Below are positions 1 to 64,000 of a stretch of DNA of 64,000 nucleotides, piece by piece; within the stretch, counting starts at the first letter, position 1; each line of letters begins with the position of its first letter. The stretch is from assembly GCA_023334545.1 (NCBI GenBank), contig JAADVB010000084.1, forward strand, positions 1 through 64,000. Reading direction: 5' to 3'. The notes under the pieces were generated by a model. The model saw nothing but the letters and a program-made list of their open reading frames with translations. It searched no databases and was not told the origin of the DNA. The DNA is from Salisapilia sapeloensis CBS 127946 (Eukaryota > Protista > Oomycota). A program made the translations under genes and the position numbers.

Positions 1-860
1 AATATCGCTTACTTATTCCATCCACCACTGTACTGTGCCTGTTCCGAAAGAATAGCGAAGGGCTCACTAGCGCAAGTAAAGCGAAGAGCTCACCAAGTCT
101 TTCGCGCGCTTTTTCAAATGTGCACATTTCGAGCACCAGGCGTGGCTTGAAGTCTTCTCGAAGATGGTTTCCTCTTGGTTGCATCCAAGACCAAGGCAGG
201 GATATATTAAAAAGGTACGGCCGTGTTCGTTGAGAGGGTGATTATTATTTTGCGAGCCAAACGTGCAATATGAGAGTGAGGACGCGCGAATTGTAATCGG
301 TATTATGCCTCGATAATCCCTCTTTTCCTAGTCGACGAAAAGCTGAATTATATCGAAGGGTATATCGATCCAGGTCTAATTTGCTTGATAGGCGTGATCT
401 ATATGCTGCAATTTGCACACAACTTATGCTACAAAGAGAATGGCAATGGAAACCTCCATTTCAATAGAGGATGGGGCGTAAGAGGTGAGCTGGACGAAGA
501 ATATGAAGCCACATATCTATTGGCACCATTAGTCGCTTGCCTTTGTACTCCTATTATAGCGGAAAAGTTATATTGAAGTGTTACCTTGGGTTTCCACTGG
601 CAAGTAGTAAATCAAATCGGCTGTTCTGGGTGAACGCGGAATTGCTCGATTTGATTCTAAAGAATAGAATTACAAAATGCAGCACTCTAATACTGCTGAA
701 TAGATATTCAGTGCGCATACGGCCTGCCTATTTTACTAGAGTGGAAGTGTGTCGCTGGTCTAATACTGAACTATCTTGTCTCAATCAAGTAGAACTAGTT
801 TGTAACTGACAAGTTCCACAATTTCACCTTTGGAGAGCTATAGAACGTCATATAACTGTG
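1..860 (-). repeat. Dispersed decayed repeat, copy 1 (truncated by window start); relic coding frame on minus strand, possibly non-LTR retrotransposon ORF2 3' end
   Basis: nt 1-203 align at high identity to 28913-29115, nt ~500-760 to ~29135-29350, and nt ~165-625 to the reverse complement of ~63520-64000. Minus-strand relic reads ...LRYNSAFRRLGKEGLSRHNTD... and ...CLGLGCNQEETIFEKTSSHAWCSKC with several stops. TE class is inferred only. Confidence 0.8.
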
Positions 861-1395
861 TATCCAGATAATTTTATGTTCTGCGTACAACTCGACCAAA
901 TGGCTTTAGGAAAACCACCATCAATGAACAATGGTACCATCTTTGGATAAAGTCAAAAATACAATCATCCATCCATGCTACATGACTATTCTCCAAGCCC
1001 TGTTCGCAGGTCGACTTTCCTATCAGCTTTTCGCAGCTTGATTCACTCCTTCGTACGCTCTAGCTGCTCTCCTTTGAATACAAATAATATAAAATGATCA
1101 TAGAACTCTCTTTATAAGGTGGCTTACCATATCATGACGAACAAGTTAAAGTCAAAGGATCTATCAGATATCATGTCCTGCACTTAAGTCTTACATTTAT
1201 TTATTTTCATCCACTACTAATCGTTACCTCTAATGCAATCAACTCTTTTTTAAATTAGTTTGATGTAAAAGTATATTTTATTCATGCACAGCGAAATGAA
1301 TGGAAAGCATTCAACTTGCGCTTAGTGAAAGGTTGTAACGGATAGCCCAAATGCAGTCGTAGTTTCGAAATCTACAGGTGAACTTATATACGACG

Positions 1396-3742
1396 TCAGA
1401 GCGGCATCGCGCCCGACTGCAGCGCGCCAACGATTTCATGCATGGAAGGTCTCGACGCTCCGTCCTTCCTTAGACACGCAACCACGATCTCTTTCATCAA
1501 GTTTGAGCACTGGTCACTTAGGTGGAAGCCCGTTCGCTGCGCCGTCGGAGACGCCACTTGATGTCCACGGCCTCTCCGATCAACGTTTCGCTGCGGTGGT
1601 GCTCCCGTATCCACTTCCACGAGCACAACACCAAAGGCATAGACGTCCGATTTGTCCGTAGGCTGCTCTCCCCTCAGCACTTCCGGCGCCGCAAAGACGC
1701 TTCGGTCCTGGTCTAATGGAGACAGCTTGACGTAGTGGAATATGGCGAAGAGACTCAGTTTGGCCGAGAAGTCTCGATCCAACAGGACGTTCGACGCACT
1801 CAGTCGACCGTGGACGATCTGCTTGTCATGCAAAAAGCTGATGGCTTCCGCCAACTGCCTCGCAATGGCATGTTGCTTTGGCACACTCAACGCTACTCCT
1901 CGCTTCGTGCATTCTCTCAACGAAGCGTTCTCCACATACTCGACGACGGCACCGAGCTCAGAGCCTTCATTGTTCCACATGGCTCCCTTAAACGCTGCGA
2001 TCCGAGGGTGCTGGAGCTCTGCCATGAGCTCGATCTCAGTCACAAAGTCTCGCATGACCGACTTGCTCGCCGTATTGCTCTTAATCTTCTTCACCGCCAC
2101 GCGCTGGCCAAGATACTCGCCGACCCATAGCTCCGATCGGGAGCTCACGCGTAGCATCTTATCGAGCAACACGTCACTGTACGCGAGTCTCGTGAGACCA
2201 ATGTACCCGTCGGCGATTGAGTTTAAGAGCTCAAACTCAGACGTGTTGTGGCTCGAAGGAGATGGCGCAGACATTTCGACGTACGGCTGCTCGAGGACGT
2301 GCCCCATGCCGTAGGACATGCTCTGCGTCGTGACGTTCGTGAGCTTGGCAGGATCATGCGGACGTCTACGACGACACTTGCGGCAGCACCAGAGCAGCAG
2401 GAGGATGACGACGAGTAGGAAAAAGAAGCCACCGACGACGATGCCGACGATCTCGCCTGTGCTCAACCCGCTCTCGTCCTCTACATCTCCGACACCAGCA
2501 CTTTCAGAGCCAGATGCGTCGCTAGCGTCTGAAAAGTCCGGAGGGATTGTAATGTCCGTATCGTTCGCGTGGGCACAAAAGACAAAGCTGTCGTTCAGCT
2601 GGTCGATCGTCTTGTTACTCGGACAAGCTTCCGTCGTGGTCGTGCCATCGATCTCGAACGACCGTAGACCAGCGAGGAAGTCAAACTGGTCTTCTGAAAG
2701 GTCGGAAGCATTCACTGGATTCCCACGCATCGTCAGGTCCTGGAGTTTCGAAAGACCAAAGACGAACGACGGGATGCTTTTGAACGAATTGTTGTCTAAG
2801 TAGAGCTGTTGCAGCGTCGGCAAGCTATCTGAATCTCCTTCCAGCGCCGTCAAGTTGTTAAAAGTCAAGTTCCTAGTGCATACAGGCTAAGCCTTAAGAC
2901 AAAGACGATGGATGGATAGGAGCGTACATGGTCGAGAGCTGCCTATACGTCGTGTTCTTAAAGCTGTCACCTGCATCTTCAATATTATTGTAAGACAAGT
3001 CCCTATGGCATCAAGCGTGAGTATACGTATCCAACGTTTCGAAGCTATGATGAAGTAATATTGCTTACAATGTCATCAGCTCATCTGGTGTCAGGAACTG
3101 GGATGGAATCGACGATAATTCACAGCGGTTAATGTACCTGTTCATGTCCTTAGTACACGCTTACAACCAGTAGATATCTTAGAGCATACAATTTAGAGGT
3201 CGGCGTCAATGATAGTGCCGAGGCGACGTTTTTCAATTGGAGATTCGAAAAAGAGACCGAGTCCAGCGTCTCGCTTGCCTGTAGGTTGAAGGAAGACACG
3301 TCCAATGAATTATATGGGTCCTGATCGTCCCGTGCGCGCTCAAATGACCTGTGATATGCCTGTTTAATGCATGCCAGAACAGTGGTAACTTGGCAGAAAG
3401 GAGTACGTACACGTCGTGGATGTTCTTGTCGAGCTGGAGAAGGCCAAGGCGTTGGAAAGGAGCGATGCCGGCACTGTCATTCGAGTCAGCGGGGGAGAAT
3501 GCCCAGCGAGAAGTACTGTCCTCGAATGGCTCGAGGCAGAAGGCTGCTCGGCCATTATTGAGCGTCGCGCACTGTGTATTGTTCGTGCAGTCAATAGAGT
3601 TGCTAGAGGATGACCCGAGGATGACACAGGCACTATCGCCATTGCAGGCTCCGCTGCAGCTCGTCGTGAGTGTATTCAGAGCCATTTGCATCGGTGCAGC
3701 GTGTACCTGGACCGTGAGTAGGAGCAGGATAGCGATCCACAT
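1396..3742 (-). CDS. LRR receptor-like TKL-family kinase, probable pseudokinase (multi-exon)
   Basis: Signal peptide MWIAILLLLTVQVHA, Cys-rich N-terminus, LRRs (LQQLYLDNNSFKSIP, LQDLTMRGNP), TM helix (IVGIVVGGFFFLLVVILLLLWCC) and a kinase fold with VAVKK and APE. ORFs 3233-3742 and 1396-2868 join through short GT-AG introns. Confidence 0.9.
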
Positions 3743-4172
3743 CTTGGTTTGGATTCGATCGAATATGGCTTAATTGGCTATCGTGAATAGATGAGAAGGA
3801 AGGGGAGGCTGTCGTTCGGACAATCAAGGAGGAAATGAGAATGGGAGATCTGGTCATCGTGTGTTCGCGAGTTAATTGATCGAATCCATCACACGCGGAT
3901 TGGGTGAAATCCGTATTTGTGCAGTCACGATTGGCATAAAATGTAGTCACAAAGGAGAGATAGGCTTCGAAGGAAGTTTTGTTACGATGAAGCGAGCGAA
4001 GAATGTGCTAAGCATTAGACAAGTACGTGGACATCCACCAAAGCTCCTCGATGCCGTGAAAATGTACAACGGCGCAAATTAAAGTCAGGTCGAAGCGGTC
4101 GCGTCTCTACATGTATGTCACATTTTCATAGAATGCCACACATTTTCGACACCCTCTTCCAACACTTAAATC

Positions 4173-4755
4173 ATGAGCTCGATTTCGGCGAACCCGCAGC
4201 ACGTTATTGACACGGAGGACGCAGCGGACTTAAATCTCGGCGATGATTTTCGTAACGAGACGTGTCTGTCCAACGCCGAGGTCGCTGTCATCTTAGAAAA
4301 GCAAAAGTCAGACTATGAGAACCAGGAGAAGCAATTGACCAAGTACGATCGATAGAAAAACACATACTTTCCATTCCAATGATCTTAATTCCTACCTAGT
4401 GTCTTCCAGAAGACGTACTCGTACGTCCAGCGGTTCAGTGGCACCAAGGATCCAGTTGCGAACCAAGCTTCTGTTACAGAACTACGAGAGTACGTCCTCT
4501 CGCCTCCTACCATCGAACGTATCATAACATCCACATAGAGCTCTGATGGCCCTCGCCTTTCCACGTGAACAAGATGGAAACTCCGAGCCTTGCCGCCTAG
4601 AAGAGTTCGAGATCGCCTGTCTTTCGAACCTGAATCCAGAGGAAGTGGAAGAAGCCAATGCGCTCATTCCGAGTCTCAACAAACGCTTTAATGAAGAAGA
4701 GATCGAGGACATTCTGAACATCGTCTCCCGCACGGCTGCACGCATGTTCAGCTAG
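4173..4755 (+). CDS. RPB4: RNA polymerase II subunit RPB4 (3 exons)
   Basis: Spliced product: DAADLNLGDDF..CLSNAEVAVIL..VFQKTYSYVQRFS..LEEFEIACLSNLNPEEVEEANALIPSL..EEEIEDILNIV; two GT-AG introns of about 50-57 nt. Confidence 0.95.
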
Positions 4756-4823
4756 ACTGTTCGACCCAATAGCACCTACCTTTGTGACGAAACAGATTCT
4801 GTATTTGAAATTATAAAAATCCG

Positions 4824-6436
4824 CTAGTCCTGATAAGAAGAAAAGTTTTTCACGAGAGGCATGACCTGGTCGCCAGCGAACCGCCCGAGAGCTCCACGAG
4901 CAGCACTCAGTTCCGAAAAGCTCTGGACGCCATCCGTCAATACGCCACTGGTCATGGCAGATCCCTTGAGCTCCTCCGTCGCAGCGTTCGTGCGAGAGAT
5001 GGCGAACGGCACGGGCTCAAAGCTATGGTCTCCGTACCTTACAGGCGTCGTGTGGTCTCCCGTCACGACGATCGATACCTCCTTGTCGTCTAAATTCAGA
5101 CGCTTGGGCAGTTCCTCCAACACTTTCTTGACCATCTCGTCCGCCTTTTCAATGAAATGAATCTTCTGCTTCACGTCTTTATCATGTCCAGCGTCATCCA
5201 CTGCCTTGACATGGATGAACGCAAACGTCTCTTGTCCTGTTGATAGTCGATCGACCGCCGTTTCAGCCTTAGACAAGAGGTTCGTGTGGTAGTCACCTGT
5301 GGCACCAGGAGCTTGGACGAGCTCCATGCCGAGCGACATACCCAACCCGGCGATGATACACGTCGGAGCGATCATGAACGACTTCATGCCATGCACCTCT
5401 TCAAACGTCGGCACTCGAATGCGTTCACCAGGTCCACGCAGCAGCACGATGTTGGCTGGTGGCTGTCCTTCTTCCTCCCGTTTCTTATTGATCGGATGAC
5501 TCGATAACTTTTCATGAAACACATCCGACACTTTGTTGAGGACCTAGATACACATCGTATAAGTGGATTAGATCGCATCGTATCGACGAAACAAAAGTAC
5601 TTTGCTAGAATAATCTGCTTCCGACGAATCGTCCATCGGGACAGATGTCTGGAGAGGAAGGCTACGATGCACAACGTCAGTTACACTGTATGACGGTAGA
5701 AGAGGTAGCGTACTTGTCCTTAAGAGGATCTGTGCCAGTCATTTTATCACATAAGCCAGCGCCTTTGAAGACGATGCCGAGACGATGCTCCGTCGCGTAC
5801 TTTGTCTCGATACGGACATTTGGGAAACCAGGAATGGGCATGTCGTTTAGATAAGAGCACAGGTCGATACCCCACGCAGGAAAGTTTCGATCCACTCGTC
5901 TCCTCACCACTACCTTCTCTCCGTCTGCGTTCTAAATGACAACATAGGTAGTCTAGGTCCGACCCAAGAGGATGATACGATCGAATACCTCTTGAAGCGT
6001 GGCAAAGTTGCACTTGAAGGCAACATCACCTTGGTCCATGGACAGGCCTGTACCCATGGCCTCAAAAGAACCTCGTCCGCGATAATTCCTAGTGCTATAG
6101 ATTACATGGTATCCTACGATGCGATCGACTAGAGATGATACACGAAGGGGTTGTAGCCAAGGATAGACATGTGCGCCGTGTCACTGCCGCATGCGTACCC
6201 TGGTGCGACAGGATCCATCAATCCATTCAAGCCGCCACCTAGATCGATCCGAGAAAAATTCATCATGTCAGAACGCATCCTGACGCAAGAAAGAGAGAGG
6301 ATATACGAGCAATAGCGTCCATGGCAGGCGTGGAAGCTGCTTCCAATGTTGTACGGCCATCGAGCTCTTGTAGTGACACGTCGGCTAATCCGTCAATAAG
6401 CACAAAGACGACAAGAGGCTGCTTCGTACTCGTCAT
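4824..6436 (-). CDS. Cofactor-independent phosphoglycerate mutase, archaeal-type (ApgM-like), multi-exon
   Basis: N-terminus FVLIDGLAD..TPAMDAIA, GSDTAHMSILGYNP, GATGDYHTN, FIHVKAVDDAGH, VVTGDHTTP..GDHSFEPVP: alkaline-phosphatase-superfamily metal motifs of the ApgM family. Confidence 0.9.
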
Positions 6437-6605
6437 CTCGGTCGACTATGCTGATCGAAAGTATGAAGATGCCAAATTCGCATTACGATCTGCGATACGT
6501 AATTCATCCTATCGTAACGAGCCAGATCTTGTAAAACGTACGAATAATCCACATCTGGATACTCACATCACGACACATCTACTTATCACTTACGAATAAG
6601 ACAAC

Positions 6606-7733
6606 ATGGAGATCAGTCGACGCCCGCAGACACCGCAGGGACGGCCGCGTATGCCGCCGCCACCGTCGCCTTCGATCAAATCTACAACGGTGTCTGCATC
6701 ACCGGCAGTCCGGCAGAATGAAGCACAACGACCAAAGGTCCAGCCACCGAAACAGACCCAAGCGTCGCAAGGACAGACGCAGACGGACGAAGTCTTGCTC
6801 GAGCATACGTGGGGCGTGCATTTCGTTTCACAGCTTTATCGTTTCCATCGAGAACAGCTAGGTAATTACGCCCACGACCTTGTCAAGTTCCTGCGTGCGG
6901 CTGCAGTCCAAGCGACTCGTGGACAAGAGTACGGGTACTCTGTCAGCGTCCGGACGACCAACCAGTTTATCGTCTTTCAAATCCAAGAAGACCGTCGAGG
7001 CGACGGCACGAAGACCAAATCCGGCTTTGTATTGCACCAGCAAGCTATCGATGGCGCCTCGTCCTCTCAACTCCAGCGACGCAGCTCTGCCTCTTCCATG
7101 TCCTCTTCTAGCAATGGCACACAGAATGCTCGTAAGCGATCTGCCTCTCGTCAGCGAGAACATCAGTACGTAGTGCTTTTGCGTGGTTCGAACCAGGTCT
7201 TGGCCTGGACTTGTTCATGGCTCCAGCAGCGTTTCCAATGTATCGTCGGTCGGACGCCTGCACGCTTTGGCAAGCAGCATGTCCGGAAGCTCGCGGCAGA
7301 ATGCATCATCGACGTTGTTTCGGCACAAGCCAAGTCAAAGAAACCGAACGACGTGGACATTGACGACAAAGGCGTCAAGGCCCCTTTATTACTTAAATTC
7401 AGAAATAACGCTGCAAGCGCTACCTTGCGAACGTATACGCTGACCGTGCCGTGGAATACAGTCATCCGTCTGTACAAGAAGCAACTCAAGTCATCGAAAC
7501 TCCTAGCGCCAGACATTGTAACGCATATTGAATCCGAGTACTTCCCGTCGCTCCCGATGGACCTGTCCCAATTCCATCTTTCCAGCTTTGAATTGCAGGA
7601 AGTTGCAGCCGATGACATTGGCCACTTGGAGCTATACAAGATGCAGATCGTACCACATATGCTAAATCACTTGACAAGTATCGGAAGTCTCTTGCAGCAA
7701 GACCAAGTCGCCAAGCCACAACTTACGCTGTAG
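6606..7733 (+). CDS. CENP-L/Fta1-like inner kinetochore protein (tentative)
   Basis: Single 375-aa ORF. HTWGVHFVSQLYRF, LLRGSNQVLAWTCSWLQQRFQCIV, YTLTVPWNTVIRLY and MDLSQFHLSSF recall, in order, blocks of CENP-L as remembered from the human protein. Recognised by eye, no HMM. Confidence 0.55.
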   Translation: MEISRRPQTPQGRPRMPPPPSPSIKSTTVSASPAVRQNEAQRPKVQPPKQTQASQGQTQTDEVLLEHTWGVHFVSQLYRFHREQLGNYAHDLVKFLRAAAVQATRGQEYGYSVSVRTTNQFIVFQIQEDRRGDGTKTKSGFVLHQQAIDGASSSQLQRRSSASSMSSSSNGTQNARKRSASRQREHQYVVLLRGSNQVLAWTCSWLQQRFQCIVGRTPARFGKQHVRKLAAECIIDVVSAQAKSKKPNDVDIDDKGVKAPLLLKFRNNAASATLRTYTLTVPWNTVIRLYKKQLKSSKLLAPDIVTHIESEYFPSLPMDLSQFHLSSFELQEVAADDIGHLELYKMQIVPHMLNHLTSIGSLLQQDQVAKPQLTL

Positions 7734-7885
7734 ACGCTTTTGTCATCTTCGCTCTGTACCATCGTGTACGCAGACCACTCGTATCGACATATCATTCGAT
7801 CCAGTACTTTGATCCCACCTCTTCCAACTATGAGGACTTTAGTTAATGAAATCATAAAAAGAAATTCCCATTTACACGCTTGTAT

Positions 7886-10800
7886 TTAATGCTGATATCG
7901 ACTCAAATCAATCTTCCGAGGCGTATTAGTCGCTGACGTACCAGGACTCAAGCTCGAAGCCTTTTGCTTGCCATCGCTTAACGCTCGACGTAAAGCAGAC
8001 TCGAGCATGCTTCGAGACTGAGACTGCATGGCTCCCACAGCTTCTTTAAACGCACTTGGTTGTGTCTGAGCATATTGTAGCAGCGATCTCGACACTAGAA
8101 GCGAGAGCTGAGTATGCACATGCTTATCTGCAGATGCTTCCAACACATGCGCCAGCTTCGGAAGCACTAGACAGACAGACGCTGGACTGTAGCTGTCATC
8201 TAGTTGAGACATCAGTAGCCTCAGAAGCTGCTCTGCTTCGTCGACTTCAGATAGATCAGTCGGGAGGACACCACCATGCTCAATGATGTTCATAACCGGA
8301 CCACCTACTTGCCCAAAGTACCTACGAGCGTTCATGACGTCACCGGCTTGCACCAGCTTCTGGGTTACGCCTCGAACTCCACGAACGATATGAGCGACCA
8401 CGGGTGCCACTTTAGCGTCATGATCCTCGTGCAACTTCGTCAGCATCGTACCTACTAGCTGAGCCACTGTTGCGTGGAAACTAGCGACGTCCTCGTGCAC
8501 ACTCTCTGGAAACTGCACGACGTAGCTACCAATCACTCGTAACGCAAAGTCGACACCAGCCACTGTCTTGTGTTCACGAGCTCTCACCAGCTCTTCCTGC
8601 AGCCATTGCACGAGCAAGATAAAGCTGCGTCGGATCTTCGACTGCACGTCCACCTGGAAAGTGGAAGCTTCCTCAGAACAGGCGAACGTTGCGAGCGTCT
8701 GGACAGCTGCGCGAGTGAGCGTCACGCCAACTTCATGCAGCTCCGTCCGATGAGCTAGACCATGGTACGCTGGCTCCACTACGCCAAGGGCCAGAGTGAC
8801 ATAGTGACGTGCGACCTTCGTTTGATGCAAGGCGATGATACCTCGTGTCGCTAGAGTTAGCACTTCCTCCAAGTTTTCATCCTCATGACTAGTTTTCTCT
8901 CCTACTACTTGCATTCTTGTCCTGACAACTTCCAGTGGACAGATCGCTGCTTTACCAATCATAGAAGCCAAACTCTTACTCGTCGGTAGTTCATGGACGA
9001 CAGGAAGGTAAAGCACATTCATCAGAGCTGACAAAGCAGCGTTCTGCATCCGACCTTTACGCTGGAGAGCTGTAGTAGAGAGTATATGTAAAGCATGCTC
9101 GAATAAACCATACTCTGTCCTATCAACTAGGGTAGAAAGGAAAAGAGGAATGGACTCTAAGAGATCGACTACGCTTTCTTCCGACCGGTGCGTGCTGTGG
9201 CTGCTTAGATACAGCAGAGCAGTCGAGACAAGTAGCTTCAGCTCATCTTTGTGTAAAGACACTAACTGTGCGTCTGGGAAACACTGGGGCAACGTGGCTA
9301 GTGCGAGGCACATTTCAGGCCAGAAGCGATCGTACAGTGCCCGCAACTGTTTCACTAGACCTAGATCGTCTCCAGTATGTTTCGAGAGATTTGGTACAAC
9401 GACCTTCAGGACAGGTGATTTGCTAAGTACCTGGACATGATCTATCGACGGTTGTTCTAACGCAGGCCAAGCGTCACTACTTCCCTGCATGATAAAGCCA
9501 CACACTCGAGTCACATCGAGCCAGCAGCTAATGATAGTATCTAAAGAAGCTGAGAGAGATGAAGTCACAGCCTTCAAGAGAGTAGACGGGCGCATGCTTT
9601 CACTTCCAGGCCCAGATTCCTGAGCCAGTCCGTTGCTATCGATCACGAGACGAGCGAGGCAGGACAAGTGCGCCAAGACAAGCTCCGTTCGCTGCACTTC
9701 TCCACCAGCAAACTCCGCCTGGCCGTATGCTTCCGACACGACCATGCGTAGAATCCGCTGGATCGCGACCTTGTCTTCCGCGATACGGAGCTGAATGCAC
9801 CGACCACTGATGTCATAAGCTTCCATCGCAAGCTCCGCGTGGAACGGTGCAGCCGACTTATTGTCAGCACCACCACTCACCTCCTTCACAGCATGTCGTA
9901 CAGCTGAGGAGATCTGAGCACGATATGGCTCCAGCAAGTAGCTCTCGCCACTTGAAACCTCCGGGTCTCTCGCGTCCTTAAATTGCGTCACGACAACATT
10001 CAAAAGCTCTAGTCCAGTGGATTGGAACATGAGGAGTTCACTCGCATCGCTAGATGTAGTCGTCGCTTGACATGCGAGTGTCACAAACTCATCTAGATAC
10101 ATGCAAATAAAATTGTCTTGCGGCGTCAACGCCTCCTTTCCTCTCGACACTTCTCTCGACAAACCCGGTTTAAACGAACTATCTTCTCCACATCGCATCG
10201 AGAAACGACTACGTGCTTTCAACATATCAAAATGAGCTTCGGCATCACGCTTACAACCATCGACGAGAAGCTTGAACACGCGCAAGACACAGACGAGTGC
10301 AAAGTGACGTGCTTGACGACAGAGTGGAGGAAGGAACGTCGTGAGCTTGGCCACTGCCTTCTTCGTCTCTCGCCACACGTCCATCTGCGCTGTAATCGCA
10401 GATGCTGATGGTGATCTCACCTCTCGAGAATGCGTAGAAGGTGGTAGCGGCATCTCGAGAGATGAAGCTTCATCTACATCCGACCACGCGTCATCTGCGT
10501 TATAGTTCGTAGCGCCACTTGGACTCGACATAAGCTCTACGTCTACTTCACTACCAGGCATCTCTGACGTCGCGCCAATAGCGATACTTCGACAGAAGAG
10601 CGCCCAGTGACAAGGTCGAGCCGTCGGCTGGTACCCTCCATCGACATCCAACATACTCCAGATCGTGGAGCAGATAGCATCCACAACACTTTGAGACTTG
10701 TCAGCGAGACTGGAAAAGGATAGGGAGTCGGCCATGCCATGCAGCGTCGGCATGTATTTCCACGTGAGGTTCGTGTACTCTGCATGGAGAGCATGGAAGA

Positions 10801-13800
10801 GTAGACATTGAATACGGAATTGATGGATTAACGACGGCTTGCGTTCCGTCAAAGATCGAATACATGCCATCGCTCGATATTGGAGCATGCTACGAGCCGA
10901 ACCGGACATGGATAGCAACGGTGATTTTGTCACATGCGTTCCGATCGTATCGAACGTATCGCCTGCATCTTCTGTCGCAGGGCATAGGATATCCGCAGCA
11001 TCTGAAACGATATGGAAGATATAGAACAAGTCATGAAGACGGAACTTGGTCGGTGCATACACGACCACTTGTTCTAAGAAGGCAAGGTACTCGCGTTCGA
11101 CGCGTATGTCGCCGTCTTGACGCAACGTTCCCCACATGACATGCAGTTTATTCAATCTGTCTTTCGAGTCCACGACATCCGGTCCGAGCGTCGAGACGAT
11201 GCTGTTAATGACTTGACTAAGCGCGACTTTTGATCCAACATCCCACTTGGGACGATTGAGACCTTTGGATGACTCAAACCCAGCCAAGATTTGAGTCTCC
11301 AGCAGCGCCATGGACGAGTTCACATACTGCGTCTGATCTGTTCCTGAGAGAGCGATCGAATCTAGCACAATGCTCCACGAATGCAGCATCCACGTACGTA
11401 GCGGATACGCTACTTCGGCACCAAAGCGGTACATGAGTCCAGTGTCGATAGTCACTTTCGTCCCACAGCGTCGCTTGATACATGCCACGGCAAACAACGT
11501 ACCTGCTAGCTGGATAGATGTGTCCGAGGCAGAAGATGATGTTGTCACAGATGGCAGTCTTTCGTTCGCGAGCTTCTTCTCCAGTTCTTGTATCAACGCA
11601 CGCCTGTTGTCATCGCGAAGGAGCTCTGCCAAACGTCCTAATGCCTCTCCAGCTCCACGTCGGACAGTCGGATTGTCACTCATGACCATCTCCCACAGCA
11701 TGCTCTGCACCTGCATGGACCATGATGGTGCTGCTTCTGTCTCAGACGGAATAGACGCTTCCTGTAGTGCTGCCATCAACAACGAGCAGACGTTCACGTC
11801 ACAATGACTACGCGACTCGCCTAGGACGTTCGAGTAGTGCTGAAGACAGCGAAGCTGCAGATCTTCCGGCAGTAAATGGAATAAACGACCAAAGAGCAAG
11901 ACACTCGCGTCGACTAAACGCGTGTGGGCGAGACTGCTGCATGGGTAATAGTCATACACATCTTCTTCTTTTCGTTCACATACGGATGCATAAAAGACAT
12001 CCAAGTACTGCGTCTCCATCTCTGTATCGGTTAAAGTATTCTCTGGCTGTAGTAAGAACAAAATATGATTTAACTCTTTCGAATACAAAGCACTCGGACC
12101 ATCTCCTGCTTCCAAATGAGCCACTGATGATACGTCTAGGACGTCATCGGCGTTCGTAAGCGCGTGAGAAAGGAACGTCGTGTCTACAGGGGCCACTGGT
12201 GACTGCGTTAGATTCGTCAGCGACTGACCAGTCGTGAACTCTGCTACAAGATCCACAAGTGTAATGAAAGAATCCTTGTAGACGGATGGGAGCAGGGTAA
12301 AGCATCTTAAGATCCACGTCAAAAGACGATATCTCGCAGTCTGTCCTCTCCGCTTCGTCGGATGACTCAATTGGTCTTGTAAAGCCATCACGAACGTATG
12401 CAGAATATGCCCAGACAACATATAAAACCCATCCGTACTACCAGCTACATCTTTGGCGCAAGTGAGAAAGTTATACAGAGCATGAAGCTGTCCTTCCATA
12501 CGCAGAATCTCAAGCGAAGACTCGCGCGTTTGCAAGACACTCGCTTTCAGCCACAAGGACATAAGAGAACTCATCTTGGACTGCACCCAAAAGTCATCTT
12601 TCACGGCGGACAAAGCGCCAATAAGAGTCCATCCGGCTCGAGTACATGTGAGCCAGACACTGTCCGAAAAGTTCTCCGCGAATTGGCTTTCCACGAGCTG
12701 AATCGCATGCGTGAGTACTTGATCTAGAACTGAATGCGAAATATCCGAGTCCGCTCGCAATCGAATCGCACGAAGCAAGTGTGCGATGGCAGAAGCGACA
12801 CCTTGGATGCCATATAAAAGAGATTTGCTACCAGTAGTACTACTTTCGTCCAATGATTCTTCTAGACTATCACCGATGGTATCCTCAACTTGCGAGTGAT
12901 TACTCAGTAGCGTCGACGTCGTTTCACTCAATCGATCGACGCAATAGGTCAGGACGGTCTTTAGTTGATACGGCAACGCCGTCACGAGCGATGCGAGGGC
13001 CACTGCTGCTTGGAAACGTACTCCTTGCTTCTCATGCGACAGGAAGCGTTGCAACAGCTCAATACTCTGACCGACGCTGTCTGCGCTGCTCTCACCTAGT
13101 GCCTGGTACATGTGACTCACTTCCACAAGCAGCGTCAGGATCTTGTGATGATTACAGAAAGATGCATCAGCTATCGACTCGGCCTGGAGTTTCTCCAAGT
13201 ACACACCAAGGAGCTCTGTCTGCTGTCGTTCGATCAAGGTGCTATTCAGTCCATAGCGAAGAACAAAACAAACGGAATTTCTAGCTCGCGTTAAATCGCC
13301 CAGACCAAACGGATAGTCGAGAATTGCAAGCAATGCGTCGACAATCTCTCGCAATTGCGTCCCACCGATCGAGTCTGGCGGAAGACGCTCGAGCATACTA
13401 CACAATGCGATCGAATAGGACGCGAGGATACCTCCATGGCTTTGCGTAGGTACAGTACTAACCGTCAAGAACTTGGACTCGATCATCTCTTTTAGGTACA
13501 ACACGATGCTAGCGATCGTGGAGAAATTGACGGCTGCAGCTTTCCGTCGAGACATGCCGAGCAGTTGGACACTCGGGAGCTTGAAGCCGAGCTTGGACTT
13601 GCTAAAGGCTGTTGGGGCAGCCACAGGGGCTGGTACAGTCGCACTGGACGAATCGGGCTCGACAGGTGGCTGCGACGCATCGGTCGAATCGTCTTCATCA
13701 CTTCCGATGCCGCCAGAGTTGGGTGCACTCGATATCTCATTCCCGTGACTTGTAGGTTCATGCACGACCGCAGTGCCTGAAGCGAATTGTGCCAAGACGA

Positions 13801-14749
13801 TGCCGATGACGACCGAGAAGACACGGCGCGCTTCGGGCGAGACATCATCCATACCTTTGCTAGCGATCTGCATGATAATATCAAACGAAATACCCATATT
13901 GGCAGTCGCGTTCGTTCCATTCGTTGGAGCTCCAGTAGAATTCGGTCCGCCACTAGAGCCTAAGCTAGCGGTAGTCGAGCTAGAGGTAGACCCAGCACTA
14001 TTTCCAGTAGCATTTGGTCCACCGCTATTGCTTCCATTGAATGTACTGACTGTGCGACTGGCAAGGACGCGTAGTAAAGTGCCGGAGAGGACACGTACTT
14101 GTGGATCCTTATCCTGCACGCACTTGTTTACGATCTTGAGCGCGTCGGCATGAAAATAAACTAGTCTAGGCACATCATGGTCTAATAGACGGATAATACT
14201 CTCCAACATCGTATGCTTTAGCAACATCTCGCCATGGCGAATGTGTTTAACGACAAAGGCCATGACGTCCGGCACGAGCGTGAGGGCGTCGTGCAATGGC
14301 AAACGAGCAATCACCTTTACAAGCCACGTCTTCACGGGCACAGAAGTCGGTCTCGTCGCCATGGCATCGCTCAAGGCCGCAACGGCGGAATAATCAAAGC
14401 TACGCACGAGAAGATCGCAGAGCATGCTCAAAATGCCATCGGACATGGGAATCGACACGCCTCCCGCAGCTGTCAGTGTCGATATCGATCCAGACGCCCC
14501 GGATCCCGAAGAATGGCTAGTCTGAAGCGCACAATACGCTGTTAAAGCATTCAAAAGCGGATGGAAGCTCAGCTGATGCTCATTCCCGCTGGCTTTCACC
14601 GGGCTTTCTTCAACACCCTGAGGACGACAATGACGTTCTAATGATATCAGTGTCTTGAGCAGTCTCTTGTGCTGCTTGAGGTGCTCTGCTGCAGTCGAAG
14701 CTGCTCGGAGGTCCTCTACACAGGAGCTCAAGCGCTCCATCTTGGCCAT
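7886..14749 (-). CDS. HEATR5: HEAT repeat protein HEATR5/Laa1 family (AP-1 accessory), single exon
   Basis: ~2290-aa helical ORF with LTRARNSVCFVLRYGL, VRFQAAVALASL, WLTCTRAGWTLIGAL, HTRLVDASVLLFGRLF, VRRGAGEALGRLA, LRTWMLHSWSIV and YLLEPYRAQISSAVR. The likely ATG is MAKMERL at 14749. Confidence 0.85.
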   Translation of the reverse strand: MAKMERLSSCVEDLRAASTAAEHLKQHKRLLKTLISLERHCRPQGVEESPVKASGNEHQLSFHPLLNALTAYCALQTSHSSGSGASGSISTLTAAGGVSIPMSDGILSMLCDLLVRSFDYSAVAALSDAMATRPTSVPVKTWLVKVIARLPLHDALTLVPDVMAFVVKHIRHGEMLLKHTMLESIIRLLDHDVPRLVYFHADALKIVNKCVQDKDPQVRVLSGTLLRVLASRTVSTFNGSNSGGPNATGNSAGSTSSSTTASLGSSGGPNSTGAPTNGTNATANMGISFDIIMQIASKGMDDVSPEARRVFSVVIGIVLAQFASGTAVVHEPTSHGNEISSAPNSGGIGSDEDDSTDASQPPVEPDSSSATVPAPVAAPTAFSKSKLGFKLPSVQLLGMSRRKAAAVNFSTIASIVLYLKEMIESKFLTVSTVPTQSHGGILASYSIALCSMLERLPPDSIGGTQLREIVDALLAILDYPFGLGDLTRARNSVCFVLRYGLNSTLIERQQTELLGVYLEKLQAESIADASFCNHHKILTLLVEVSHMYQALGESSADSVGQSIELLQRFLSHEKQGVRFQAAVALASLVTALPYQLKTVLTYCVDRLSETTSTLLSNHSQVEDTIGDSLEESLDESSTTGSKSLLYGIQGVASAIAHLLRAIRLRADSDISHSVLDQVLTHAIQLVESQFAENFSDSVWLTCTRAGWTLIGALSAVKDDFWVQSKMSSLMSLWLKASVLQTRESSLEILRMEGQLHALYNFLTCAKDVAGSTDGFYMLSGHILHTFVMALQDQLSHPTKRRGQTARYRLLTWILRCFTLLPSVYKDSFITLVDLVAEFTTGQSLTNLTQSPVAPVDTTFLSHALTNADDVLDVSSVAHLEAGDGPSALYSKELNHILFLLQPENTLTDTEMETQYLDVFYASVCERKEEDVYDYYPCSSLAHTRLVDASVLLFGRLFHLLPEDLQLRCLQHYSNVLGESRSHCDVNVCSLLMAALQEASIPSETEAAPSWSMQVQSMLWEMVMSDNPTVRRGAGEALGRLAELLRDDNRRALIQELEKKLANERLPSVTTSSSASDTSIQLAGTLFAVACIKRRCGTKVTIDTGLMYRFGAEVAYPLRTWMLHSWSIVLDSIALSGTDQTQYVNSSMALLETQILAGFESSKGLNRPKWDVGSKVALSQVINSIVSTLGPDVVDSKDRLNKLHVMWGTLRQDGDIRVEREYLAFLEQVVVYAPTKFRLHDLFYIFHIVSDAADILCPATEDAGDTFDTIGTHVTKSPLLSMSGSARSMLQYRAMACIRSLTERKPSLIHQFRIQCLLFHALHAEYTNLTWKYMPTLHGMADSLSFSSLADKSQSVVDAICSTIWSMLDVDGGYQPTARPCHWALFCRSIAIGATSEMPGSEVDVELMSSPSGATNYNADDAWSDVDEASSLEMPLPPSTHSREVRSPSASAITAQMDVWRETKKAVAKLTTFLPPLCRQARHFALVCVLRVFKLLVDGCKRDAEAHFDMLKARSRFSMRCGEDSSFKPGLSREVSRGKEALTPQDNFICMYLDEFVTLACQATTTSSDASELLMFQSTGLELLNVVVTQFKDARDPEVSSGESYLLEPYRAQISSAVRHAVKEVSGGADNKSAAPFHAELAMEAYDISGRCIQLRIAEDKVAIQRILRMVVSEAYGQAEFAGGEVQRTELVLAHLSCLARLVIDSNGLAQESGPGSESMRPSTLLKAVTSSLSASLDTIISCWLDVTRVCGFIMQGSSDAWPALEQPSIDHVQVLSKSPVLKVVVPNLSKHTGDDLGLVKQLRALYDRFWPEMCLALATLPQCFPDAQLVSLHKDELKLLVSTALLYLSSHSTHRSEESVVDLLESIPLFLSTLVDRTEYGLFEHALHILSTTALQRKGRMQNAALSALMNVLYLPVVHELPTSKSLASMIGKAAICPLEVVRTRMQVVGEKTSHEDENLEEVLTLATRGIIALHQTKVARHYVTLALGVVEPAYHGLAHRTELHEVGVTLTRAAVQTLATFACSEEASTFQVDVQSKIRRSFILLVQWLQEELVRAREHKTVAGVDFALRVIGSYVVQFPESVHEDVASFHATVAQLVGTMLTKLHEDHDAKVAPVVAHIVRGVRGVTQKLVQAGDVMNARRYFGQVGGPVMNIIEHGGVLPTDLSEVDEAEQLLRLLMSQLDDSYSPASVCLVLPKLAHVLEASADKHVHTQLSLLVSRSLLQYAQTQPSAFKEAVGAMQSQSRSMLESALRRALSDGKQKASSLSPGTSATNTPRKIDLSRYQH

Positions 14750-14805
14750 GATTTGTGCTATATTGGGGAGGAGATAGGTTTTGTTGTAAGTGGTATACAA
14801 TTACT

Positions 14806-14814
14806 TATATAAAA
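14806..14814 (+). promoter_or_regulatory. TATATAAAA motif in the 91-nt divergent spacer HEATR5/GOSR1
   Basis: Starts 35 nt before the GOSR1 ATG; the same core occurs at 39721 and 41431. Confidence 0.35.
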
Positions 14815-14840
14815 GAGGACACAACGAAAAGCACATCAAG

Positions 14841-15833
14841 ATGATGCAGACGGCGACGGTCACGAGCTCTTCCTGGGAGGACTTGCGTCGAGCTGCACGT
14901 GCGTCGGAACGTACGTTGGAAGATAAAATCACGTCGTACGTGACGATTAGCAAGACGACGAAACGTGGAGAGAATGTGCAGGACGAAGGTAGGCTTGATA
15001 AGATAGGAAGAAGGAATGGCATCATAATTGAAACAAGCATAGATCACGTATCGGAGGAAGTAACTGGGGAACGACAATTGGCACTGGAGATTGAAGATGC
15101 TTTGACTACGGTAGACTGGCTTAGTTCACTACAGGGTTCATGCAAAGATAATAACGACGTTTTGCACGTAGCTCTCCGACACGATCGATGAGATGAGTGC
15201 GTTTGTCGGATCGTCTGGAGCCAAAGCACAAGAAGCTCTGCTCCAGCGGTACCGTGAACTATATTTTGACTTTAAAACCGAGTTTCGTCGTGCTAGTGTA
15301 CGTCCTTTAAACATTTTATCATGGTCGAAGCTAATAGGAAGCGCCATGTAGACGGTGTTGCAGGAGAAACGGGATTCACAAAAGCTATTCGGAGACAGGT
15401 ACAAGATCCTCTGTACAAATCGATTCGTAGGATGAAAGCTAAGTAGCGATTCGATATATCTAGAGTCCAGATTGGCGTCTCTGACGATGCAGAGATGGAT
15501 TCTCTGCTCAACGAACGTCGGGCAGTGGACTCATCACGTTCCATTACGAGCAGCATCATTGAGTATGCTATACTTATATCGTTTACTCCATACACAGCTA
15601 ACATGATGCGATACAGCCAAGCAATGGCGACCAAGACGTCTTTACAAGAACAACGCGATCGGTTCATGAACTCTCGTAACAAGGTGTACACCCTGTCGAC
15701 GTCTTTCGCCGGCATCAATTCGCTCATGGAGCAGATCCGCCGCAAGAAGCTGCGTAACAACACGATCCTGGCGCTCGTCATCGCCGGCTGCATCTGCTTT
15801 ACGCTCTGGTGGACCGTTCTATCCCACTTTTAA
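14841..15833 (+). CDS. GOSR1: Golgi SNARE GOS1/GOSR1 (multi-exon)
   Basis: SWEDLRRAARASERTLEDKITSY, LLQRYRELYFDFKTEFRR, MDSLLNERRAVDSS, FAGINSLMEQIRRKKLRNNTILALVIAGC plus a C-terminal TM anchor. Confidence 0.92.
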
Positions 15834-16295
15834 AGTATATTTTCATCGTCCACATGCTCTTCCTTTGATCCTCCCCATCGCTTCCTCCACTTGTATCCTG
15901 TATACTGTGTCATATAAACACTTGGACGCGCGATGGAACATCACGCCATCCACCTGTCTCGATTCTAGAGTTACCCACAAGACTAGCTACCTATATCGTC
16001 AATAGCCCCCCTTTCCATGCACCCACTTCGTACGACCAATACAAGATCCAATGTCCGAGCTAGAACTCGCTTCCGTCCAAAGAAGCGAGGAGGAGCTCTA
16101 GCTAGAGTGGACGCGTGTCCCATAAAATAACATGCTAAAGGACTCGCGCTTTGTGTCCACTTGGAGCGAACCATATCGAGACGCCGGCTCTCCACACTTT
16201 TTTTCGCCAAAGCAGCGGGTTGCGTCCCATCCACCGGGCGACCGAGTTCCATCTAGCGACAGCTACTCGCTCGATAAGCTTCGTATTAAACGACA

Positions 16296-17137
16296 ATGAG
16301 TGATCGAACGGGAGTCTCGCTGCTCGTACGCAACATAAGCCGTCGAGCGAGGTACGTCTCGACCCTTTATTCTATCTTTTTTCATCACTCGTGATCGAAG
16401 TGTTTGAATGGCCGTCAATGCTCATGCCATCACCTCCATAGAGTCGAAGACATTCGAAAGGAATTTGAACGATTTGGAACCGTCCGAGATGTGTATATTC
16501 CTCGAGACTTTTACACTCGGTGCGTCGAGTCGATAAATCATCTCGTATCAAGCTAACGTCGTGTCGTCCGTAGCGAAGTGAAAGGCTTTGCCTTTGTCGA
16601 GTTCGAGACCGACAAGGAGGCTGAAGATGCTCGAGATGCACTTGATGGCACTAACCTCGATGGACGCGACATCCATGTCATCTTTGCGCAAGAACGTCGA
16701 AAGACGACGCAGCAGATGCGCGATCGCGAGCGGTACGTCACATTTCCACTTGACATTGATATCGTTTAACACTTGGCTCTAGACACGACAGTGGCGGACG
16801 TCGTAACAACCGCAATCGCAACCGCTCTCGTTCGCCCCGGGACTCATCTCCTCGTCGACGTCGAGACCGATCTCGTTCACGCGAACGCGAGCGTCCTCGT
16901 CGTGGCGGTCGTCGCTCCCGCTCGAGATCGAACCGACCGCGCCGTGGTGCATCCCCGAAGCGTCGATCCAAGTCCGGCTCGCGTTCACCTGCTCGGTCTC
17001 GCAGCCGCTCACGCCGGAAAGAGGACCGCTCGGCGTCGCCCCGAAGAGGACGCGCTAGTGACGAAGAGATGGAGGCTGAATCTCCTCGCCGCAAGGCTGG
17101 AAGCGATGACGACAGGAACAGTGAGGAGCGGGATTAA
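16296..17137 (+). CDS. SR splicing factor, SC35-like/SRSF10-like (RRM + RS domain, 4 exons)
   Basis: Spliced: [62 protein letters not shown], then an RS-rich tail ending SEERD*. Confidence 0.9.
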
Positions 17138-17176
17138 ACGTCGACACCCGAAGCTTCAAGTAGTGAGGACGCAGTC

Positions 17177-17203
17177 GAGAGAAAGAGAGAGAGAGAGAGA
17201 GAG
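17177..17203. repeat. (GA)n microsatellite in the SR gene 3' region
   Basis: gagagaaagagagagagagagagagag read directly. Confidence 0.9.
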
Positions 17204-17450
17204 GCAAAGGAGAAAACAAGAAGCCGCCATCTGCCTGGATCCGTCTCGAGCTTCGTGGGAGCTGTTTCTTTTTTTTTTCTTTTACTACTTGTCTCGATCT
17301 TCCTATATACTTGTAGCTTGATGCCGACTAGAGGTAGATACGAACTGCCACGACACAATATAGTTGCACGCACGTAGAACGCTTAGTACATGTCTGTTAC
17401 ATACCATTCACCTCGGTACCGTTGTCTCCCGTCCACCAATTCATATGACC

Positions 17451-18779
17451 ATGCGCTGTCACTACGAAGTCCTAGAGGTACAGCAGGATGCTGCCAGTAA
17501 AGATATCAAGCGTGCTTTTCATGTACAAGCTTTGAAATGGCACCCGGATAAACATCAGAGTCGAAATGTCTCGCATGCCGAAGCCACGGAGCGATTTCAA
17601 GAAATACAGGCTGCGTATGAAGTGCTGAGTGATCCGCATGAACGGCAGTGGTATGACGACCATCGAGAACAGATACTACGTGGAGATGATGAACAGACAG
17701 AGGAAGAGCTGAATCTGTTCAAGTACTTTTCTCCGTCCATCTACAAAGGTTTTGGGACTGATCGTCGAAGTTTCTACACGGTTTATCACGACTTATTCCT
17801 CGAAATCGATCGTCTTGATGCGGATAGTCATGCCAAGGGATGGGAGAAAGCTCCTGCATTCGGCGATCAAGACGCTGGAATTGATGATGTGCTAGCTTTC
17901 TATCGACATTGGGAAGGATACGTTACCAAGCGAACGTTTGCGTGGCTAGACCAGTACAAGACGACGGATGGTCCGACGAGACAGGTGCGTCGTGCGATGG
18001 AAAAGGAGAACCAAAAGGTTCGAGATGCTGCCAAGAAAGCGTTTACATCTCAAGTACGTGAACTCGTGGAGTTTATCAAGAAACGAGATCCGCGTATGAT
18101 CCAATACGTCCAAGAACGAGAGGAACGGAAGCGACAGCAACAGCTTGAGAAGGAAGAGAGGCAGAGGAAGAAGAAAGAGGAGTATGAAGCACAGCGTAAA
18201 GCTTTCCAGGAAGCTGAAGAAGCTCGATTAAAGAATGAACCGAGGAGAAAGCAGCTACAGCAGGAGGAAGAAGAGGAACTGGAAAAGTGGAGACGAAGGA
18301 TGAATGCAGAGGTATGGAAATGTGACGTGTGTCAAAAGTCCTTCAAGTCGGAGAAGCAGGTCGCGAACCACTTGGACTCGAAGAAGCATCGGGACAAGGA
18401 AAAAGAGCTGGGGATCACTAGCGATATCGATGCCGTAGATGCTGCCATGGAAGCCGAGCTACAGGCAGAGTTGGCAGCAATGGCTCTGGACAAGCACAAG
18501 CAGACAGACAAAGCTACAGACAATGACAAGATAGATAGTAAAAAGCAGGAAGAGGAGGAACGAGAGGAGAAGGAACGAGCTGACAAAGAGGAAGCTGCTC
18601 GCATTCGTCAAGAAAAAGAGGCACGTGCAGCTTTAAAGCGCAAGGAACGTAAGGAGAAACGCAAGGCGGAGCGACATGGGGAAGTAGAGAAGATTGTGAC
18701 GGCTGCACGTGACCAAGACGATGATGACGACGATGGGAAGAAGCGCAAAGGCAAAGGTCGAAGGCGTGGTAAAAAGTAA
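17451..18779 (+). CDS. DNAJC21: DnaJ family protein DNAJC21/Jjj1 (J domain + C2H2 finger)
   Basis: MRCHYEVL, WHPDK, LSDPHERQWYDDHREQIL, FYRHWEGYVTKRTFAWLDQY, RRAMEKENQKVRD, CDVCQKSFKSEKQVANHLDSKKH. Confidence 0.92.
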   Translation: MRCHYEVLEVQQDAASKDIKRAFHVQALKWHPDKHQSRNVSHAEATERFQEIQAAYEVLSDPHERQWYDDHREQILRGDDEQTEEELNLFKYFSPSIYKGFGTDRRSFYTVYHDLFLEIDRLDADSHAKGWEKAPAFGDQDAGIDDVLAFYRHWEGYVTKRTFAWLDQYKTTDGPTRQVRRAMEKENQKVRDAAKKAFTSQVRELVEFIKKRDPRMIQYVQEREERKRQQQLEKEERQRKKKEEYEAQRKAFQEAEEARLKNEPRRKQLQQEEEEELEKWRRRMNAEVWKCDVCQKSFKSEKQVANHLDSKKHRDKEKELGITSDIDAVDAAMEAELQAELAAMALDKHKQTDKATDNDKIDSKKQEEEEREEKERADKEEAARIRQEKEARAALKRKERKEKRKAERHGEVEKIVTAARDQDDDDDDGKKRKGKGRRRGKK

Positions 18780-18822
18780 AATACAGCCTTTGTACTTGTA
18801 CCAGTGCTTGTGTCTTTCTTCC

Positions 18823-20667
18823 TTACGACTGGTTGCTCTTCAAGCGATCAGCACACTCTTGACACACAGGCATCCACTTGGAAGCTGCACATTTCGCGAC
18901 GGCCGGTTGACTCTTGCAGCTTGAGCACATGATCACATCCTCTTCATGTGCTTCTGGTGACTCTTCTTTTGTCGTGGCTGTTCCCTTCTCATTTATTTCT
19001 TGCGAATCGTACTTGTCGTGTGCCATCATCTCCTGTCGTTCGTTCTCTTCCCTCCACGCGGAAACTCGGTTCCGTTGGGCAGCACGTCGAGCTTCCACCT
19101 CCTGCTTCTTCGTCTCAATGTCAGATCTTACGCGAGCTTGTAGCTTACCGAAATCTTGATCCAGCTTCTCGAGCAACCAGTGCAGTCCTTGCTCAAGTCG
19201 ATCATCCACCATGTTGTTATTCTGAGAAGCCTTGGCGATGCACGGCATGAGCATCGTATTAGGTCGGTCGTCCGTGTGAAGTAGACATCTCAACTCCTGC
19301 TCTTCCATGACAGAAGGATCATCGCGTTTATTGGCAAAACTGATCAAAGCAACAATCATGGTCATCTACTCGTATATCTAATGCGAGTGCTATCGAGCTG
19401 TACATACATGAGGAGAGGCTTGTCGACCATCATCGAATGAGACATGGATGTGCTGAGTACTTGAGCTGCTTCATGGATGCTGTTCTGATCAGCAGAGTCG
19501 ACGACGAAGATGATACCATGAACCTACTTGCACAAAAGCTCTTTTAGTCGATACACGACGATAATCGAGTCTGAAGCAGAGTGTACGTCAGCATAGTACT
19601 CTGGCCAGACGTTTCGGAAGGCAGGACCTCCGCCAAGATCGTAGAACTTGATGTATCCTGTTTCCGTCTGGAACTCTGCAGACGTGAAGCCTGCGCTTGG
19701 TACATGCTCCTTCTCTAGCTCACCTTGCAAGGTAGACAGCAGCGTTGACTTGCCAGCGTTATCAATGCCGATGATCAACACAACGAGCGACTTGGGCTCA
19801 GAAGCAGGCGCTGCATCCCTGTTTTCATCCATAACACTTGTCGAGTCCTTCGGATCGGTCGATTCCTCTAATGTAGGCTCTTTATCGGGCACGTTGGGCA
19901 TGGTAGGTGCTGCTGACGTATCTGGCTTTAAGCACATGCCATGCACGCTATGCTCCGTCTTTCCATCGCCGTACTGGACCGTGTAAAGTTGTGTCTGTGG
20001 ATCAAACGCAGTGATAGTTGCTGGCCAATATCTCGGTCTTCCTTTGTACCGACATAGCACTCGGTCATTGACTGCGTACACGACGTCGTTGTCTTGATTT
20101 GAAGTAGCGGCAAGTGCATGATCTCCGCTTCCGACAATAATCCTTGCCTGGACAATGTCCTTGATAAAACCTACCAGGTTACCACTGAGTTTCCATCGGA
20201 CATAAATTGATACGTCCAGCATACCTTTGACGGAGCTCGGACGCTCACGAAGTATCTGGTGCGCCAAGTCGTCCATGATCGGAATTACACTAGTTGCCAT
20301 GTAATCCACCATTTGCTGTCGCTTGCTAAGCTTCTTCGTATAGCGAGAGTATGGAAACTGCTGATTCTGATGGGAGAAGCGGTCAGACTTGGATTCGTCG
20401 ACAAAGTCGTGGATGAACTCATAGATGCATTCCGGCTGATAAAGTAGTAGCGCTTCAATGAGGGGCATGAGGACAGGATCTACATACTTTCGCAAGTACT
20501 CGTGCTCGTTCGTATCCGCTGGCTGGTGAGGCGTCGCTGCCGCCGGTTGTACTGTAGCAATTGCAATAAAATCATATCGTATTTGTTTTAATGAAAAAGT
20601 AAGTGGTAGTTGCATCCGCACCAGAGTCATTAAGAGATGGCCTCCTCTGTGGTGGGCTTGCATTCAT
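18823..20667 (-). CDS. ARL13B-like GTPase fusion: 2x RIIa/Dpy-30-like docking motifs + Tudor-like domain + Arf-like GTPase + coiled coil + Cys-rich finger
   Basis: GIDNAGKST (G1), DLGGG (ARL13-type G3), then after splicing VHGIIFVVDSAD..KPLLIFANKRD (G4). ORFs 19524-20663 and 18823-19365 join via GT-AG introns; the first exon MNASPPQRRPSLNDS starts at 20667. Confidence 0.8.
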
Positions 20668-20950
20668 ACTTCCGAAGCTGACGTCGATAACCAGACGTTT
20701 GTCCTGCTTGCGTCACGTACCGGGATAGAAAGACTAGCACATGCATTAGACACGTCTTTGAAGGTACTCTATAAGCTAAGGGACCTATGGCAATGCTCTC
20801 GTGACGATCGCCGATGGTAGCTGCGTAGGAGACAAGGAGGACGAGCGACGGTTGTTACGTAGCTATCTGTCGCTTCAAGATACCGTCGAACGGTATACAA
20901 ATTTCTAGTCAAAACCTTTTGGTCCGTAGGCACCTAATATCGTGTCAATC

Positions 20951-22015
20951 ATGCTGTCGACGGCGACGAAGAGAGCTGCTTCCTCCACCGCTACACGTGC
21001 CTTTTCATCACAAGCAGGGCATGCTGGTGTCTCCGGTACGACCATGCAATCCACACGGAGTATCAATACTATATATTGATCCTTTTATATCTATTGACAG
21101 GTGCCAAGCTGGATGGCATTGCTCGATTCTATAAGACGGCGGACGTAAAGGAAGTGGAGGACGAGACAAACGGAAAGAAGGAATACGCAGTCGTGCTAGA
21201 TGGCAAGACTGTGAAGACACCAGCTTTCCGTCCGCTGCGTTTACCGTCTCGATCCATGGCATTTGCTGTCGCTCAGGAATGGGACGCTCAAGAAAAAGAG
21301 ATTCGTCCTGCGACCATGCCCATGATGACACTCGCCTCCACGGCCATCGACTTTGACAGGAGCTCTACGGTATCGGAAGTCGTCAAGGAGATCATGCGTT
21401 ACTTCCACTCGGACACGCTGTGCTACCAGGTGACGGGCGACCAACAGGATAAGCTCGAGTCTTTGCAGGAGCGCAAGTGGGGTCCCATCCGTAAATGGTT
21501 TTCTGACAAGTTCGACGGTGAGGTGGACGTCAGCCACGGAACCATCGGTGCTATCAAGCACGATGACACGCTCGTTGCCAACGTCAAAGATCATCTAGAC
21601 AATGTACTTACATCTCGTTCCTGTGTTTATCATAAAAAAAACTCATGACCTGGACGTAGCTGTCGGTCATGGAGCTTATCGGCTTGAGGACGCTTACAAA
21701 GGAGTGCAAGGTAGAGTCCCTCGTAGCGTATCACCAGCCACTAAAGTACTAAAACCACTTCGTACAGTCCTTGATCGCAGCCATGGCCATTAAAGAACGA
21801 CACTTGTCCGCCAAAGAGGTACGTCTTCCTCCTCTATCTCGATAGCAACGTACTAAATGATCCTATAGGCGATGGACTTGGCGCGTGTGGAAGAGGAGTT
21901 CCAGATCGAGCGCTGGGGACTCGTCGAAGGAGGGCACGACCTCGATCGAGCCAACGCGAGCGTCCGCATTTCCAGTGCCTCCGTCCTCCTATGGCTTCTC
22001 CAGCACCAAAACTAA
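20951..22015 (+). CDS. ATP12: Mitochondrial F1 assembly factor ATP12/ATPAF2 (multi-exon)
   Basis: Presequence MLSTATKRAASS, RFYKTADV, VLDGKTVKTP, AVAQEWDAQ..IRPATMPMMTLASTAID, ARVEEEFQIERWGLVEGGHDLD. Confidence 0.93.
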
Positions 22016-22123
22016 CGTCTTCACTACCAAGATGAAAGAAACCAAATAAACCAATGTGGGCATTAAAAAACTCCATGTTGCATCCACCTATAGCAAACGT
22101 ATACGTCTACAAACACACACTTG

Positions 22124-22881
22124 TTACTCGAGCTCTTGGTTGCAAAGCGGGCACACGGGCATGCGACTCGACCCTGCGGCAGTGTACGCCCATCGGTCGA
22201 GACATTCCAAATGGAATTCATGCTTGCACTTGCGAACGACACGCAGAACGTCTCCTGAACCGTACTCGTCACAGCAAATGCAGCACGTGTCATTGTTCGA
22301 CGGACCTCCTCGATAGTCCGCCAAGAGCTCCACCAAGTCATCTCGCTGGACGCAATTGGAACTATCGACGTCTCGACGCTTAAGACGCTGTTTTAAATCC
22401 CCGATCGATGTCGTCTTGAGCTCCTCTGGCGTTTTGTACTCTTCCGTCGGCATGGCGTGGATGATGTGCATGATGCGATTGTACACTTGCTCCGTGTCGA
22501 CAGTCGGCTGACTGCGTGGAGCGTTCGCACGAGCAGTGTGGTGGTCGATACTAGCTCGAACGACTTCGCGCCATGGCATCGCAGGGTGCTGCTGATGGAT
22601 GTGATAGGCCGTACGACCGTAGAGGCATATACGATAGAAGCCATAGAGCGAGATGCACATGAGAATCAGTCCAGCGAGCCGTAGATTGTCCGTCGAGTCG
22701 CTCCCTGCACCCGACTGCAGTATCGGTACGGCTGCTTGGGCTATCACCATCAACATGATGACCCAGGGACTATCGGAAGCATTGTAAATGACCATCATGG
22801 TGCTTTCGGACGTGAATATGGCAATGACGTTCTCTCTCTCCGATTCTGATTTCGGACGTGTCACGCTAAATACGCGCCCAT
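22124..22881 (-). CDS. Membrane-anchored RING-H2 E3 ligase with SAP-like helical motif
   Basis: Two hydrophobic segments, IGDLKQRLKRRDVDSSNCVQRDDLVELL, and CCICCDEY..CKHEFHLECLDRW..CPLC. The start is uncertain: ATG 22881 plus an intron, or ATG 22798. Confidence 0.85.
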
Positions 22882-22943
22882 AGTTAGCTCGGCACTAACT
22901 GCGCACGCAGATAAGACAGAGCTCCGAACAGCTTTCGATCGAG

Positions 22944-23838
22944 ATGGCGAATCGAGCGCTCGTACCTCCATTTCGCTTCAGTACAGTCCAACAGGAGCTC
23001 TATCGAGGTGCTTATCCGTCACTTAAAAACTTTCGTTTTCTACGAAGACTTTCGTTAAAGACAATTATCTCTCTCATCCCGGAACCACCGACCGTCGACC
23101 TCGCCGAGTTCTGTGCCGCCGAAGGCATTGTCAATTATCATTTCCATGCAGATAAATTCACGTCGGATAATGTTACTGTGCCGCCGGCAACAGTGGCACA
23201 GATCCTACAGCTTATGCTGAAGAAGGAGAACCTGCCGCTCTACATCCACTGCCTCGATGGCGCCAATGTCACGGGTATTGTCATCATGGTCCTCCGAAAA
23301 TTGCAGAACTGGACAAAGGTCGCTATCACGTCCGAGTTTTGTCGGTATAATTTCCTTTATTACTCATCCTACCATCCAATAGCACTAAGCTAGCTCTAGC
23401 TTTACTCGAGACCACAACATTGAAAAGGATGAATCCGAATATCTCGTCGCCTTCTCGGAAGAGATCATCGTCACAAACGACGCTCCTCATTGGCTATGGA
23501 ATGGCGTCCGTATCTCCAAACACCCGACAATGATCATCCACCAGCCCGACTTGGAGACGACTACCGGCAACACCGACACACCCTTTGGCCCGACTAGGTA
23601 TCATGTCGATCTTTTGGTCGTAAACATCATGTCTCACTCTGTATCCAGCACCCAGCCGTTGGAATCCGATATAGATAAGACGGAAGCTCTCATGCGCCAG
23701 TTTGAAGAAGCCAGCCGCTCTCGCACCTTCCACGACGCTGCCAGTAGCCACGAAGACATGGATATGAACGCAGATGAAAGCGTCGTCGACGTCTCGATCC
23801 CGAAATCACTAGATGCACTCGACCTCGCAGGAGTCTAA
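22944..23838 (+). CDS. Atypical dual-specificity phosphatase family (Siw14/OCA group, OCA6-like)
   Basis: LVPPFRFSTVQQELYRGAYPSLKNFRFL, LPLYIHCLDG, VIMVLRKLQNW; one intron near 23345-23400. Confidence 0.85.
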
Positions 23839-23945
23839 TCGCGTCCAAGTATAAAGCTTTCGTTTCGTACCGTTTCGCATCTTCCTGCCTCCATCTCTGT
23901 ACGCTTCTGTCGCCATGTTGTAAGCCACGTCGCTTGACGATACCC

Positions 23946-24456
23946 TCCCGATCTTAAAAGTGAAGCCACCACACGTATCCGGATAAGGAAAATGACAAAA
24001 CGAGAGTACGAAATTTATGCATGTGAGTAGTTTTGAAAGCTGCATTCGTTTCCAGAGATGGAGAAGCATTAAATAGATGGCATTACACAAGTAGCTGTCA
24101 TTGTAAGAGAAGCTTCATGGAAACGACGGGTATATGTAAATGCATCGAGTTTTTATTGGAAGACTAGACCAAAATATGTAGTGTCTAGTTTTCACGTCTT
24201 CTCGCATTTCATCCTACTCATCCCCATTCAACGATGCAAGCAAAGCAGATCCAAAGCGTGCCTACTTACAAAGTACATGCTCTTTAACTTTTATCTCCTG
24301 CATAAATACAAGTCGTACTCTCACTTCGTCATTATCTTTTAAGTATACGCCAGTTTTCATGAATTCTCTTCCCGCCCGGGCTCTCTGTTCCCAAATGTGC
24401 TCCCGTTTTGTCATTTCCCGATCTTCAAAGTGAAGCCACCACGCATATCCGGATAA
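23946..24456 (+). repeat. 41-bp direct repeat pair (23946-23986 and 24416-24456) containing palindrome TATCCGGATA
   Basis: tcccgatcttaaaagtgaagccaccacacgtatccggataa vs tcccgatcttcaaagtgaagccaccacgcatatccggataa: 38/41 identical, 470 nt apart. Confidence 0.9.
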
Positions 24457-24497
24457 CCTACGCCTACGACATCAAGCTCACTTTGGAAATCATCGAC

Positions 24498-25680
24498 ATG
24501 GCGACGGACGAGAATTGGCTACCAGGAAAGATTAAGCGAGGCGAAGTGCCGGCACGGGGCGTGAACCTCGGAGGCTGGCTGGTCGCAGAACACTGGATGA
24601 CGTGGAGCTCTCCTATTTGGAATGGAGTCCCGGAAGAGATTGCGTCAAAGGGAGAGTTCGCGACGATGCAGTACCTTGGCCATGAAGAGGGAGACCGTAG
24701 GTTTAATGAACATCGCGCCGAGTGGATCAAGGAGGAAGATATCATCGAAATGAAGCGATATGGACTCAACATGGTGCGTGTGCCGGTTGGGTACTGGATC
24801 CAGGAGATCGACCCGACGGACATCTCGAACAAGCAAGAGTGGAAGGTGTATGCACCGCACGCGATCTCGTATCTCGACCGACTGGTCTTTGACTGGTGTG
24901 TCAAGCACGAGATGGGCGTCTTGATTGACATCCACGGTGCCAAGGGAAGTCAGAACGGCAAAGACCACTCTGCACCGGCCGAACCAGGTATACATTCTTC
25001 CTAGGATGTGAATTGCATTGATCTCGACTTAGCTACGGTTGCCTATAGGTGAGAAATTCTGGTCGCAGTACCCAGAGAACGTCGAGAACACGGTCCAATT
25101 CGCGTGCTTCCTCGCGATCCGCTACCGCTACGCTGCATCCTTTGTCGGACTGGAGATGATAAACGAACCAGAGCATCCGATGGACGTAGATGTGCTGCAC
25201 AACTACTATGACCGTGTCTACAAGGCGATCCGGAACGCAGATATCGACTGCTTGCTCATCACGAGTCCGCCACTGACGGAGCAACATGCTCCGGTCATGG
25301 AGAACTTTATGCGCTACCCAGAGTACTACTACGTTGCACATGACTTCCACCCGTACTTCATCTGGGGATACGAAGGTCAAGATCAAGATGATATCCTCGA
25401 CGCCGTCAAGGGATACAAAAAGATGCTAAAGCGTTGGGAAGGCAACTGGCTCTTCATTGGCGAATGGAGCTGTGGATCCCACGCAAGTGCCTTCCCGGCC
25501 GAGAACCGAGGCGACTTGCGAAAGTTTGCTCGTGCTCAGCTCAAAGCCTTCAAGCACGCGCATGCCGGATGGACGTTCTGGAGCTGGCGCCACTCGGACG
25601 ACAGCCACAACCGTGCCAGTGGCTGGTCGATGCGTCAATTGCTTCGTGACGGCATCATCCCGCACATGGACGAGCTCTAA
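24498..25680 (+). CDS. GH5 glucan 1,3-beta-glucosidase (exo-1,3-beta-glucanase), 2 exons
   Basis: RGVNLGGWLVAEHWM, MVRVPVGYW, LIDIHGAKGSQNGKDHS, LEMINEP (acid/base Glu), FIGEWS (nucleophile), GWTFWSW. Confidence 0.93.
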
Positions 25681-25690
25681 GAATTGAAAA

Positions 25691-25730
25691 GAGAAAGAAA
25701 GAGAAAGAAAGAGAAAGAAAGAGAAAGAAA
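25691..25730. repeat. Tandem repeat (GAGAAAGAAA)x4
   Basis: Read directly, 10 nt after the GH5 stop codon. Confidence 0.95.
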
Positions 25731-25823
25731 GAAAATGGTGAATGGAAATATCTTTACAACCGTTCAAGATTTATCCTTTACAAAATGCCACCCGTCGTAA
25801 GCTCCACACAAATATCACGAACC

Positions 25824-26537
25824 ATGGCCATGACGCTGCGTCGAGCTCTGTCCAAGGCTTCGAGACACCTAGTGCAGCCTTCTGCTACGCCGCTTCGGTG
25901 GAATGCACCTGCCAAGGCCTTGGCTGTATCCACGCGCCATATTTCGTACTCATCGAAGCGTATGGCCAAGATGGTAGACGATGGAGAGGATGAAAAGGAG
26001 GTGGAGGAAGAGATTGTGGATGAAGAAGAGCTCTACGATCCGTACAAACAGTTTGAGCAGGAAAACGATGGCGCTCGGGGCTACCGAGAGTTTAACTCGG
26101 ACAATGTCGTGATGGACGAAGTAGACTTTTTGTGGGAGGAGCCGGAGAACATGATGGCGGACAAGTCGTGGCCGGCGACGTCTGGTACAGAGATGTTCCA
26201 GGATCTTATCAATGTAAACGGTGATGATGAAGAGCTCAGTGCGGACAAGATCGAGTTGGTCAAGCAAGAGGTCTTCCGTCGAATCGGCCACCCGCAGTCG
26301 ATCGCCGATATCCAATTGCCAGAGATGAGTGTGGACATCCCAGAGGAAGACCCAGACAAGGAAGCCATGGAGATCATGAAGCTTTCGCTCATGAACAACG
26401 GTCGGATTAACATGGACGACAAGGACGAGATCATGCAATCGCTTTTGAACGAGATGCAGCACTTGCGAGCGGACAAGACAGTGCTGTTCAAGGGCATGGA
26501 AGAGATGAAAAAGTCTTTAAAGGAAGAAGAGAACTAA
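25824..26537 (+). CDS. Hypothetical acidic protein with probable mitochondrial presequence
   Basis: Long ORF with gene-like codon use. A basic, acid-free N-terminus (MTLRRALSKASRHLV..STRHISYSSKR) is followed by a very D/E-rich body. Confidence 0.75.
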   Translation: MAMTLRRALSKASRHLVQPSATPLRWNAPAKALAVSTRHISYSSKRMAKMVDDGEDEKEVEEEIVDEEELYDPYKQFEQENDGARGYREFNSDNVVMDEVDFLWEEPENMMADKSWPATSGTEMFQDLINVNGDDEELSADKIELVKQEVFRRIGHPQSIADIQLPEMSVDIPEEDPDKEAMEIMKLSLMNNGRINMDDKDEIMQSLLNEMQHLRADKTVLFKGMEEMKKSLKEEEN

Positions 26538-26821
26538 GTCGCTTCATGCCAATAGATACTGCAGTCGCTTTCTACCTTGTCGAGTACTCGGTCGTTCGAT
26601 TCCTACGCGTCTCAGAAAATAGACGTCCAAATATACATACCTCAAGACATTTTGTCCCATATAAAACCAGACAAAGCATAAGAATAGCGACGTCGAGAGC
26701 TACTTGGAGGCACCGCCATCGCTCTCGTGAAGCCCACGTAGCACTAGTTTCGACACGACCGACCTTTACATACAACTCCTATCTACCTCTAGATACTAGA
26801 TAACCTCGAAATAGCCGTACC

Positions 26822-28407
26822 ATGGAAGCAAATAGCAGCACAAGTCGGCAGATGGAGATCTGGTCGAATCGCGTTCGGTCTGAACTGGACAAGTGCAGAC
26901 GTCCAGCAAACCTTCCAAGCGGCATAAAGCTCCAAGGATCCCACTTGGATGTAGAAGCAGGAGCTTGTCTTTTGAAATTCCGATGCTTTATCCCGTTCCA
27001 ACCAGGTTCCGAATTGCTCACGATCATCCCACTCACGGAACTGGAGCTTTCCATGCCGTTTGTGCCTGAAGTAGCTAAACGCGGACGAGCACAGTTTCCT
27101 TATAAACCACCTCGAGTCAGTATTCGATACGGCAGCCTCCATCTCCCGAGAGATATCGTCCATAAACGTAGCATATCGCTTGGATCGAACGGAACTGCAT
27201 TGGATAATACAGTCTCTTCACCTCCTTCTAAACGCAAATGCGTCGATACGCACCAAGATTCCGACGGTTCTATCGTAAAAAACAGGTACGAGCTGACACT
27301 ACCTATGCTCGAGCACTGGAGTCCTTCCAACACGCTCCTCATGGTACTCCAAGAGCTCGTTCGTGTCGTCCAACAAGTACATTAATCTTGTATCCACCAC
27401 TCGATCTATCCTCTCCTAACTCTTATATAATCAGCATGATCCACAACCGATCGCTCCGTCTGAAAACACGACGCCAGACTCGAACGCCAATCGATCTGCA
27501 TCTAGCTCCAAGAGCAGCAAGTCTCGTATCGCTCGACGTAACATCCATGGCAATATCTATCGCTGCCATGAAGTCGATACGCAATCCAGTACACTTCGTC
27601 CATCCCCTCTGCTCCTCCAAGCTGGCAACATCGTCTTTCTAGATGCAAACAGTCTTGATAAACGCACAAAGCGTCCGAACGAGAGCGATCGAGACGACTA
27701 CGTCTACGTCCATGAGCTCCTTCACTTGCGAGAGCTAGAACGCATCGCTCCACAAGATCGTAAATCCATCACACTCTTCTTTAAGTCTCGATCTCGACCA
27801 TGTCGTACGCTCATCACGACCGAGACGGACGGCATCGTGTCTGAGATTCGACACATGATCAGCTCGACAGGTACTAGAGCACCTAGTGGGAGTCATTCGG
27901 ATGCGCAGGCAGGTACGAGCTTAGCGCAGCTACTGCCGTTCTTGAACGAAGATCCGGCAGATAAAGTCAAAGAAGTGTCGAATAAAGTCATGGGCAAGAT
28001 CGGCAAGTGGTCCCAGTCGTTTTCGAGACTCTTTAGTGGGGAAGAAGAAAAGGAGAGTGGGAATCAACGAAATGCAGCAGCAATGGCGCTTGGAGAGATT
28101 GATTCGCTCAAGATCAACTTTTTACGTGCACCATCCAAGCAAAAGGTAGGTCTTGATCTAGAGATAGCTTCTAGAAGAGTGTTGACGGAAATACTTGTTG
28201 GATGGCATGTAGATGACGGAGATTATTCGACGCTACCAAGCGCTTGCAGAAGAGTATGTGCATAAGCAGTCGAATAAAGATGGTGTGGTCGAACGAGCGA
28301 TTGAAGAGCTGCAGATCTTTATTGAACACCCAGCGACGCAAAAGGTTTTGAAGGAGAGCGCGGAGTATGAAGAAGCGAATCGTGGTATTCGCGTCGGACC
28401 GGCGTGA
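26822..28407 (+). CDS. UBC-like (UEV-type, no catalytic Cys) domain protein with PH-like segment, multi-exon
   Basis: NRVRSELDK, FPYKPPRVSI and LTLPMLEHWSPSNTLLMVL follow the UBC fold pattern. The exon from ~27437 continues in frame into ORF 27726-28265; last exon ends GIRVGPA*. Confidence 0.65.
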
Positions 28408-28912
28408 GCATGGAAGGTGTTGGTCAGTCAAAGGCTATCCGACGACGATGTAAATACAGAGTGAAACTCTTATCCACGTTGCTTTACCGAACGTTTTGTA
28501 CATTTGTGCTGAGTTTTTAATCGTTCGTGCACTTCTGCTACAAAGTTGGACTGCACTCTCGTAGCATTGTAGCGATTATTTCTTTGCATACAGTCGTCGG
28601 TTGCTTACTTTCAGTAAGGCTTCTCTCTAAAGAGCTAAAGCCTCATCTCCACCTTCACGGGACACAACACGAAATTGACAAAGGCTGTGTTTGTTGAGTA
28701 GATAATCGAGTGCTAAGCAAGGAGTTATAGGCATTGTGTGAGCAGACATACAAACACTGTAATAGGAAGCAATGCCCAAGTCTTTAGTGGGGTATAGTGT
28801 CGGGTATATCATGGTTGATCGCCAAAAGCCCTTCAGGTTGAAGTGTCATTCGATTTACTTGCGCCATTGAGCTATTCGCTGCTTTACTGGGACGACTACA
28901 GTGCGAATCGCA

Positions 28913-29420
28913 AATATCGCTTACTTATTCCGTCCACCACTGTACATTCCCTGTTCCGAAATAATAGCGAAGAGCTAACTAGCGCAAGTAAAGCGAAGAG
29001 CTCACCAAGTCTTTCGCGCGCTTTTTCAAATGTGCACATTTCGAGCACCAGACATGACCTAGAGTCTTCTCCAAGATCGTTTCCTCCTGATTGCATCCAA
29101 GACGAAGACAGAGATGGACCAAGAGTATAGAGTGGTATCTATATTGGCCCCTCCATCACTTGCTTTTGTACTCCTAGTCTGATGGAATAGTTATATCGAA
29201 GTGTTACGCTAGATTTCCAATGGCAAATGGCAAAACAAACTCGGCTATTCTCAACGACCGCAGAGTTTATCGATTCTATTACCATGAATAGAACTACAAA
29301 GTACAATCCTCAATTATGCCGAATACCGATTCAGTGCAAACACGGCCTAAGCCTTTCTGAATCTACACCACCCTGTTTAGACGTTTCCTATATAATTTTG
29401 CCGTGCATAGATCCCATAAT
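28913..29420 (-). repeat. Dispersed decayed repeat, copy 2 (internal deletion of ~300 nt relative to copy 1; may extend further left)
   Basis: Aligned by eye to nt 1-203 and ~500-760. Relic peptide CLRLGCNQEETILEKTLGHVWCSKC on the minus strand. Confidence 0.8.
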
Positions 29421-29577
29421 ATCCTTCTTGTTCCGACATGTCCGATAGCGATAAAGTTACTAGGACGAACAAGATACTGTTCTGCCATTACATTCTAACG
29501 ACTACCTGAACAAGAGATTTACGCAAAGCAAGACAGGAAATCATGATAAGCATGCATTATCATCCCTATAGACGATT

Positions 29578-31332
29578 TCAACCTAAAAGCGCTCCTTCTC
29601 CTTCCGTCAATTCCGGCATCGTCGACAAGTACTTGACCATTTGCTTAATAACCTTCTTATCCAGCTTTTTCCTCCGAGCGTGCATCGTCTGCAGTCGCTT
29701 GTACGCCGCAACGATTTGAGGATGTAGCTTCCTCTCCTTCTTATTTGCTCGACGGCAGCAATCGTTCGCGGTCCAGAGATCCTCTTGCGCCGGCTTTAGG
29801 TAGTGAAGCGTCATGTACGCCACGCCACGAGCATACAGAGCCGGGATATATCGCTCTCTCTGCTGCAAGACACGCGTGAACCACTGCACGGCGTCTTCAT
29901 GGTCATACAGCTGAGCAGCAGCTTTCCCGAGGTTCATCATGCAGTCGACTCGGAGCGAGACGAAGGACTCTATAAGCTTCGTATCCATACGTAGACGAAT
30001 ATCTTTCACCGACACGATCGCTTCGTCTCCATCGTCATCGTAGATCACTTCCACGACACCCTCCGACGCCAGGTCGTCTGCATCCGACACCATCGCGTCT
30101 CTCCATGAACCTTCCGTCGATGACGTAGACACCTGCACGGAGCTTCCGACATTACATTTCTTCATCAGCTCTTCCACCTCCGTCGTAGATGCTCGACCAG
30201 TCTGCTCTGCCTCCACTTGATCCAGGATCGTCAGAGCGAAATGGTAAAAGCTCTGGGCAGTCGGGGCATTGCCTCGACGGAAGAACCAGTTACCACGTAG
30301 CTTGCTCTTATCAGCGACCTTGAGTGCCCTCGGAGGTTCCACGTTAGAGTGGAAACCTACAGGAAGACCTGTCAAACTGCCGACAGTCTCTTCCAAAGCA
30401 TCGATCTTGGGAAGAAGAAGACGTAAGGTCTGACCTAAAGCAACTACCTCTTCATCCATTATATCTCGACTCGTAGACTGATTTGACAGCGAAAAGATCT
30501 TTTGCAAGGCGCCGCGGAGATCCATGACTTGTACGAGGGACGGATGGAGACTGTCGATTTCAGTCATCATCTGGAGTAGACGCACGCCTTCTTGGAAGAC
30601 GATGGAAACACTTGAGAGGACAAACGTCACGACCTTCTCGCACACAGCTCCAAGTGCTGATTCAGTCTTCATATTCGTAGTACTACAAGAGTGGGGAGCC
30701 AATAGGGATACATGATCATCGGATGTGAATCGAATCGGTTCGTTCCGAGTGTCCGATGGGTAGCAAGTGTACTCTGCGACAATGGACATGACGTCTACGA
30801 TATGCTGCAGAGTCGATCGAGATGAAGTGGGTGCTGGAGATGCTGCCGTCGGGAGTGTCGTCTGCACGGCACGTCGGAGGAAACCAGAGCGCACAACCTC
30901 TTTCGCTTGCTGCTTGCTCTTGATCCCATTCGCAAGTGCTTGTAGCAGAACTGGTCGATCGTCCTCTTGACTAGCAACAGAATAGAATTGCTTTACGAGC
31001 TCCATCCACTGCACATTCGCCTTCGAGTCCGACGTCAGCCATCCGTCACATGCCGCCAAGCACACGACCATGGCATGCACCACTTGCGACGGACAGAACC
31101 TATCGTCCACCATCGCTTCCATCAACCTACGCTCTTCCTCCATAGCACCATGCACCTCTAAAACAGCTCGCACCGTCCTCCATCTCTCTACTTTGGCATT
31201 TGTACTATCATGCGACGCCGTACATGCCACTCGTAGCATTTCCAGCGCTCTTTCGTCCGTAGCCAACGCTACTTCCTCCTGCATCTTCTCATAGACCTCC
31301 ATAGCCTTATGCTCATCAAACTCTTCCTCCAT
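29578..31332 (-). CDS. TPR-repeat protein with Tudor-like insertion
   Basis: 584-aa ORF. TPR-like KLRGNWFFRRGNAPTAQSFYHFAL and DCMMNLGKAAAQL..PALYARGVAYM flank VGSSVQV..WRDAMV..VEVIYDDDGDEAIVSVKDIR. Confidence 0.8.
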   Translation of the reverse strand: MEEEFDEHKAMEVYEKMQEEVALATDERALEMLRVACTASHDSTNAKVERWRTVRAVLEVHGAMEEERRLMEAMVDDRFCPSQVVHAMVVCLAACDGWLTSDSKANVQWMELVKQFYSVASQEDDRPVLLQALANGIKSKQQAKEVVRSGFLRRAVQTTLPTAASPAPTSSRSTLQHIVDVMSIVAEYTCYPSDTRNEPIRFTSDDHVSLLAPHSCSTTNMKTESALGAVCEKVVTFVLSSVSIVFQEGVRLLQMMTEIDSLHPSLVQVMDLRGALQKIFSLSNQSTSRDIMDEEVVALGQTLRLLLPKIDALEETVGSLTGLPVGFHSNVEPPRALKVADKSKLRGNWFFRRGNAPTAQSFYHFALTILDQVEAEQTGRASTTEVEELMKKCNVGSSVQVSTSSTEGSWRDAMVSDADDLASEGVVEVIYDDDGDEAIVSVKDIRLRMDTKLIESFVSLRVDCMMNLGKAAAQLYDHEDAVQWFTRVLQQRERYIPALYARGVAYMTLHYLKPAQEDLWTANDCCRRANKKERKLHPQIVAAYKRLQTMHARRKKLDKKVIKQMVKYLSTMPELTEGEGALLG

Positions 31333-31428
31333 GATGAGAATCTACTTGTCTACTTAGAGATACAAATGGAACCAATCTTGAAACGAAACTAGCCAAGCGA
31401 TCGTGTTTCATGCCTACTTATCTCCTAG

Positions 31429-32746
31429 CTAGAAGAACATGTGATCCGAACCAAACGGTCGATCCATATCTCCTCCACGACGTCCACGACCAGGCATACG
31501 CAGTGGATTATCCTCCTGGTCATCCATCGGCATACGCAAGTGGTCTGGATTTGGCTCTCCAAACGGAGCGTTTGGACCTGGCATGCCGCCACGTCCAGGC
31601 GGAGGACGGAAGCGACCAGGAGCGCTTGGATCGATCAATGGGTCTCGAGGAGGTCCGTACGGATCGAACCGAGCGCCTGGCACGGGACCACGAGACGGAT
31701 CGCCGCCTCGACCGAACATAGGGTGATCCGGACCGACGAGCATACTCGGGTCTTCCCGTCCGTTCAACGGAGCTGGGACCGTATCTCCACGTCCGACCTA
31801 GGTCTAGTCAATCATTCATGCAGCTCAAAATATACCAAGTGGATCTACCGGAGGGATCTGAACGGCAGGGATGTCCGTGTCGGAAAATGTCGGCGTGAGA
31901 GTGGACGACGCACCGACGGTGGCGCCAGTGGAGGCGGCTGCAGTCATCCGGGGCACGACCTTGTCCATAAAAGGCTGGAGCGTCGACCGGAGCGACGGAA
32001 GAGCACGCAGTGTCTCTGCTGCCGACACTCTTCCATCGCCTGACGTTTTACCAATGTACTTGTCGACACTAGAAGACGTGAGGAGTCCATAGGCATGAGA
32101 GACGGAAGGTAGACGTACCTGAGCTCAATCGAGTACGTATGATCCTTGTCATCAGACAAGTAGACTTCGAATTTATTCCCGACGAAGAGACCCTAGGTAG
32201 CACAGTTGAGACTATCACCTACGACCAAGAAAGAAGAGGATAGACCTGTAGCTCATACGTGATACGGACGTCGTTCGGATGGCTGTACTTGGTTCCAAAA
32301 AGACCATTGTCGCTACCATTCTCCCAGTTCTCTGGCAGTAAAAGGTCGTTTAATGCTGCACCTGCATTCGTAAGTGTCTTGAAACCTACACAGGACGATC
32401 GTAAGGCCCATAGCTTCTGTCATACACGTCGATAGACGCACCAGCTTCCTGCGCGAGTGCATGCGCCACTAAGAAGAGAGCATTACGTGCCTTGGACACA
32501 GTTGCACTCTTGTCTTTTAAATACTTGTACGTCGGATCAGCCTTATCGTCGTCCGTCTGCCCACTCTCGTCCGACGCACCCTCCACCGACTCGTCATAAC
32601 GCTCCATCGCACGGAGCATATACGCCTTTACAACACACAAGCTTTAACACGCATCATTGCACACATCCAACAAACAAAGGGACCTTGAAATCATCGTTCG
32701 AGATGGCCTCTAGAGCCGCTCGTAGCCGCTGCTTGTCGCTCTCCAT
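31429..32746 (-). CDS. PSMF1: Proteasome inhibitor PI31 (multi-exon)
   Basis: C-terminal VGPDHPMF, PGARFDPYGPP, PNPDHL and a terminal MFF (HbYX-like). The spliced N-terminal part contains LLPENWEN..TKYSH; first exon MESDKQRL at 32746. Confidence 0.88.
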
Positions 32747-32857
32747 ACCTACGCTTCTTCCGTCTGATTCTTGAAGTTCGTCTCGTTTTAATACCTACAT
32801 TCCATATTACCACCAACACCATTAACGCGGGAACTTCCGGCTGGACGTCTACTAGGC

Positions 32858-33178
32858 ATGAGCCACGACGAGAGGCTACGAAAGGACATGTACGTCCAAT
32901 ATGAAACTAGTACGAAATGGGCCAGTCTCTACGGCCAAAAGGAGGTAGCACTCGTGCGAGACTTTGGTCCGGCCGTGCCACCGCCGCCAGAAGGCTATCG
33001 CTACCTCCGTCGCGGCCAAGACACGCCAGTTGACACCGATCGCGTGTCGCTCGATACATTGTCATGGAATGATCAAATGCTGGAAGAACGACTATTATCA
33101 CTACACAAGTGGCAGCGTCGACCGCCGCCATCGACACAACGACAGGTAGATAAAGTGAACGCTATGATGCCCAAGTAG
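32858..33178 (+). CDS. Hypothetical 106-aa protein
   Basis: ATG-initiated ORF filling the space between PI31 and IBA57, with protein-like composition; no family recognised. Confidence 0.65.
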   Translation: MSHDERLRKDMYVQYETSTKWASLYGQKEVALVRDFGPAVPPPPEGYRYLRRGQDTPVDTDRVSLDTLSWNDQMLEERLLSLHKWQRRPPPSTQRQVDKVNAMMPK

Positions 33179-33208
33179 CCAAAATCCATCCTCTTGTACC
33201 CTCCTTCT

Positions 33209-34423
33209 CTACAAAAGCATCTTGCCAGTCTCTACATCTAATGGCGGCCACCACGCTGGCTCATACGGAATCGCATGGAAACCTCCATCCGCCGTCTGGA
33301 AGCGCATCGGTCGAGACTCGTCCTCTGTCGGCAATAGGTGCTGCAGACGGACCATGGCTAAGGCAGCGTGGATGCCGTCGCCACTCGTGCGGACGGTACC
33401 CACAGCCTTGGTCGAGTCTGGCTTGACGATCTTCACGCCATCGCCAAGTGCAGACGTCAGGTTGGCTGCTGCTGTATTCGCTAAAAAGTCTCGTAGAGGA
33501 GCGTGGGAAGCGTCGTCGATGCGTCCGAACGGTATGTCCTGCAGCGCATCCACGAGGTCTGTCTCGGAAGAAGGCACCATGGCTACTGGAAGCAACCTCT
33601 TGCGCACATTGCCCTTGAACTGCGTCCGAGCCGTCAGCTCCTGTCCGACGTAGCAGCCCTTACGGAACGAGACGCCACCTAGGAGCTCTAGATTCACTTC
33701 CAACGGAATGTTGTCGACCAGTTCATGCCTGTAGATACCTTTAGTACTCTCCATCTACTCTTTATAATTCCAAGGTAGACGTACCCTTCACCAGCACCTA
33801 AAAAGACACGGCGGTCTGTATAAGCCTGCAAGTCCATGTCGTCATATCCCTCTGGCTTTTGCACTACTTTCTACCTTAGTACACTTGTATCTCCATGATG
33901 AAAAGGATTCTCTACCTTGCATGCCACTCGGCACGATGGCTCGGACGCCAAATGTATCGCCACGAGGATCCATGTAGGCGATGCCACTACCCGACCCATC
34001 CAGCGAGTTCAGCTCTTTCACAGACTGCAAGAGCGCAGACGGATTGTCAAGAACATTCGCGTCCGTGTCGGACGGCAGTGTCGCCGGGAAGGCTGCGACG
34101 GACTTGAGCTCGTCGCTCTTGTCCTCGAGCGTCACTTTCATCCGGATCTTGTACCTCTTCCAATGCTTGAGCATCTGCTCGTTGATAGCGTCGTCGTACT
34201 CGAGCAAAAAGGTATCGTCCGTGGTCTGGATGACATGACAGTCGCCAAGAACACGTCCTTTGGGCGCCAAGAACGCGCCATACAGCGCATCTCCTGGACC
34301 CTCCATACGCTTCATATCGTTCGTAAGGATTGCCTGGATGTACTTGCTAGCATCTCGGCCGTACACCTGCAGCACACGCCGATTCCCTAGCTCCGCGAGC
34401 CCACTCTTGGCGAGAATCGACAT
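33209..34423 (-). CDS. IBA57: IBA57/CAF17/YgfZ folate-binding Fe-S assembly factor
   Basis: [34 protein letters not shown], and the signature [23 protein letters not shown]; one intron near 33760-33900. Confidence 0.92.
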
Positions 34424-34477
34424 GACCTTCTTCTTTTTTGACTTGATTAAAGTATAGTGCCAACTCTTATTTCCACC

Positions 34478-35245
34478 ATGACGGAGCGAGGCTTTGGGAT
34501 TAAGTCGGATGCGACCAAGACCCAGTGGGAGCAAGAGGACTTCCCGCAGCTATGTGAATCATGTCTAGGAGAAAACCCGTACGTCCGAATGATGAAAGAA
34601 TCCTTCGGGTCCGCATGCAAGATCTGTAGCCGTCCGTTCACGGTCTTCCGGTGGAAGCCTGGCAGCCAAGCACGGTACAAGCGGACGGAGGTCTGTCAAA
34701 CCTGCGCTCGCATGAAGAATGTATGCCAGACGTGCGTACTCGATCTGCAGTATAACCTGCCGGTACAAGTGCGTGATCAGTTCCTGGCACAGGACAGCCA
34801 GGCCGTCGTGAACGTCCCGGAGAGCGACGCGAATCGCGAGTGGTTCGCGCAGCAGCACAATCGGATGCTCGAACAGGAAGGCGCCGTGTCTGCCTATGGC
34901 AAGTCGGCGCCTCCGAACCGCAAGATGCTCCAGCTAGCACGCAAAGAGCCCTACTACAAGCGTAATCGGCCGCACTTGTGCTCGTTCTTCGCGCGAGGCG
35001 AGTGCAATCGCGGGGAAGAGTGTCCGTACCTGCACGAGATGCCGCGCGACAAGGACGATCCGCTCGCGAAACAGAACATCAAGGACCGGTACTACGGCCG
35101 GAACGACCCGGTCGCGAACAAGATGATGAACAAGAAGAAGAAGAGTGCGAAGCCACCGCCGCCGCCACTGGCGCCAGGCGAGAAACCTCCACTTCCGCCT
35201 GGTCCGCCACCAAAGGATGCACAAGACAACGTAGAAACCGAATAA
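34478..35245 (+). CDS. RBM22: Pre-mRNA splicing factor RBM22/SLT11, lacking the C-terminal RRM
   Basis: WEQEDFPQLCESCLGENPYVRM, CKICSRPFTVFRW, KNVCQTCVLDLQYNLPVQVRD, CCCH finger CSFFARGECNRGEECPYLHE, QNIKDRYYGRNDPVA. Confidence 0.93.
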   Translation: MTERGFGIKSDATKTQWEQEDFPQLCESCLGENPYVRMMKESFGSACKICSRPFTVFRWKPGSQARYKRTEVCQTCARMKNVCQTCVLDLQYNLPVQVRDQFLAQDSQAVVNVPESDANREWFAQQHNRMLEQEGAVSAYGKSAPPNRKMLQLARKEPYYKRNRPHLCSFFARGECNRGEECPYLHEMPRDKDDPLAKQNIKDRYYGRNDPVANKMMNKKKKSAKPPPPPLAPGEKPPLPPGPPPKDAQDNVETE

Positions 35246-35254
35246 ACCATCTTG

Positions 35255-38055
35255 TTACTTCATCTTAAGTCCATACAGCATCAGTGCCTTGTCGCATGCA
35301 GCATCCTGCGCCGCCGAGATCGTCCGTCCTGCGCCTCGTGCCACCATAAAGTCGTTCACGTGAAGCGCGACGGCGTGGGCGGACTCAGACGGCTCCTTGC
35401 CTGTCTTTTTGAGCGTCTTGAGTGTGCACTTGATGGCGTTCGACCGATTCAAGTTCCACTGCGCGACGTGATGGGCAAACACTTTCTTGGGTGTCATCCA
35501 CTCCCGCTTGGCGATCGCGTCCTTGAGTAGCGGGTGGAGCGTCTTTCGTAAGATCGCGTCGACCTTGTCCAGGTCGTTCGGGTGCTCGAGATACACTGCG
35601 CCGAGCGTTGCCTCAAACGCGTCGGCCAGGACGTCCTCGACGTACAAGTTTCCTTGCTTGACATCCTTCCCGAGCCGCAAGAACGATTCGTACCCGAGAT
35701 CTCTCGCCACGACCGCTAGTCTCGTGTTCTTGACCAACGCCGAGCGCACTTGCGTGAGCAAATGTTCTTGATGGTACGGAAACGCATCGACGAGGAACAC
35801 AGACGACAGGAGCTGCAAGACTGCGTCACCTAGAAACTCAATACGTTCATAATTCGGATCGGAGCTCACGTAGTCCGACTCGAGTATCTGATGGTCCTTA
35901 AACGAGTAGTGCGTTAGACACTGGACCCACAGGTGTGGTCGCTGGATGTCCACACCTGTGGCACGAGAAAACGCTTGATGCTGCCCACTTATCTCACTCG
36001 ACGAGCTCGAAGCCTCCAGTCGTCCCTTATCCTTGTCCACATACGCTCTCGCTAGCTCTGTCACCTGCTCCCTCCGGAGATAGTACTTGTCTCTCGCCTC
36101 CGGATCGAATCGAGCCATGAGCTCAAGCAGCAACGTCCGACAGGCGTCGATCCCTTTGTCTTTGTAGACTGCACCCAGCAGTGCTTCGAAGCAGTCGGCA
36201 ACGATCTTGGAGATCGTCCCGTCATCCAGTTTCGTCAGGTCAAAGGCAGAGAGTAAGAGCGATTCAAAGTTCGCAGCACGTGCCATGCGACCCAAGTACT
36301 CGTTATTGGCCATTTCGACACGAATGCAATGGAGCTCTTCCTCCGTCGCGGATGGACGTAAGAGGAAGGCAGAGGACGCAATGAGGAAACTTAAGACAGC
36401 GTCACCTAGGAACTCTAGACGTTCGTACGGACAGAGGAACTTGGAATGGAACTCTTGGTGGTACCCGACCAAGTGCTGAGACGCCGCTCGACGCGTATCG
36501 GCCGTCATCGTCCCTTGAGTGTGCTCCATCGAGTCTCGAGACCTCTTCAAGTCTCGCGTGTTCTCAAACACATGACCGACGCGTACTCTCGCCAACGTCC
36601 CTTCGACCGTATTCACATTCTGCATGCCGACATCCACGTACGATCCATGGGTGAAGGCCTGTCGCAGGAGCGACGGGTCGGAAAACTCGAGGCCTAAGCT
36701 TCCCTGGAAACTCATCAAGAGTCGACAGTGCCGCATGTGCTTTAAGACCATCGGCATGGCACTCCCGAGCTCAAACACATCCGTACGGAGACCTGTCAGG
36801 TGAGGCTCTGCTAAGCCCAGCACCTGCCTCCGGGCCGCGACGCGAGGCGAGAGCTGGAGGAACATGCCCTTCTCCCGCCACTTGCGCACCTTTTTCATGC
36901 CTTTCGATCCATCGTAGTTGTGCGCCTCTCCACCGTCATGCAAGAGACCGACGTAGACCTGTTTATGGCGCTCGACGGACGGACCAGTCGGGAGCGAGAG
37001 CTGACGCTCTTGTGCTGTCTCCTGGGTAAGCACCTGGTCGACTCGGAAAGCTTCCAAGTGTCCATTAATCTGGGAAGACACGATGCAATCAACTAGTTTC
37101 TTCGGATCAAACTGCTCGATGTAGTGCTTGGCCGTGAACTTGGCGCTGTTCTCGAGGTGGAAGAGGATCTGGCCGATCGAGAGGACGTCGCCAGAAGCGA
37201 ATCCGATGCAATTGGGTGCATGCAACTCGCCCTTCTTCCGCCTCTGCTCCGTTTGAACCGACACGAAGCGAGGGATCAAGTGGTAGTCGCCACACTCTTC
37301 TTGTGTCTCATGGAAGAGGTGGAAGGGGACGATGCCTAGTAGTCGACGGAAGAGGTAGCGCTGTAGTAGGAACAACGCTTGACTAGGTTCTCGACCTGTC
37401 GGGTCGACTGCACTAGTAGACGTCAGACACAGTTGCTCTGGCAGCTCTTCCTCGATAAAATCCACTTGGCATCGCACGCCTCCTCTCGTATATTCGAACT
37501 AGGAGACTACTTATATGTCATATCTCTTGCTATACACAACTGCAGAGGTACCTGTGGAATGGGCGGTGTGTCCCCATGACAGAGAACGTAGAAACCATCG
37601 AATAGATAGACCTGTCCGTCTTGCACGAGCGGCGTCTTCTCCCTACATCTCGGATTGACTGGCACAAAGGAATAAGACGATGGCTACACTACTCTTCAAG
37701 ACTTATTACTCTCGTACTCCCACTGCAGTCGAAAGCACTTGGTGGCATTGCATTTCGAAGACACGTAAAGGTACTCATCTCCTTGCTCCATCGTCCGTTC
37801 AGCCGGAGTAGACGTAGCCTCCGACGTCTCGGCAGTCGCTAATGGAGCACTCTTCGCCTCCATATCAGCTCCAGATGGAAGCATGCTGCATCCAGAAAAA
37901 AAACCTCCTTCCACATCCTCTGCAGACTGTCCGGAAGGAGGTGCTGCTGCTGCGAGCGCTGACGGTCGTTCCTCCATCGCCACTGAAGCTGTGGACGTGT
38001 CCTCGGTTGTTATGATTGGTAGAAAATGAACTCCTGCATCGAAGTGAACCGTCAT
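35255..38055 (-). CDS. Drosha-like class 2 RNase III (oomycete DCL2 type): platform region + 2 RNase III + dsRBD
   Basis: ERLEFLGDAV..ADCFEALLGAVY and ERIEFLGDAV..ADAFEATLGAVY, with a dsRBD ending GAGRTISAAQDAACDKAL. Upstream exons give QVYLFDGFYVL; VDFIEEELPE and YHLIPRFV follow in the main exon. No helicase domain. Confidence 0.9.
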
Positions 38056-38134
38056 GGTCGTGTAGGATGGAAACGAGAGACAAGGGAGAGTCAAGGGAAG
38101 GCGGTGTATTACAAGATCTGTCGACGACATCATT

Positions 38135-38621
38135 CTATTCGGCCGAGGAAGTTTCGCCGCCCGTGCGAGCAAAGTACGTGCCCTTCTTGAAACAGTTCAT
38201 GCACAGACGGTGACGCAACTTCTTCTCGCCACACATCTCGCACGTCTGCAAGTGCACAATGTTCTTCAATCGCTTCGTCGGCGCATTGTTACGGATACGT
38301 TTCCGAGACGGCGTCACCTAGTGATATTACAACATGAATATTTCCATCTACTACTTTGACTACAATCTCTAGCCGTAGACGATAGACTAGTCTTCCTATA
38401 TGACGTAGATTCCTATCACAATATAAAGCTCATCTACGCACCTTGGACTTGGGGGCTGCCATCCAGATTGCCTGGTCCAGTGGCGTCGGCATGGACGTGT
38501 CAGCCCCGTGGGCGAGTGCAGGGCCGAGCACGGCCATCTGCGGGTGTTCAAACAAGTTACGCTGGCGCGTAAGCAGTGCCCGTGCCCGTTGCAACGCGCG
38601 CTCCACTAGCATCGTGACCAT
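38135..38621 (-). CDS. MRPL32: Mitochondrial ribosomal protein bL32m (2 exons)
   Basis: WMAAPKSK|VTPSRKRIR..CEMCGEKKLRHRLCMNC. Confidence 0.9.
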
Positions 38622-38652
38622 CTTTCGACTTGTTTTTCTTGGCTGGTGGCGC

Positions 38653-38670
38653 GTGGCATTATATAGAAAC
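38653..38670 (+). promoter_or_regulatory. GTGGCATTATATA(G)AAAC motif upstream of RibD-C gene
   Basis: The 13-mer GTGGCATTATATA is identical to 39714-39726 upstream of MsrB. Confidence 0.4.
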
Positions 38671-38678
38671 TTCGAAGG

Positions 38679-39707
38679 ATGGACTGCCAGGAGCTCCGGC
38701 GGTGCATCCGGTCGGACCATGACGAGTGGATCAACGAAAGCAGGACTGTACCGAGGATTACACTCACGTATGCGCAGAGTATAGATGGGTCTATTGCCGA
38801 GAAACGAGGTTTGTATGTCAGAGAAGAAGACATGAAAGACGGTGCTCATGGGTGTCTAGGCAAGCCGACGAGGCTGAGTGGAGATGCGTCGATGGAGATG
38901 ACGCATCTGTTGCGTACCTTGCATGCCGGCATCCTTGTTGGTGTCGGGACTGTAGCCGCTGACAACCCGTCTCTCACAGCGCGCCTCGTGCCTGGTAACC
39001 TTATAACATGATAGGAGCTGTACTTGACTTGTACCAAGTGTCCATGTATCCTTCTCAGGTCCGAATCCGACACCCATTGTCCTCGATACAACACTACGAT
39101 GCCCTCTCGATAGTAAACTCTTGACAAGCGACCAGTGCATTCGACCGATCATACTGTGCTCGGACGAAACGCTATCGTCATCAGGTACATTCATGGTCCT
39201 TTCGTCTCCGTTAGACTTGGTTGATATATGGAGCAATAGATGGAATCGCAAGGAAAGAAGCACTAACAAGTCGAGGCGCCAAAGTGATCAGCTGCCATTC
39301 TACAATGACAGAAGACCATCACGCCCGTCTTAATCTTCGTGATGCCTTCCGTACGCCATGAAGAGTCGTAGAACACATGTGTGGATACATATCTTAGGTG
39401 TCATCTGTAGAGAAACTCTATGCAGCAGACATCCAGAGCGTCATGGTCGAAGGAGGAGCAAGTATCTTGGCAGCTTGCCTCCAAGAAAGCGCTACCTCGC
39501 ACTTGGTCGACCGAGTGATCGTCACCATCGCGCCTGTATTCGTACGTTACTTTCTTACGAAATACATCCAAAACCAAACCATGACGCCTACAGATCGGCG
39601 GCTTGCGTGCGGCTGACTCTGTGATGACGCCGACATTCCCTCGCCTCCAACACGTCACGACGTGGCAGGTGGAGCAAGACGTGGTCATCTCGGGCAAGTT
39701 ACCGTAG
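38679..39707 (+). CDS. RibD C-terminal domain reductase (RIB7-like, riboflavin biosynthesis), multi-exon
   Basis: PRITLTYAQSIDGSIA, THLLRTLHAGILVGVGTVAADNPSLTAR, SVMVEGGASI, LVDRVIVTIAPVFIGG. Confidence 0.9.
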
Positions 39708-39713
39708 AAAGAG

Positions 39714-39730
39714 GTGGCATTATATAAAAC
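39714..39730 (+). promoter_or_regulatory. GTGGCATTATATAAAAC motif upstream of MsrB
   Basis: Second copy of the 13-mer, in the 65-nt spacer between RibD-C and MsrB. Confidence 0.4.
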
Positions 39731-39772
39731 CAAACACGAACAAAGAACAAAGAAAAGAATTTTCTCATTGAC

Positions 39773-40261
39773 ATGCGAAGAGCGATCTGCAAGTACTTGT
39801 CTCCGAAACAGTCCTTCCAACGCCCACTCTCCTCTCGCTACTTGTCCAACATGTCTGACAACGACGTCTCCAACCTCTCCAATAATGAGTGGAAGCAAAA
39901 GCTGACGCCCATGCAGTTCGAAGTGCTGCGGCTCAAGGGCACGGAACGCCCGGGAACAGGCGAGTACGACAAGCACTTTGAAGAAGGCACCTACGTCTGC
40001 GCTGGGTGCAAGACGCCAGTGTACACGTCCAACACTAAGTTCAACTCTGGCTGTGGCTGGCCAGCATTCTACGACGCTATTCCAGGCGCCATCAATGCCA
40101 CCACAGACGCTGACGGACGCCGGACTGAGATCACTTGCGCCAAGTGCGGAGGTCACATGGGTCACGTCTTCAAGGGCGAAGGTTTCCAGACGCCGACGGA
40201 CGAACGTCACTGTGTAAACAGCGTCTCGCTCGTCTTCCACGCCGGCGAAGGCAGCAAATAA
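39773..40261 (+). CDS. msrB: Methionine-R-sulfoxide reductase MsrB (presequence-like N-terminus)
   Basis: WKQKLTPMQFEVLRLKGTERPGTG, CAGC, FNSGCGWPAFY, RTEITCAKCGGHMGHVFKGEG, RHCVNS (Cys form, not Sec). Confidence 0.96.
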   Translation: MRRAICKYLSPKQSFQRPLSSRYLSNMSDNDVSNLSNNEWKQKLTPMQFEVLRLKGTERPGTGEYDKHFEEGTYVCAGCKTPVYTSNTKFNSGCGWPAFYDAIPGAINATTDADGRRTEITCAKCGGHMGHVFKGEGFQTPTDERHCVNSVSLVFHAGEGSK

Positions 40262-40287
40262 AATGACAAATTCTTTCTTTCTCTTTC

Positions 40288-41332
40288 TTACAGCACCTCG
40301 GTCTCCTCTTCCGAGCTACTCACGTCATCTTTCAATCCATACATCTCCTCCCCTATGCCTTTAGAGATGTGAGAGTCATCTGCTAGAGGTAGGAACCACC
40401 GCCGCTTGTCCTCACCAAAGACTGCCGTCAGGTTCCTCCGCCAGCCACGGTTGAAAGGACTGCGCGTGCCATAGCTATGGAACTCGATGGTCGTGGTGCC
40501 GAAAAAGATTAGGAAAGAGTGGACACAAAGAAAGAGAAAGAGACTGAGGACAAGGGCGCCTGCGAACATGACTTGGAGGAAGACGACGAGAGACCTCGGC
40601 GCTCGAAAGTCGTTCGTCAGTGCAATGTGGTAGAACCTCTGACCTTGTGCCATGCAGATCATGACTAGAGCTAGGAAAGCGTAGGAAATGAATTGGAAGA
40701 AGAACCGATAGTTCCTCTGGCCAATGCAGTTCGCGACCCACGGGCAGTGGTGGTCTGTCTTTATACGTCAGTCTAGTAGCCTTGGAGATACAAACAAGAG
40801 TCCAAGTACCCATACGAAGGACGCAGCGGTTGCAAAAGCTACAGTGGTGAGCTCGAAGAGGTTTATGCACTCGACATCGGTGGCAGTATCTACGCGTGGG
40901 AGCTCTATTGGGGCTCGGCGCTCCGGATTCCAGGGCGTTCTGAGCGTTTGTCTCCATGTCGTGAACGATGTCCTCTGTCACGTATCCAGGATCTGTGCAT
41001 GAAACGACACATGAGAACGGAGCTCATCGTATATGAAGACAAGAGAGACCTGTGAAGACGACACGATAGTACGCCACGAGCAGCAGACAGACAAAGGTAT
41101 GGAAAGCGATTGCTTCAGTAATACGGATATACAAGGCATTCCAGGACGCTGTCGGCTTGGCCAAGTGCTCCAGGACGTACACGAGATACTCGAATGCGAT
41201 GAGCCCGAGCACCAAGACCACCGCCAAGGATGATACACTCCTCAGAGCAAAGCTAGTACATTCTCAGGCTTAATACAGACGAATATAGAGATCGTACAAA
41301 GGTACATGAGACCTCTTGTGCAGGCGAAGCAT
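40288..41332 (-). CDS. DHHC palmitoyltransferase (4 exons)
   Basis: Spliced: [67 protein letters not shown]. Confidence 0.93.
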
Positions 41333-41460
41333 CCTCTAGGACGTCGATCTCTCCTCCCATTGGCTTCATTTGTGCTATTTCCAACGTTTTAGCTGATGCA
41401 CTTCATTCCACCAATCAACATCTCTGGATGTATATAAAACCTTTGTTTTAATCACTTTTT

Positions 41461-43719
41461 ATGAATATGGAGGTGACGAAGAGTAGGAGCAGTACGCGGA
41501 CGACCGACGTGGATGTGAACGCGATCGACTTTGACGAGCTAGATGACTACCTCGAACGCTTTCAAGAAGATGACGAAATTAAGCAAGCTCTAGATCAAGG
41601 CGTCGATTTACGTGCCTATGCTCGGAATATTGACTCGGAGCTTCGAGAGGCTGAAGCTGACGCCGTGACACAGTATGTGAAGCACTCGAGCGACATTGTG
41701 TCCCTCCATGATGAAGTCCAGAGCTGTGACAACCTCTTGGCTAAGATGCAGGAGCTTTTGCTAGGTTTTCAGGCCGATTTAGGCGGAATTAGCGACGAGA
41801 TCCGACAGCTCCAGGACGAATCCGTCAGCATGAACGTCCGTCTGCACAATCGTCGAGACGCAGAGGCCAAGCTAGACCACTTTCTAACGGAAGTGGCTCT
41901 CCCTCCATCTCTTGTGCAGACAATCGACCAAGGAGAGTTGGACGAAACCTTCCTCCATGCACTCGTGACGCTTAATGGGAAGCTCCAGTACGCTGCTCTC
42001 CGAGAGCCTGATCCGAAAGGCTCGTCTCTAGATATAGTTCCTAGTAAAACAAGAGCTCTCATAGACGTTCGGTCGAATCTCGATAACCTGTGTGCCAAGG
42101 CCGTGAACAAGAGCAAGGGCTTTCTACTCACGAAAATCAGTGAGCTCACGCGCCCCAAGACCAACGTACAGATGCTCCAGCAGCATGTCCTGCTGCCAGT
42201 GCAGTACATGGTGCAGTTTCTATCCGAGCACGCGCCCAAGACGGAGCAGGAAGTCCGTGAGTTCTACGCCGAAAGCATGAGCAAGACGCTCCTGAATGTC
42301 TTCAAAGCCTATCACGCTGGTCTTTTGCGGCATCAGGAAGACGTTGCGACAAAGAACGATCTCTTGGTAGTCGACGCACAGACGCTGCAGTCGGGTGCGA
42401 CTACTTCGACCAGTCTCTTCTTTGGCACGAATAGATCGAGGTCGCCTCGAGCCACTAGCAACGGCAGTCCTGTCAACAGTCAGAGCGGTAGTAGATCTCG
42501 TCGCAGTAACCCGTTCGATTCCTCCGGTCGAGACGACATTCTAGACGACCCTGCGTCTCCACCTGTGATCCTTCACGTCGCGCAGCAAGAGGACCTTCGT
42601 CTTCCGTACGAACAGATCTTTCGACACGTCCAGCAGCACTTGCTCAACTCTGCAACATCCGAGTACCTATTCCTCTCCGACTTCTTCCGTCCCTCCAATG
42701 CTGCATCTATCCATGGAGCATCCGACCGGACCCATGACCTCTTCCTCCGCATCTTTGCTAAAACTCTTTCGTTGTGTCTCGAGAATTTAGAAAACTACTT
42801 GTTCAATTGCCATGACGCCGTGGCTCTGCTGCTCATGGCACGCATCACGAGAGCCCAGCGTCTCGTCATGGAAAAGAGACGACTGGCGTGTCTCGACTCG
42901 TACTTTGATCGCGTCGCACTTCTCATCTGGCCTCGCTACAAACTCGTCCTGGACGCTCACCTCAAGAGCATCAAGTCGGCGAACGTGAAGAAACTTGGTC
43001 AAATCGACCTCCACCCGCACTATGTCTCTCGTCGCTACGCCACCTTTGTATCTTCGGTCTTGCATATCACCAGTACAAGTAGACGTGCTAGTGTAGATGA
43101 AGACGAGTCGTTGGAAGATGCGTGGCAAGAGGACGGCTCGCACGATATGATTGTGAATAACTTGCGTCAGCTACGCGAAGCCATGATGACGCTGCTGATC
43201 AAGATGGCCGATCACCAGTACAGACGCAATGCTCGTGAGCGCAGTGTCTTCCTCATCAACAACTACGACTTTATTCTAACATCGTTGCGGCCGTCGAACG
43301 TCTCGTCAGACGACCAGTCTGCGTTTGAAGATTTGTTGGGGATGGAACGAGAGCGGTTCGTGGAAGAAGAGCTGCAAGTGTGGTTCAGTAAGCTCATCCA
43401 TTTTGTCCATCAGTGGGAGAGTGCTGGTGCGGACACTAGCAATATGCAAGCACGAGAGGTGGAGGTCATCATGCGAGAGTTCGATCAGACTTGGAAGAGT
43501 GCGATCAGCAAGATGAATGATGACTCTATGAACTATTTTTCCAACCTCCGCAACGGCACAGAGGTGCTTAAGCAAGTGCTGACACAGCTGCTGCTATACT
43601 ATACGCGCTTCATGGAGTTGACCAAGAGCGGTCCATCGGACCTATCGGCGTTTGAAGACGCAGTGGTAACGACCCAAGAGATGCTTCAGGAGATTAAAAA
43701 ATATAACAGATCGATTTGA
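41461..43719 (+). CDS. VPS52: GARP complex subunit VPS52, single exon
   Basis: GVDLRAYARNI, LAKMQELLLGFQADLGGISDEI, EYLFLSDFF, DLHPHYVSRRYA, VFLINNYD, LTQLLLYYTRF. Confidence 0.95.
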   Translation: MNMEVTKSRSSTRTTDVDVNAIDFDELDDYLERFQEDDEIKQALDQGVDLRAYARNIDSELREAEADAVTQYVKHSSDIVSLHDEVQSCDNLLAKMQELLLGFQADLGGISDEIRQLQDESVSMNVRLHNRRDAEAKLDHFLTEVALPPSLVQTIDQGELDETFLHALVTLNGKLQYAALREPDPKGSSLDIVPSKTRALIDVRSNLDNLCAKAVNKSKGFLLTKISELTRPKTNVQMLQQHVLLPVQYMVQFLSEHAPKTEQEVREFYAESMSKTLLNVFKAYHAGLLRHQEDVATKNDLLVVDAQTLQSGATTSTSLFFGTNRSRSPRATSNGSPVNSQSGSRSRRSNPFDSSGRDDILDDPASPPVILHVAQQEDLRLPYEQIFRHVQQHLLNSATSEYLFLSDFFRPSNAASIHGASDRTHDLFLRIFAKTLSLCLENLENYLFNCHDAVALLLMARITRAQRLVMEKRRLACLDSYFDRVALLIWPRYKLVLDAHLKSIKSANVKKLGQIDLHPHYVSRRYATFVSSVLHITSTSRRASVDEDESLEDAWQEDGSHDMIVNNLRQLREAMMTLLIKMADHQYRRNARERSVFLINNYDFILTSLRPSNVSSDDQSAFEDLLGMERERFVEEELQVWFSKLIHFVHQWESAGADTSNMQAREVEVIMREFDQTWKSAISKMNDDSMNYFSNLRNGTEVLKQVLTQLLLYYTRFMELTKSGPSDLSAFEDAVVTTQEMLQEIKKYNRSI

Positions 43720-43747
43720 ATTGTTAAGCTAAGAACACTCGTTTGTA

Positions 43748-46700
43748 CTAAAGACGCTGTTTTTTTATCGGAGGTTCGCTCGAGGGATATAGTCTAGCTG
43801 ACAGCGCCGGGAACGAAGTATCGCCTGTGGATGGGTCGGACACTAGCTTTTGTAACGTGGAAGCGATGGCGTCGTCCTCCAGCAGAGGCAGCGAGCTGGC
43901 CTCCCCACTGACATCGACCTTTGCCTGCAGCCGATCAAGCTTGTGCAGGATCTCGTCTACCTCCCTCTTGGCATCGTCTGCCGTTTCGAGTATCACCAGG
44001 ACATACTTTTTGACCACGTCCGTAGAGCTCGCTGTCCACTGGCCCAAGACAGCAAGAGGAAAGTCGCCAAACCTGTCTAGAGACAGGTTGAAGATCGTCT
44101 GGAGGACACTCGCATCCGGAGCCACCCGCACGAGTCCTCTCAAGAGTCCATTCATTGCCTCCGGGTGGTCCTCTGGCTTGTGACTAGACAAGAGTTTCCT
44201 AGCTGCTGACATGAACCGCTTGTTGGCCGTCGTAGCATCCGCACTGGCGATCTCGGCATCCACGAGGTCCCAGACGCCAAACTGCTCCCAGGACGTCCAG
44301 CTAAGAGACGTCTGGAGCGTCTGAGCCAGTTTGTCTCCAAAGACCTCAAACTCTCGTAGCATCAGGCGTCTGCACAAGCCTGTGAGCGTGGCTGGGGACC
44401 CGAGAGTGACCATGAGCCGCACCACTTCATCTCGTCGAGACGAGAGTTTTGTCAGAGCACTCGAGTGGAGGTTCTGTAGCAGCCACGGAGCAACATACAG
44501 GACGGCAGCATCTGTGGCGTCGACTACGTTGCTCGTCTCCGAGGCTTCGACGCTTGGTTTGTCTAGAAACGCACAGGAGAGAGCTCTCGCGTCGTCCATT
44601 TGCTGAGTGACAGCCAGGTCCTTGACGAGCGCCGAGTCTAAGCTACTTCCGAGAGCCTCGACGAACGTCGTGTATGGAGCCAATGCATTCTCAAAAGTCT
44701 TTGTCTTGGCTGTAGCGCAGCAATAGGCCAGTAATCGGAAGCTGGTCGTAGCGTCATGCGCGTGCATGGCGAGTAAGAGAGGGACGTATGTGTTGGGAGA
44801 CTCTCCTACCACGTGCTCCAGCATCGAGGAAAAGAGTCCTGGGCAAGAGTCCGTTGGAGAAGCGTTCATGTCGATCTTGGCGGACACCACGACATTCTCT
44901 AGAGAGGCCATGAGGAAGGTCCCGAGGTCTGTCGCTAGCTCACCTGCGTTGTCCATCCGACTCCACGAGATCAAGAGGTCGTTCAGACACTCGACAAAGG
45001 ACTCCGACGGGTGGGACGTTGGATCCGGAAGTTGCTCCTGGAATTTCTTCAAATCGTCTCCTCCGAGTGCTAGTAGACTTCCTGGTATCTCTGGCAGCTG
45101 AGACGCTTCCGAGAGAGCAGTGTCCGTGATCCGTCCTTCGAGGTTCGTATCAGTGACACCCGTCTGCTGAGCTTCTTGGTTCGTGGGCAGGAAGGAGGAA
45201 GAGCTGAGGGCATTGGAGTCCGTAGACGTTCCAACGGACGCAGCACTGGAGTCGGAGTGCGTCGGACTCTGCGCTCGGACAGGAGACGAGAGGGGGCTGC
45301 CTGCGCCCAGAGGACTGCTCGTGACTGGACTGCCTTCCGCGACGGGAGACGAAGGGTCAACGGACGGAGGGTGGGGGGAAGACGACGCAGAGACGTTCTT
45401 CTGGATGGCGTCTGGGTGGGGAAAGTGTTCCGGGAAGATGCGATGGAGGTCGCTCTTGAGGTTGGGCGCAGACGTCTCGAGCGCCGGGAAGCACTGGAGA
45501 GACTGGACGGACTGGACGACGCCGAGCTTGAGCGTCTGGGAGAAGACGCTCGAGACGCCCTTTTGCATGATCTGCTTATTCGTAGGCGACGCAGCGAACT
45601 TTTCGACGGCAAAGACGAGGAACTGGACCATGGCCAGCGTCATCGTCGGGTGGCTCTTGACGCTCTTAACCATGAGCAGCATGGCTGGCTCGACGTTCAT
45701 GATGCTGTCCGAAGGCTTAAAGTACAAAAAGTCAAAGAACATGGACAACTGGACTCGAGCCAGGACGTTGGGGCTCTTGCAGTGGAGGTAGAGCCACCCG
45801 AGCATGTGGTATCGAGGCGTCACTTTACTACTTAGGATCTGGTTCGACGGGTGATAGACGGCGCAGATGTATCGCACGAGGTCTGGCACGAGAGCATCCG
45901 ACCCTGGGCTCGTTAGGAAGTGAGAGGAAAACCACTTTTGATACCGAGTGACGTGGCTCAGCTGCACTCGCTCCATCATGAACACCAGGTGCTCTTCCAT
46001 CTTGGGCGTCAGACGATAAGCCAGGTACTTGGGAGGCGTCACGATCGCCATGAGCTGCGCCACGGAATAGAACGGTGAGTCGGCATCGGCCTCGGCGTCC
46101 TTGACGTTCCGCAGTTGCTTCCACAGGACGTTCATGCCTTGCACGTCCTTGGCGTCGTTCATGATGCGCACGGCCTCTCGGCCGAGCTGCGCCACCTCTC
46201 GCTGTCGGCGGTTCCACATGACAGAGCACAGATCCGTCTCCTGCTTGAGGAGGGACGCGTGCTGCTGGCCAGTGTGGTCCGGAGCGATGCGAGCGAGAGC
46301 GTGGAAGGCGAAGGGGATAAAGTTGGAGCTAGCTAACAGCCAGCTCTCGTGCTCCGACAAGATGCGGACGATGGAGGACGCTAGCCAGACGGAGGAGCGA
46401 GTGGCATCTCCAGGCGTCAAGTGCCGCAGGAGACTCATGAGTGCCTTGTCTATATTCGGCGCGTTGGCATGCACGAGCTCTCTTACGAGCCACAGGAGCT
46501 GGCTGCGGCAGGTGGTCTGGAGCTTGGAAAACTTTTGATCAATGAGTTTCTGGAGATAGCCCATGCTCAGCTTGTACCCATCCATAGATGCCACGGACGT
46601 CAGGTACTTTAGGTGTCGCTTGGAAGAAGAAGCGTCCGTCAGGAGAGCATAGAGAAGAGCAGACTCTGGCTGGAAGGTCTGTGCGTCTGGAGGAGACTGG

Positions 46701-47023
46701 TGCTGCGTCTGAAGCATCTGAATAGCCGTCTGCTCGTCCTTTTCGTGTACAGACTTGAGCATATTCTGGTAGTGGAAGCTCCATTTTCTATCGAGCTCAT
46801 CTGGAGCGTCCAGAGGCTGATGCAAGATGAGCTTGGACGCAGGTGTCGATTCTGCGTCCTGCTCCTTCGTCTCGTTCTCCTGATGCGGAGAGACTGCTCT
46901 TGCGGTGGAGGGTATAGAAGCTGGAGGCGGACTGGACGTCGGAGGTGGCGGAGGTGGCGTCGGAGGAGGTGGAGGAGGCGCCTCTCCTCCGTCGTCCTTG
47001 ACCGGCGGCGACGGAGAGCTCAT
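43748..47023 (-). CDS. INTS3: Integrator subunit 3 / SOSS-A, single exon
   Basis: QLLWLVRELV, RLTPKMEEHLVF, RYQKWFSSHFL, DLVRYICAVYHPSNQILSSKVTPRY, LFFDFLYF-like segment and IMNVEPAMLLM. Confidence 0.9.
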   Translation of the reverse strand: MSSPSPPVKDDGGEAPPPPPPTPPPPPPTSSPPPASIPSTARAVSPHQENETKEQDAESTPASKLILHQPLDAPDELDRKWSFHYQNMLKSVHEKDEQTAIQMLQTQHQSPPDAQTFQPESALLYALLTDASSSKRHLKYLTSVASMDGYKLSMGYLQKLIDQKFSKLQTTCRSQLLWLVRELVHANAPNIDKALMSLLRHLTPGDATRSSVWLASSIVRILSEHESWLLASSNFIPFAFHALARIAPDHTGQQHASLLKQETDLCSVMWNRRQREVAQLGREAVRIMNDAKDVQGMNVLWKQLRNVKDAEADADSPFYSVAQLMAIVTPPKYLAYRLTPKMEEHLVFMMERVQLSHVTRYQKWFSSHFLTSPGSDALVPDLVRYICAVYHPSNQILSSKVTPRYHMLGWLYLHCKSPNVLARVQLSMFFDFLYFKPSDSIMNVEPAMLLMVKSVKSHPTMTLAMVQFLVFAVEKFAASPTNKQIMQKGVSSVFSQTLKLGVVQSVQSLQCFPALETSAPNLKSDLHRIFPEHFPHPDAIQKNVSASSSPHPPSVDPSSPVAEGSPVTSSPLGAGSPLSSPVRAQSPTHSDSSAASVGTSTDSNALSSSSFLPTNQEAQQTGVTDTNLEGRITDTALSEASQLPEIPGSLLALGGDDLKKFQEQLPDPTSHPSESFVECLNDLLISWSRMDNAGELATDLGTFLMASLENVVVSAKIDMNASPTDSCPGLFSSMLEHVVGESPNTYVPLLLAMHAHDATTSFRLLAYCCATAKTKTFENALAPYTTFVEALGSSLDSALVKDLAVTQQMDDARALSCAFLDKPSVEASETSNVVDATDAAVLYVAPWLLQNLHSSALTKLSSRRDEVVRLMVTLGSPATLTGLCRRLMLREFEVFGDKLAQTLQTSLSWTSWEQFGVWDLVDAEIASADATTANKRFMSAARKLLSSHKPEDHPEAMNGLLRGLVRVAPDASVLQTIFNLSLDRFGDFPLAVLGQWTASSTDVVKKYVLVILETADDAKREVDEILHKLDRLQAKVDVSGEASSLPLLEDDAIASTLQKLVSDPSTGDTSFPALSARLYPSSEPPIKKQRL

Positions 47024-47187
47024 TTCAAAACTTGTCTTGTCCTCCTTGGTCTGGCATAGCTATGCGGACATTTCTGTATGCTTACATCTATGATTTGTCC
47101 ATGGTATTTGGATTTTACGGAAAGAAAAGAATAAAGAAAAGGAAGAAGGCAAGATGGAAGTAGAGGAAAATCCAAGTGTGTTATCAG

Positions 47188-48590
47188 CTAGTAGGTGACG
47201 TCTAGATCTGGGAATGTCTCGCGGATACTGGCCACAGCGTCTTTTGGGATCCTAATTCACATAACATGACTATTTCGGCGTAAGAAGCTACAAAAGTAAA
47301 TGCATACGATGTGTATCGAAAGTTGATCTTCTTGAGCTTCTTCCGCGGAGGCTCCTCTGTGTCCGCAGCGTCGTGGGCACTCGGACTGGGTGCCGGAGCC
47401 GCCTCTGCTTCTGTGAACGCACCCATCTTGGCGTTGACCGTCGACAGAATGGCCTAGAGACCACGTTAGACGAGGCTTTTTCAAAAATAAAAAGATGGAG
47501 GCGTACGTCGGCTGTAAAGGTCTTGACGCCGCACATGTCCAGCTCCTCTAGGTTCCTCCCGTTCGTCGCAATGTAGTGCAGCAGTCGATCTCTACTAGCT
47601 ATAAGTACCCAAGCGTACCTTCGGACCATGATAGCTTACGTGATGGCTCGGTTCCAGTGGACGTGGAGCTTGGCCACAGCGTCTCTCTTGGTCAGAAGAG
47701 AAATGACGGCATCGTCCGAGACGTCGCAGTATCCGATACTGAGGCTCCTAAGCTTTCTGCACTTGCTCATGATCGTCTTTAGGGCTCTAGTTTATACACA
47801 CGTGAGGGTTCCATCTACTAGTAGAGAGAAGGAGTCGTACGCATCTGTAATCGGTTGTCCTGAGACGTGGACGAGAGAGAACTTGGCGTGGTTCGGGTGC
47901 TTTTCAATGAGCTTGAGGATGGCTGGCAGGGTCATGTTAAAGTCTCCTCCGATATCAAACCCCTAGAGGCGATCAGCAGACGTACTAGCCTATAGGATAG
48001 ATAAAGGGAACCTGCAGCTTTGGCGCCATGTCCTGCAAGTAGCCCAGCGTCTTGTCACTGAGCTTGCGGCAGTTGCTCAGGTTGATCTCCTTCACCTCTG
48101 CAGAGCGTCAGACATTCGGAAGCATGCAAACGATCGCTTCCACTCACCTGTACAGTGCTTCAATAAGACCTCGATGGCGTCGTCTGTCAGTCGAAAGCAG
48201 CCAGACAGGTTGACCGTGTGGAGCTTGGGGCATTTCGGTGCCATCTAGGAGCAGCCACAGCAATCAGTCTCCTATCCGTCTACCTTTTGCAATCTAGTCT
48301 ACTCGCTCGATGAACTTGGTGGTGATTTTGCCACCGACAACCTCCAGCCTCGTCATGCTCTCGTCAAAGAACGAGAGCGGAAGGACGTCGTCCGTGAGCT
48401 TGCCGCCCTGCAGCAGCGCCTTGAGGATTTCGTTCTTGACGCGATGCATCCTCGACTTGCTCGGCTTGCAGATACGGTAGGCTCTATCTAGACTGGCGTC
48501 ATTGATGTAGTCCTTCGGGTCGGCCCCGGCCTTCGTGAACTCCTTGAGGACGAGGTCCTCTAGCGGCGGCACCTGTCGACGGAACGCCAT
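47188..48590 (-). CDS. Cys-containing LRR protein (AMN1/FBXL-like), multi-exon
   Basis: Minus-strand exons give [43 protein letters not shown] and LEELDMCGV; the last exon reads [20 protein letters not shown]. Confidence 0.75.
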
Positions 48591-48651
48591 GCGTGTGCCT
48601 ACAAAACGCGAGTCAAATTGGAAAGAAAAGAGAGGTATATTCTTTTCTTAT

Positions 48652-49497
48652 CTAGTTGTCGAAGGCATGCATCTCGTACACGTCCTTGGCCAGCACGTGC
48701 TTGAAGCCGTCCTCCTTGAACAAGTAGACGTTGCAGATGCCGCCGCTGAAGGCGTCTCGGTGGGTCGCGTGGTAGATGGCGCGAGAGCCGAGCTCGACGG
48801 CCTCGTCGTCCGTCAGGTCCGACCGGTAGTTGGTGTCCAAGACGCCGTAGGCGTACGTGCTGCCGGAGCCGACCGAGAAGAGCGGGTGCGTCTCGCTGGC
48901 CTTGGTGCGAGAGCCCTCGTCGTCCACATAATAGAGCGTCGGCTTTCCCTCGTCGTACCCCATCATCATCATGCCGATCGACATGCCGTACTGCTTGTAG
49001 TAGTTGCACGTATTCGCGATGAGCTTGGAGGCAGCTCGCACCGAGATGCGGTGGCGGTTGCGCAACTCGTACATGCGGCACTGGACGGCCAGGTTGCGCT
49101 GCCAGAACTGGCAGTCGGCGGCGCCACCGGCCAGCGTCGCGAGGATGTAGTCGTTGATCGGGTTGATCTTCTTGACCTGCTGCGACGCGATGAACGGACC
49201 CATGGTGGACCGAGAGTCGACTGCGACGCAGACGCCGCCGTCGTAGATGAAGGCCAAGGTCGTCGTACCCTTGGCGAATTTGAGCTGCTGCTCGTTGTCG
49301 CCCATGTACTCGACCTTGAAATTCGCGCGCGAGTACTCAGCCGGGTCCGCCACGGACGGCAGGAGGAAGCCAGGGTGGCCCAAGGACTCGGTCTGGTCGT
49401 CCTCGTCGACATCGTTCTGTCGAGGAAGGGTGTCTGGCATGGCGCCGAGCGACGGCATGGTCCGCTTGCTTCTCATAAAGTCGATCGAGAGGCTCAT
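48652..49497 (-). CDS. PSMB5: 20S proteasome subunit beta 5
   Basis: Propeptide then KG|TTTLAF, AVDSRSTMG, AGGAADCQFW, SVGSGSTYAYGVLD, ATHRDAFSGG. Confidence 0.97.
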   Translation of the reverse strand: MSLSIDFMRSKRTMPSLGAMPDTLPRQNDVDEDDQTESLGHPGFLLPSVADPAEYSRANFKVEYMGDNEQQLKFAKGTTTLAFIYDGGVCVAVDSRSTMGPFIASQQVKKINPINDYILATLAGGAADCQFWQRNLAVQCRMYELRNRHRISVRAASKLIANTCNYYKQYGMSIGMMMMGYDEGKPTLYYVDDEGSRTKASETHPLFSVGSGSTYAYGVLDTNYRSDLTDDEAVELGSRAIYHATHRDAFSGGICNVYLFKEDGFKHVLAKDVYEMHAFDN

Positions 49498-49949
49498 TCT
49501 TCTTCTCTTGTTTCTCTTGTGCTGGTGTCTTGGATCGCTGTCTCTTATGACATGTCTTCCGAGGTACCAGCAGCTCTTCCGCCCGCCAAGAGGCGCATGC
49601 TCAACTAGTAGCTACTAGGCCCCAAATGCACATTGCACTTTAGAAAGTATCCTTCGTGCTAGTTCAAGAGTATGCAGTAGGGTGTATAGACATGAGCAAT
49701 GTTCAGGAGTGCATACCACGACGTCATTGGAAAGATTGATCTAGTATCCTTGCAGTCTAGATTCATCTACTAGATTCCATGTCTACTTCCTACTACCTAT
49801 CCTTCCTCCTAGCATCCATCTTCTCCACGAGGACTGCAAGAGGCATCTAGCTTAAAAAACGCCCATGCAAGCTCCTCCAAAGTGGTAGCCATGGGGATTT
49901 GTTGTAGTCGACAAGTGGTGTCCGTCCGCCACAAGCTCCTTGACATCCC

Positions 49950-52394
49950 ATGAAGTTCGGCAAGCAGCTAGAGCTATCAGCGACGCCCGAGTGGCGAGAC
50001 TCGTACGTCAAGTACAAGCGCCTCAAGCGCCTTATTAAGCGCGTGGCGTTCGAGATTGAAAAAGAGGAGCGCAAGGAGGAAAAGGAGAGAGCCAAGAGCC
50101 CAGCTAGTGCCGGTGCGACCAACGGAACCTTTGCTTCCTCCTCCTCTCCTCCCCAGCAGACCACCAGAGTCAATGTGAACGAGACCCAGCCACTTTTGGC
50201 CACGACGGAAGACGGCGTCCAGGGCGCGAGGAACGAGTTCTGGAGCGTCGTCCACCAGAACCTGCGTGTCGTCAATGACTTCCACAGCGCCAAGATCACT
50301 TCCCTACGCAAGGCCGTGCAGGACTTTGAGAACGACCTGCTAGACGAACAGATCCGGTCCCATGGCCACGTCCACTCTCGCTCTCGAACCTACTCCCAAG
50401 GTCCTCCTCCTCCACCTCCATCCTACCACCAACGATACTCATACGCCCTTAGAACGGACCTTTGCTGCCCTCCAAGAGATCTACGACACGCTCGTCGACC
50501 TACGTACGTTCGTCCAGATCAACCACTCTGGCTTCCGTAAGATTGTCAAAAAGGTTTTGGTTGGATCTAGCTCTGCTCCTACTCCTGTCTAACACTCTCT
50601 CCTAGTACGACAAATCGACCGGAGCCAAGACCCTGCCAGAGTTCATGACGCGACTGAACCAACAGCCTTTCTACGCCTCCGACGATGTCGACAGCCTCCT
50701 CAACCGCATCTTCATGATGACTTCGAGAGACAAACTGGAGGCTGGGAACGTCGAGCGGCGCATCAAGATCAAGCAGAGTGAGGAGAACACGCTCCTGCGC
50801 AAAGTCAAGCGCGTTCCGTTCGGCGTCTCCGTCTGCCTCTTCATCCTCCTCCTGGTCTTCGACATCATGCCGGAAGGAGACCAAGTGCAGCAGAGGTGTC
50901 TCGCTATGCTCGTCTTCATCACGTCTCTGTGGGTGACGGAAGCCCTGCCGTACTTTGCCACTGCGCTGCTGGTGCCTCCGCTCGTCGTCTTCCTCCGCAT
51001 CCTGGACGACCCGGAGCGCCCCGGAGAGCTCCTGGACCCCAAGTCGGCCGCAGACGACGTCACGTCCAAGATGGTCAACCACACGACGCTCCTGATCATG
51101 GGCGGGTACGCCATCTCGGCCGCCTTTGCCAAGTGCCAGATCGAGCTCTACATCGCCGCCGCGCTCCAGCGGCGGTTCAAGAAGAAGCCCAACCTCTTCC
51201 TCTTGGCCATCATGCTCATGGGGCTCTTCTTGTCCATGTGGATCAGCAACCACACGGCGCCCGTCCTCTGCGTCTCCGTCCTGTTGCCCATCATCCGAGA
51301 CTTCCCCACCGACAGCACCTACGTCAAGACGCTGCTCGTCGGACTCGCCTTCGCTTGCAACCTCGGAGGCATGATGACCCCCATCTCGTCTCTCCAGAAC
51401 GTCCTGGCGGTTTCTTTTCTGGAGAAAGCTGGCTACGTCGTCACCTTTGGCAACTGGATGGCGCTAGCAGTCCCCTTCTGCACCATCTCCACCGTCCTCG
51501 TACGTCATGGCATGTCGTTTTCCTATCACCTCTAGCTAATCTTGTATAAAAACCAGTGCTGGGTCTTCCTCCTCTATGTCATGGACCCGCAGGACGCCCA
51601 GTTCATCCCTCAGATCGTGTACGACCAGCGGCAGAAGATCAGCTCCATGCACATTGCCGTCGTAGCACTCAGCCTCCTCACCATCTTCCTCTGGGCGACA
51701 CTGAGCGTCACGGAAGACGTCTTCGGAGACCTCTCCGTCGTCTCCCTCCTCTTCATGTTCTGCATGTTCGGCAGTGGCATGCTCAGCCAGTTCGACTTCA
51801 ACTCCTTTTCTTGGCACATCCTCTTCCTCATCGGAGGAGGAAATGTCCTGGGAGACGTACGCTTTTCCTACTTTAGCTACAGAAGCCCAACTAACCCACA
51901 TGCCTAGGCTGTCAAGAGGTCTGGGCTGCTGCAGACGCTCAGCAGCTCGGTCATCCACGCGCTGCCCGACAGCAGCGTCTGGGTCGTCACGGCCTCCCTC
52001 TGCTTCCTTGTCCTGGCGCTCACCACCTTTGTCTCCCACACGGTCGCCTCCATCATCCTCCTCCCTATCATCGTCGACATGAGCGTCGACATCGGGCACC
52101 CGCACATCCCAGTTATCTGCTGCGCCCTCGCCATCTCCGCAGGTACTCTCTCTCTTTCGTACATCTAGCTCTAGTCTACTCACGCTACGTACAGCCATGG
52201 CGCTCCCCTTCTCCTCCTTCCCCAACATTAACTCCCTCCTGGTGCTCGACGACCACGGACAGTCCTACCTCCAGGTCAACGACTTCCTCCGCGTCGGCGT
52301 CCTCTTCTCCCTCATCACCGTCGTCCTCATCCTCACACTCGGATTCGGACTCATCGTCGGCGTACTTGGCTACTCGATCGAGCCAAAGTTCTAG
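49950..52394 (+). CDS. SPX-domain SLC13/DASS phosphate transporter (Pho87/Pho90/Pho91-like), multi-exon
   Basis: MKFGKQL..EWRDSYVKYKRLK, INHSGFRKIVKK (SPX); LWVTEALPYFAT, SMWISNHTAPVLC, GLAFACNLGGMMTPISSLQN, FVSHTVAS, ALPFSSFPN. Confidence 0.93.
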
Positions 52395-52491
52395 GTTTCT
52401 ACAGCCTCCATCACACCTAGACGTAGCAAGACAAAGGATTGGAATAGACACAAGCATGTCGACGCTGTATTCGTTCTCTCGTTCAATAGAC

Positions 52492-52785
52492 CTACTGCGG
52501 CGTCTGGCCTGCCGCGCCAGTCTGCTCCTGCTGCTGCATGATCTCCGCGTAGCTCTCCTGCAGCCGGACGGACGTACGCATCGTGTGGCGCAAAAGTTTC
52601 TCGGCGCAACTGTTCATGCACGAAAGCTCCTTGTCGTCCAGCTTCTTGCTCCGGAACGAATGGACGCAGTCGTTGAAGCAAAGCTCCACCGTGCGGCTAA
52701 AGTACGCGATCGTCTGCGTCACGCGCATCTCCTCGATGTGCTCCTCCATCTTCCGCTGGAACTCGCGCTCTTGTTGGTTGCTCAT
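52492..52785 (-). CDS. TIM9: Small Tim chaperone, TIM9-like
   Basis: Twin CX3C: VELCFNDCVHSFRSKKLDDKELSCMNSCAEK. Confidence 0.88.
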   Translation of the reverse strand: MSNQQEREFQRKMEEHIEEMRVTQTIAYFSRTVELCFNDCVHSFRSKKLDDKELSCMNSCAEKLLRHTMRTSVRLQESYAEIMQQQEQTGAAGQTPQ

Positions 52786-53413
52786 CTTGTCGCTACGATC
52801 CGCTCGGCTCGACTTTAGTGGTGGCAGCGGTGGCCTATATTCAGTTTCAGAGGACTCTATTAAATATGGGAGGTATAGAGGAAAACAAACAAGAGACTTG
52901 GGTCAGTATCTGCCGATGCGGATATGCTGATGCGTCCATGGCTTACTTCCATACATGAGATATTCTGTAATAGTACTCATCTTGCCTGTTATAAAAATGA
53001 CGGAAGGCTCAGATTACCATATCATCCCAACATGACCATATTCACTTACAGAATCCTACATACGCTTCAATTGTCCATGATAGACGTCATACGAGTGACC
53101 CCGTAGCCATGTCCATCAAAACGGACGCGCAAGGTAGTCAAACAGATGAGGCAGAGAACCACTACAAGATAATACTGGCATGTACCTAAACCCTACGTTT
53201 TAGATAAAACGGTCCAATCAGAAGTGCGTCCTACACCCATCTCTCATCGGAATCAGTCCATCCGAGAGCTGCTCAGATCCTCTTCCTCCAGAGCAGTTCC
53301 TTGCTACGTAGACCCACTCGCACGTCCTAAAATATTCTCATTGCCACCACCATCAGACGACAGACGACAGATCTCTGCCTATTAAACTGTTAAACTTTTC
53401 GTGAACTATTGAG

Positions 53414-54323
53414 ATGAGGCAGAATACATGGGGAGCGTGGCTCGACCGGCTCGAGAGCGCTCGATCGCAGGAGAATAACATTTCCAGTCAATTACGCAAT
53501 GGGAATGCAGACAACGTCGGTGCGAGCGTGTTCTCGCTGCAGCAAACTGTGTCGCGATTGAAACGCGATTTCAGTCAGCTCGAGCGATCAAGCTCGGATG
53601 ATGTGTACAATTCCTATTGTCTTCAAGTGCATTGACTTTGGCTGACAGTATTTTGACAGGACGGAAGATGAAATGCAGCGTCGAAAGCAAGTGCTCAAGC
53701 AGCTAGATGAAAGCACAGTAGGACTCTTTGCCATTTCACGTCTAGACTACGGAAGATAGCACGTACTTACCACTCTATCCAGCAAGCAGACGTGAGTGCC
53801 TATGACCGGCGAAAGTCTAACGGAGCAAGGTGCTGCTCATATCAATTTGCTTCTGATGAGGACCATCTAACATACGCGGTAGAGGACAGAATGGCAACGA
53901 CTACCACCGCAACCTCCTCGGCATGCAAAACCAAATTATGAAAGGTATGTCTACAATATGCAAATGGCCTATTGCACTACATCTGACTCGTGTCCTCTAG
54001 ATCAGGACGACCAGCTAGATCTCATCAGCAGGGGTGTCTCCAACCTCCGCAACTACAGCAACGCAGTCAGGGACGAGTCAGATCTGCACACGCGACTGCT
54101 GTCGGATGTCGGCAATGATGTGGAGAAAGCAACGGGCGGTCTCGAAAGCGAAGGAGCGCGCGCTGACTACGTGCGTTCATTTCTTTTTATAATGGCTCGT
54201 CTTGTAGTCTTATTAATGTATCCAACGTAGGTGGCGCGTCAAAGCAGCAACTTTAAGCTGTACATCATCATTATCATCCTCATCGCCATCCTCATCCTGC
54301 TGCTCATGCTCGGCAGCGGATAA
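53414..54323 (+). CDS. Qc-SNARE, syntaxin-8/SYP5-like (multi-exon)
   Basis: TEDEMQRRKQVL, QNQIMK|DQDDQLDLISRGVSNLRNYSNAVRDESDLHTRLLSDV, and TM anchor LYIIIIILIAILILLLML. Confidence 0.85.
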
Positions 54324-54609
54324 GGCGATTGCTTTCTTTCAAAAGGTCCTGGTGGGACTGGCCGATGAACCGCCACTAGGTACGCAAATAGGTGGACATT
54401 GAATTCCTTCAAGACCAAATCAAAAAATATCCGTCGTCATTTTTGTTTATTCCGTCTTATCACTCTTCTTATACCTTTGGACTGTTCTCTGTCGTGGAGT
54501 CCGTCTCGGCTGCTTCTTCTGCAGATCGTTCTTCATTATAAACCGGAGCACATCGTAAATCACTCGCACCTATGTTCATTTTAACACTTGTAAAATGTAC
54601 AGAGCGATA

Positions 54610-55058
54610 CTAGTCTTGGAAAGCAAGTACATTGTTGAGGAAAACGATGCTGGACAACCCAATCTGCACACATGGAAGCAGTGGAAGCGTAGGAGCGTCG
54701 TACAGTTTCTTTGCCGGTAGAAAGATGTCACCGTAGAGCGTCAGCAAGGAGAGGAACATGCCAAAACGCACAAACTACGCATACGCACGCACATTGTCGA
54801 TAAAATCCATATGCACATGACTAAGCATATCAATCTACTTACAAGGCTTGGATTGCGAAAGTAAGCTGCTGTGGATGCGAGAGACGCTGTCATACGAATC
54901 CAGCCAGCTTTGGTGCCGCTCGCGATGTAGCAGCCGATGAGGACAACTAGCAGCACAGCCTGAGCGTACATGAGTCGGTCGGTCCTCACGCTACGTCCAC
55001 TCTTTTGGGCAGGACCCCAGAGAGCTTGGTGCACGCTTTCGTGCTTCAAGATGACCAT
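54610..55058 (-). CDS. Hypothetical small multi-pass membrane protein (2 exons, ~127 aa)
   Basis: Exon 1 ends RNPSL|gtaagt; after the intron ...gcgtag| the frame continues FVRFGMFLSLLTLYGDIFLPAKKLYD..IGLSSIVFLNNVLAFQD*. Confidence 0.7.
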
Positions 55059-57599
55059 TTTTGACTTGCCGCCCTTTTATCAGTGTGAATGAGCTGATTG
55101 AGGATGAAGAGACGTAATCCAATTAATACTTGATACAGCGGTAACTGAGATTTTGATCCTAAGAAGAGGAACAACGCTATGTATATGAATACTGGTCTAC
55201 TAGAAACTTTTATTCAAGTTGTGATACTTTTGAATGACGGACCGATGCTACGAACTACATGCATTGCAGCTCAAATACTGTTCTAGTGACCGTAGCCATC
55301 AAGATTCAGCATTTAAAACTACGCAGCCGACAGAGTTGCTCTTTATGACGGGCGCTTACAATAAAAGCCAACAGCTGACAATGAGCTGGATATAAGTATC
55401 TGTTTGAAATGTCCTACACTACAGTGGTGCCTCCCCTGACATCATTTGGGTTATAACCTCTGGCTCGATCCTACTAGCTAGTCCAGACGCACCGATCAGC
55501 AAAACAACACTGCATAATTGTGATTGATACAACTCGTGCACCCATATCTTTCAGTGTTGCTGTCAAAGAGATGGGGCAGGACACATTTGGTTGACCCAGC
55601 GAAACAGGACGAACTTATGGGTTACAGCTATGCATCAAAAGATTTTACAATGAAGTTATTCACCCAGTAAGCCCCCAGTCGAGATCATTGTGGGCTGCAG
55701 CATTAAACTGAATCATCTACAGGTAAACAAAAACGAAAATAAACACGGTAGTAATTAAGCATACCGTAGATGTAAAAACTGCTATCTAGACGTCAGAAAG
55801 CACTTCAATTGCTACGAACTGCTTATAGAGCAAGAAGAAAGATCACGATGTACCACCTACACTAAGCAGAGGGTAAACGACATGAGTTGAAAAGAACGAG
55901 CTCATTGCCGCAATTTGAGAACTGCAAAAAGATCAGAGGTTTTTACGAAGAATCTCACAAATTTGGCTACTACCGTAATGTAAGTTTTGTTATTCCATGT
56001 TGCCTACAACTACTGCGCTAGACACTGGTCATACGCTTCCTGATGTAGCTACAAAATTAAGCAGAATTTCACGGACATAATCTGGTTTTAAAAAGATGAT
56101 GAGCATATAATTGCTTTAGCGTACTCTGTTATCGTTGATTTCCATGGATGCTCTGGCGCTGGATTATGTGGAACGGATACAGTTGCCACATTAGTTGTGT
56201 GTTTTGTAACAAGCCATCTATAGCAAAGCATTGCTTCATACTTTCGTCCACGACTGATCATTTGGAAACTCAGCCGGTATCTACCACCAACCTACACAAG
56301 TAATGCAAATGTTGTAGCAGAAAAAGAGGATACATTTATTTGTTTCTCGAGCTGGAGCTCCAGTAATTAGTCACACATGTGCAAATAGTGGACGCCATAC
56401 CCGTCTACGCCGGTGCTTGATTAATATGTACTGGAACAAGCATTAGATTTCATACGTGACTTTACGCCTTTTCACCTCACTTTCAATTGGAGAACATATC
56501 AAGCTACGACAAATCTTATCAACATACCGTTATTGCTTCTATCCGAGCTTAGAATCAAGTAGATTTCCCTATCACTGAACCCGCATATTTTAAGACACTG
56601 GCAGCTACACCAAGTTATAATTTTATACGCATACCTCTAGAGCAAAATGAAATAATGCAATGTATAGCCTCGAGCTCGTGTCGCCTGACAAGTTGAAGCG
56701 AATACGCTTACTGTTTAGTATGAGTTTCCTTACGCGTAATGTTGATCGAAAGAAGACATACACCTTTCATACACATATACTACTGCAGATAAGTTAAGAT
56801 AAAAATACAAACGCTTTCTAGCAATCAGAGAAGCAGTCATGAATAACAGGGATGCAGTTGCTCTTTTAATCTTTTACCGACACGTTATGTCTTTCCCATC
56901 TAAAAGGTCTTACATGCAGGCAGTCAATGACCTAAAACATACAGTATTGAAACAAGCTGCGGACCATCTCGGTAAACATTTTGTATATGATTCTGCTATT
57001 AAGAGATCTTCTCACGGGTAAACAAGTATCATCTTTACTGATTTAAAGCGTTTATCGATTACATGCAGAGGCGGAACTCGCAGCAATGTATCAAATAGGT
57101 TTTCATTTCCAAACCTTCTTCGAACTCAAGTCGTCAAAGTATCGCCTTCAAAGGTCAGACCTTCAGCCTTTCAAGAAAAAAGCCCCCACCTGAGGCTCTA
57201 GAAGAAGGATAATTATGGCGGAGATGGGCTCCGCACCGCCTAGAGTGATGGTTACGCGGGAAGTTTGACATTATACGCGGTGGAAAAGACGACCCGATTA
57301 TCACGCGAGCTACTTACATACAAGAGCACCAATAGGGCACATTAGCCAACACACTTAATAAGTATTACACATGACCAAACAGCTCTGTCCAAGTTCACAC
57401 AAGAGCAGCATATGAGGAAATAAGACAGCAAGCTTAAACGAAAAAATCACAGCCTGGCCCAAAATGTTGTTTATAATTTGCAAAAGCTCTGGATGGACAT
57501 TATATTTCAGAAGGGACTTCGCATCCATGTGCCTCAGTACCACAAATAGACTTAAATGTTCTCCCTGCATTGACGCAATTCAATTCGACGCTTTAATTC

Positions 57600-60240
57600 A
57601 TAAACTTCCAAAAACTAACAAACAACAAATAATGATTAATACCAAAAAAAAGATGTAAACTATACGCAACAACTTTATAAAAAACAACAAATAGAACACA
57701 ACAAAGCTTAGTTATACAATATATTGTTTAAAAGCATACGCAAATATTTTTGATTACACAGTACATATGTCGTTCTCAAAGATCTAAATCTTAGATTCAT
57801 TTGTTTTCGTTAACTAAAAAAAAACACACACACAATCCTATTTTAACACACACGACAAAAATTTTGCACAAACTAAATGCAATCATATAAATGCTTATAT
57901 ACATGCAAAGGTCTATACCAATAAATGACACAAAGTTATAATCGATCTAACAATGAACAAATCTCGTTTATATAAACAACAAATATGTAACAAATGCAAT
58001 AGTTTCAATTAAAAAAAAAATCTATTTACTTATACGAATTAATAAACAATTGATTAACATTAGTTTCAACGTTTGCGAATTAAACGGAAACTTTTTAGCT
58101 CAGTGTTTACACTCAAAATAACAGTTAAAACGGTAGTAAATTCTAAACAAGCTTGTACATTAAAAATAATTCAAATTTGACAATTTTCTATTTACACATC
58201 GACATTAATCACAAAAACAATTATATGTTAAGCAGAACACCTAGAAATATAGGACATCTTCATATTGTCAAAATATTTTTCTTTAGTATATTTCTTTTAT
58301 TTTAATACCATTGTATACAAATTTATCGCTATAAGTAAACATATATAATACAAAAAGTTCATTAAAATAGGTTTAATGTTGTACTGTTCATACGCATAAA
58401 GAAAGACAAATTTGTAGCTCAATAAAAATTAGCTCCTTTAAACTATCAACATTTCATAAGCAAAACATTTATTATATATATTTACAAAATTTACATGTTT
58501 ATTTTCAAAATCTTTTGCACAGCGTAAGGCGTTTCTTAAAATTTGAATCTATGATATAATAACTTTTTTAAAGTATGATTTATACGTTGAGAACTAATCA
58601 AAATTTTGTTAAATACAAAGAGTTCTGCAAAAAATGTAAAAAACTTTTAAAAAAATAATTTTTTCTAACTAACATAAGATAATTACGCATTTGCCTACTA
58701 GAAAGCTTTATTGAGGTTGTACAAAAAAAAATAACTAACAAAATTTAGTGTTTAAATTTCAGTATTAAGACTTATAAAATGTTTTGCTTATTAAAGGTAT
58801 ATTCAAAAGCTTGTTTTGTTGTATTGTAAAAATGTAAAGTTCACTTCTAATTTATATTTTTATCAAATTGACTAATTAGTATCTTTTTATGTTTTTTAGC
58901 ATACAACTTTCATAATATAAAAAAGTTAAATTGTATTATTTATTCAACAGAGGATATAATTTAATATGCAATCCACGTTCATAAAAAAGGTGTTAAATTC
59001 AAATGATAATATTCAATTATTTTTGTAAATTGTTGGCATACGTAAAGCATCTAGTATTATATCTATACGTCATGTAATGGTTTAATTTTATTTTATTTTT
59101 TGTGCGAAAACAAATTGTTATAATTATTTAAGTTTGTCATATTAATTTTTTGTGTTTTTTATTATTCATATTTTGAATAAATACCAAATCTTCTAATGAT
59201 AGAAAGATTATTAATTGATAATACTTTGTTTCTTTACTGTTTCTGTATAACAAAGTTTTGAATTTAATGTTTTGCTAATTCGTAGACTAAGCATAAGTAT
59301 TAAATTCTGTACTTATAGCCGCTTATAAGAAAATGAAATTTAATAATACAATCTTAATTACGCAGTTTGTTATAGCTGCAATATTAAAGAATATAAATTT
59401 TTTACTTGTAAACAATGATGTTTAGCAAAACTAAGAATATATCAATATTTTAATCACCTTTTTTTCTAAAACACTACTTAACTCTGTTTTAAGATTCTGT
59501 TAAGTAATTAGTTCTTATTTAAAAAAAAGAATTTGTCTGATTACTTCCATTACGAAAGTTTTGTTTGTAATTAAAACATGGGACTTATACTTTTGAGTAG
59601 CTTTCTATAATAATTTTATGGACATGTTTTTACACTATCTTGTATAAGACTTTTGTTTTAATATTTTTTAATAATTATAACAGTTTGTTGTACACGTTTT
59701 TGTATTACTTTTAGAATTTAATGAATTCTTTATTATAATGTATTTTTGTATGACTAAAAATATCTTGTTTATTTTATGCTTATAATTGTAGTCTAACCAA
59801 AGACATTTATGCACTCAGTGTTGTAGAGTTCAAAATTCGTTTACTTTTGCTCTTATTAATGTAATAACGAATACAATAAGTAGGTGTTTTGACATTCGGT
59901 CTTTGTTTGTGTTAAATATGTGGAGTTCAAGGTTTTTGGATCTTATTATTTGTACAAAGCACATCATTGTTTTTGTTTAAAGTTTTGTTATACATTTTAT
60001 ATTTTGCAGACTAACAAAAGTTTCTTCAGTCGCTTTTTTGCATTAACATGGTTACGCAATCTGTTTTTTATATCAAAATTGGTTTTATTTTAGAGTTTTG
60101 TACAAAGTTTTGCAGTCTTAAGTAATGTTTCTTCGTTGGATATAAAACAATCTGATGAATGTTAAAACGTGTTTTTGCGTTTTTATAAAAGTACAAAACA
60201 GAAGTTGATGTTGCTTATTGTCGCTTTAAATGTATCACAT
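57600..60240. other. AT-rich non-coding island with strand-skew inversion (candidate centromere core / replication origin)
   Basis: Hand count ~614 G+C in 2640 nt (~23% GC). C>G and A>T on the left; G>C and T>A on the right. No ORF of 60 aa or more between 57658 and 60215. The composition is certain; the function is inferred. Confidence 0.6.
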
Positions 60241-61744
60241 GCGAACTGTTATGAAACCGGTTGGTGACATAGCTGTTTATTTGGCGTAAATAAATGTTAT
60301 GCGGGGCGTTGAATATGATGCTATACATGAGTCTAAACAACTTGTTAGGATCCGGCAAGGTATGATCAAAAGCGATAAACACTACTAGAAAATTGTTTTG
60401 ACTGCCCATAAAGGCTCCTTTTAGGTTTCGTACTTCGTAAGTTAGCTGATAGAGCGCACAGAATTGCCTACATGATCCATAGAATGACGTACTTGTGTCT
60501 CCGATCTATTTCATCACATTCGACAGACGTTACGCAAGGAATCGAATTCTGCCGTGGTCGACATCGCTCGGTTTAAGTTTATACGTCAGATAGTTCTATC
60601 CTAACTTTCTGCTTTCTCTAGTGTAACTTGAGTGGACTTCACCAATTATAACTCAGGGCAGTCGATGAGTAAAATGGGTTCTCATTTTCTTATGAGGATA
60701 CACGCAAGAGATATGGACATGTCCTTCGTCCAGCTCTTTCGGCTCCGAAATGATGATTGCCATGCGACGGACTCAGGCTCTTCTACCTATCACTTTCACT
60801 ATCTCAAACGGATCCAAAAGATCCTGCTTGGCGCGACTGACGGCTTGATTCTTTCAAAGTTGAATAGGCCTAATACTCGAAATGTACTTTCATGATACTA
60901 ACCATGATCTCTCCATGATCTTCATGCGACAAAGTTGTCTATGAGCTCTACGAGCGAAAATCTAAATTTGAGTATTCATTGTTTTTGTGGTGAGTTGTAT
61001 AGATGCTTAGTAGTTTGTTATCAATAAACGAGCTGACTGCTAAAGCGAAAAAAACATGGCGCCAGGACCAGAACATTTTACTCTTTTGTTTTGACTGTAC
61101 TTCTGACAAACGAAGTCGTTTTTAGTTTGGCAAGGAAGCAGTAGAAGTACTATGATCTCCGTATGTTGAGTTGAAACTTTCATATATTCAAGAGTCTGCA
61201 TTGAAAAATGTCATACAGCAACATATATCTCGTATCTATCGAATCAGTTTTTTGGTTAGGACGAAGGGACACAGTCTCAGGATGCTCACAAACTCTGTGT
61301 CGGGTGACGCGTACGCCAGCTTTTGACCGGTCGTGAAGCAATTTGTATTCGTGGGATATTTGCTACAATGATTTAATAGATGACCCTATCGTGGTTTCAA
61401 GGCAATTCTATCGCTTCTAGGTACATTTACAGACATTCTAACAGCTAAGAGCTAAGAACTGAAGGAGTGCTTTCATCACACTCTTACCTACACAGTTGAA
61501 GTGTCGCTAACTGTTTGCACTTTTACGATGGTCGTTGATCTGAAGACTCATCGATACCGATATGCAGAAGGTTTCACCGGTGAGGAGATCGTTCTCACGC
61601 AGACGACAGCTAAGCAGAAACGTGTATATCAATCGAAGAGTTAACTAAATTACTACAATCCAACGGTGATAAGACGTGTATTCGTTTTAACGTTCCAAAA
61701 CCAAAAGACTATTGCATTGATACTCTGCTAGTAAATCTAGAAAC

Positions 61745-63127
61745 CTACTGACTGTCGACGGATTCGGACAAATCGGTGCTGACTAAAAGTCTCTCGCTCG
61801 TGCATCGTATATCTCCTGCTGGTCTCCATCGATCGATGAGATGATACGGCGCGTACACTTTCACGTACTTGTTGGGACCCAAGTCGAGGGAGTTGAAGAC
61901 GTCGGATGAGAAAACGGCCACAATACGTGTATGTAGAAGACCAGACTCATCCTGTGGTTCTATCGACTCGACGTACGCATCGTAGATGACCTGCCCTTGT
62001 CCAGCCTGCATGGATCGAGCCTTGCTATCGAGCCACAGGACCACGTGCTGTCTCTGCTGAATCAAATCTGTCGTCTGGCTCTGTCGCTGCCACAGACTCT
62101 GTCCGTTCGAGTGCAGAAGCGTCCGATCTTGTTGGATCTTATGCGTCGCTTTCTCCAACAGCCTCCCAATCTTCCCTGGGACGACTCGAGGTCTCGACGG
62201 ACCAACAGATCGTCGTTGTAGACCATTGGACGGCAACGGCGAGGAAAAGGATGTATTAAGCGCTTCGGAGCGCATGACTTGAGGCGTGTCTTCGATCCGG
62301 TCCGATCGATCGACAGCAGGATGTGGACTCATGTCGATGTTATTATTCTGGGAGTTACGTATGGCTTGATTCAGTCTGTCTGAAAGTCGAATCTTTGGCT
62401 GGGAACTGGTCTCAGTAGGTAGAATACTGCGTGGTCTCGTTCCGGCAGCATGGCGTCTACATAAATACTGTCAATAACCATGGACTCTACTGTGCCATAC
62501 AAGATTGACTTTGTGGACGCCTGGCGAGCACGCTTCTGACGCTGGAGACTTGTCTCTGCTTGCCTTTTGGCTCGGAAGGACGTCGTGGGGCGAGACCACC
62601 GGGCCGGTCGAGCGTCTGCTCGCTCGACTTTACACTCCAGAGGCTCTGGCTGATGGATAGACGACTCACGACGCGGAGGCTCGTTCAGTGGCGTTTCATC
62701 CGGCATCTGAGCAATAGGAGACTGCGACCACCCGAGAGACTCTGCTGCTCTCGGCGTAATCTCTCCTCCGAGACTCTGACTCGCGTTCTCGAGCGAATCT
62801 GGCTGCGGCACGACTTGATCCTCTTGAGGTGGAGGCGTCATGGGTCTCAGTAGCGATGCGAATGGGTTTACCTGGACATCTCGACTCTCTTCGCATTTCG
62901 AATGAGCTTATATTCAACGTATGTAGAGAGATGGAGAGCGTACCGACTTCGAGGCTGAAGGCTGCTTGCTCTCGAGGTCGTTCTCGGACGACAGTGGTGC
63001 TGTAGCTGTGCTCAGAGGATTGACTTTCGCCTATGATGGACTCATCTAGCTGTGTGGAGGGTTGGAAGATGTGTCGGCCTCGGGCGTCGGCGTCCAAGTC
63101 GTAGTAGACTCTCCGCTCGCCTTCCAT
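61745..63127 (-). CDS. Hypothetical multi-exon protein; C-terminal part weakly resembles SPIDR/DUF4502
   Basis: Three tandem minus-strand ORFs (62696-63127, 62371-62841, 61745-62332) with gene-like composition, including VAVFSSDVFNSLDLGPNKYVKVYAPY. Whether they form one gene, and the family, are uncertain. Confidence 0.55.
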
Positions 63128-63519
63128 GCCTAGTTGTTGGGTTTCGCGGGTCTTTTGCTCCTTAAATGCTACTTTTTAGGAATGTAAAACTTCTCTCTAT
63201 ATGGAAGTTGGGTTGAAGAGTAGATTTGAAGAGATGCTTCCAATCTCAATAGCTCCAGGGTAATCACGGCTTTATCAGGTTATTAGTAGAGCGAAGAGCT
63301 CTACATGCCGATAGATAGCAAGTCTTTAGGAGCTGTTAACATATTTATAAATGCAAGCTTTGACGTGTTCATCAAAGAGACCGATGCATCTAATAACGCT
63401 ACTCAGCTCTAGATAAAGCCTATGCGATGCGAATAGCACGAGGAGACGATCGCTCAATACGACACCATGGTCTGCTAGATAGCTCTGTCCTAAGGTTAGA
63501 CGCTTGCCATATATGTTAT

Positions 63520-64000
63520 ACCGTTTTCGCTGAGCATAACCGATGTTGTTTTTCGACATGCCAATGAAAATCTAGCGAAACAGTCCAATGCAACTTTCCC
63601 CTTCTATTGAATGCAAAAGCGATCATTCTGTACTGCCAATGCAGTTGCATTTACATATTATTGGGCTAACTTGTCTCCCGTGCTCAATTCTATGCTAAAA
63701 ATTACGTTTCCATCGCCATGCGCTGTAGCATGAGTTGTGTGAAAATTGCTGCATATAGATTACGCCTTTGAAGCGGACTAGACCTGAATCGATATACCCT
63801 CCGATATAATCTATCTTTTCGTCGACTAGGGAAAGAAAGATTATCGAAGCATAACACCGATCGAAATTCGCACGTGCTCGTTCTCATATTGCATATTTTA
63901 TCTCGCATAATCCTCCATGGTACTGTCAGCGAACACGACCATAAATGGTTTTGGTACATCTCGGTCTTCTCCTTTGATGCAATCAATAGGAGGGAATATT
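63520..64000 (+). repeat. Dispersed decayed repeat, copy 3 (inverted relative to copies 1 and 2; truncated by window end)
   Basis: Reverse complement of 63781-63860 matches nt ~291-375 (e.g. cctagtcgacgaaaag, gggtatatcgat); similarity continues to both sides. Confidence 0.85.

What the first reader, a model, noticed from the sequence alone, without database searches (positions are those of the whole stretch)
57600..60240. 2.6-kb AT-rich island with mirror-image strand skews: candidate small regional centromere or fixed replication origin in an oomycete-like genome
Seen: GC falls from about 50% in genes to ~23%. Hand counts on the + strand: 57601-58500 C=138, G=77 (skew about -0.28); 58501-59640 C=117, G=129 (about +0.05); 59641-60240 C=62, G=91 (about +0.19). 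A/T flips too (line 57601 A=36, T=11; line 59941 A=16, T=32): ACAA/AAAC words on the left, TTGT/GTTT on the right. I found no true long inverted repeat, so the symmetry is compositional. Known: G>C and T>A to the right of a point, and the reverse to the left, is the mutational footprint of a stable bidirectional origin and is reported at Candida albicans centromeres. Diatom (Phaeodactylum) centromeres are short AT-rich islands, whereas the Phytophthora sojae centromeres described are hundreds of kb and Copia-rich. Inference: this could be a compact, transposon-free centromere/origin type not described for oomycetes.
Basis: partly seen in the sequence, partly recalled or inferred. Interest (0 to 1): 0.85.

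Follow-up and report, generated by a model that had tools for sequence, protein, structure and literature searches.

The report
Short AT-rich centromere-like island, oomycete
This 2.7-kb gene-free, very AT-rich stretch is one of a discrete set of near-identical-sized, sequence-unique islands in a compact oomycete genome, all with the same mirror-image strand bias, and it is most likely a small diatom- or yeast-style centromere, a kind not yet described for oomycetes.

Summary
Window 57560-60243 is 2.68 kb at 23.6% GC in a ~50% GC genome. The strand skew inverts at ~58.74 kb, which is also the GC minimum (A+C-rich left, G+T-rich right; permutation z=6.8; the largest flip in the 64-kb window).

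It is not a one-off. I verified seven distinct islands on seven contigs of this 22.4-Mb assembly. All are 2.5-3.1 kb, 23-27% GC and gene-free, with no homology to each other, and all have the same skew polarity. They form a discrete class: 43-55 low-GC 100-bp windows per 3 kb, against 6 or fewer in control loci. I estimate roughly 15-25 islands genome-wide, about one per Mb.

No RNA genes, ORFs, repeats, mtDNA homology or shared ancestry (also none in a purine/pyrimidine alphabet) were found. The assembly holds only three Copia-type RT hits, so nothing like the long Copia-rich centromeres of Phytophthora is visible.

Best reading (about 0.55): short regional AT-rich centromeres of the diatom, Plasmodium or Malassezia kind, with a Candida-like skew inversion.

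Not shown: CENP-A binding, and one island per chromosome, because the assembly is too fragmented. Other agents of this scan already reached a similar reading on other islands of this genome.

The parts
57560..60243 (.). AT-rich core island (2684 bp, GC 0.236), unique, no ORF, no RNA gene, no repeats
57560..58743 (+). Left arm: + strand is A>T and C>G (A-tracts, ACAA/AAAC words), so the outward-reading (-) strand is T/G-rich
58744..60243 (+). Right arm: + strand is T>A and G>C (T-tracts, TTGT/GTTT words). The skew inversion point at ~58.74 kb coincides with the GC minimum (58.65-58.95 kb, GC 0.20)
54231..57559 (.). Left shoulder: gene-free, GC graded 0.46 down to 0.37, with a weak skew of the same sign as the left arm
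60244..61744 (.). Right shoulder: gene-free, GC 0.30 rising to 0.43, with a weak skew of the same sign as the right arm
53414..54230 (+). Left flanking gene, read by eye as syntaxin-8-like t-SNARE (two exons at least; no Pfam hit for the pieces), transcribed towards the island
   Evidence: translation read by eye; Pfam negative
52492..52785 (-). TIM9 (Tim10/DDP zinc finger), 90% identical to the Nothophytophthora orthologue
61745..63127 (-). Right flanking ORFs of unknown family (called SPIDR-like by other readers; not tested here), transcribed towards the island

Best explanation
The island is the centromere of its chromosome. It would be a short regional centromere defined mainly by a ~2.7-kb core of unique, very AT-rich DNA inside a ~7.4-kb gene-free zone, like those of diatoms, Plasmodium, Cyanidioschyzon and Malassezia. 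Inferred mechanism: the AT-rich core favours deposition of CENP-A nucleosomes in place of H3 and nucleates one kinetochore; a CCAN component, CENP-L, is encoded in this same window. The mirrored bias puts T-tracts and G on whichever strand reads 5'->3' away from the midpoint. It is either the mutational footprint of forks that always leave from the core (cytosine loss and T gain on the lagging-strand template, as proposed for Candida centromeres that replicate first in S phase) or a selected structural polarity of the core. Shown here: the composition, uniqueness, discreteness, sparseness, uniform size and shared polarity of the island family, and the absence of Copia-type repeat clusters in the assembly. 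Inferred, not shown: CENP-A or kinetochore binding, one island per chromosome, and origin activity.
For: (1) The islands are a discrete class. Seven verified distinct islands lie on seven contigs: C1189 2684 bp, C1122 2641, C269 2579, C519 2472 plus a split-off piece, C590 3059, C678 2621, C631 at least 2480. GC is 0.23-0.27. Each has 43-55 of a possible 59 100-bp windows at or below 32% GC per 3 kb, against 6 or fewer in 17 other nuclear loci that hold no island. The diatom criterion is 10 or more (10.1101/096016).
(2) The size matches known CENP-A domains: 2.4-5.6 kb in Phaeodactylum, 2-4 kb in Plasmodium, 2-3 kb in C. merolae, and 3-5 kb with a 78% AT core in Malassezia.
(3) The islands are sparse. 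The genome holds only 110 A/T-only runs of 22 or more. 7 of 22 independent run places checked were islands. The extrapolated total is ~15-25 in 22.4 Mb, within reach of oomycete chromosome numbers (12-18).
(4) All 7 islands have the same skew polarity. On the outward-reading strand, pooled, T/A = 7641/6365 and G/C = 2422/2108; TTTT outnumbers AAAA 742 to 422 in 7 of 7 islands. This is the polarity reported for Candida-clade centromeres. Ordinary gene 3' flanks show no such bias.
(5) The islands share no sequence with one another, either in ACGT or in the R/Y alphabet. There is no ORF, Pfam, Rfam or tRNA hit and no mtDNA match.
(6) Each island sits in a 6-7-kb gene-poor zone of a compact genome. 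One island carries a MULE insertion. Two copies of one island differ by 4%.
(7) There are only 3 RVT_2 hits in the whole assembly, so no Phytophthora-type Copia-rich centromere candidate is visible.
Against: There is no chromatin, Hi-C or replication data for this organism and no RNA run. The assembly has 1365 contigs (longest seen ~0.2 Mb), and no (TTTAGGG)x4 array is assembled, so 'one per chromosome' is untested and the island total is only an extrapolation. Some unverified run clusters may be mtDNA contigs. Long repeat-rich centromeres could simply be missing from a short-read assembly. All oomycete centromeres characterised so far are long and rich in Copia-like elements. Gene order around the island is not conserved with Pythium, Nothophytophthora or Albugo, so positional homology with known centromeres could not be used. 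The origin reading of centromeric skews is disputed.
Confidence: 0.55

Rival explanations
1. The island is a fixed, highly efficient bidirectional replication origin, or another AT-rich chromatin landmark such as a matrix-attachment or nucleosome-free domain, and is not the centromere. The mirrored skew would be the footprint of forks that always leave from the same point.
For: The skew polarity (G and T enriched on the strand reading away from the midpoint) is what fixed origins leave in bacteria and at human origins. The flip point coincides with the GC minimum. The polarity is shared by 7 of 7 islands.
Against: About one island per Mb is far too sparse for the origin set of a 22-Mb genome, so these would have to be a special subclass. 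In yeasts the genome-wide replication skew enriches A and C on the leading strand, and the Candida centromere skews were argued not to be replication-linked. The uniform 2.5-3.1-kb size and the 7-kb gene-free setting are not needed for an origin.
Confidence: 0.15
2. The island is the decayed relic of inserted foreign or mobile DNA (a transposon, a virus or mitochondrial DNA), driven AT-rich by a cytosine-deaminating or RIP-like process, with no present function.
For: CC and TC dinucleotides are depleted in the islands (odds 0.68 and 0.73, against 0.74 and 1.27 in the background), as other readers of this scan noted. The GC of the islands (~0.23) equals that of the mtDNA contig C952. Island sizes are uniform, as copies of one element would be. 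A MULE element and a Fanzor fragment lie near two islands.
Against: The islands share no k-mers above shuffled expectation, even in the purine/pyrimidine alphabet that transitions preserve. There is no match to the rest of the assembly, mtDNA contig included, at E<=10. There are no ORF remnants and no Pfam hits. The YC depletion is strand-symmetric and does not carry the skew. Random insertions would not all show the same mirror polarity.
Confidence: 0.1
3. The island is an unusually long, AT-rich but otherwise ordinary intergenic spacer between convergent genes. Its skew would come from transcription running in from both sides, or from terminator or polyadenylation composition.
For: Here both flanking genes point towards the island, as do the clear neighbours at C590, C269 and C1122. 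Transcription-coupled skews exist in fungi (PMC3315797, listed).
Against: 400-bp stretches downstream of 53 ordinary long ORFs in this genome show no such bias (amino-minus-keto -0.016, GC 0.47). At C631 the nearest clear gene points away from the island. Low-GC content is bimodal, not the tail of a continuum. There is no RNA data to support read-through.
Confidence: 0.1

Closest known systems
Diatom (Phaeodactylum tricornutum) centromeres, Diner et al. 2017 (preprint 10.1101/096016)
   Same: Both are stramenopiles with a ~48-50% GC compact genome. The diatom CENP-A peak is 2.4-5.6 kb over a unique low-GC core with no shared motif or repeats. The low-GC criterion (10 or more 100-bp windows at or below 32% GC per 3 kb) is met about five-fold here.
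   Different: CENP-A binding and episome maintenance are shown in the diatom and untested here. No strand-skew inversion is mentioned in the diatom preprint (0 occurrences of 'skew'). These islands are more uniform in size and lower in GC (23-27%) over their whole length.
Candida albicans / C. dubliniensis / Lodderomyces centromeres with skew inversion and earliest replication (Koren et al. 2010, PMC2924309)
   Same: A unique 3-5-kb core in a long gene-free interval. GC skew goes from negative to positive and AT skew from positive to negative at the core. No homology between the centromeres of one genome.
   Different: The skewed regions in Candida have raised GC content with only a local dip, whereas these islands are deep AT troughs. 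Here the T/A component dominates over G/C, which is more like Yarrowia lipolytica, where only an AT skew was seen. Origin and ORC data exist for Candida and not here.
Malassezia, Plasmodium falciparum and Cyanidioschyzon merolae short AT-rich centromeres (PMC7025860; cited in 10.1101/096016 and PMC7082073)
   Same: One GC trough per chromosome in a small genome. AT content is ~78% in Malassezia, similar to here. The kinetochore domain is 2-5 kb, non-repetitive, and flanked directly by genes.
   Different: The Malassezia core is under 1 kb and enriched in a 12-bp motif; no shared motif was found here. Plasmodium sits in an already AT-rich genome. Binding data exist for those organisms and not here.
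[quoted passage not shown]
   Same: Same class of organisms, and presumably the same CENP-A-based kinetochore (a CENP-L gene is in this window).
   Different: Those centromeres are 211-356 kb (my recollection of PMC7082073; the passages read here say only 'long' and 'much larger'), heterochromatic, and packed with Copia-like transposons. This island is 2.7 kb and transposon-free, and the whole assembly has only three Copia-type RT matches.

Membership tests
Short regional AT-rich centromere (diatom type) | Low-GC core: 10 or more 100-bp windows at or below 32% GC within 3 kb, in a genome of ~48% GC | tested here: met
   48 such windows at 57001-60000. The other six islands have 43-55. The 17 other nuclear loci that hold no island have 6 or fewer; criterion.
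Short regional AT-rich centromere (diatom type) | Unique sequence: no satellite, no shared motif, no homology between the centromeres of one genome | tested here: met
   No tandem, direct or inverted repeats. Single copy in the assembly. K-mer sharing between the 7 islands equals shuffled expectation.
Short regional AT-rich centromere (diatom type) | Exactly one per chromosome | tested here: inconclusive
   The 7 verified islands lie on 7 different contigs, with none doubled on a fetched stretch, and the estimate is ~15-25 per 22.4 Mb. But there are 1365 contigs and no assembled telomere arrays, so chromosomes cannot be counted.
Short regional AT-rich centromere (diatom type) | CENP-A/CenH3 (or kinetochore protein) occupancy with H3 depletion | not testable with these tools
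   No chromatin data. The only public run holding the stretch is a DNA run, probably the assembly's source.
Short regional AT-rich centromere (diatom type) | Confers stable episome maintenance or mitotic stability | not testable with these tools
   Needs an experiment.
Candida-type centromere with constitutive early origin | GC skew negative-to-positive and AT skew positive-to-negative inversion centred on the core | tested here: met
   z=6.8 here, and the same polarity in 7 of 7 islands; polarity described.
Candida-type centromere with constitutive early origin | Skewed region has raised GC content | tested here: not met
   The skewed region here is the GC minimum of the window, 0.20-0.27.
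Candida-type centromere with constitutive early origin | ORC binding and earliest replication in S phase | not testable with these tools
   No replication data.
Oomycete Copia-like-transposon (CoLT) centromere | Cluster of Copia-like retrotransposons tens to hundreds of kb long | tested here: not met
   No transposon in 54.2-61.7 kb. The assembly has only 3 RVT_2 matches (C881, C672, C685), none on an island contig. Caveat: repeats may be under-assembled.
Fission-yeast-type A+T-rich island replication origins | Hundreds of 0.5-1-kb islands, about one per tens of kb (from my own knowledge of Segurado et al. 2003, not re-read) | tested here: not met
   About one island per Mb, each 2.5-3.1 kb.
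RIP-like or deaminase-mutated repeat relic | Copies keep similarity at transversion level (purine/pyrimidine alphabet) | tested here: not met
   R/Y k-mer sharing (k = 20, 24, 28) is at shuffled levels, apart from one ~21-nt chance-sized match.
Nuclear insertion of mitochondrial DNA | Homology to the organism's mtDNA | tested here: not met
   The assembly contains mtDNA (C952 encodes nad11, nad1 and nad4L). The island finds only itself in the assembly at E<=10. Only part of the mtDNA was seen directly.

The most novel reading that the evidence does not exclude
In this early-branching, compact oomycete lineage the centromeres are composition-defined ~2.7-kb AT cores that also act as the fixed, first-firing bidirectional origins of each chromosome. 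The outward-pointing T-tract polarity shared by all of them would be a functional part of the element (for example, orienting ORC/MCM or CENP-A loading) rather than a passive mutational scar. Such a core could then maintain episomes and serve as the basis of an oomycete artificial chromosome. It would also mean that the long Copia-rich centromeres of Phytophthora are a derived state.
Probability: 0.2. Interest if true: 0.8.

Novelty: new variant of a known kind. Interest (0 to 1): 0.62.

Why it matters
Oomycete centromeres are so far known only as long, heterochromatic clusters of Copia-like transposons. If short AT-rich cores exist in a divergent compact oomycete, centromere architecture switched within the class. 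The diatom-like simple type might then be ancestral for stramenopiles, and there would be a tractable 3-kb element for building stable episomes in oomycetes, which currently lack them. The shared mirror-image T-tract/G polarity, seen in every island, is the same signature that marks Candida-clade centromeres. Its recurrence in a stramenopile would make the disputed link between centromere identity and a fixed replication origin testable in a second, unrelated lineage.

Tried and rejected
(1) Island census. A/T-only-run patterns searched over the whole assembly worked. Some may be mtDNA. C448 was a false positive.

(2) Relaxed DNA self-search, meant to pull out other AT-rich DNA by chance matches: nothing but the island itself.

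(3) Chromosome count from telomeres: no (TTTAGGG)x4 array in the assembly. The repeat may differ or be unassembled.

(4) Positional homology with known oomycete centromeres. Neighbours of the VPS52 orthologue in Pythium oligandrum and of TIM9 in Nothophytophthora and Albugo share no gene order with this window. The approach was abandoned; this is uninformative rather than negative.

(5) Reads. Only one DNA run (contigs) holds the stretch, two other organisms of the same study hold none of it, and there is no RNA run. So there is no local depth, no expression data and no long-read spanning test.

(6) Common origin of the islands, tested by k-mers in ACGT and R/Y alphabets: rejected.

(7) Coding remnants. 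Open frames in this island are shorter than in shuffles. The two longest frames in the other islands (127 aa in C590 and 111 aa in C269) and a 143-aa frame at the edge of the C269 island have no Pfam hit.

(8) RNA genes and tRNAs: none.

(9) YC-context cytosine loss as the carrier of the skew: rejected. TC/GA is 0.93 and CC/GG 0.87, against AA/TT 0.71 and CA/TG 0.73.

(10) Flanking long inverted repeats, as another agent reported for a different island: none within 44-64 kb.

Full report
OBSERVATION

Exact counts reproduce every hand count: 57601-58500 C=138/G=77, 58501-59640 C=117/G=129, 59641-60240 C=62/G=91, line 57601 A=36/T=11 and line 59941 A=16/T=32. The GC of 57601-60240 is 0.233, while the gene-rich 54 kb to the left runs at about 0.50. 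With a 400-bp window and a 30% threshold the island is 57560-60243, which is 2684 bp at GC 0.236.

It sits in a gene-free stretch from about 54.2 to 61.7 kb. The shoulders of that stretch grade from 0.46 down to 0.37 on the left and from 0.30 up to 0.43 on the right.

I measured the skew inversion as the keto (G+T) minus amino (A+C) content of the right half minus that of the left half. The value is +0.26, or z=+6.8 against 2000 permutations. The G/C part alone gives z=3.8 and the T/A part z=5.4. It is the largest value of any 2.7-kb window in the 64 kb, where the background has sd 0.052 and a maximum of 0.168. The cumulative skew turns at about 58743, inside the GC minimum at 58650-58950.

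There are no tandem, direct or long inverted repeats in or around the island.

IS IT REAL DNA, AND WHOSE?

The window is the first 64 kb of a 67,357-bp contig (C1189) of a 22.4-Mb, 1365-contig assembly. The island is single-copy there, even at E<=10.

The one public run that holds it yields a separately built 35-kb contig that crosses the island and both flanks without a difference. That run is probably the source of the assembly, so it excludes an assembler artefact but is not independent biological support. No RNA run exists.

The organism is an oomycete, but a divergent one. Its VPS52 is 54-56% identical to Phytophthora, Pythium and Globisporangium, 47-48% to Saprolegnia and Aphanomyces, and 45-46% to Albugo. 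Its TIM9 is 90% identical to Nothophytophthora.

THE ISLAND IS ONE OF A FAMILY

I used A/T-only runs as a probe, because they are very rare in this genome. There are 6 runs of 35 or more, 11 of 30 or more, 64 of 24 or more, 110 of 22 or more, and 206 of 20 or more in 22.4 Mb.

With the window's own island, seven of the 22 independent places (two of the fetched pieces merely duplicate others) are islands of the same kind:
- C1189: 2684 bp
- C1122: 2641 bp
- C269: 2579 bp
- C519: 2472 bp
- C590: 3059 bp
- C678: 2621 bp
- C631: at least 2480 bp, at a contig end

All have GC 0.23-0.27.

An eighth piece, contig C159, is a 96%-identical reverse-complement copy of part of the C631 island, probably the other haplotype. 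The only other wholly AT-rich piece, C952, is mitochondrial DNA encoding nad11, nad1 and nad4L.

The class is discrete. By the criterion used for diatom centromeres (100-bp windows at or below 32% GC within 3 kb), the islands score 43-55 of a possible 59. The 17 other nuclear loci that hold no island score 6 or less.

Clusters of runs on contigs I could not fetch are further candidates: C863, C878, C1089, C1167, C1213 and C1289, plus C1, C3, C358 and C423 from the partial list. One such cluster, C448, proved not to be an island, and some may be mtDNA. I extrapolated from the verification rates (4 of 5 clusters, 3 of 18 single runs) and from the share of islands expected to lack a long run. This gives roughly 15-25 islands, about one per Mb. 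That figure is an estimate, not a count.

SHARED PROPERTIES

The islands have no sequence in common. Shared k-mers equal the expectation from first-order shuffles (k=14: 25 against 20±7). This also holds in the purine/pyrimidine alphabet, which would survive transition hypermutation.

None has an Rfam or tRNA hit. The open frames in this island are shorter than in shuffles. The two longest frames in the other islands, and a third at the edge of the C269 island, have no Pfam match.

Each island lies in a gene-poor zone of several kb. The neighbours are ordinary genes: an IQ/LRR protein, OMP decarboxylase and a trypsin-like protease elsewhere, and a syntaxin-8-like gene and TIM9 here. The C519 island is split by a 2.7-kb segment carrying a MULE transposase and a zinc-knuckle ORF.

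All seven islands have the same skew polarity. The strand that reads 5'->3' away from the midpoint is T- and G-rich. Pooled counts are T 7641 against A 6365 and G 2422 against C 2108. On the outward strand T exceeds A in all seven islands, and G exceeds C in all seven (by a single base, 287 against 286, in C631). Permutation z-values are 3.1-6.8 in six islands; the weak one is the transposon-split C519.

This polarity does not change on reverse-complementing, so it is a real two-state property, and 7 of 7 agree. It extends at lower amplitude into the shoulders.

It is carried by T-tracts and TG/GT words. TTTT outnumbers AAAA 742 to 422, with TGTT, TTTG and TTGT likewise, in 6-7 of 7 islands. 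It is not carried by cytosines in a pyrimidine context: TC/GA is 0.93 and CC/GG 0.87. The depletion of CC and TC that other readers of this scan noticed is real (odds 0.68 and 0.73; TC is 1.27 in the background). However, it is strand-symmetric and separate from the skew.

Ordinary 3' flanks of 53 long ORFs in this genome show no comparable bias. One island (C631) has its nearest clear gene pointing away. Convergent transcription is therefore not a sufficient explanation.

WHAT IT MOST LIKELY IS

These features together are the known signature of short regional centromeres in small genomes: a sparse, discrete set of unique, gene-free, uniformly 2.5-3-kb AT troughs in a compact ~50% GC genome. 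Comparators:
- Phaeodactylum: one CENP-A peak of 2.4-5.6 kb over a low-GC core per chromosome, with no motif.
- Plasmodium and Cyanidioschyzon: 2-4-kb low-GC cores.
- Malassezia: a 78% AT core inside a 3-5-kb kinetochore domain at the chromosomal GC minimum.

The skew inversion with exactly this polarity is the common feature of Candida albicans, C. dubliniensis and Lodderomyces centromeres. In Yarrowia only the A/T part is present.

The assembly shows only three Copia-type reverse-transcriptase matches, none near an island. Nothing resembling the long Copia-rich centromeres of Phytophthora, Globisporangium, Pythium or Peronospora is visible.

A CENP-L homologue in this very window (6606-7733, Pfam E=3e-11) shows that the organism has a conventional inner kinetochore. 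I put this reading at about 0.55.

HOW IT WOULD WORK

The steps below are inferred, not shown. The AT core would favour CENP-A over H3 nucleosomes and seed one kinetochore. The mirrored bias would arise because forks always start in the core. To the right of such an origin the + strand is the lagging-strand template, which loses C and gains T; to the left the same happens to the - strand. That is the observed polarity.

A caveat from the literature applies. In yeasts the genome-wide replication skew enriches A and C on the leading strand, and the Candida centromeric skews have been argued not to be replication-linked. The polarity may therefore be a centromere-specific or selected feature rather than an origin scar.

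RIVALS

A special fixed origin or other chromatin landmark without kinetochore function (0.15) fits the polarity. It does not fit the one-per-Mb density, nor the uniform size and gene-free setting.

A decayed insertion (0.10) fits the YC depletion, the mtDNA-like GC and the uniform size. It fails on the absence of any residual similarity, ORF remnant or mtDNA match, and on the constant polarity.

An ordinary convergent intergenic spacer (0.10) fails on the bimodality and on the lack of such bias downstream of ordinary genes.

The remaining probability is for something not considered.

WHAT COULD NOT BE DONE

'One per chromosome' is untestable on this assembly, and a telomere-array count found nothing. 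Gene order around VPS52 and TIM9 is not shared with Pythium oligandrum, Nothophytophthora or Albugo, so I could not ask whether the island sits where relatives have their centromeres. There is no expression, chromatin or replication data.

RELATION TO EARLIER NOTES OF THIS SCAN

Other agents had already followed up other islands of this genome and called them likely small centromeres (s1-307691, s1-307696). One island was reported between long inverted repeats (s1-288927); this one has none. My contribution is fourfold: the exact check of the skew claim; the demonstration that the same polarity holds in all seven verified islands and is carried by T-tracts rather than by the YC depletion; the discreteness test; and the rough census.

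VERDICT

I class it as a new variant of a known kind: a short AT-rich regional centromere with a Candida-like skew, in a class of organisms where only long transposon-rich centromeres are described.

Noticed in passing
window 6606-7733 (+): A 375-aa ORF matches Pfam CENP-L (PF13092, E=3.2e-11, 43.5 bits, above the 24.4-bit cut-off). So this oomycete encodes an inner-kinetochore (CCAN) subunit. It lies 50 kb from the island, so the linkage is probably coincidental.
   Followed up: partly
L008 (G000:C159, whole 1459-bp contig) vs L022 691-2142 (G000:C631): C159 is a reverse-complement copy of part of the C631 island at 96.0% identity (48 mismatches and 4 gap openings in 1461 columns). It is probably the second haplotype assembled apart, which would mean ~4% allelic divergence inside an island.
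   Followed up: partly
L016 1-6047 (G000:C519:400-6446): The C519 island looks split. An A-rich 25% GC piece of at least 850 bp is followed by ~2.7 kb at 40-49% GC carrying a MULE transposase domain (PF10551) and a zinc-knuckle ORF, and then by the 2.5-kb AT core. Contig C100 is an 89%-identical copy of that MULE segment. This looks like a transposon insertion into an island.
   Followed up: partly
L005 (G000:C952, 5291 bp): A wholly AT-rich contig (GC 0.15-0.32) encodes nad11 (NuoG-like, 663 aa), nad1 and nad4L, so it is mitochondrial DNA. Its GC matches that of the nuclear islands, but the island finds no match to it.
   Followed up: yes
G000:C881:3818-4543, C672:4023-4751, C685:7559-8275: These are the only three Copia-type reverse-transcriptase (RVT_2) matches in the 22.4-Mb assembly. 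One lies in an intact 1726-aa open frame and two are broken by stops. The genome appears very poor in such elements, or they are under-assembled.
   Followed up: no
whole assembly G000: No run of four TTTAGGG units was found anywhere. Either telomeres are not assembled or this lineage uses another repeat.
   Followed up: no
L028, L029, L030 vs window 41-55 kb: TIM9 lies near RICTOR and ribosomal protein L4 both in Nothophytophthora and in Albugo candida. In this genome it lies between an INTS3/VPS52 block and a syntaxin-8-like gene instead. Local gene order here is rearranged relative to a linkage conserved across two oomycete orders.
   Followed up: partly
seven islands pooled (window 57560-60243 and L004, L009, L016, L021, L022, L025): Strand-averaged dinucleotide odds in the islands: GC 1.54, CA 1.24 and AC 1.20 are enriched; CC 0.68 and TC 0.73 are depleted; CG 1.00 is not depleted. 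The excess of GpC is unexplained.
   Followed up: no
L006 497-2066 (G000:C1189:64497-66066, - strand): Two ankyrin-repeat ORFs (the 245-aa one confirmed by Pfam, the 173-aa one read by eye) lie between the right-hand flanking gene and the contig end. Another agent reported a broken Fanzor1 gene start at that end.
   Followed up: no
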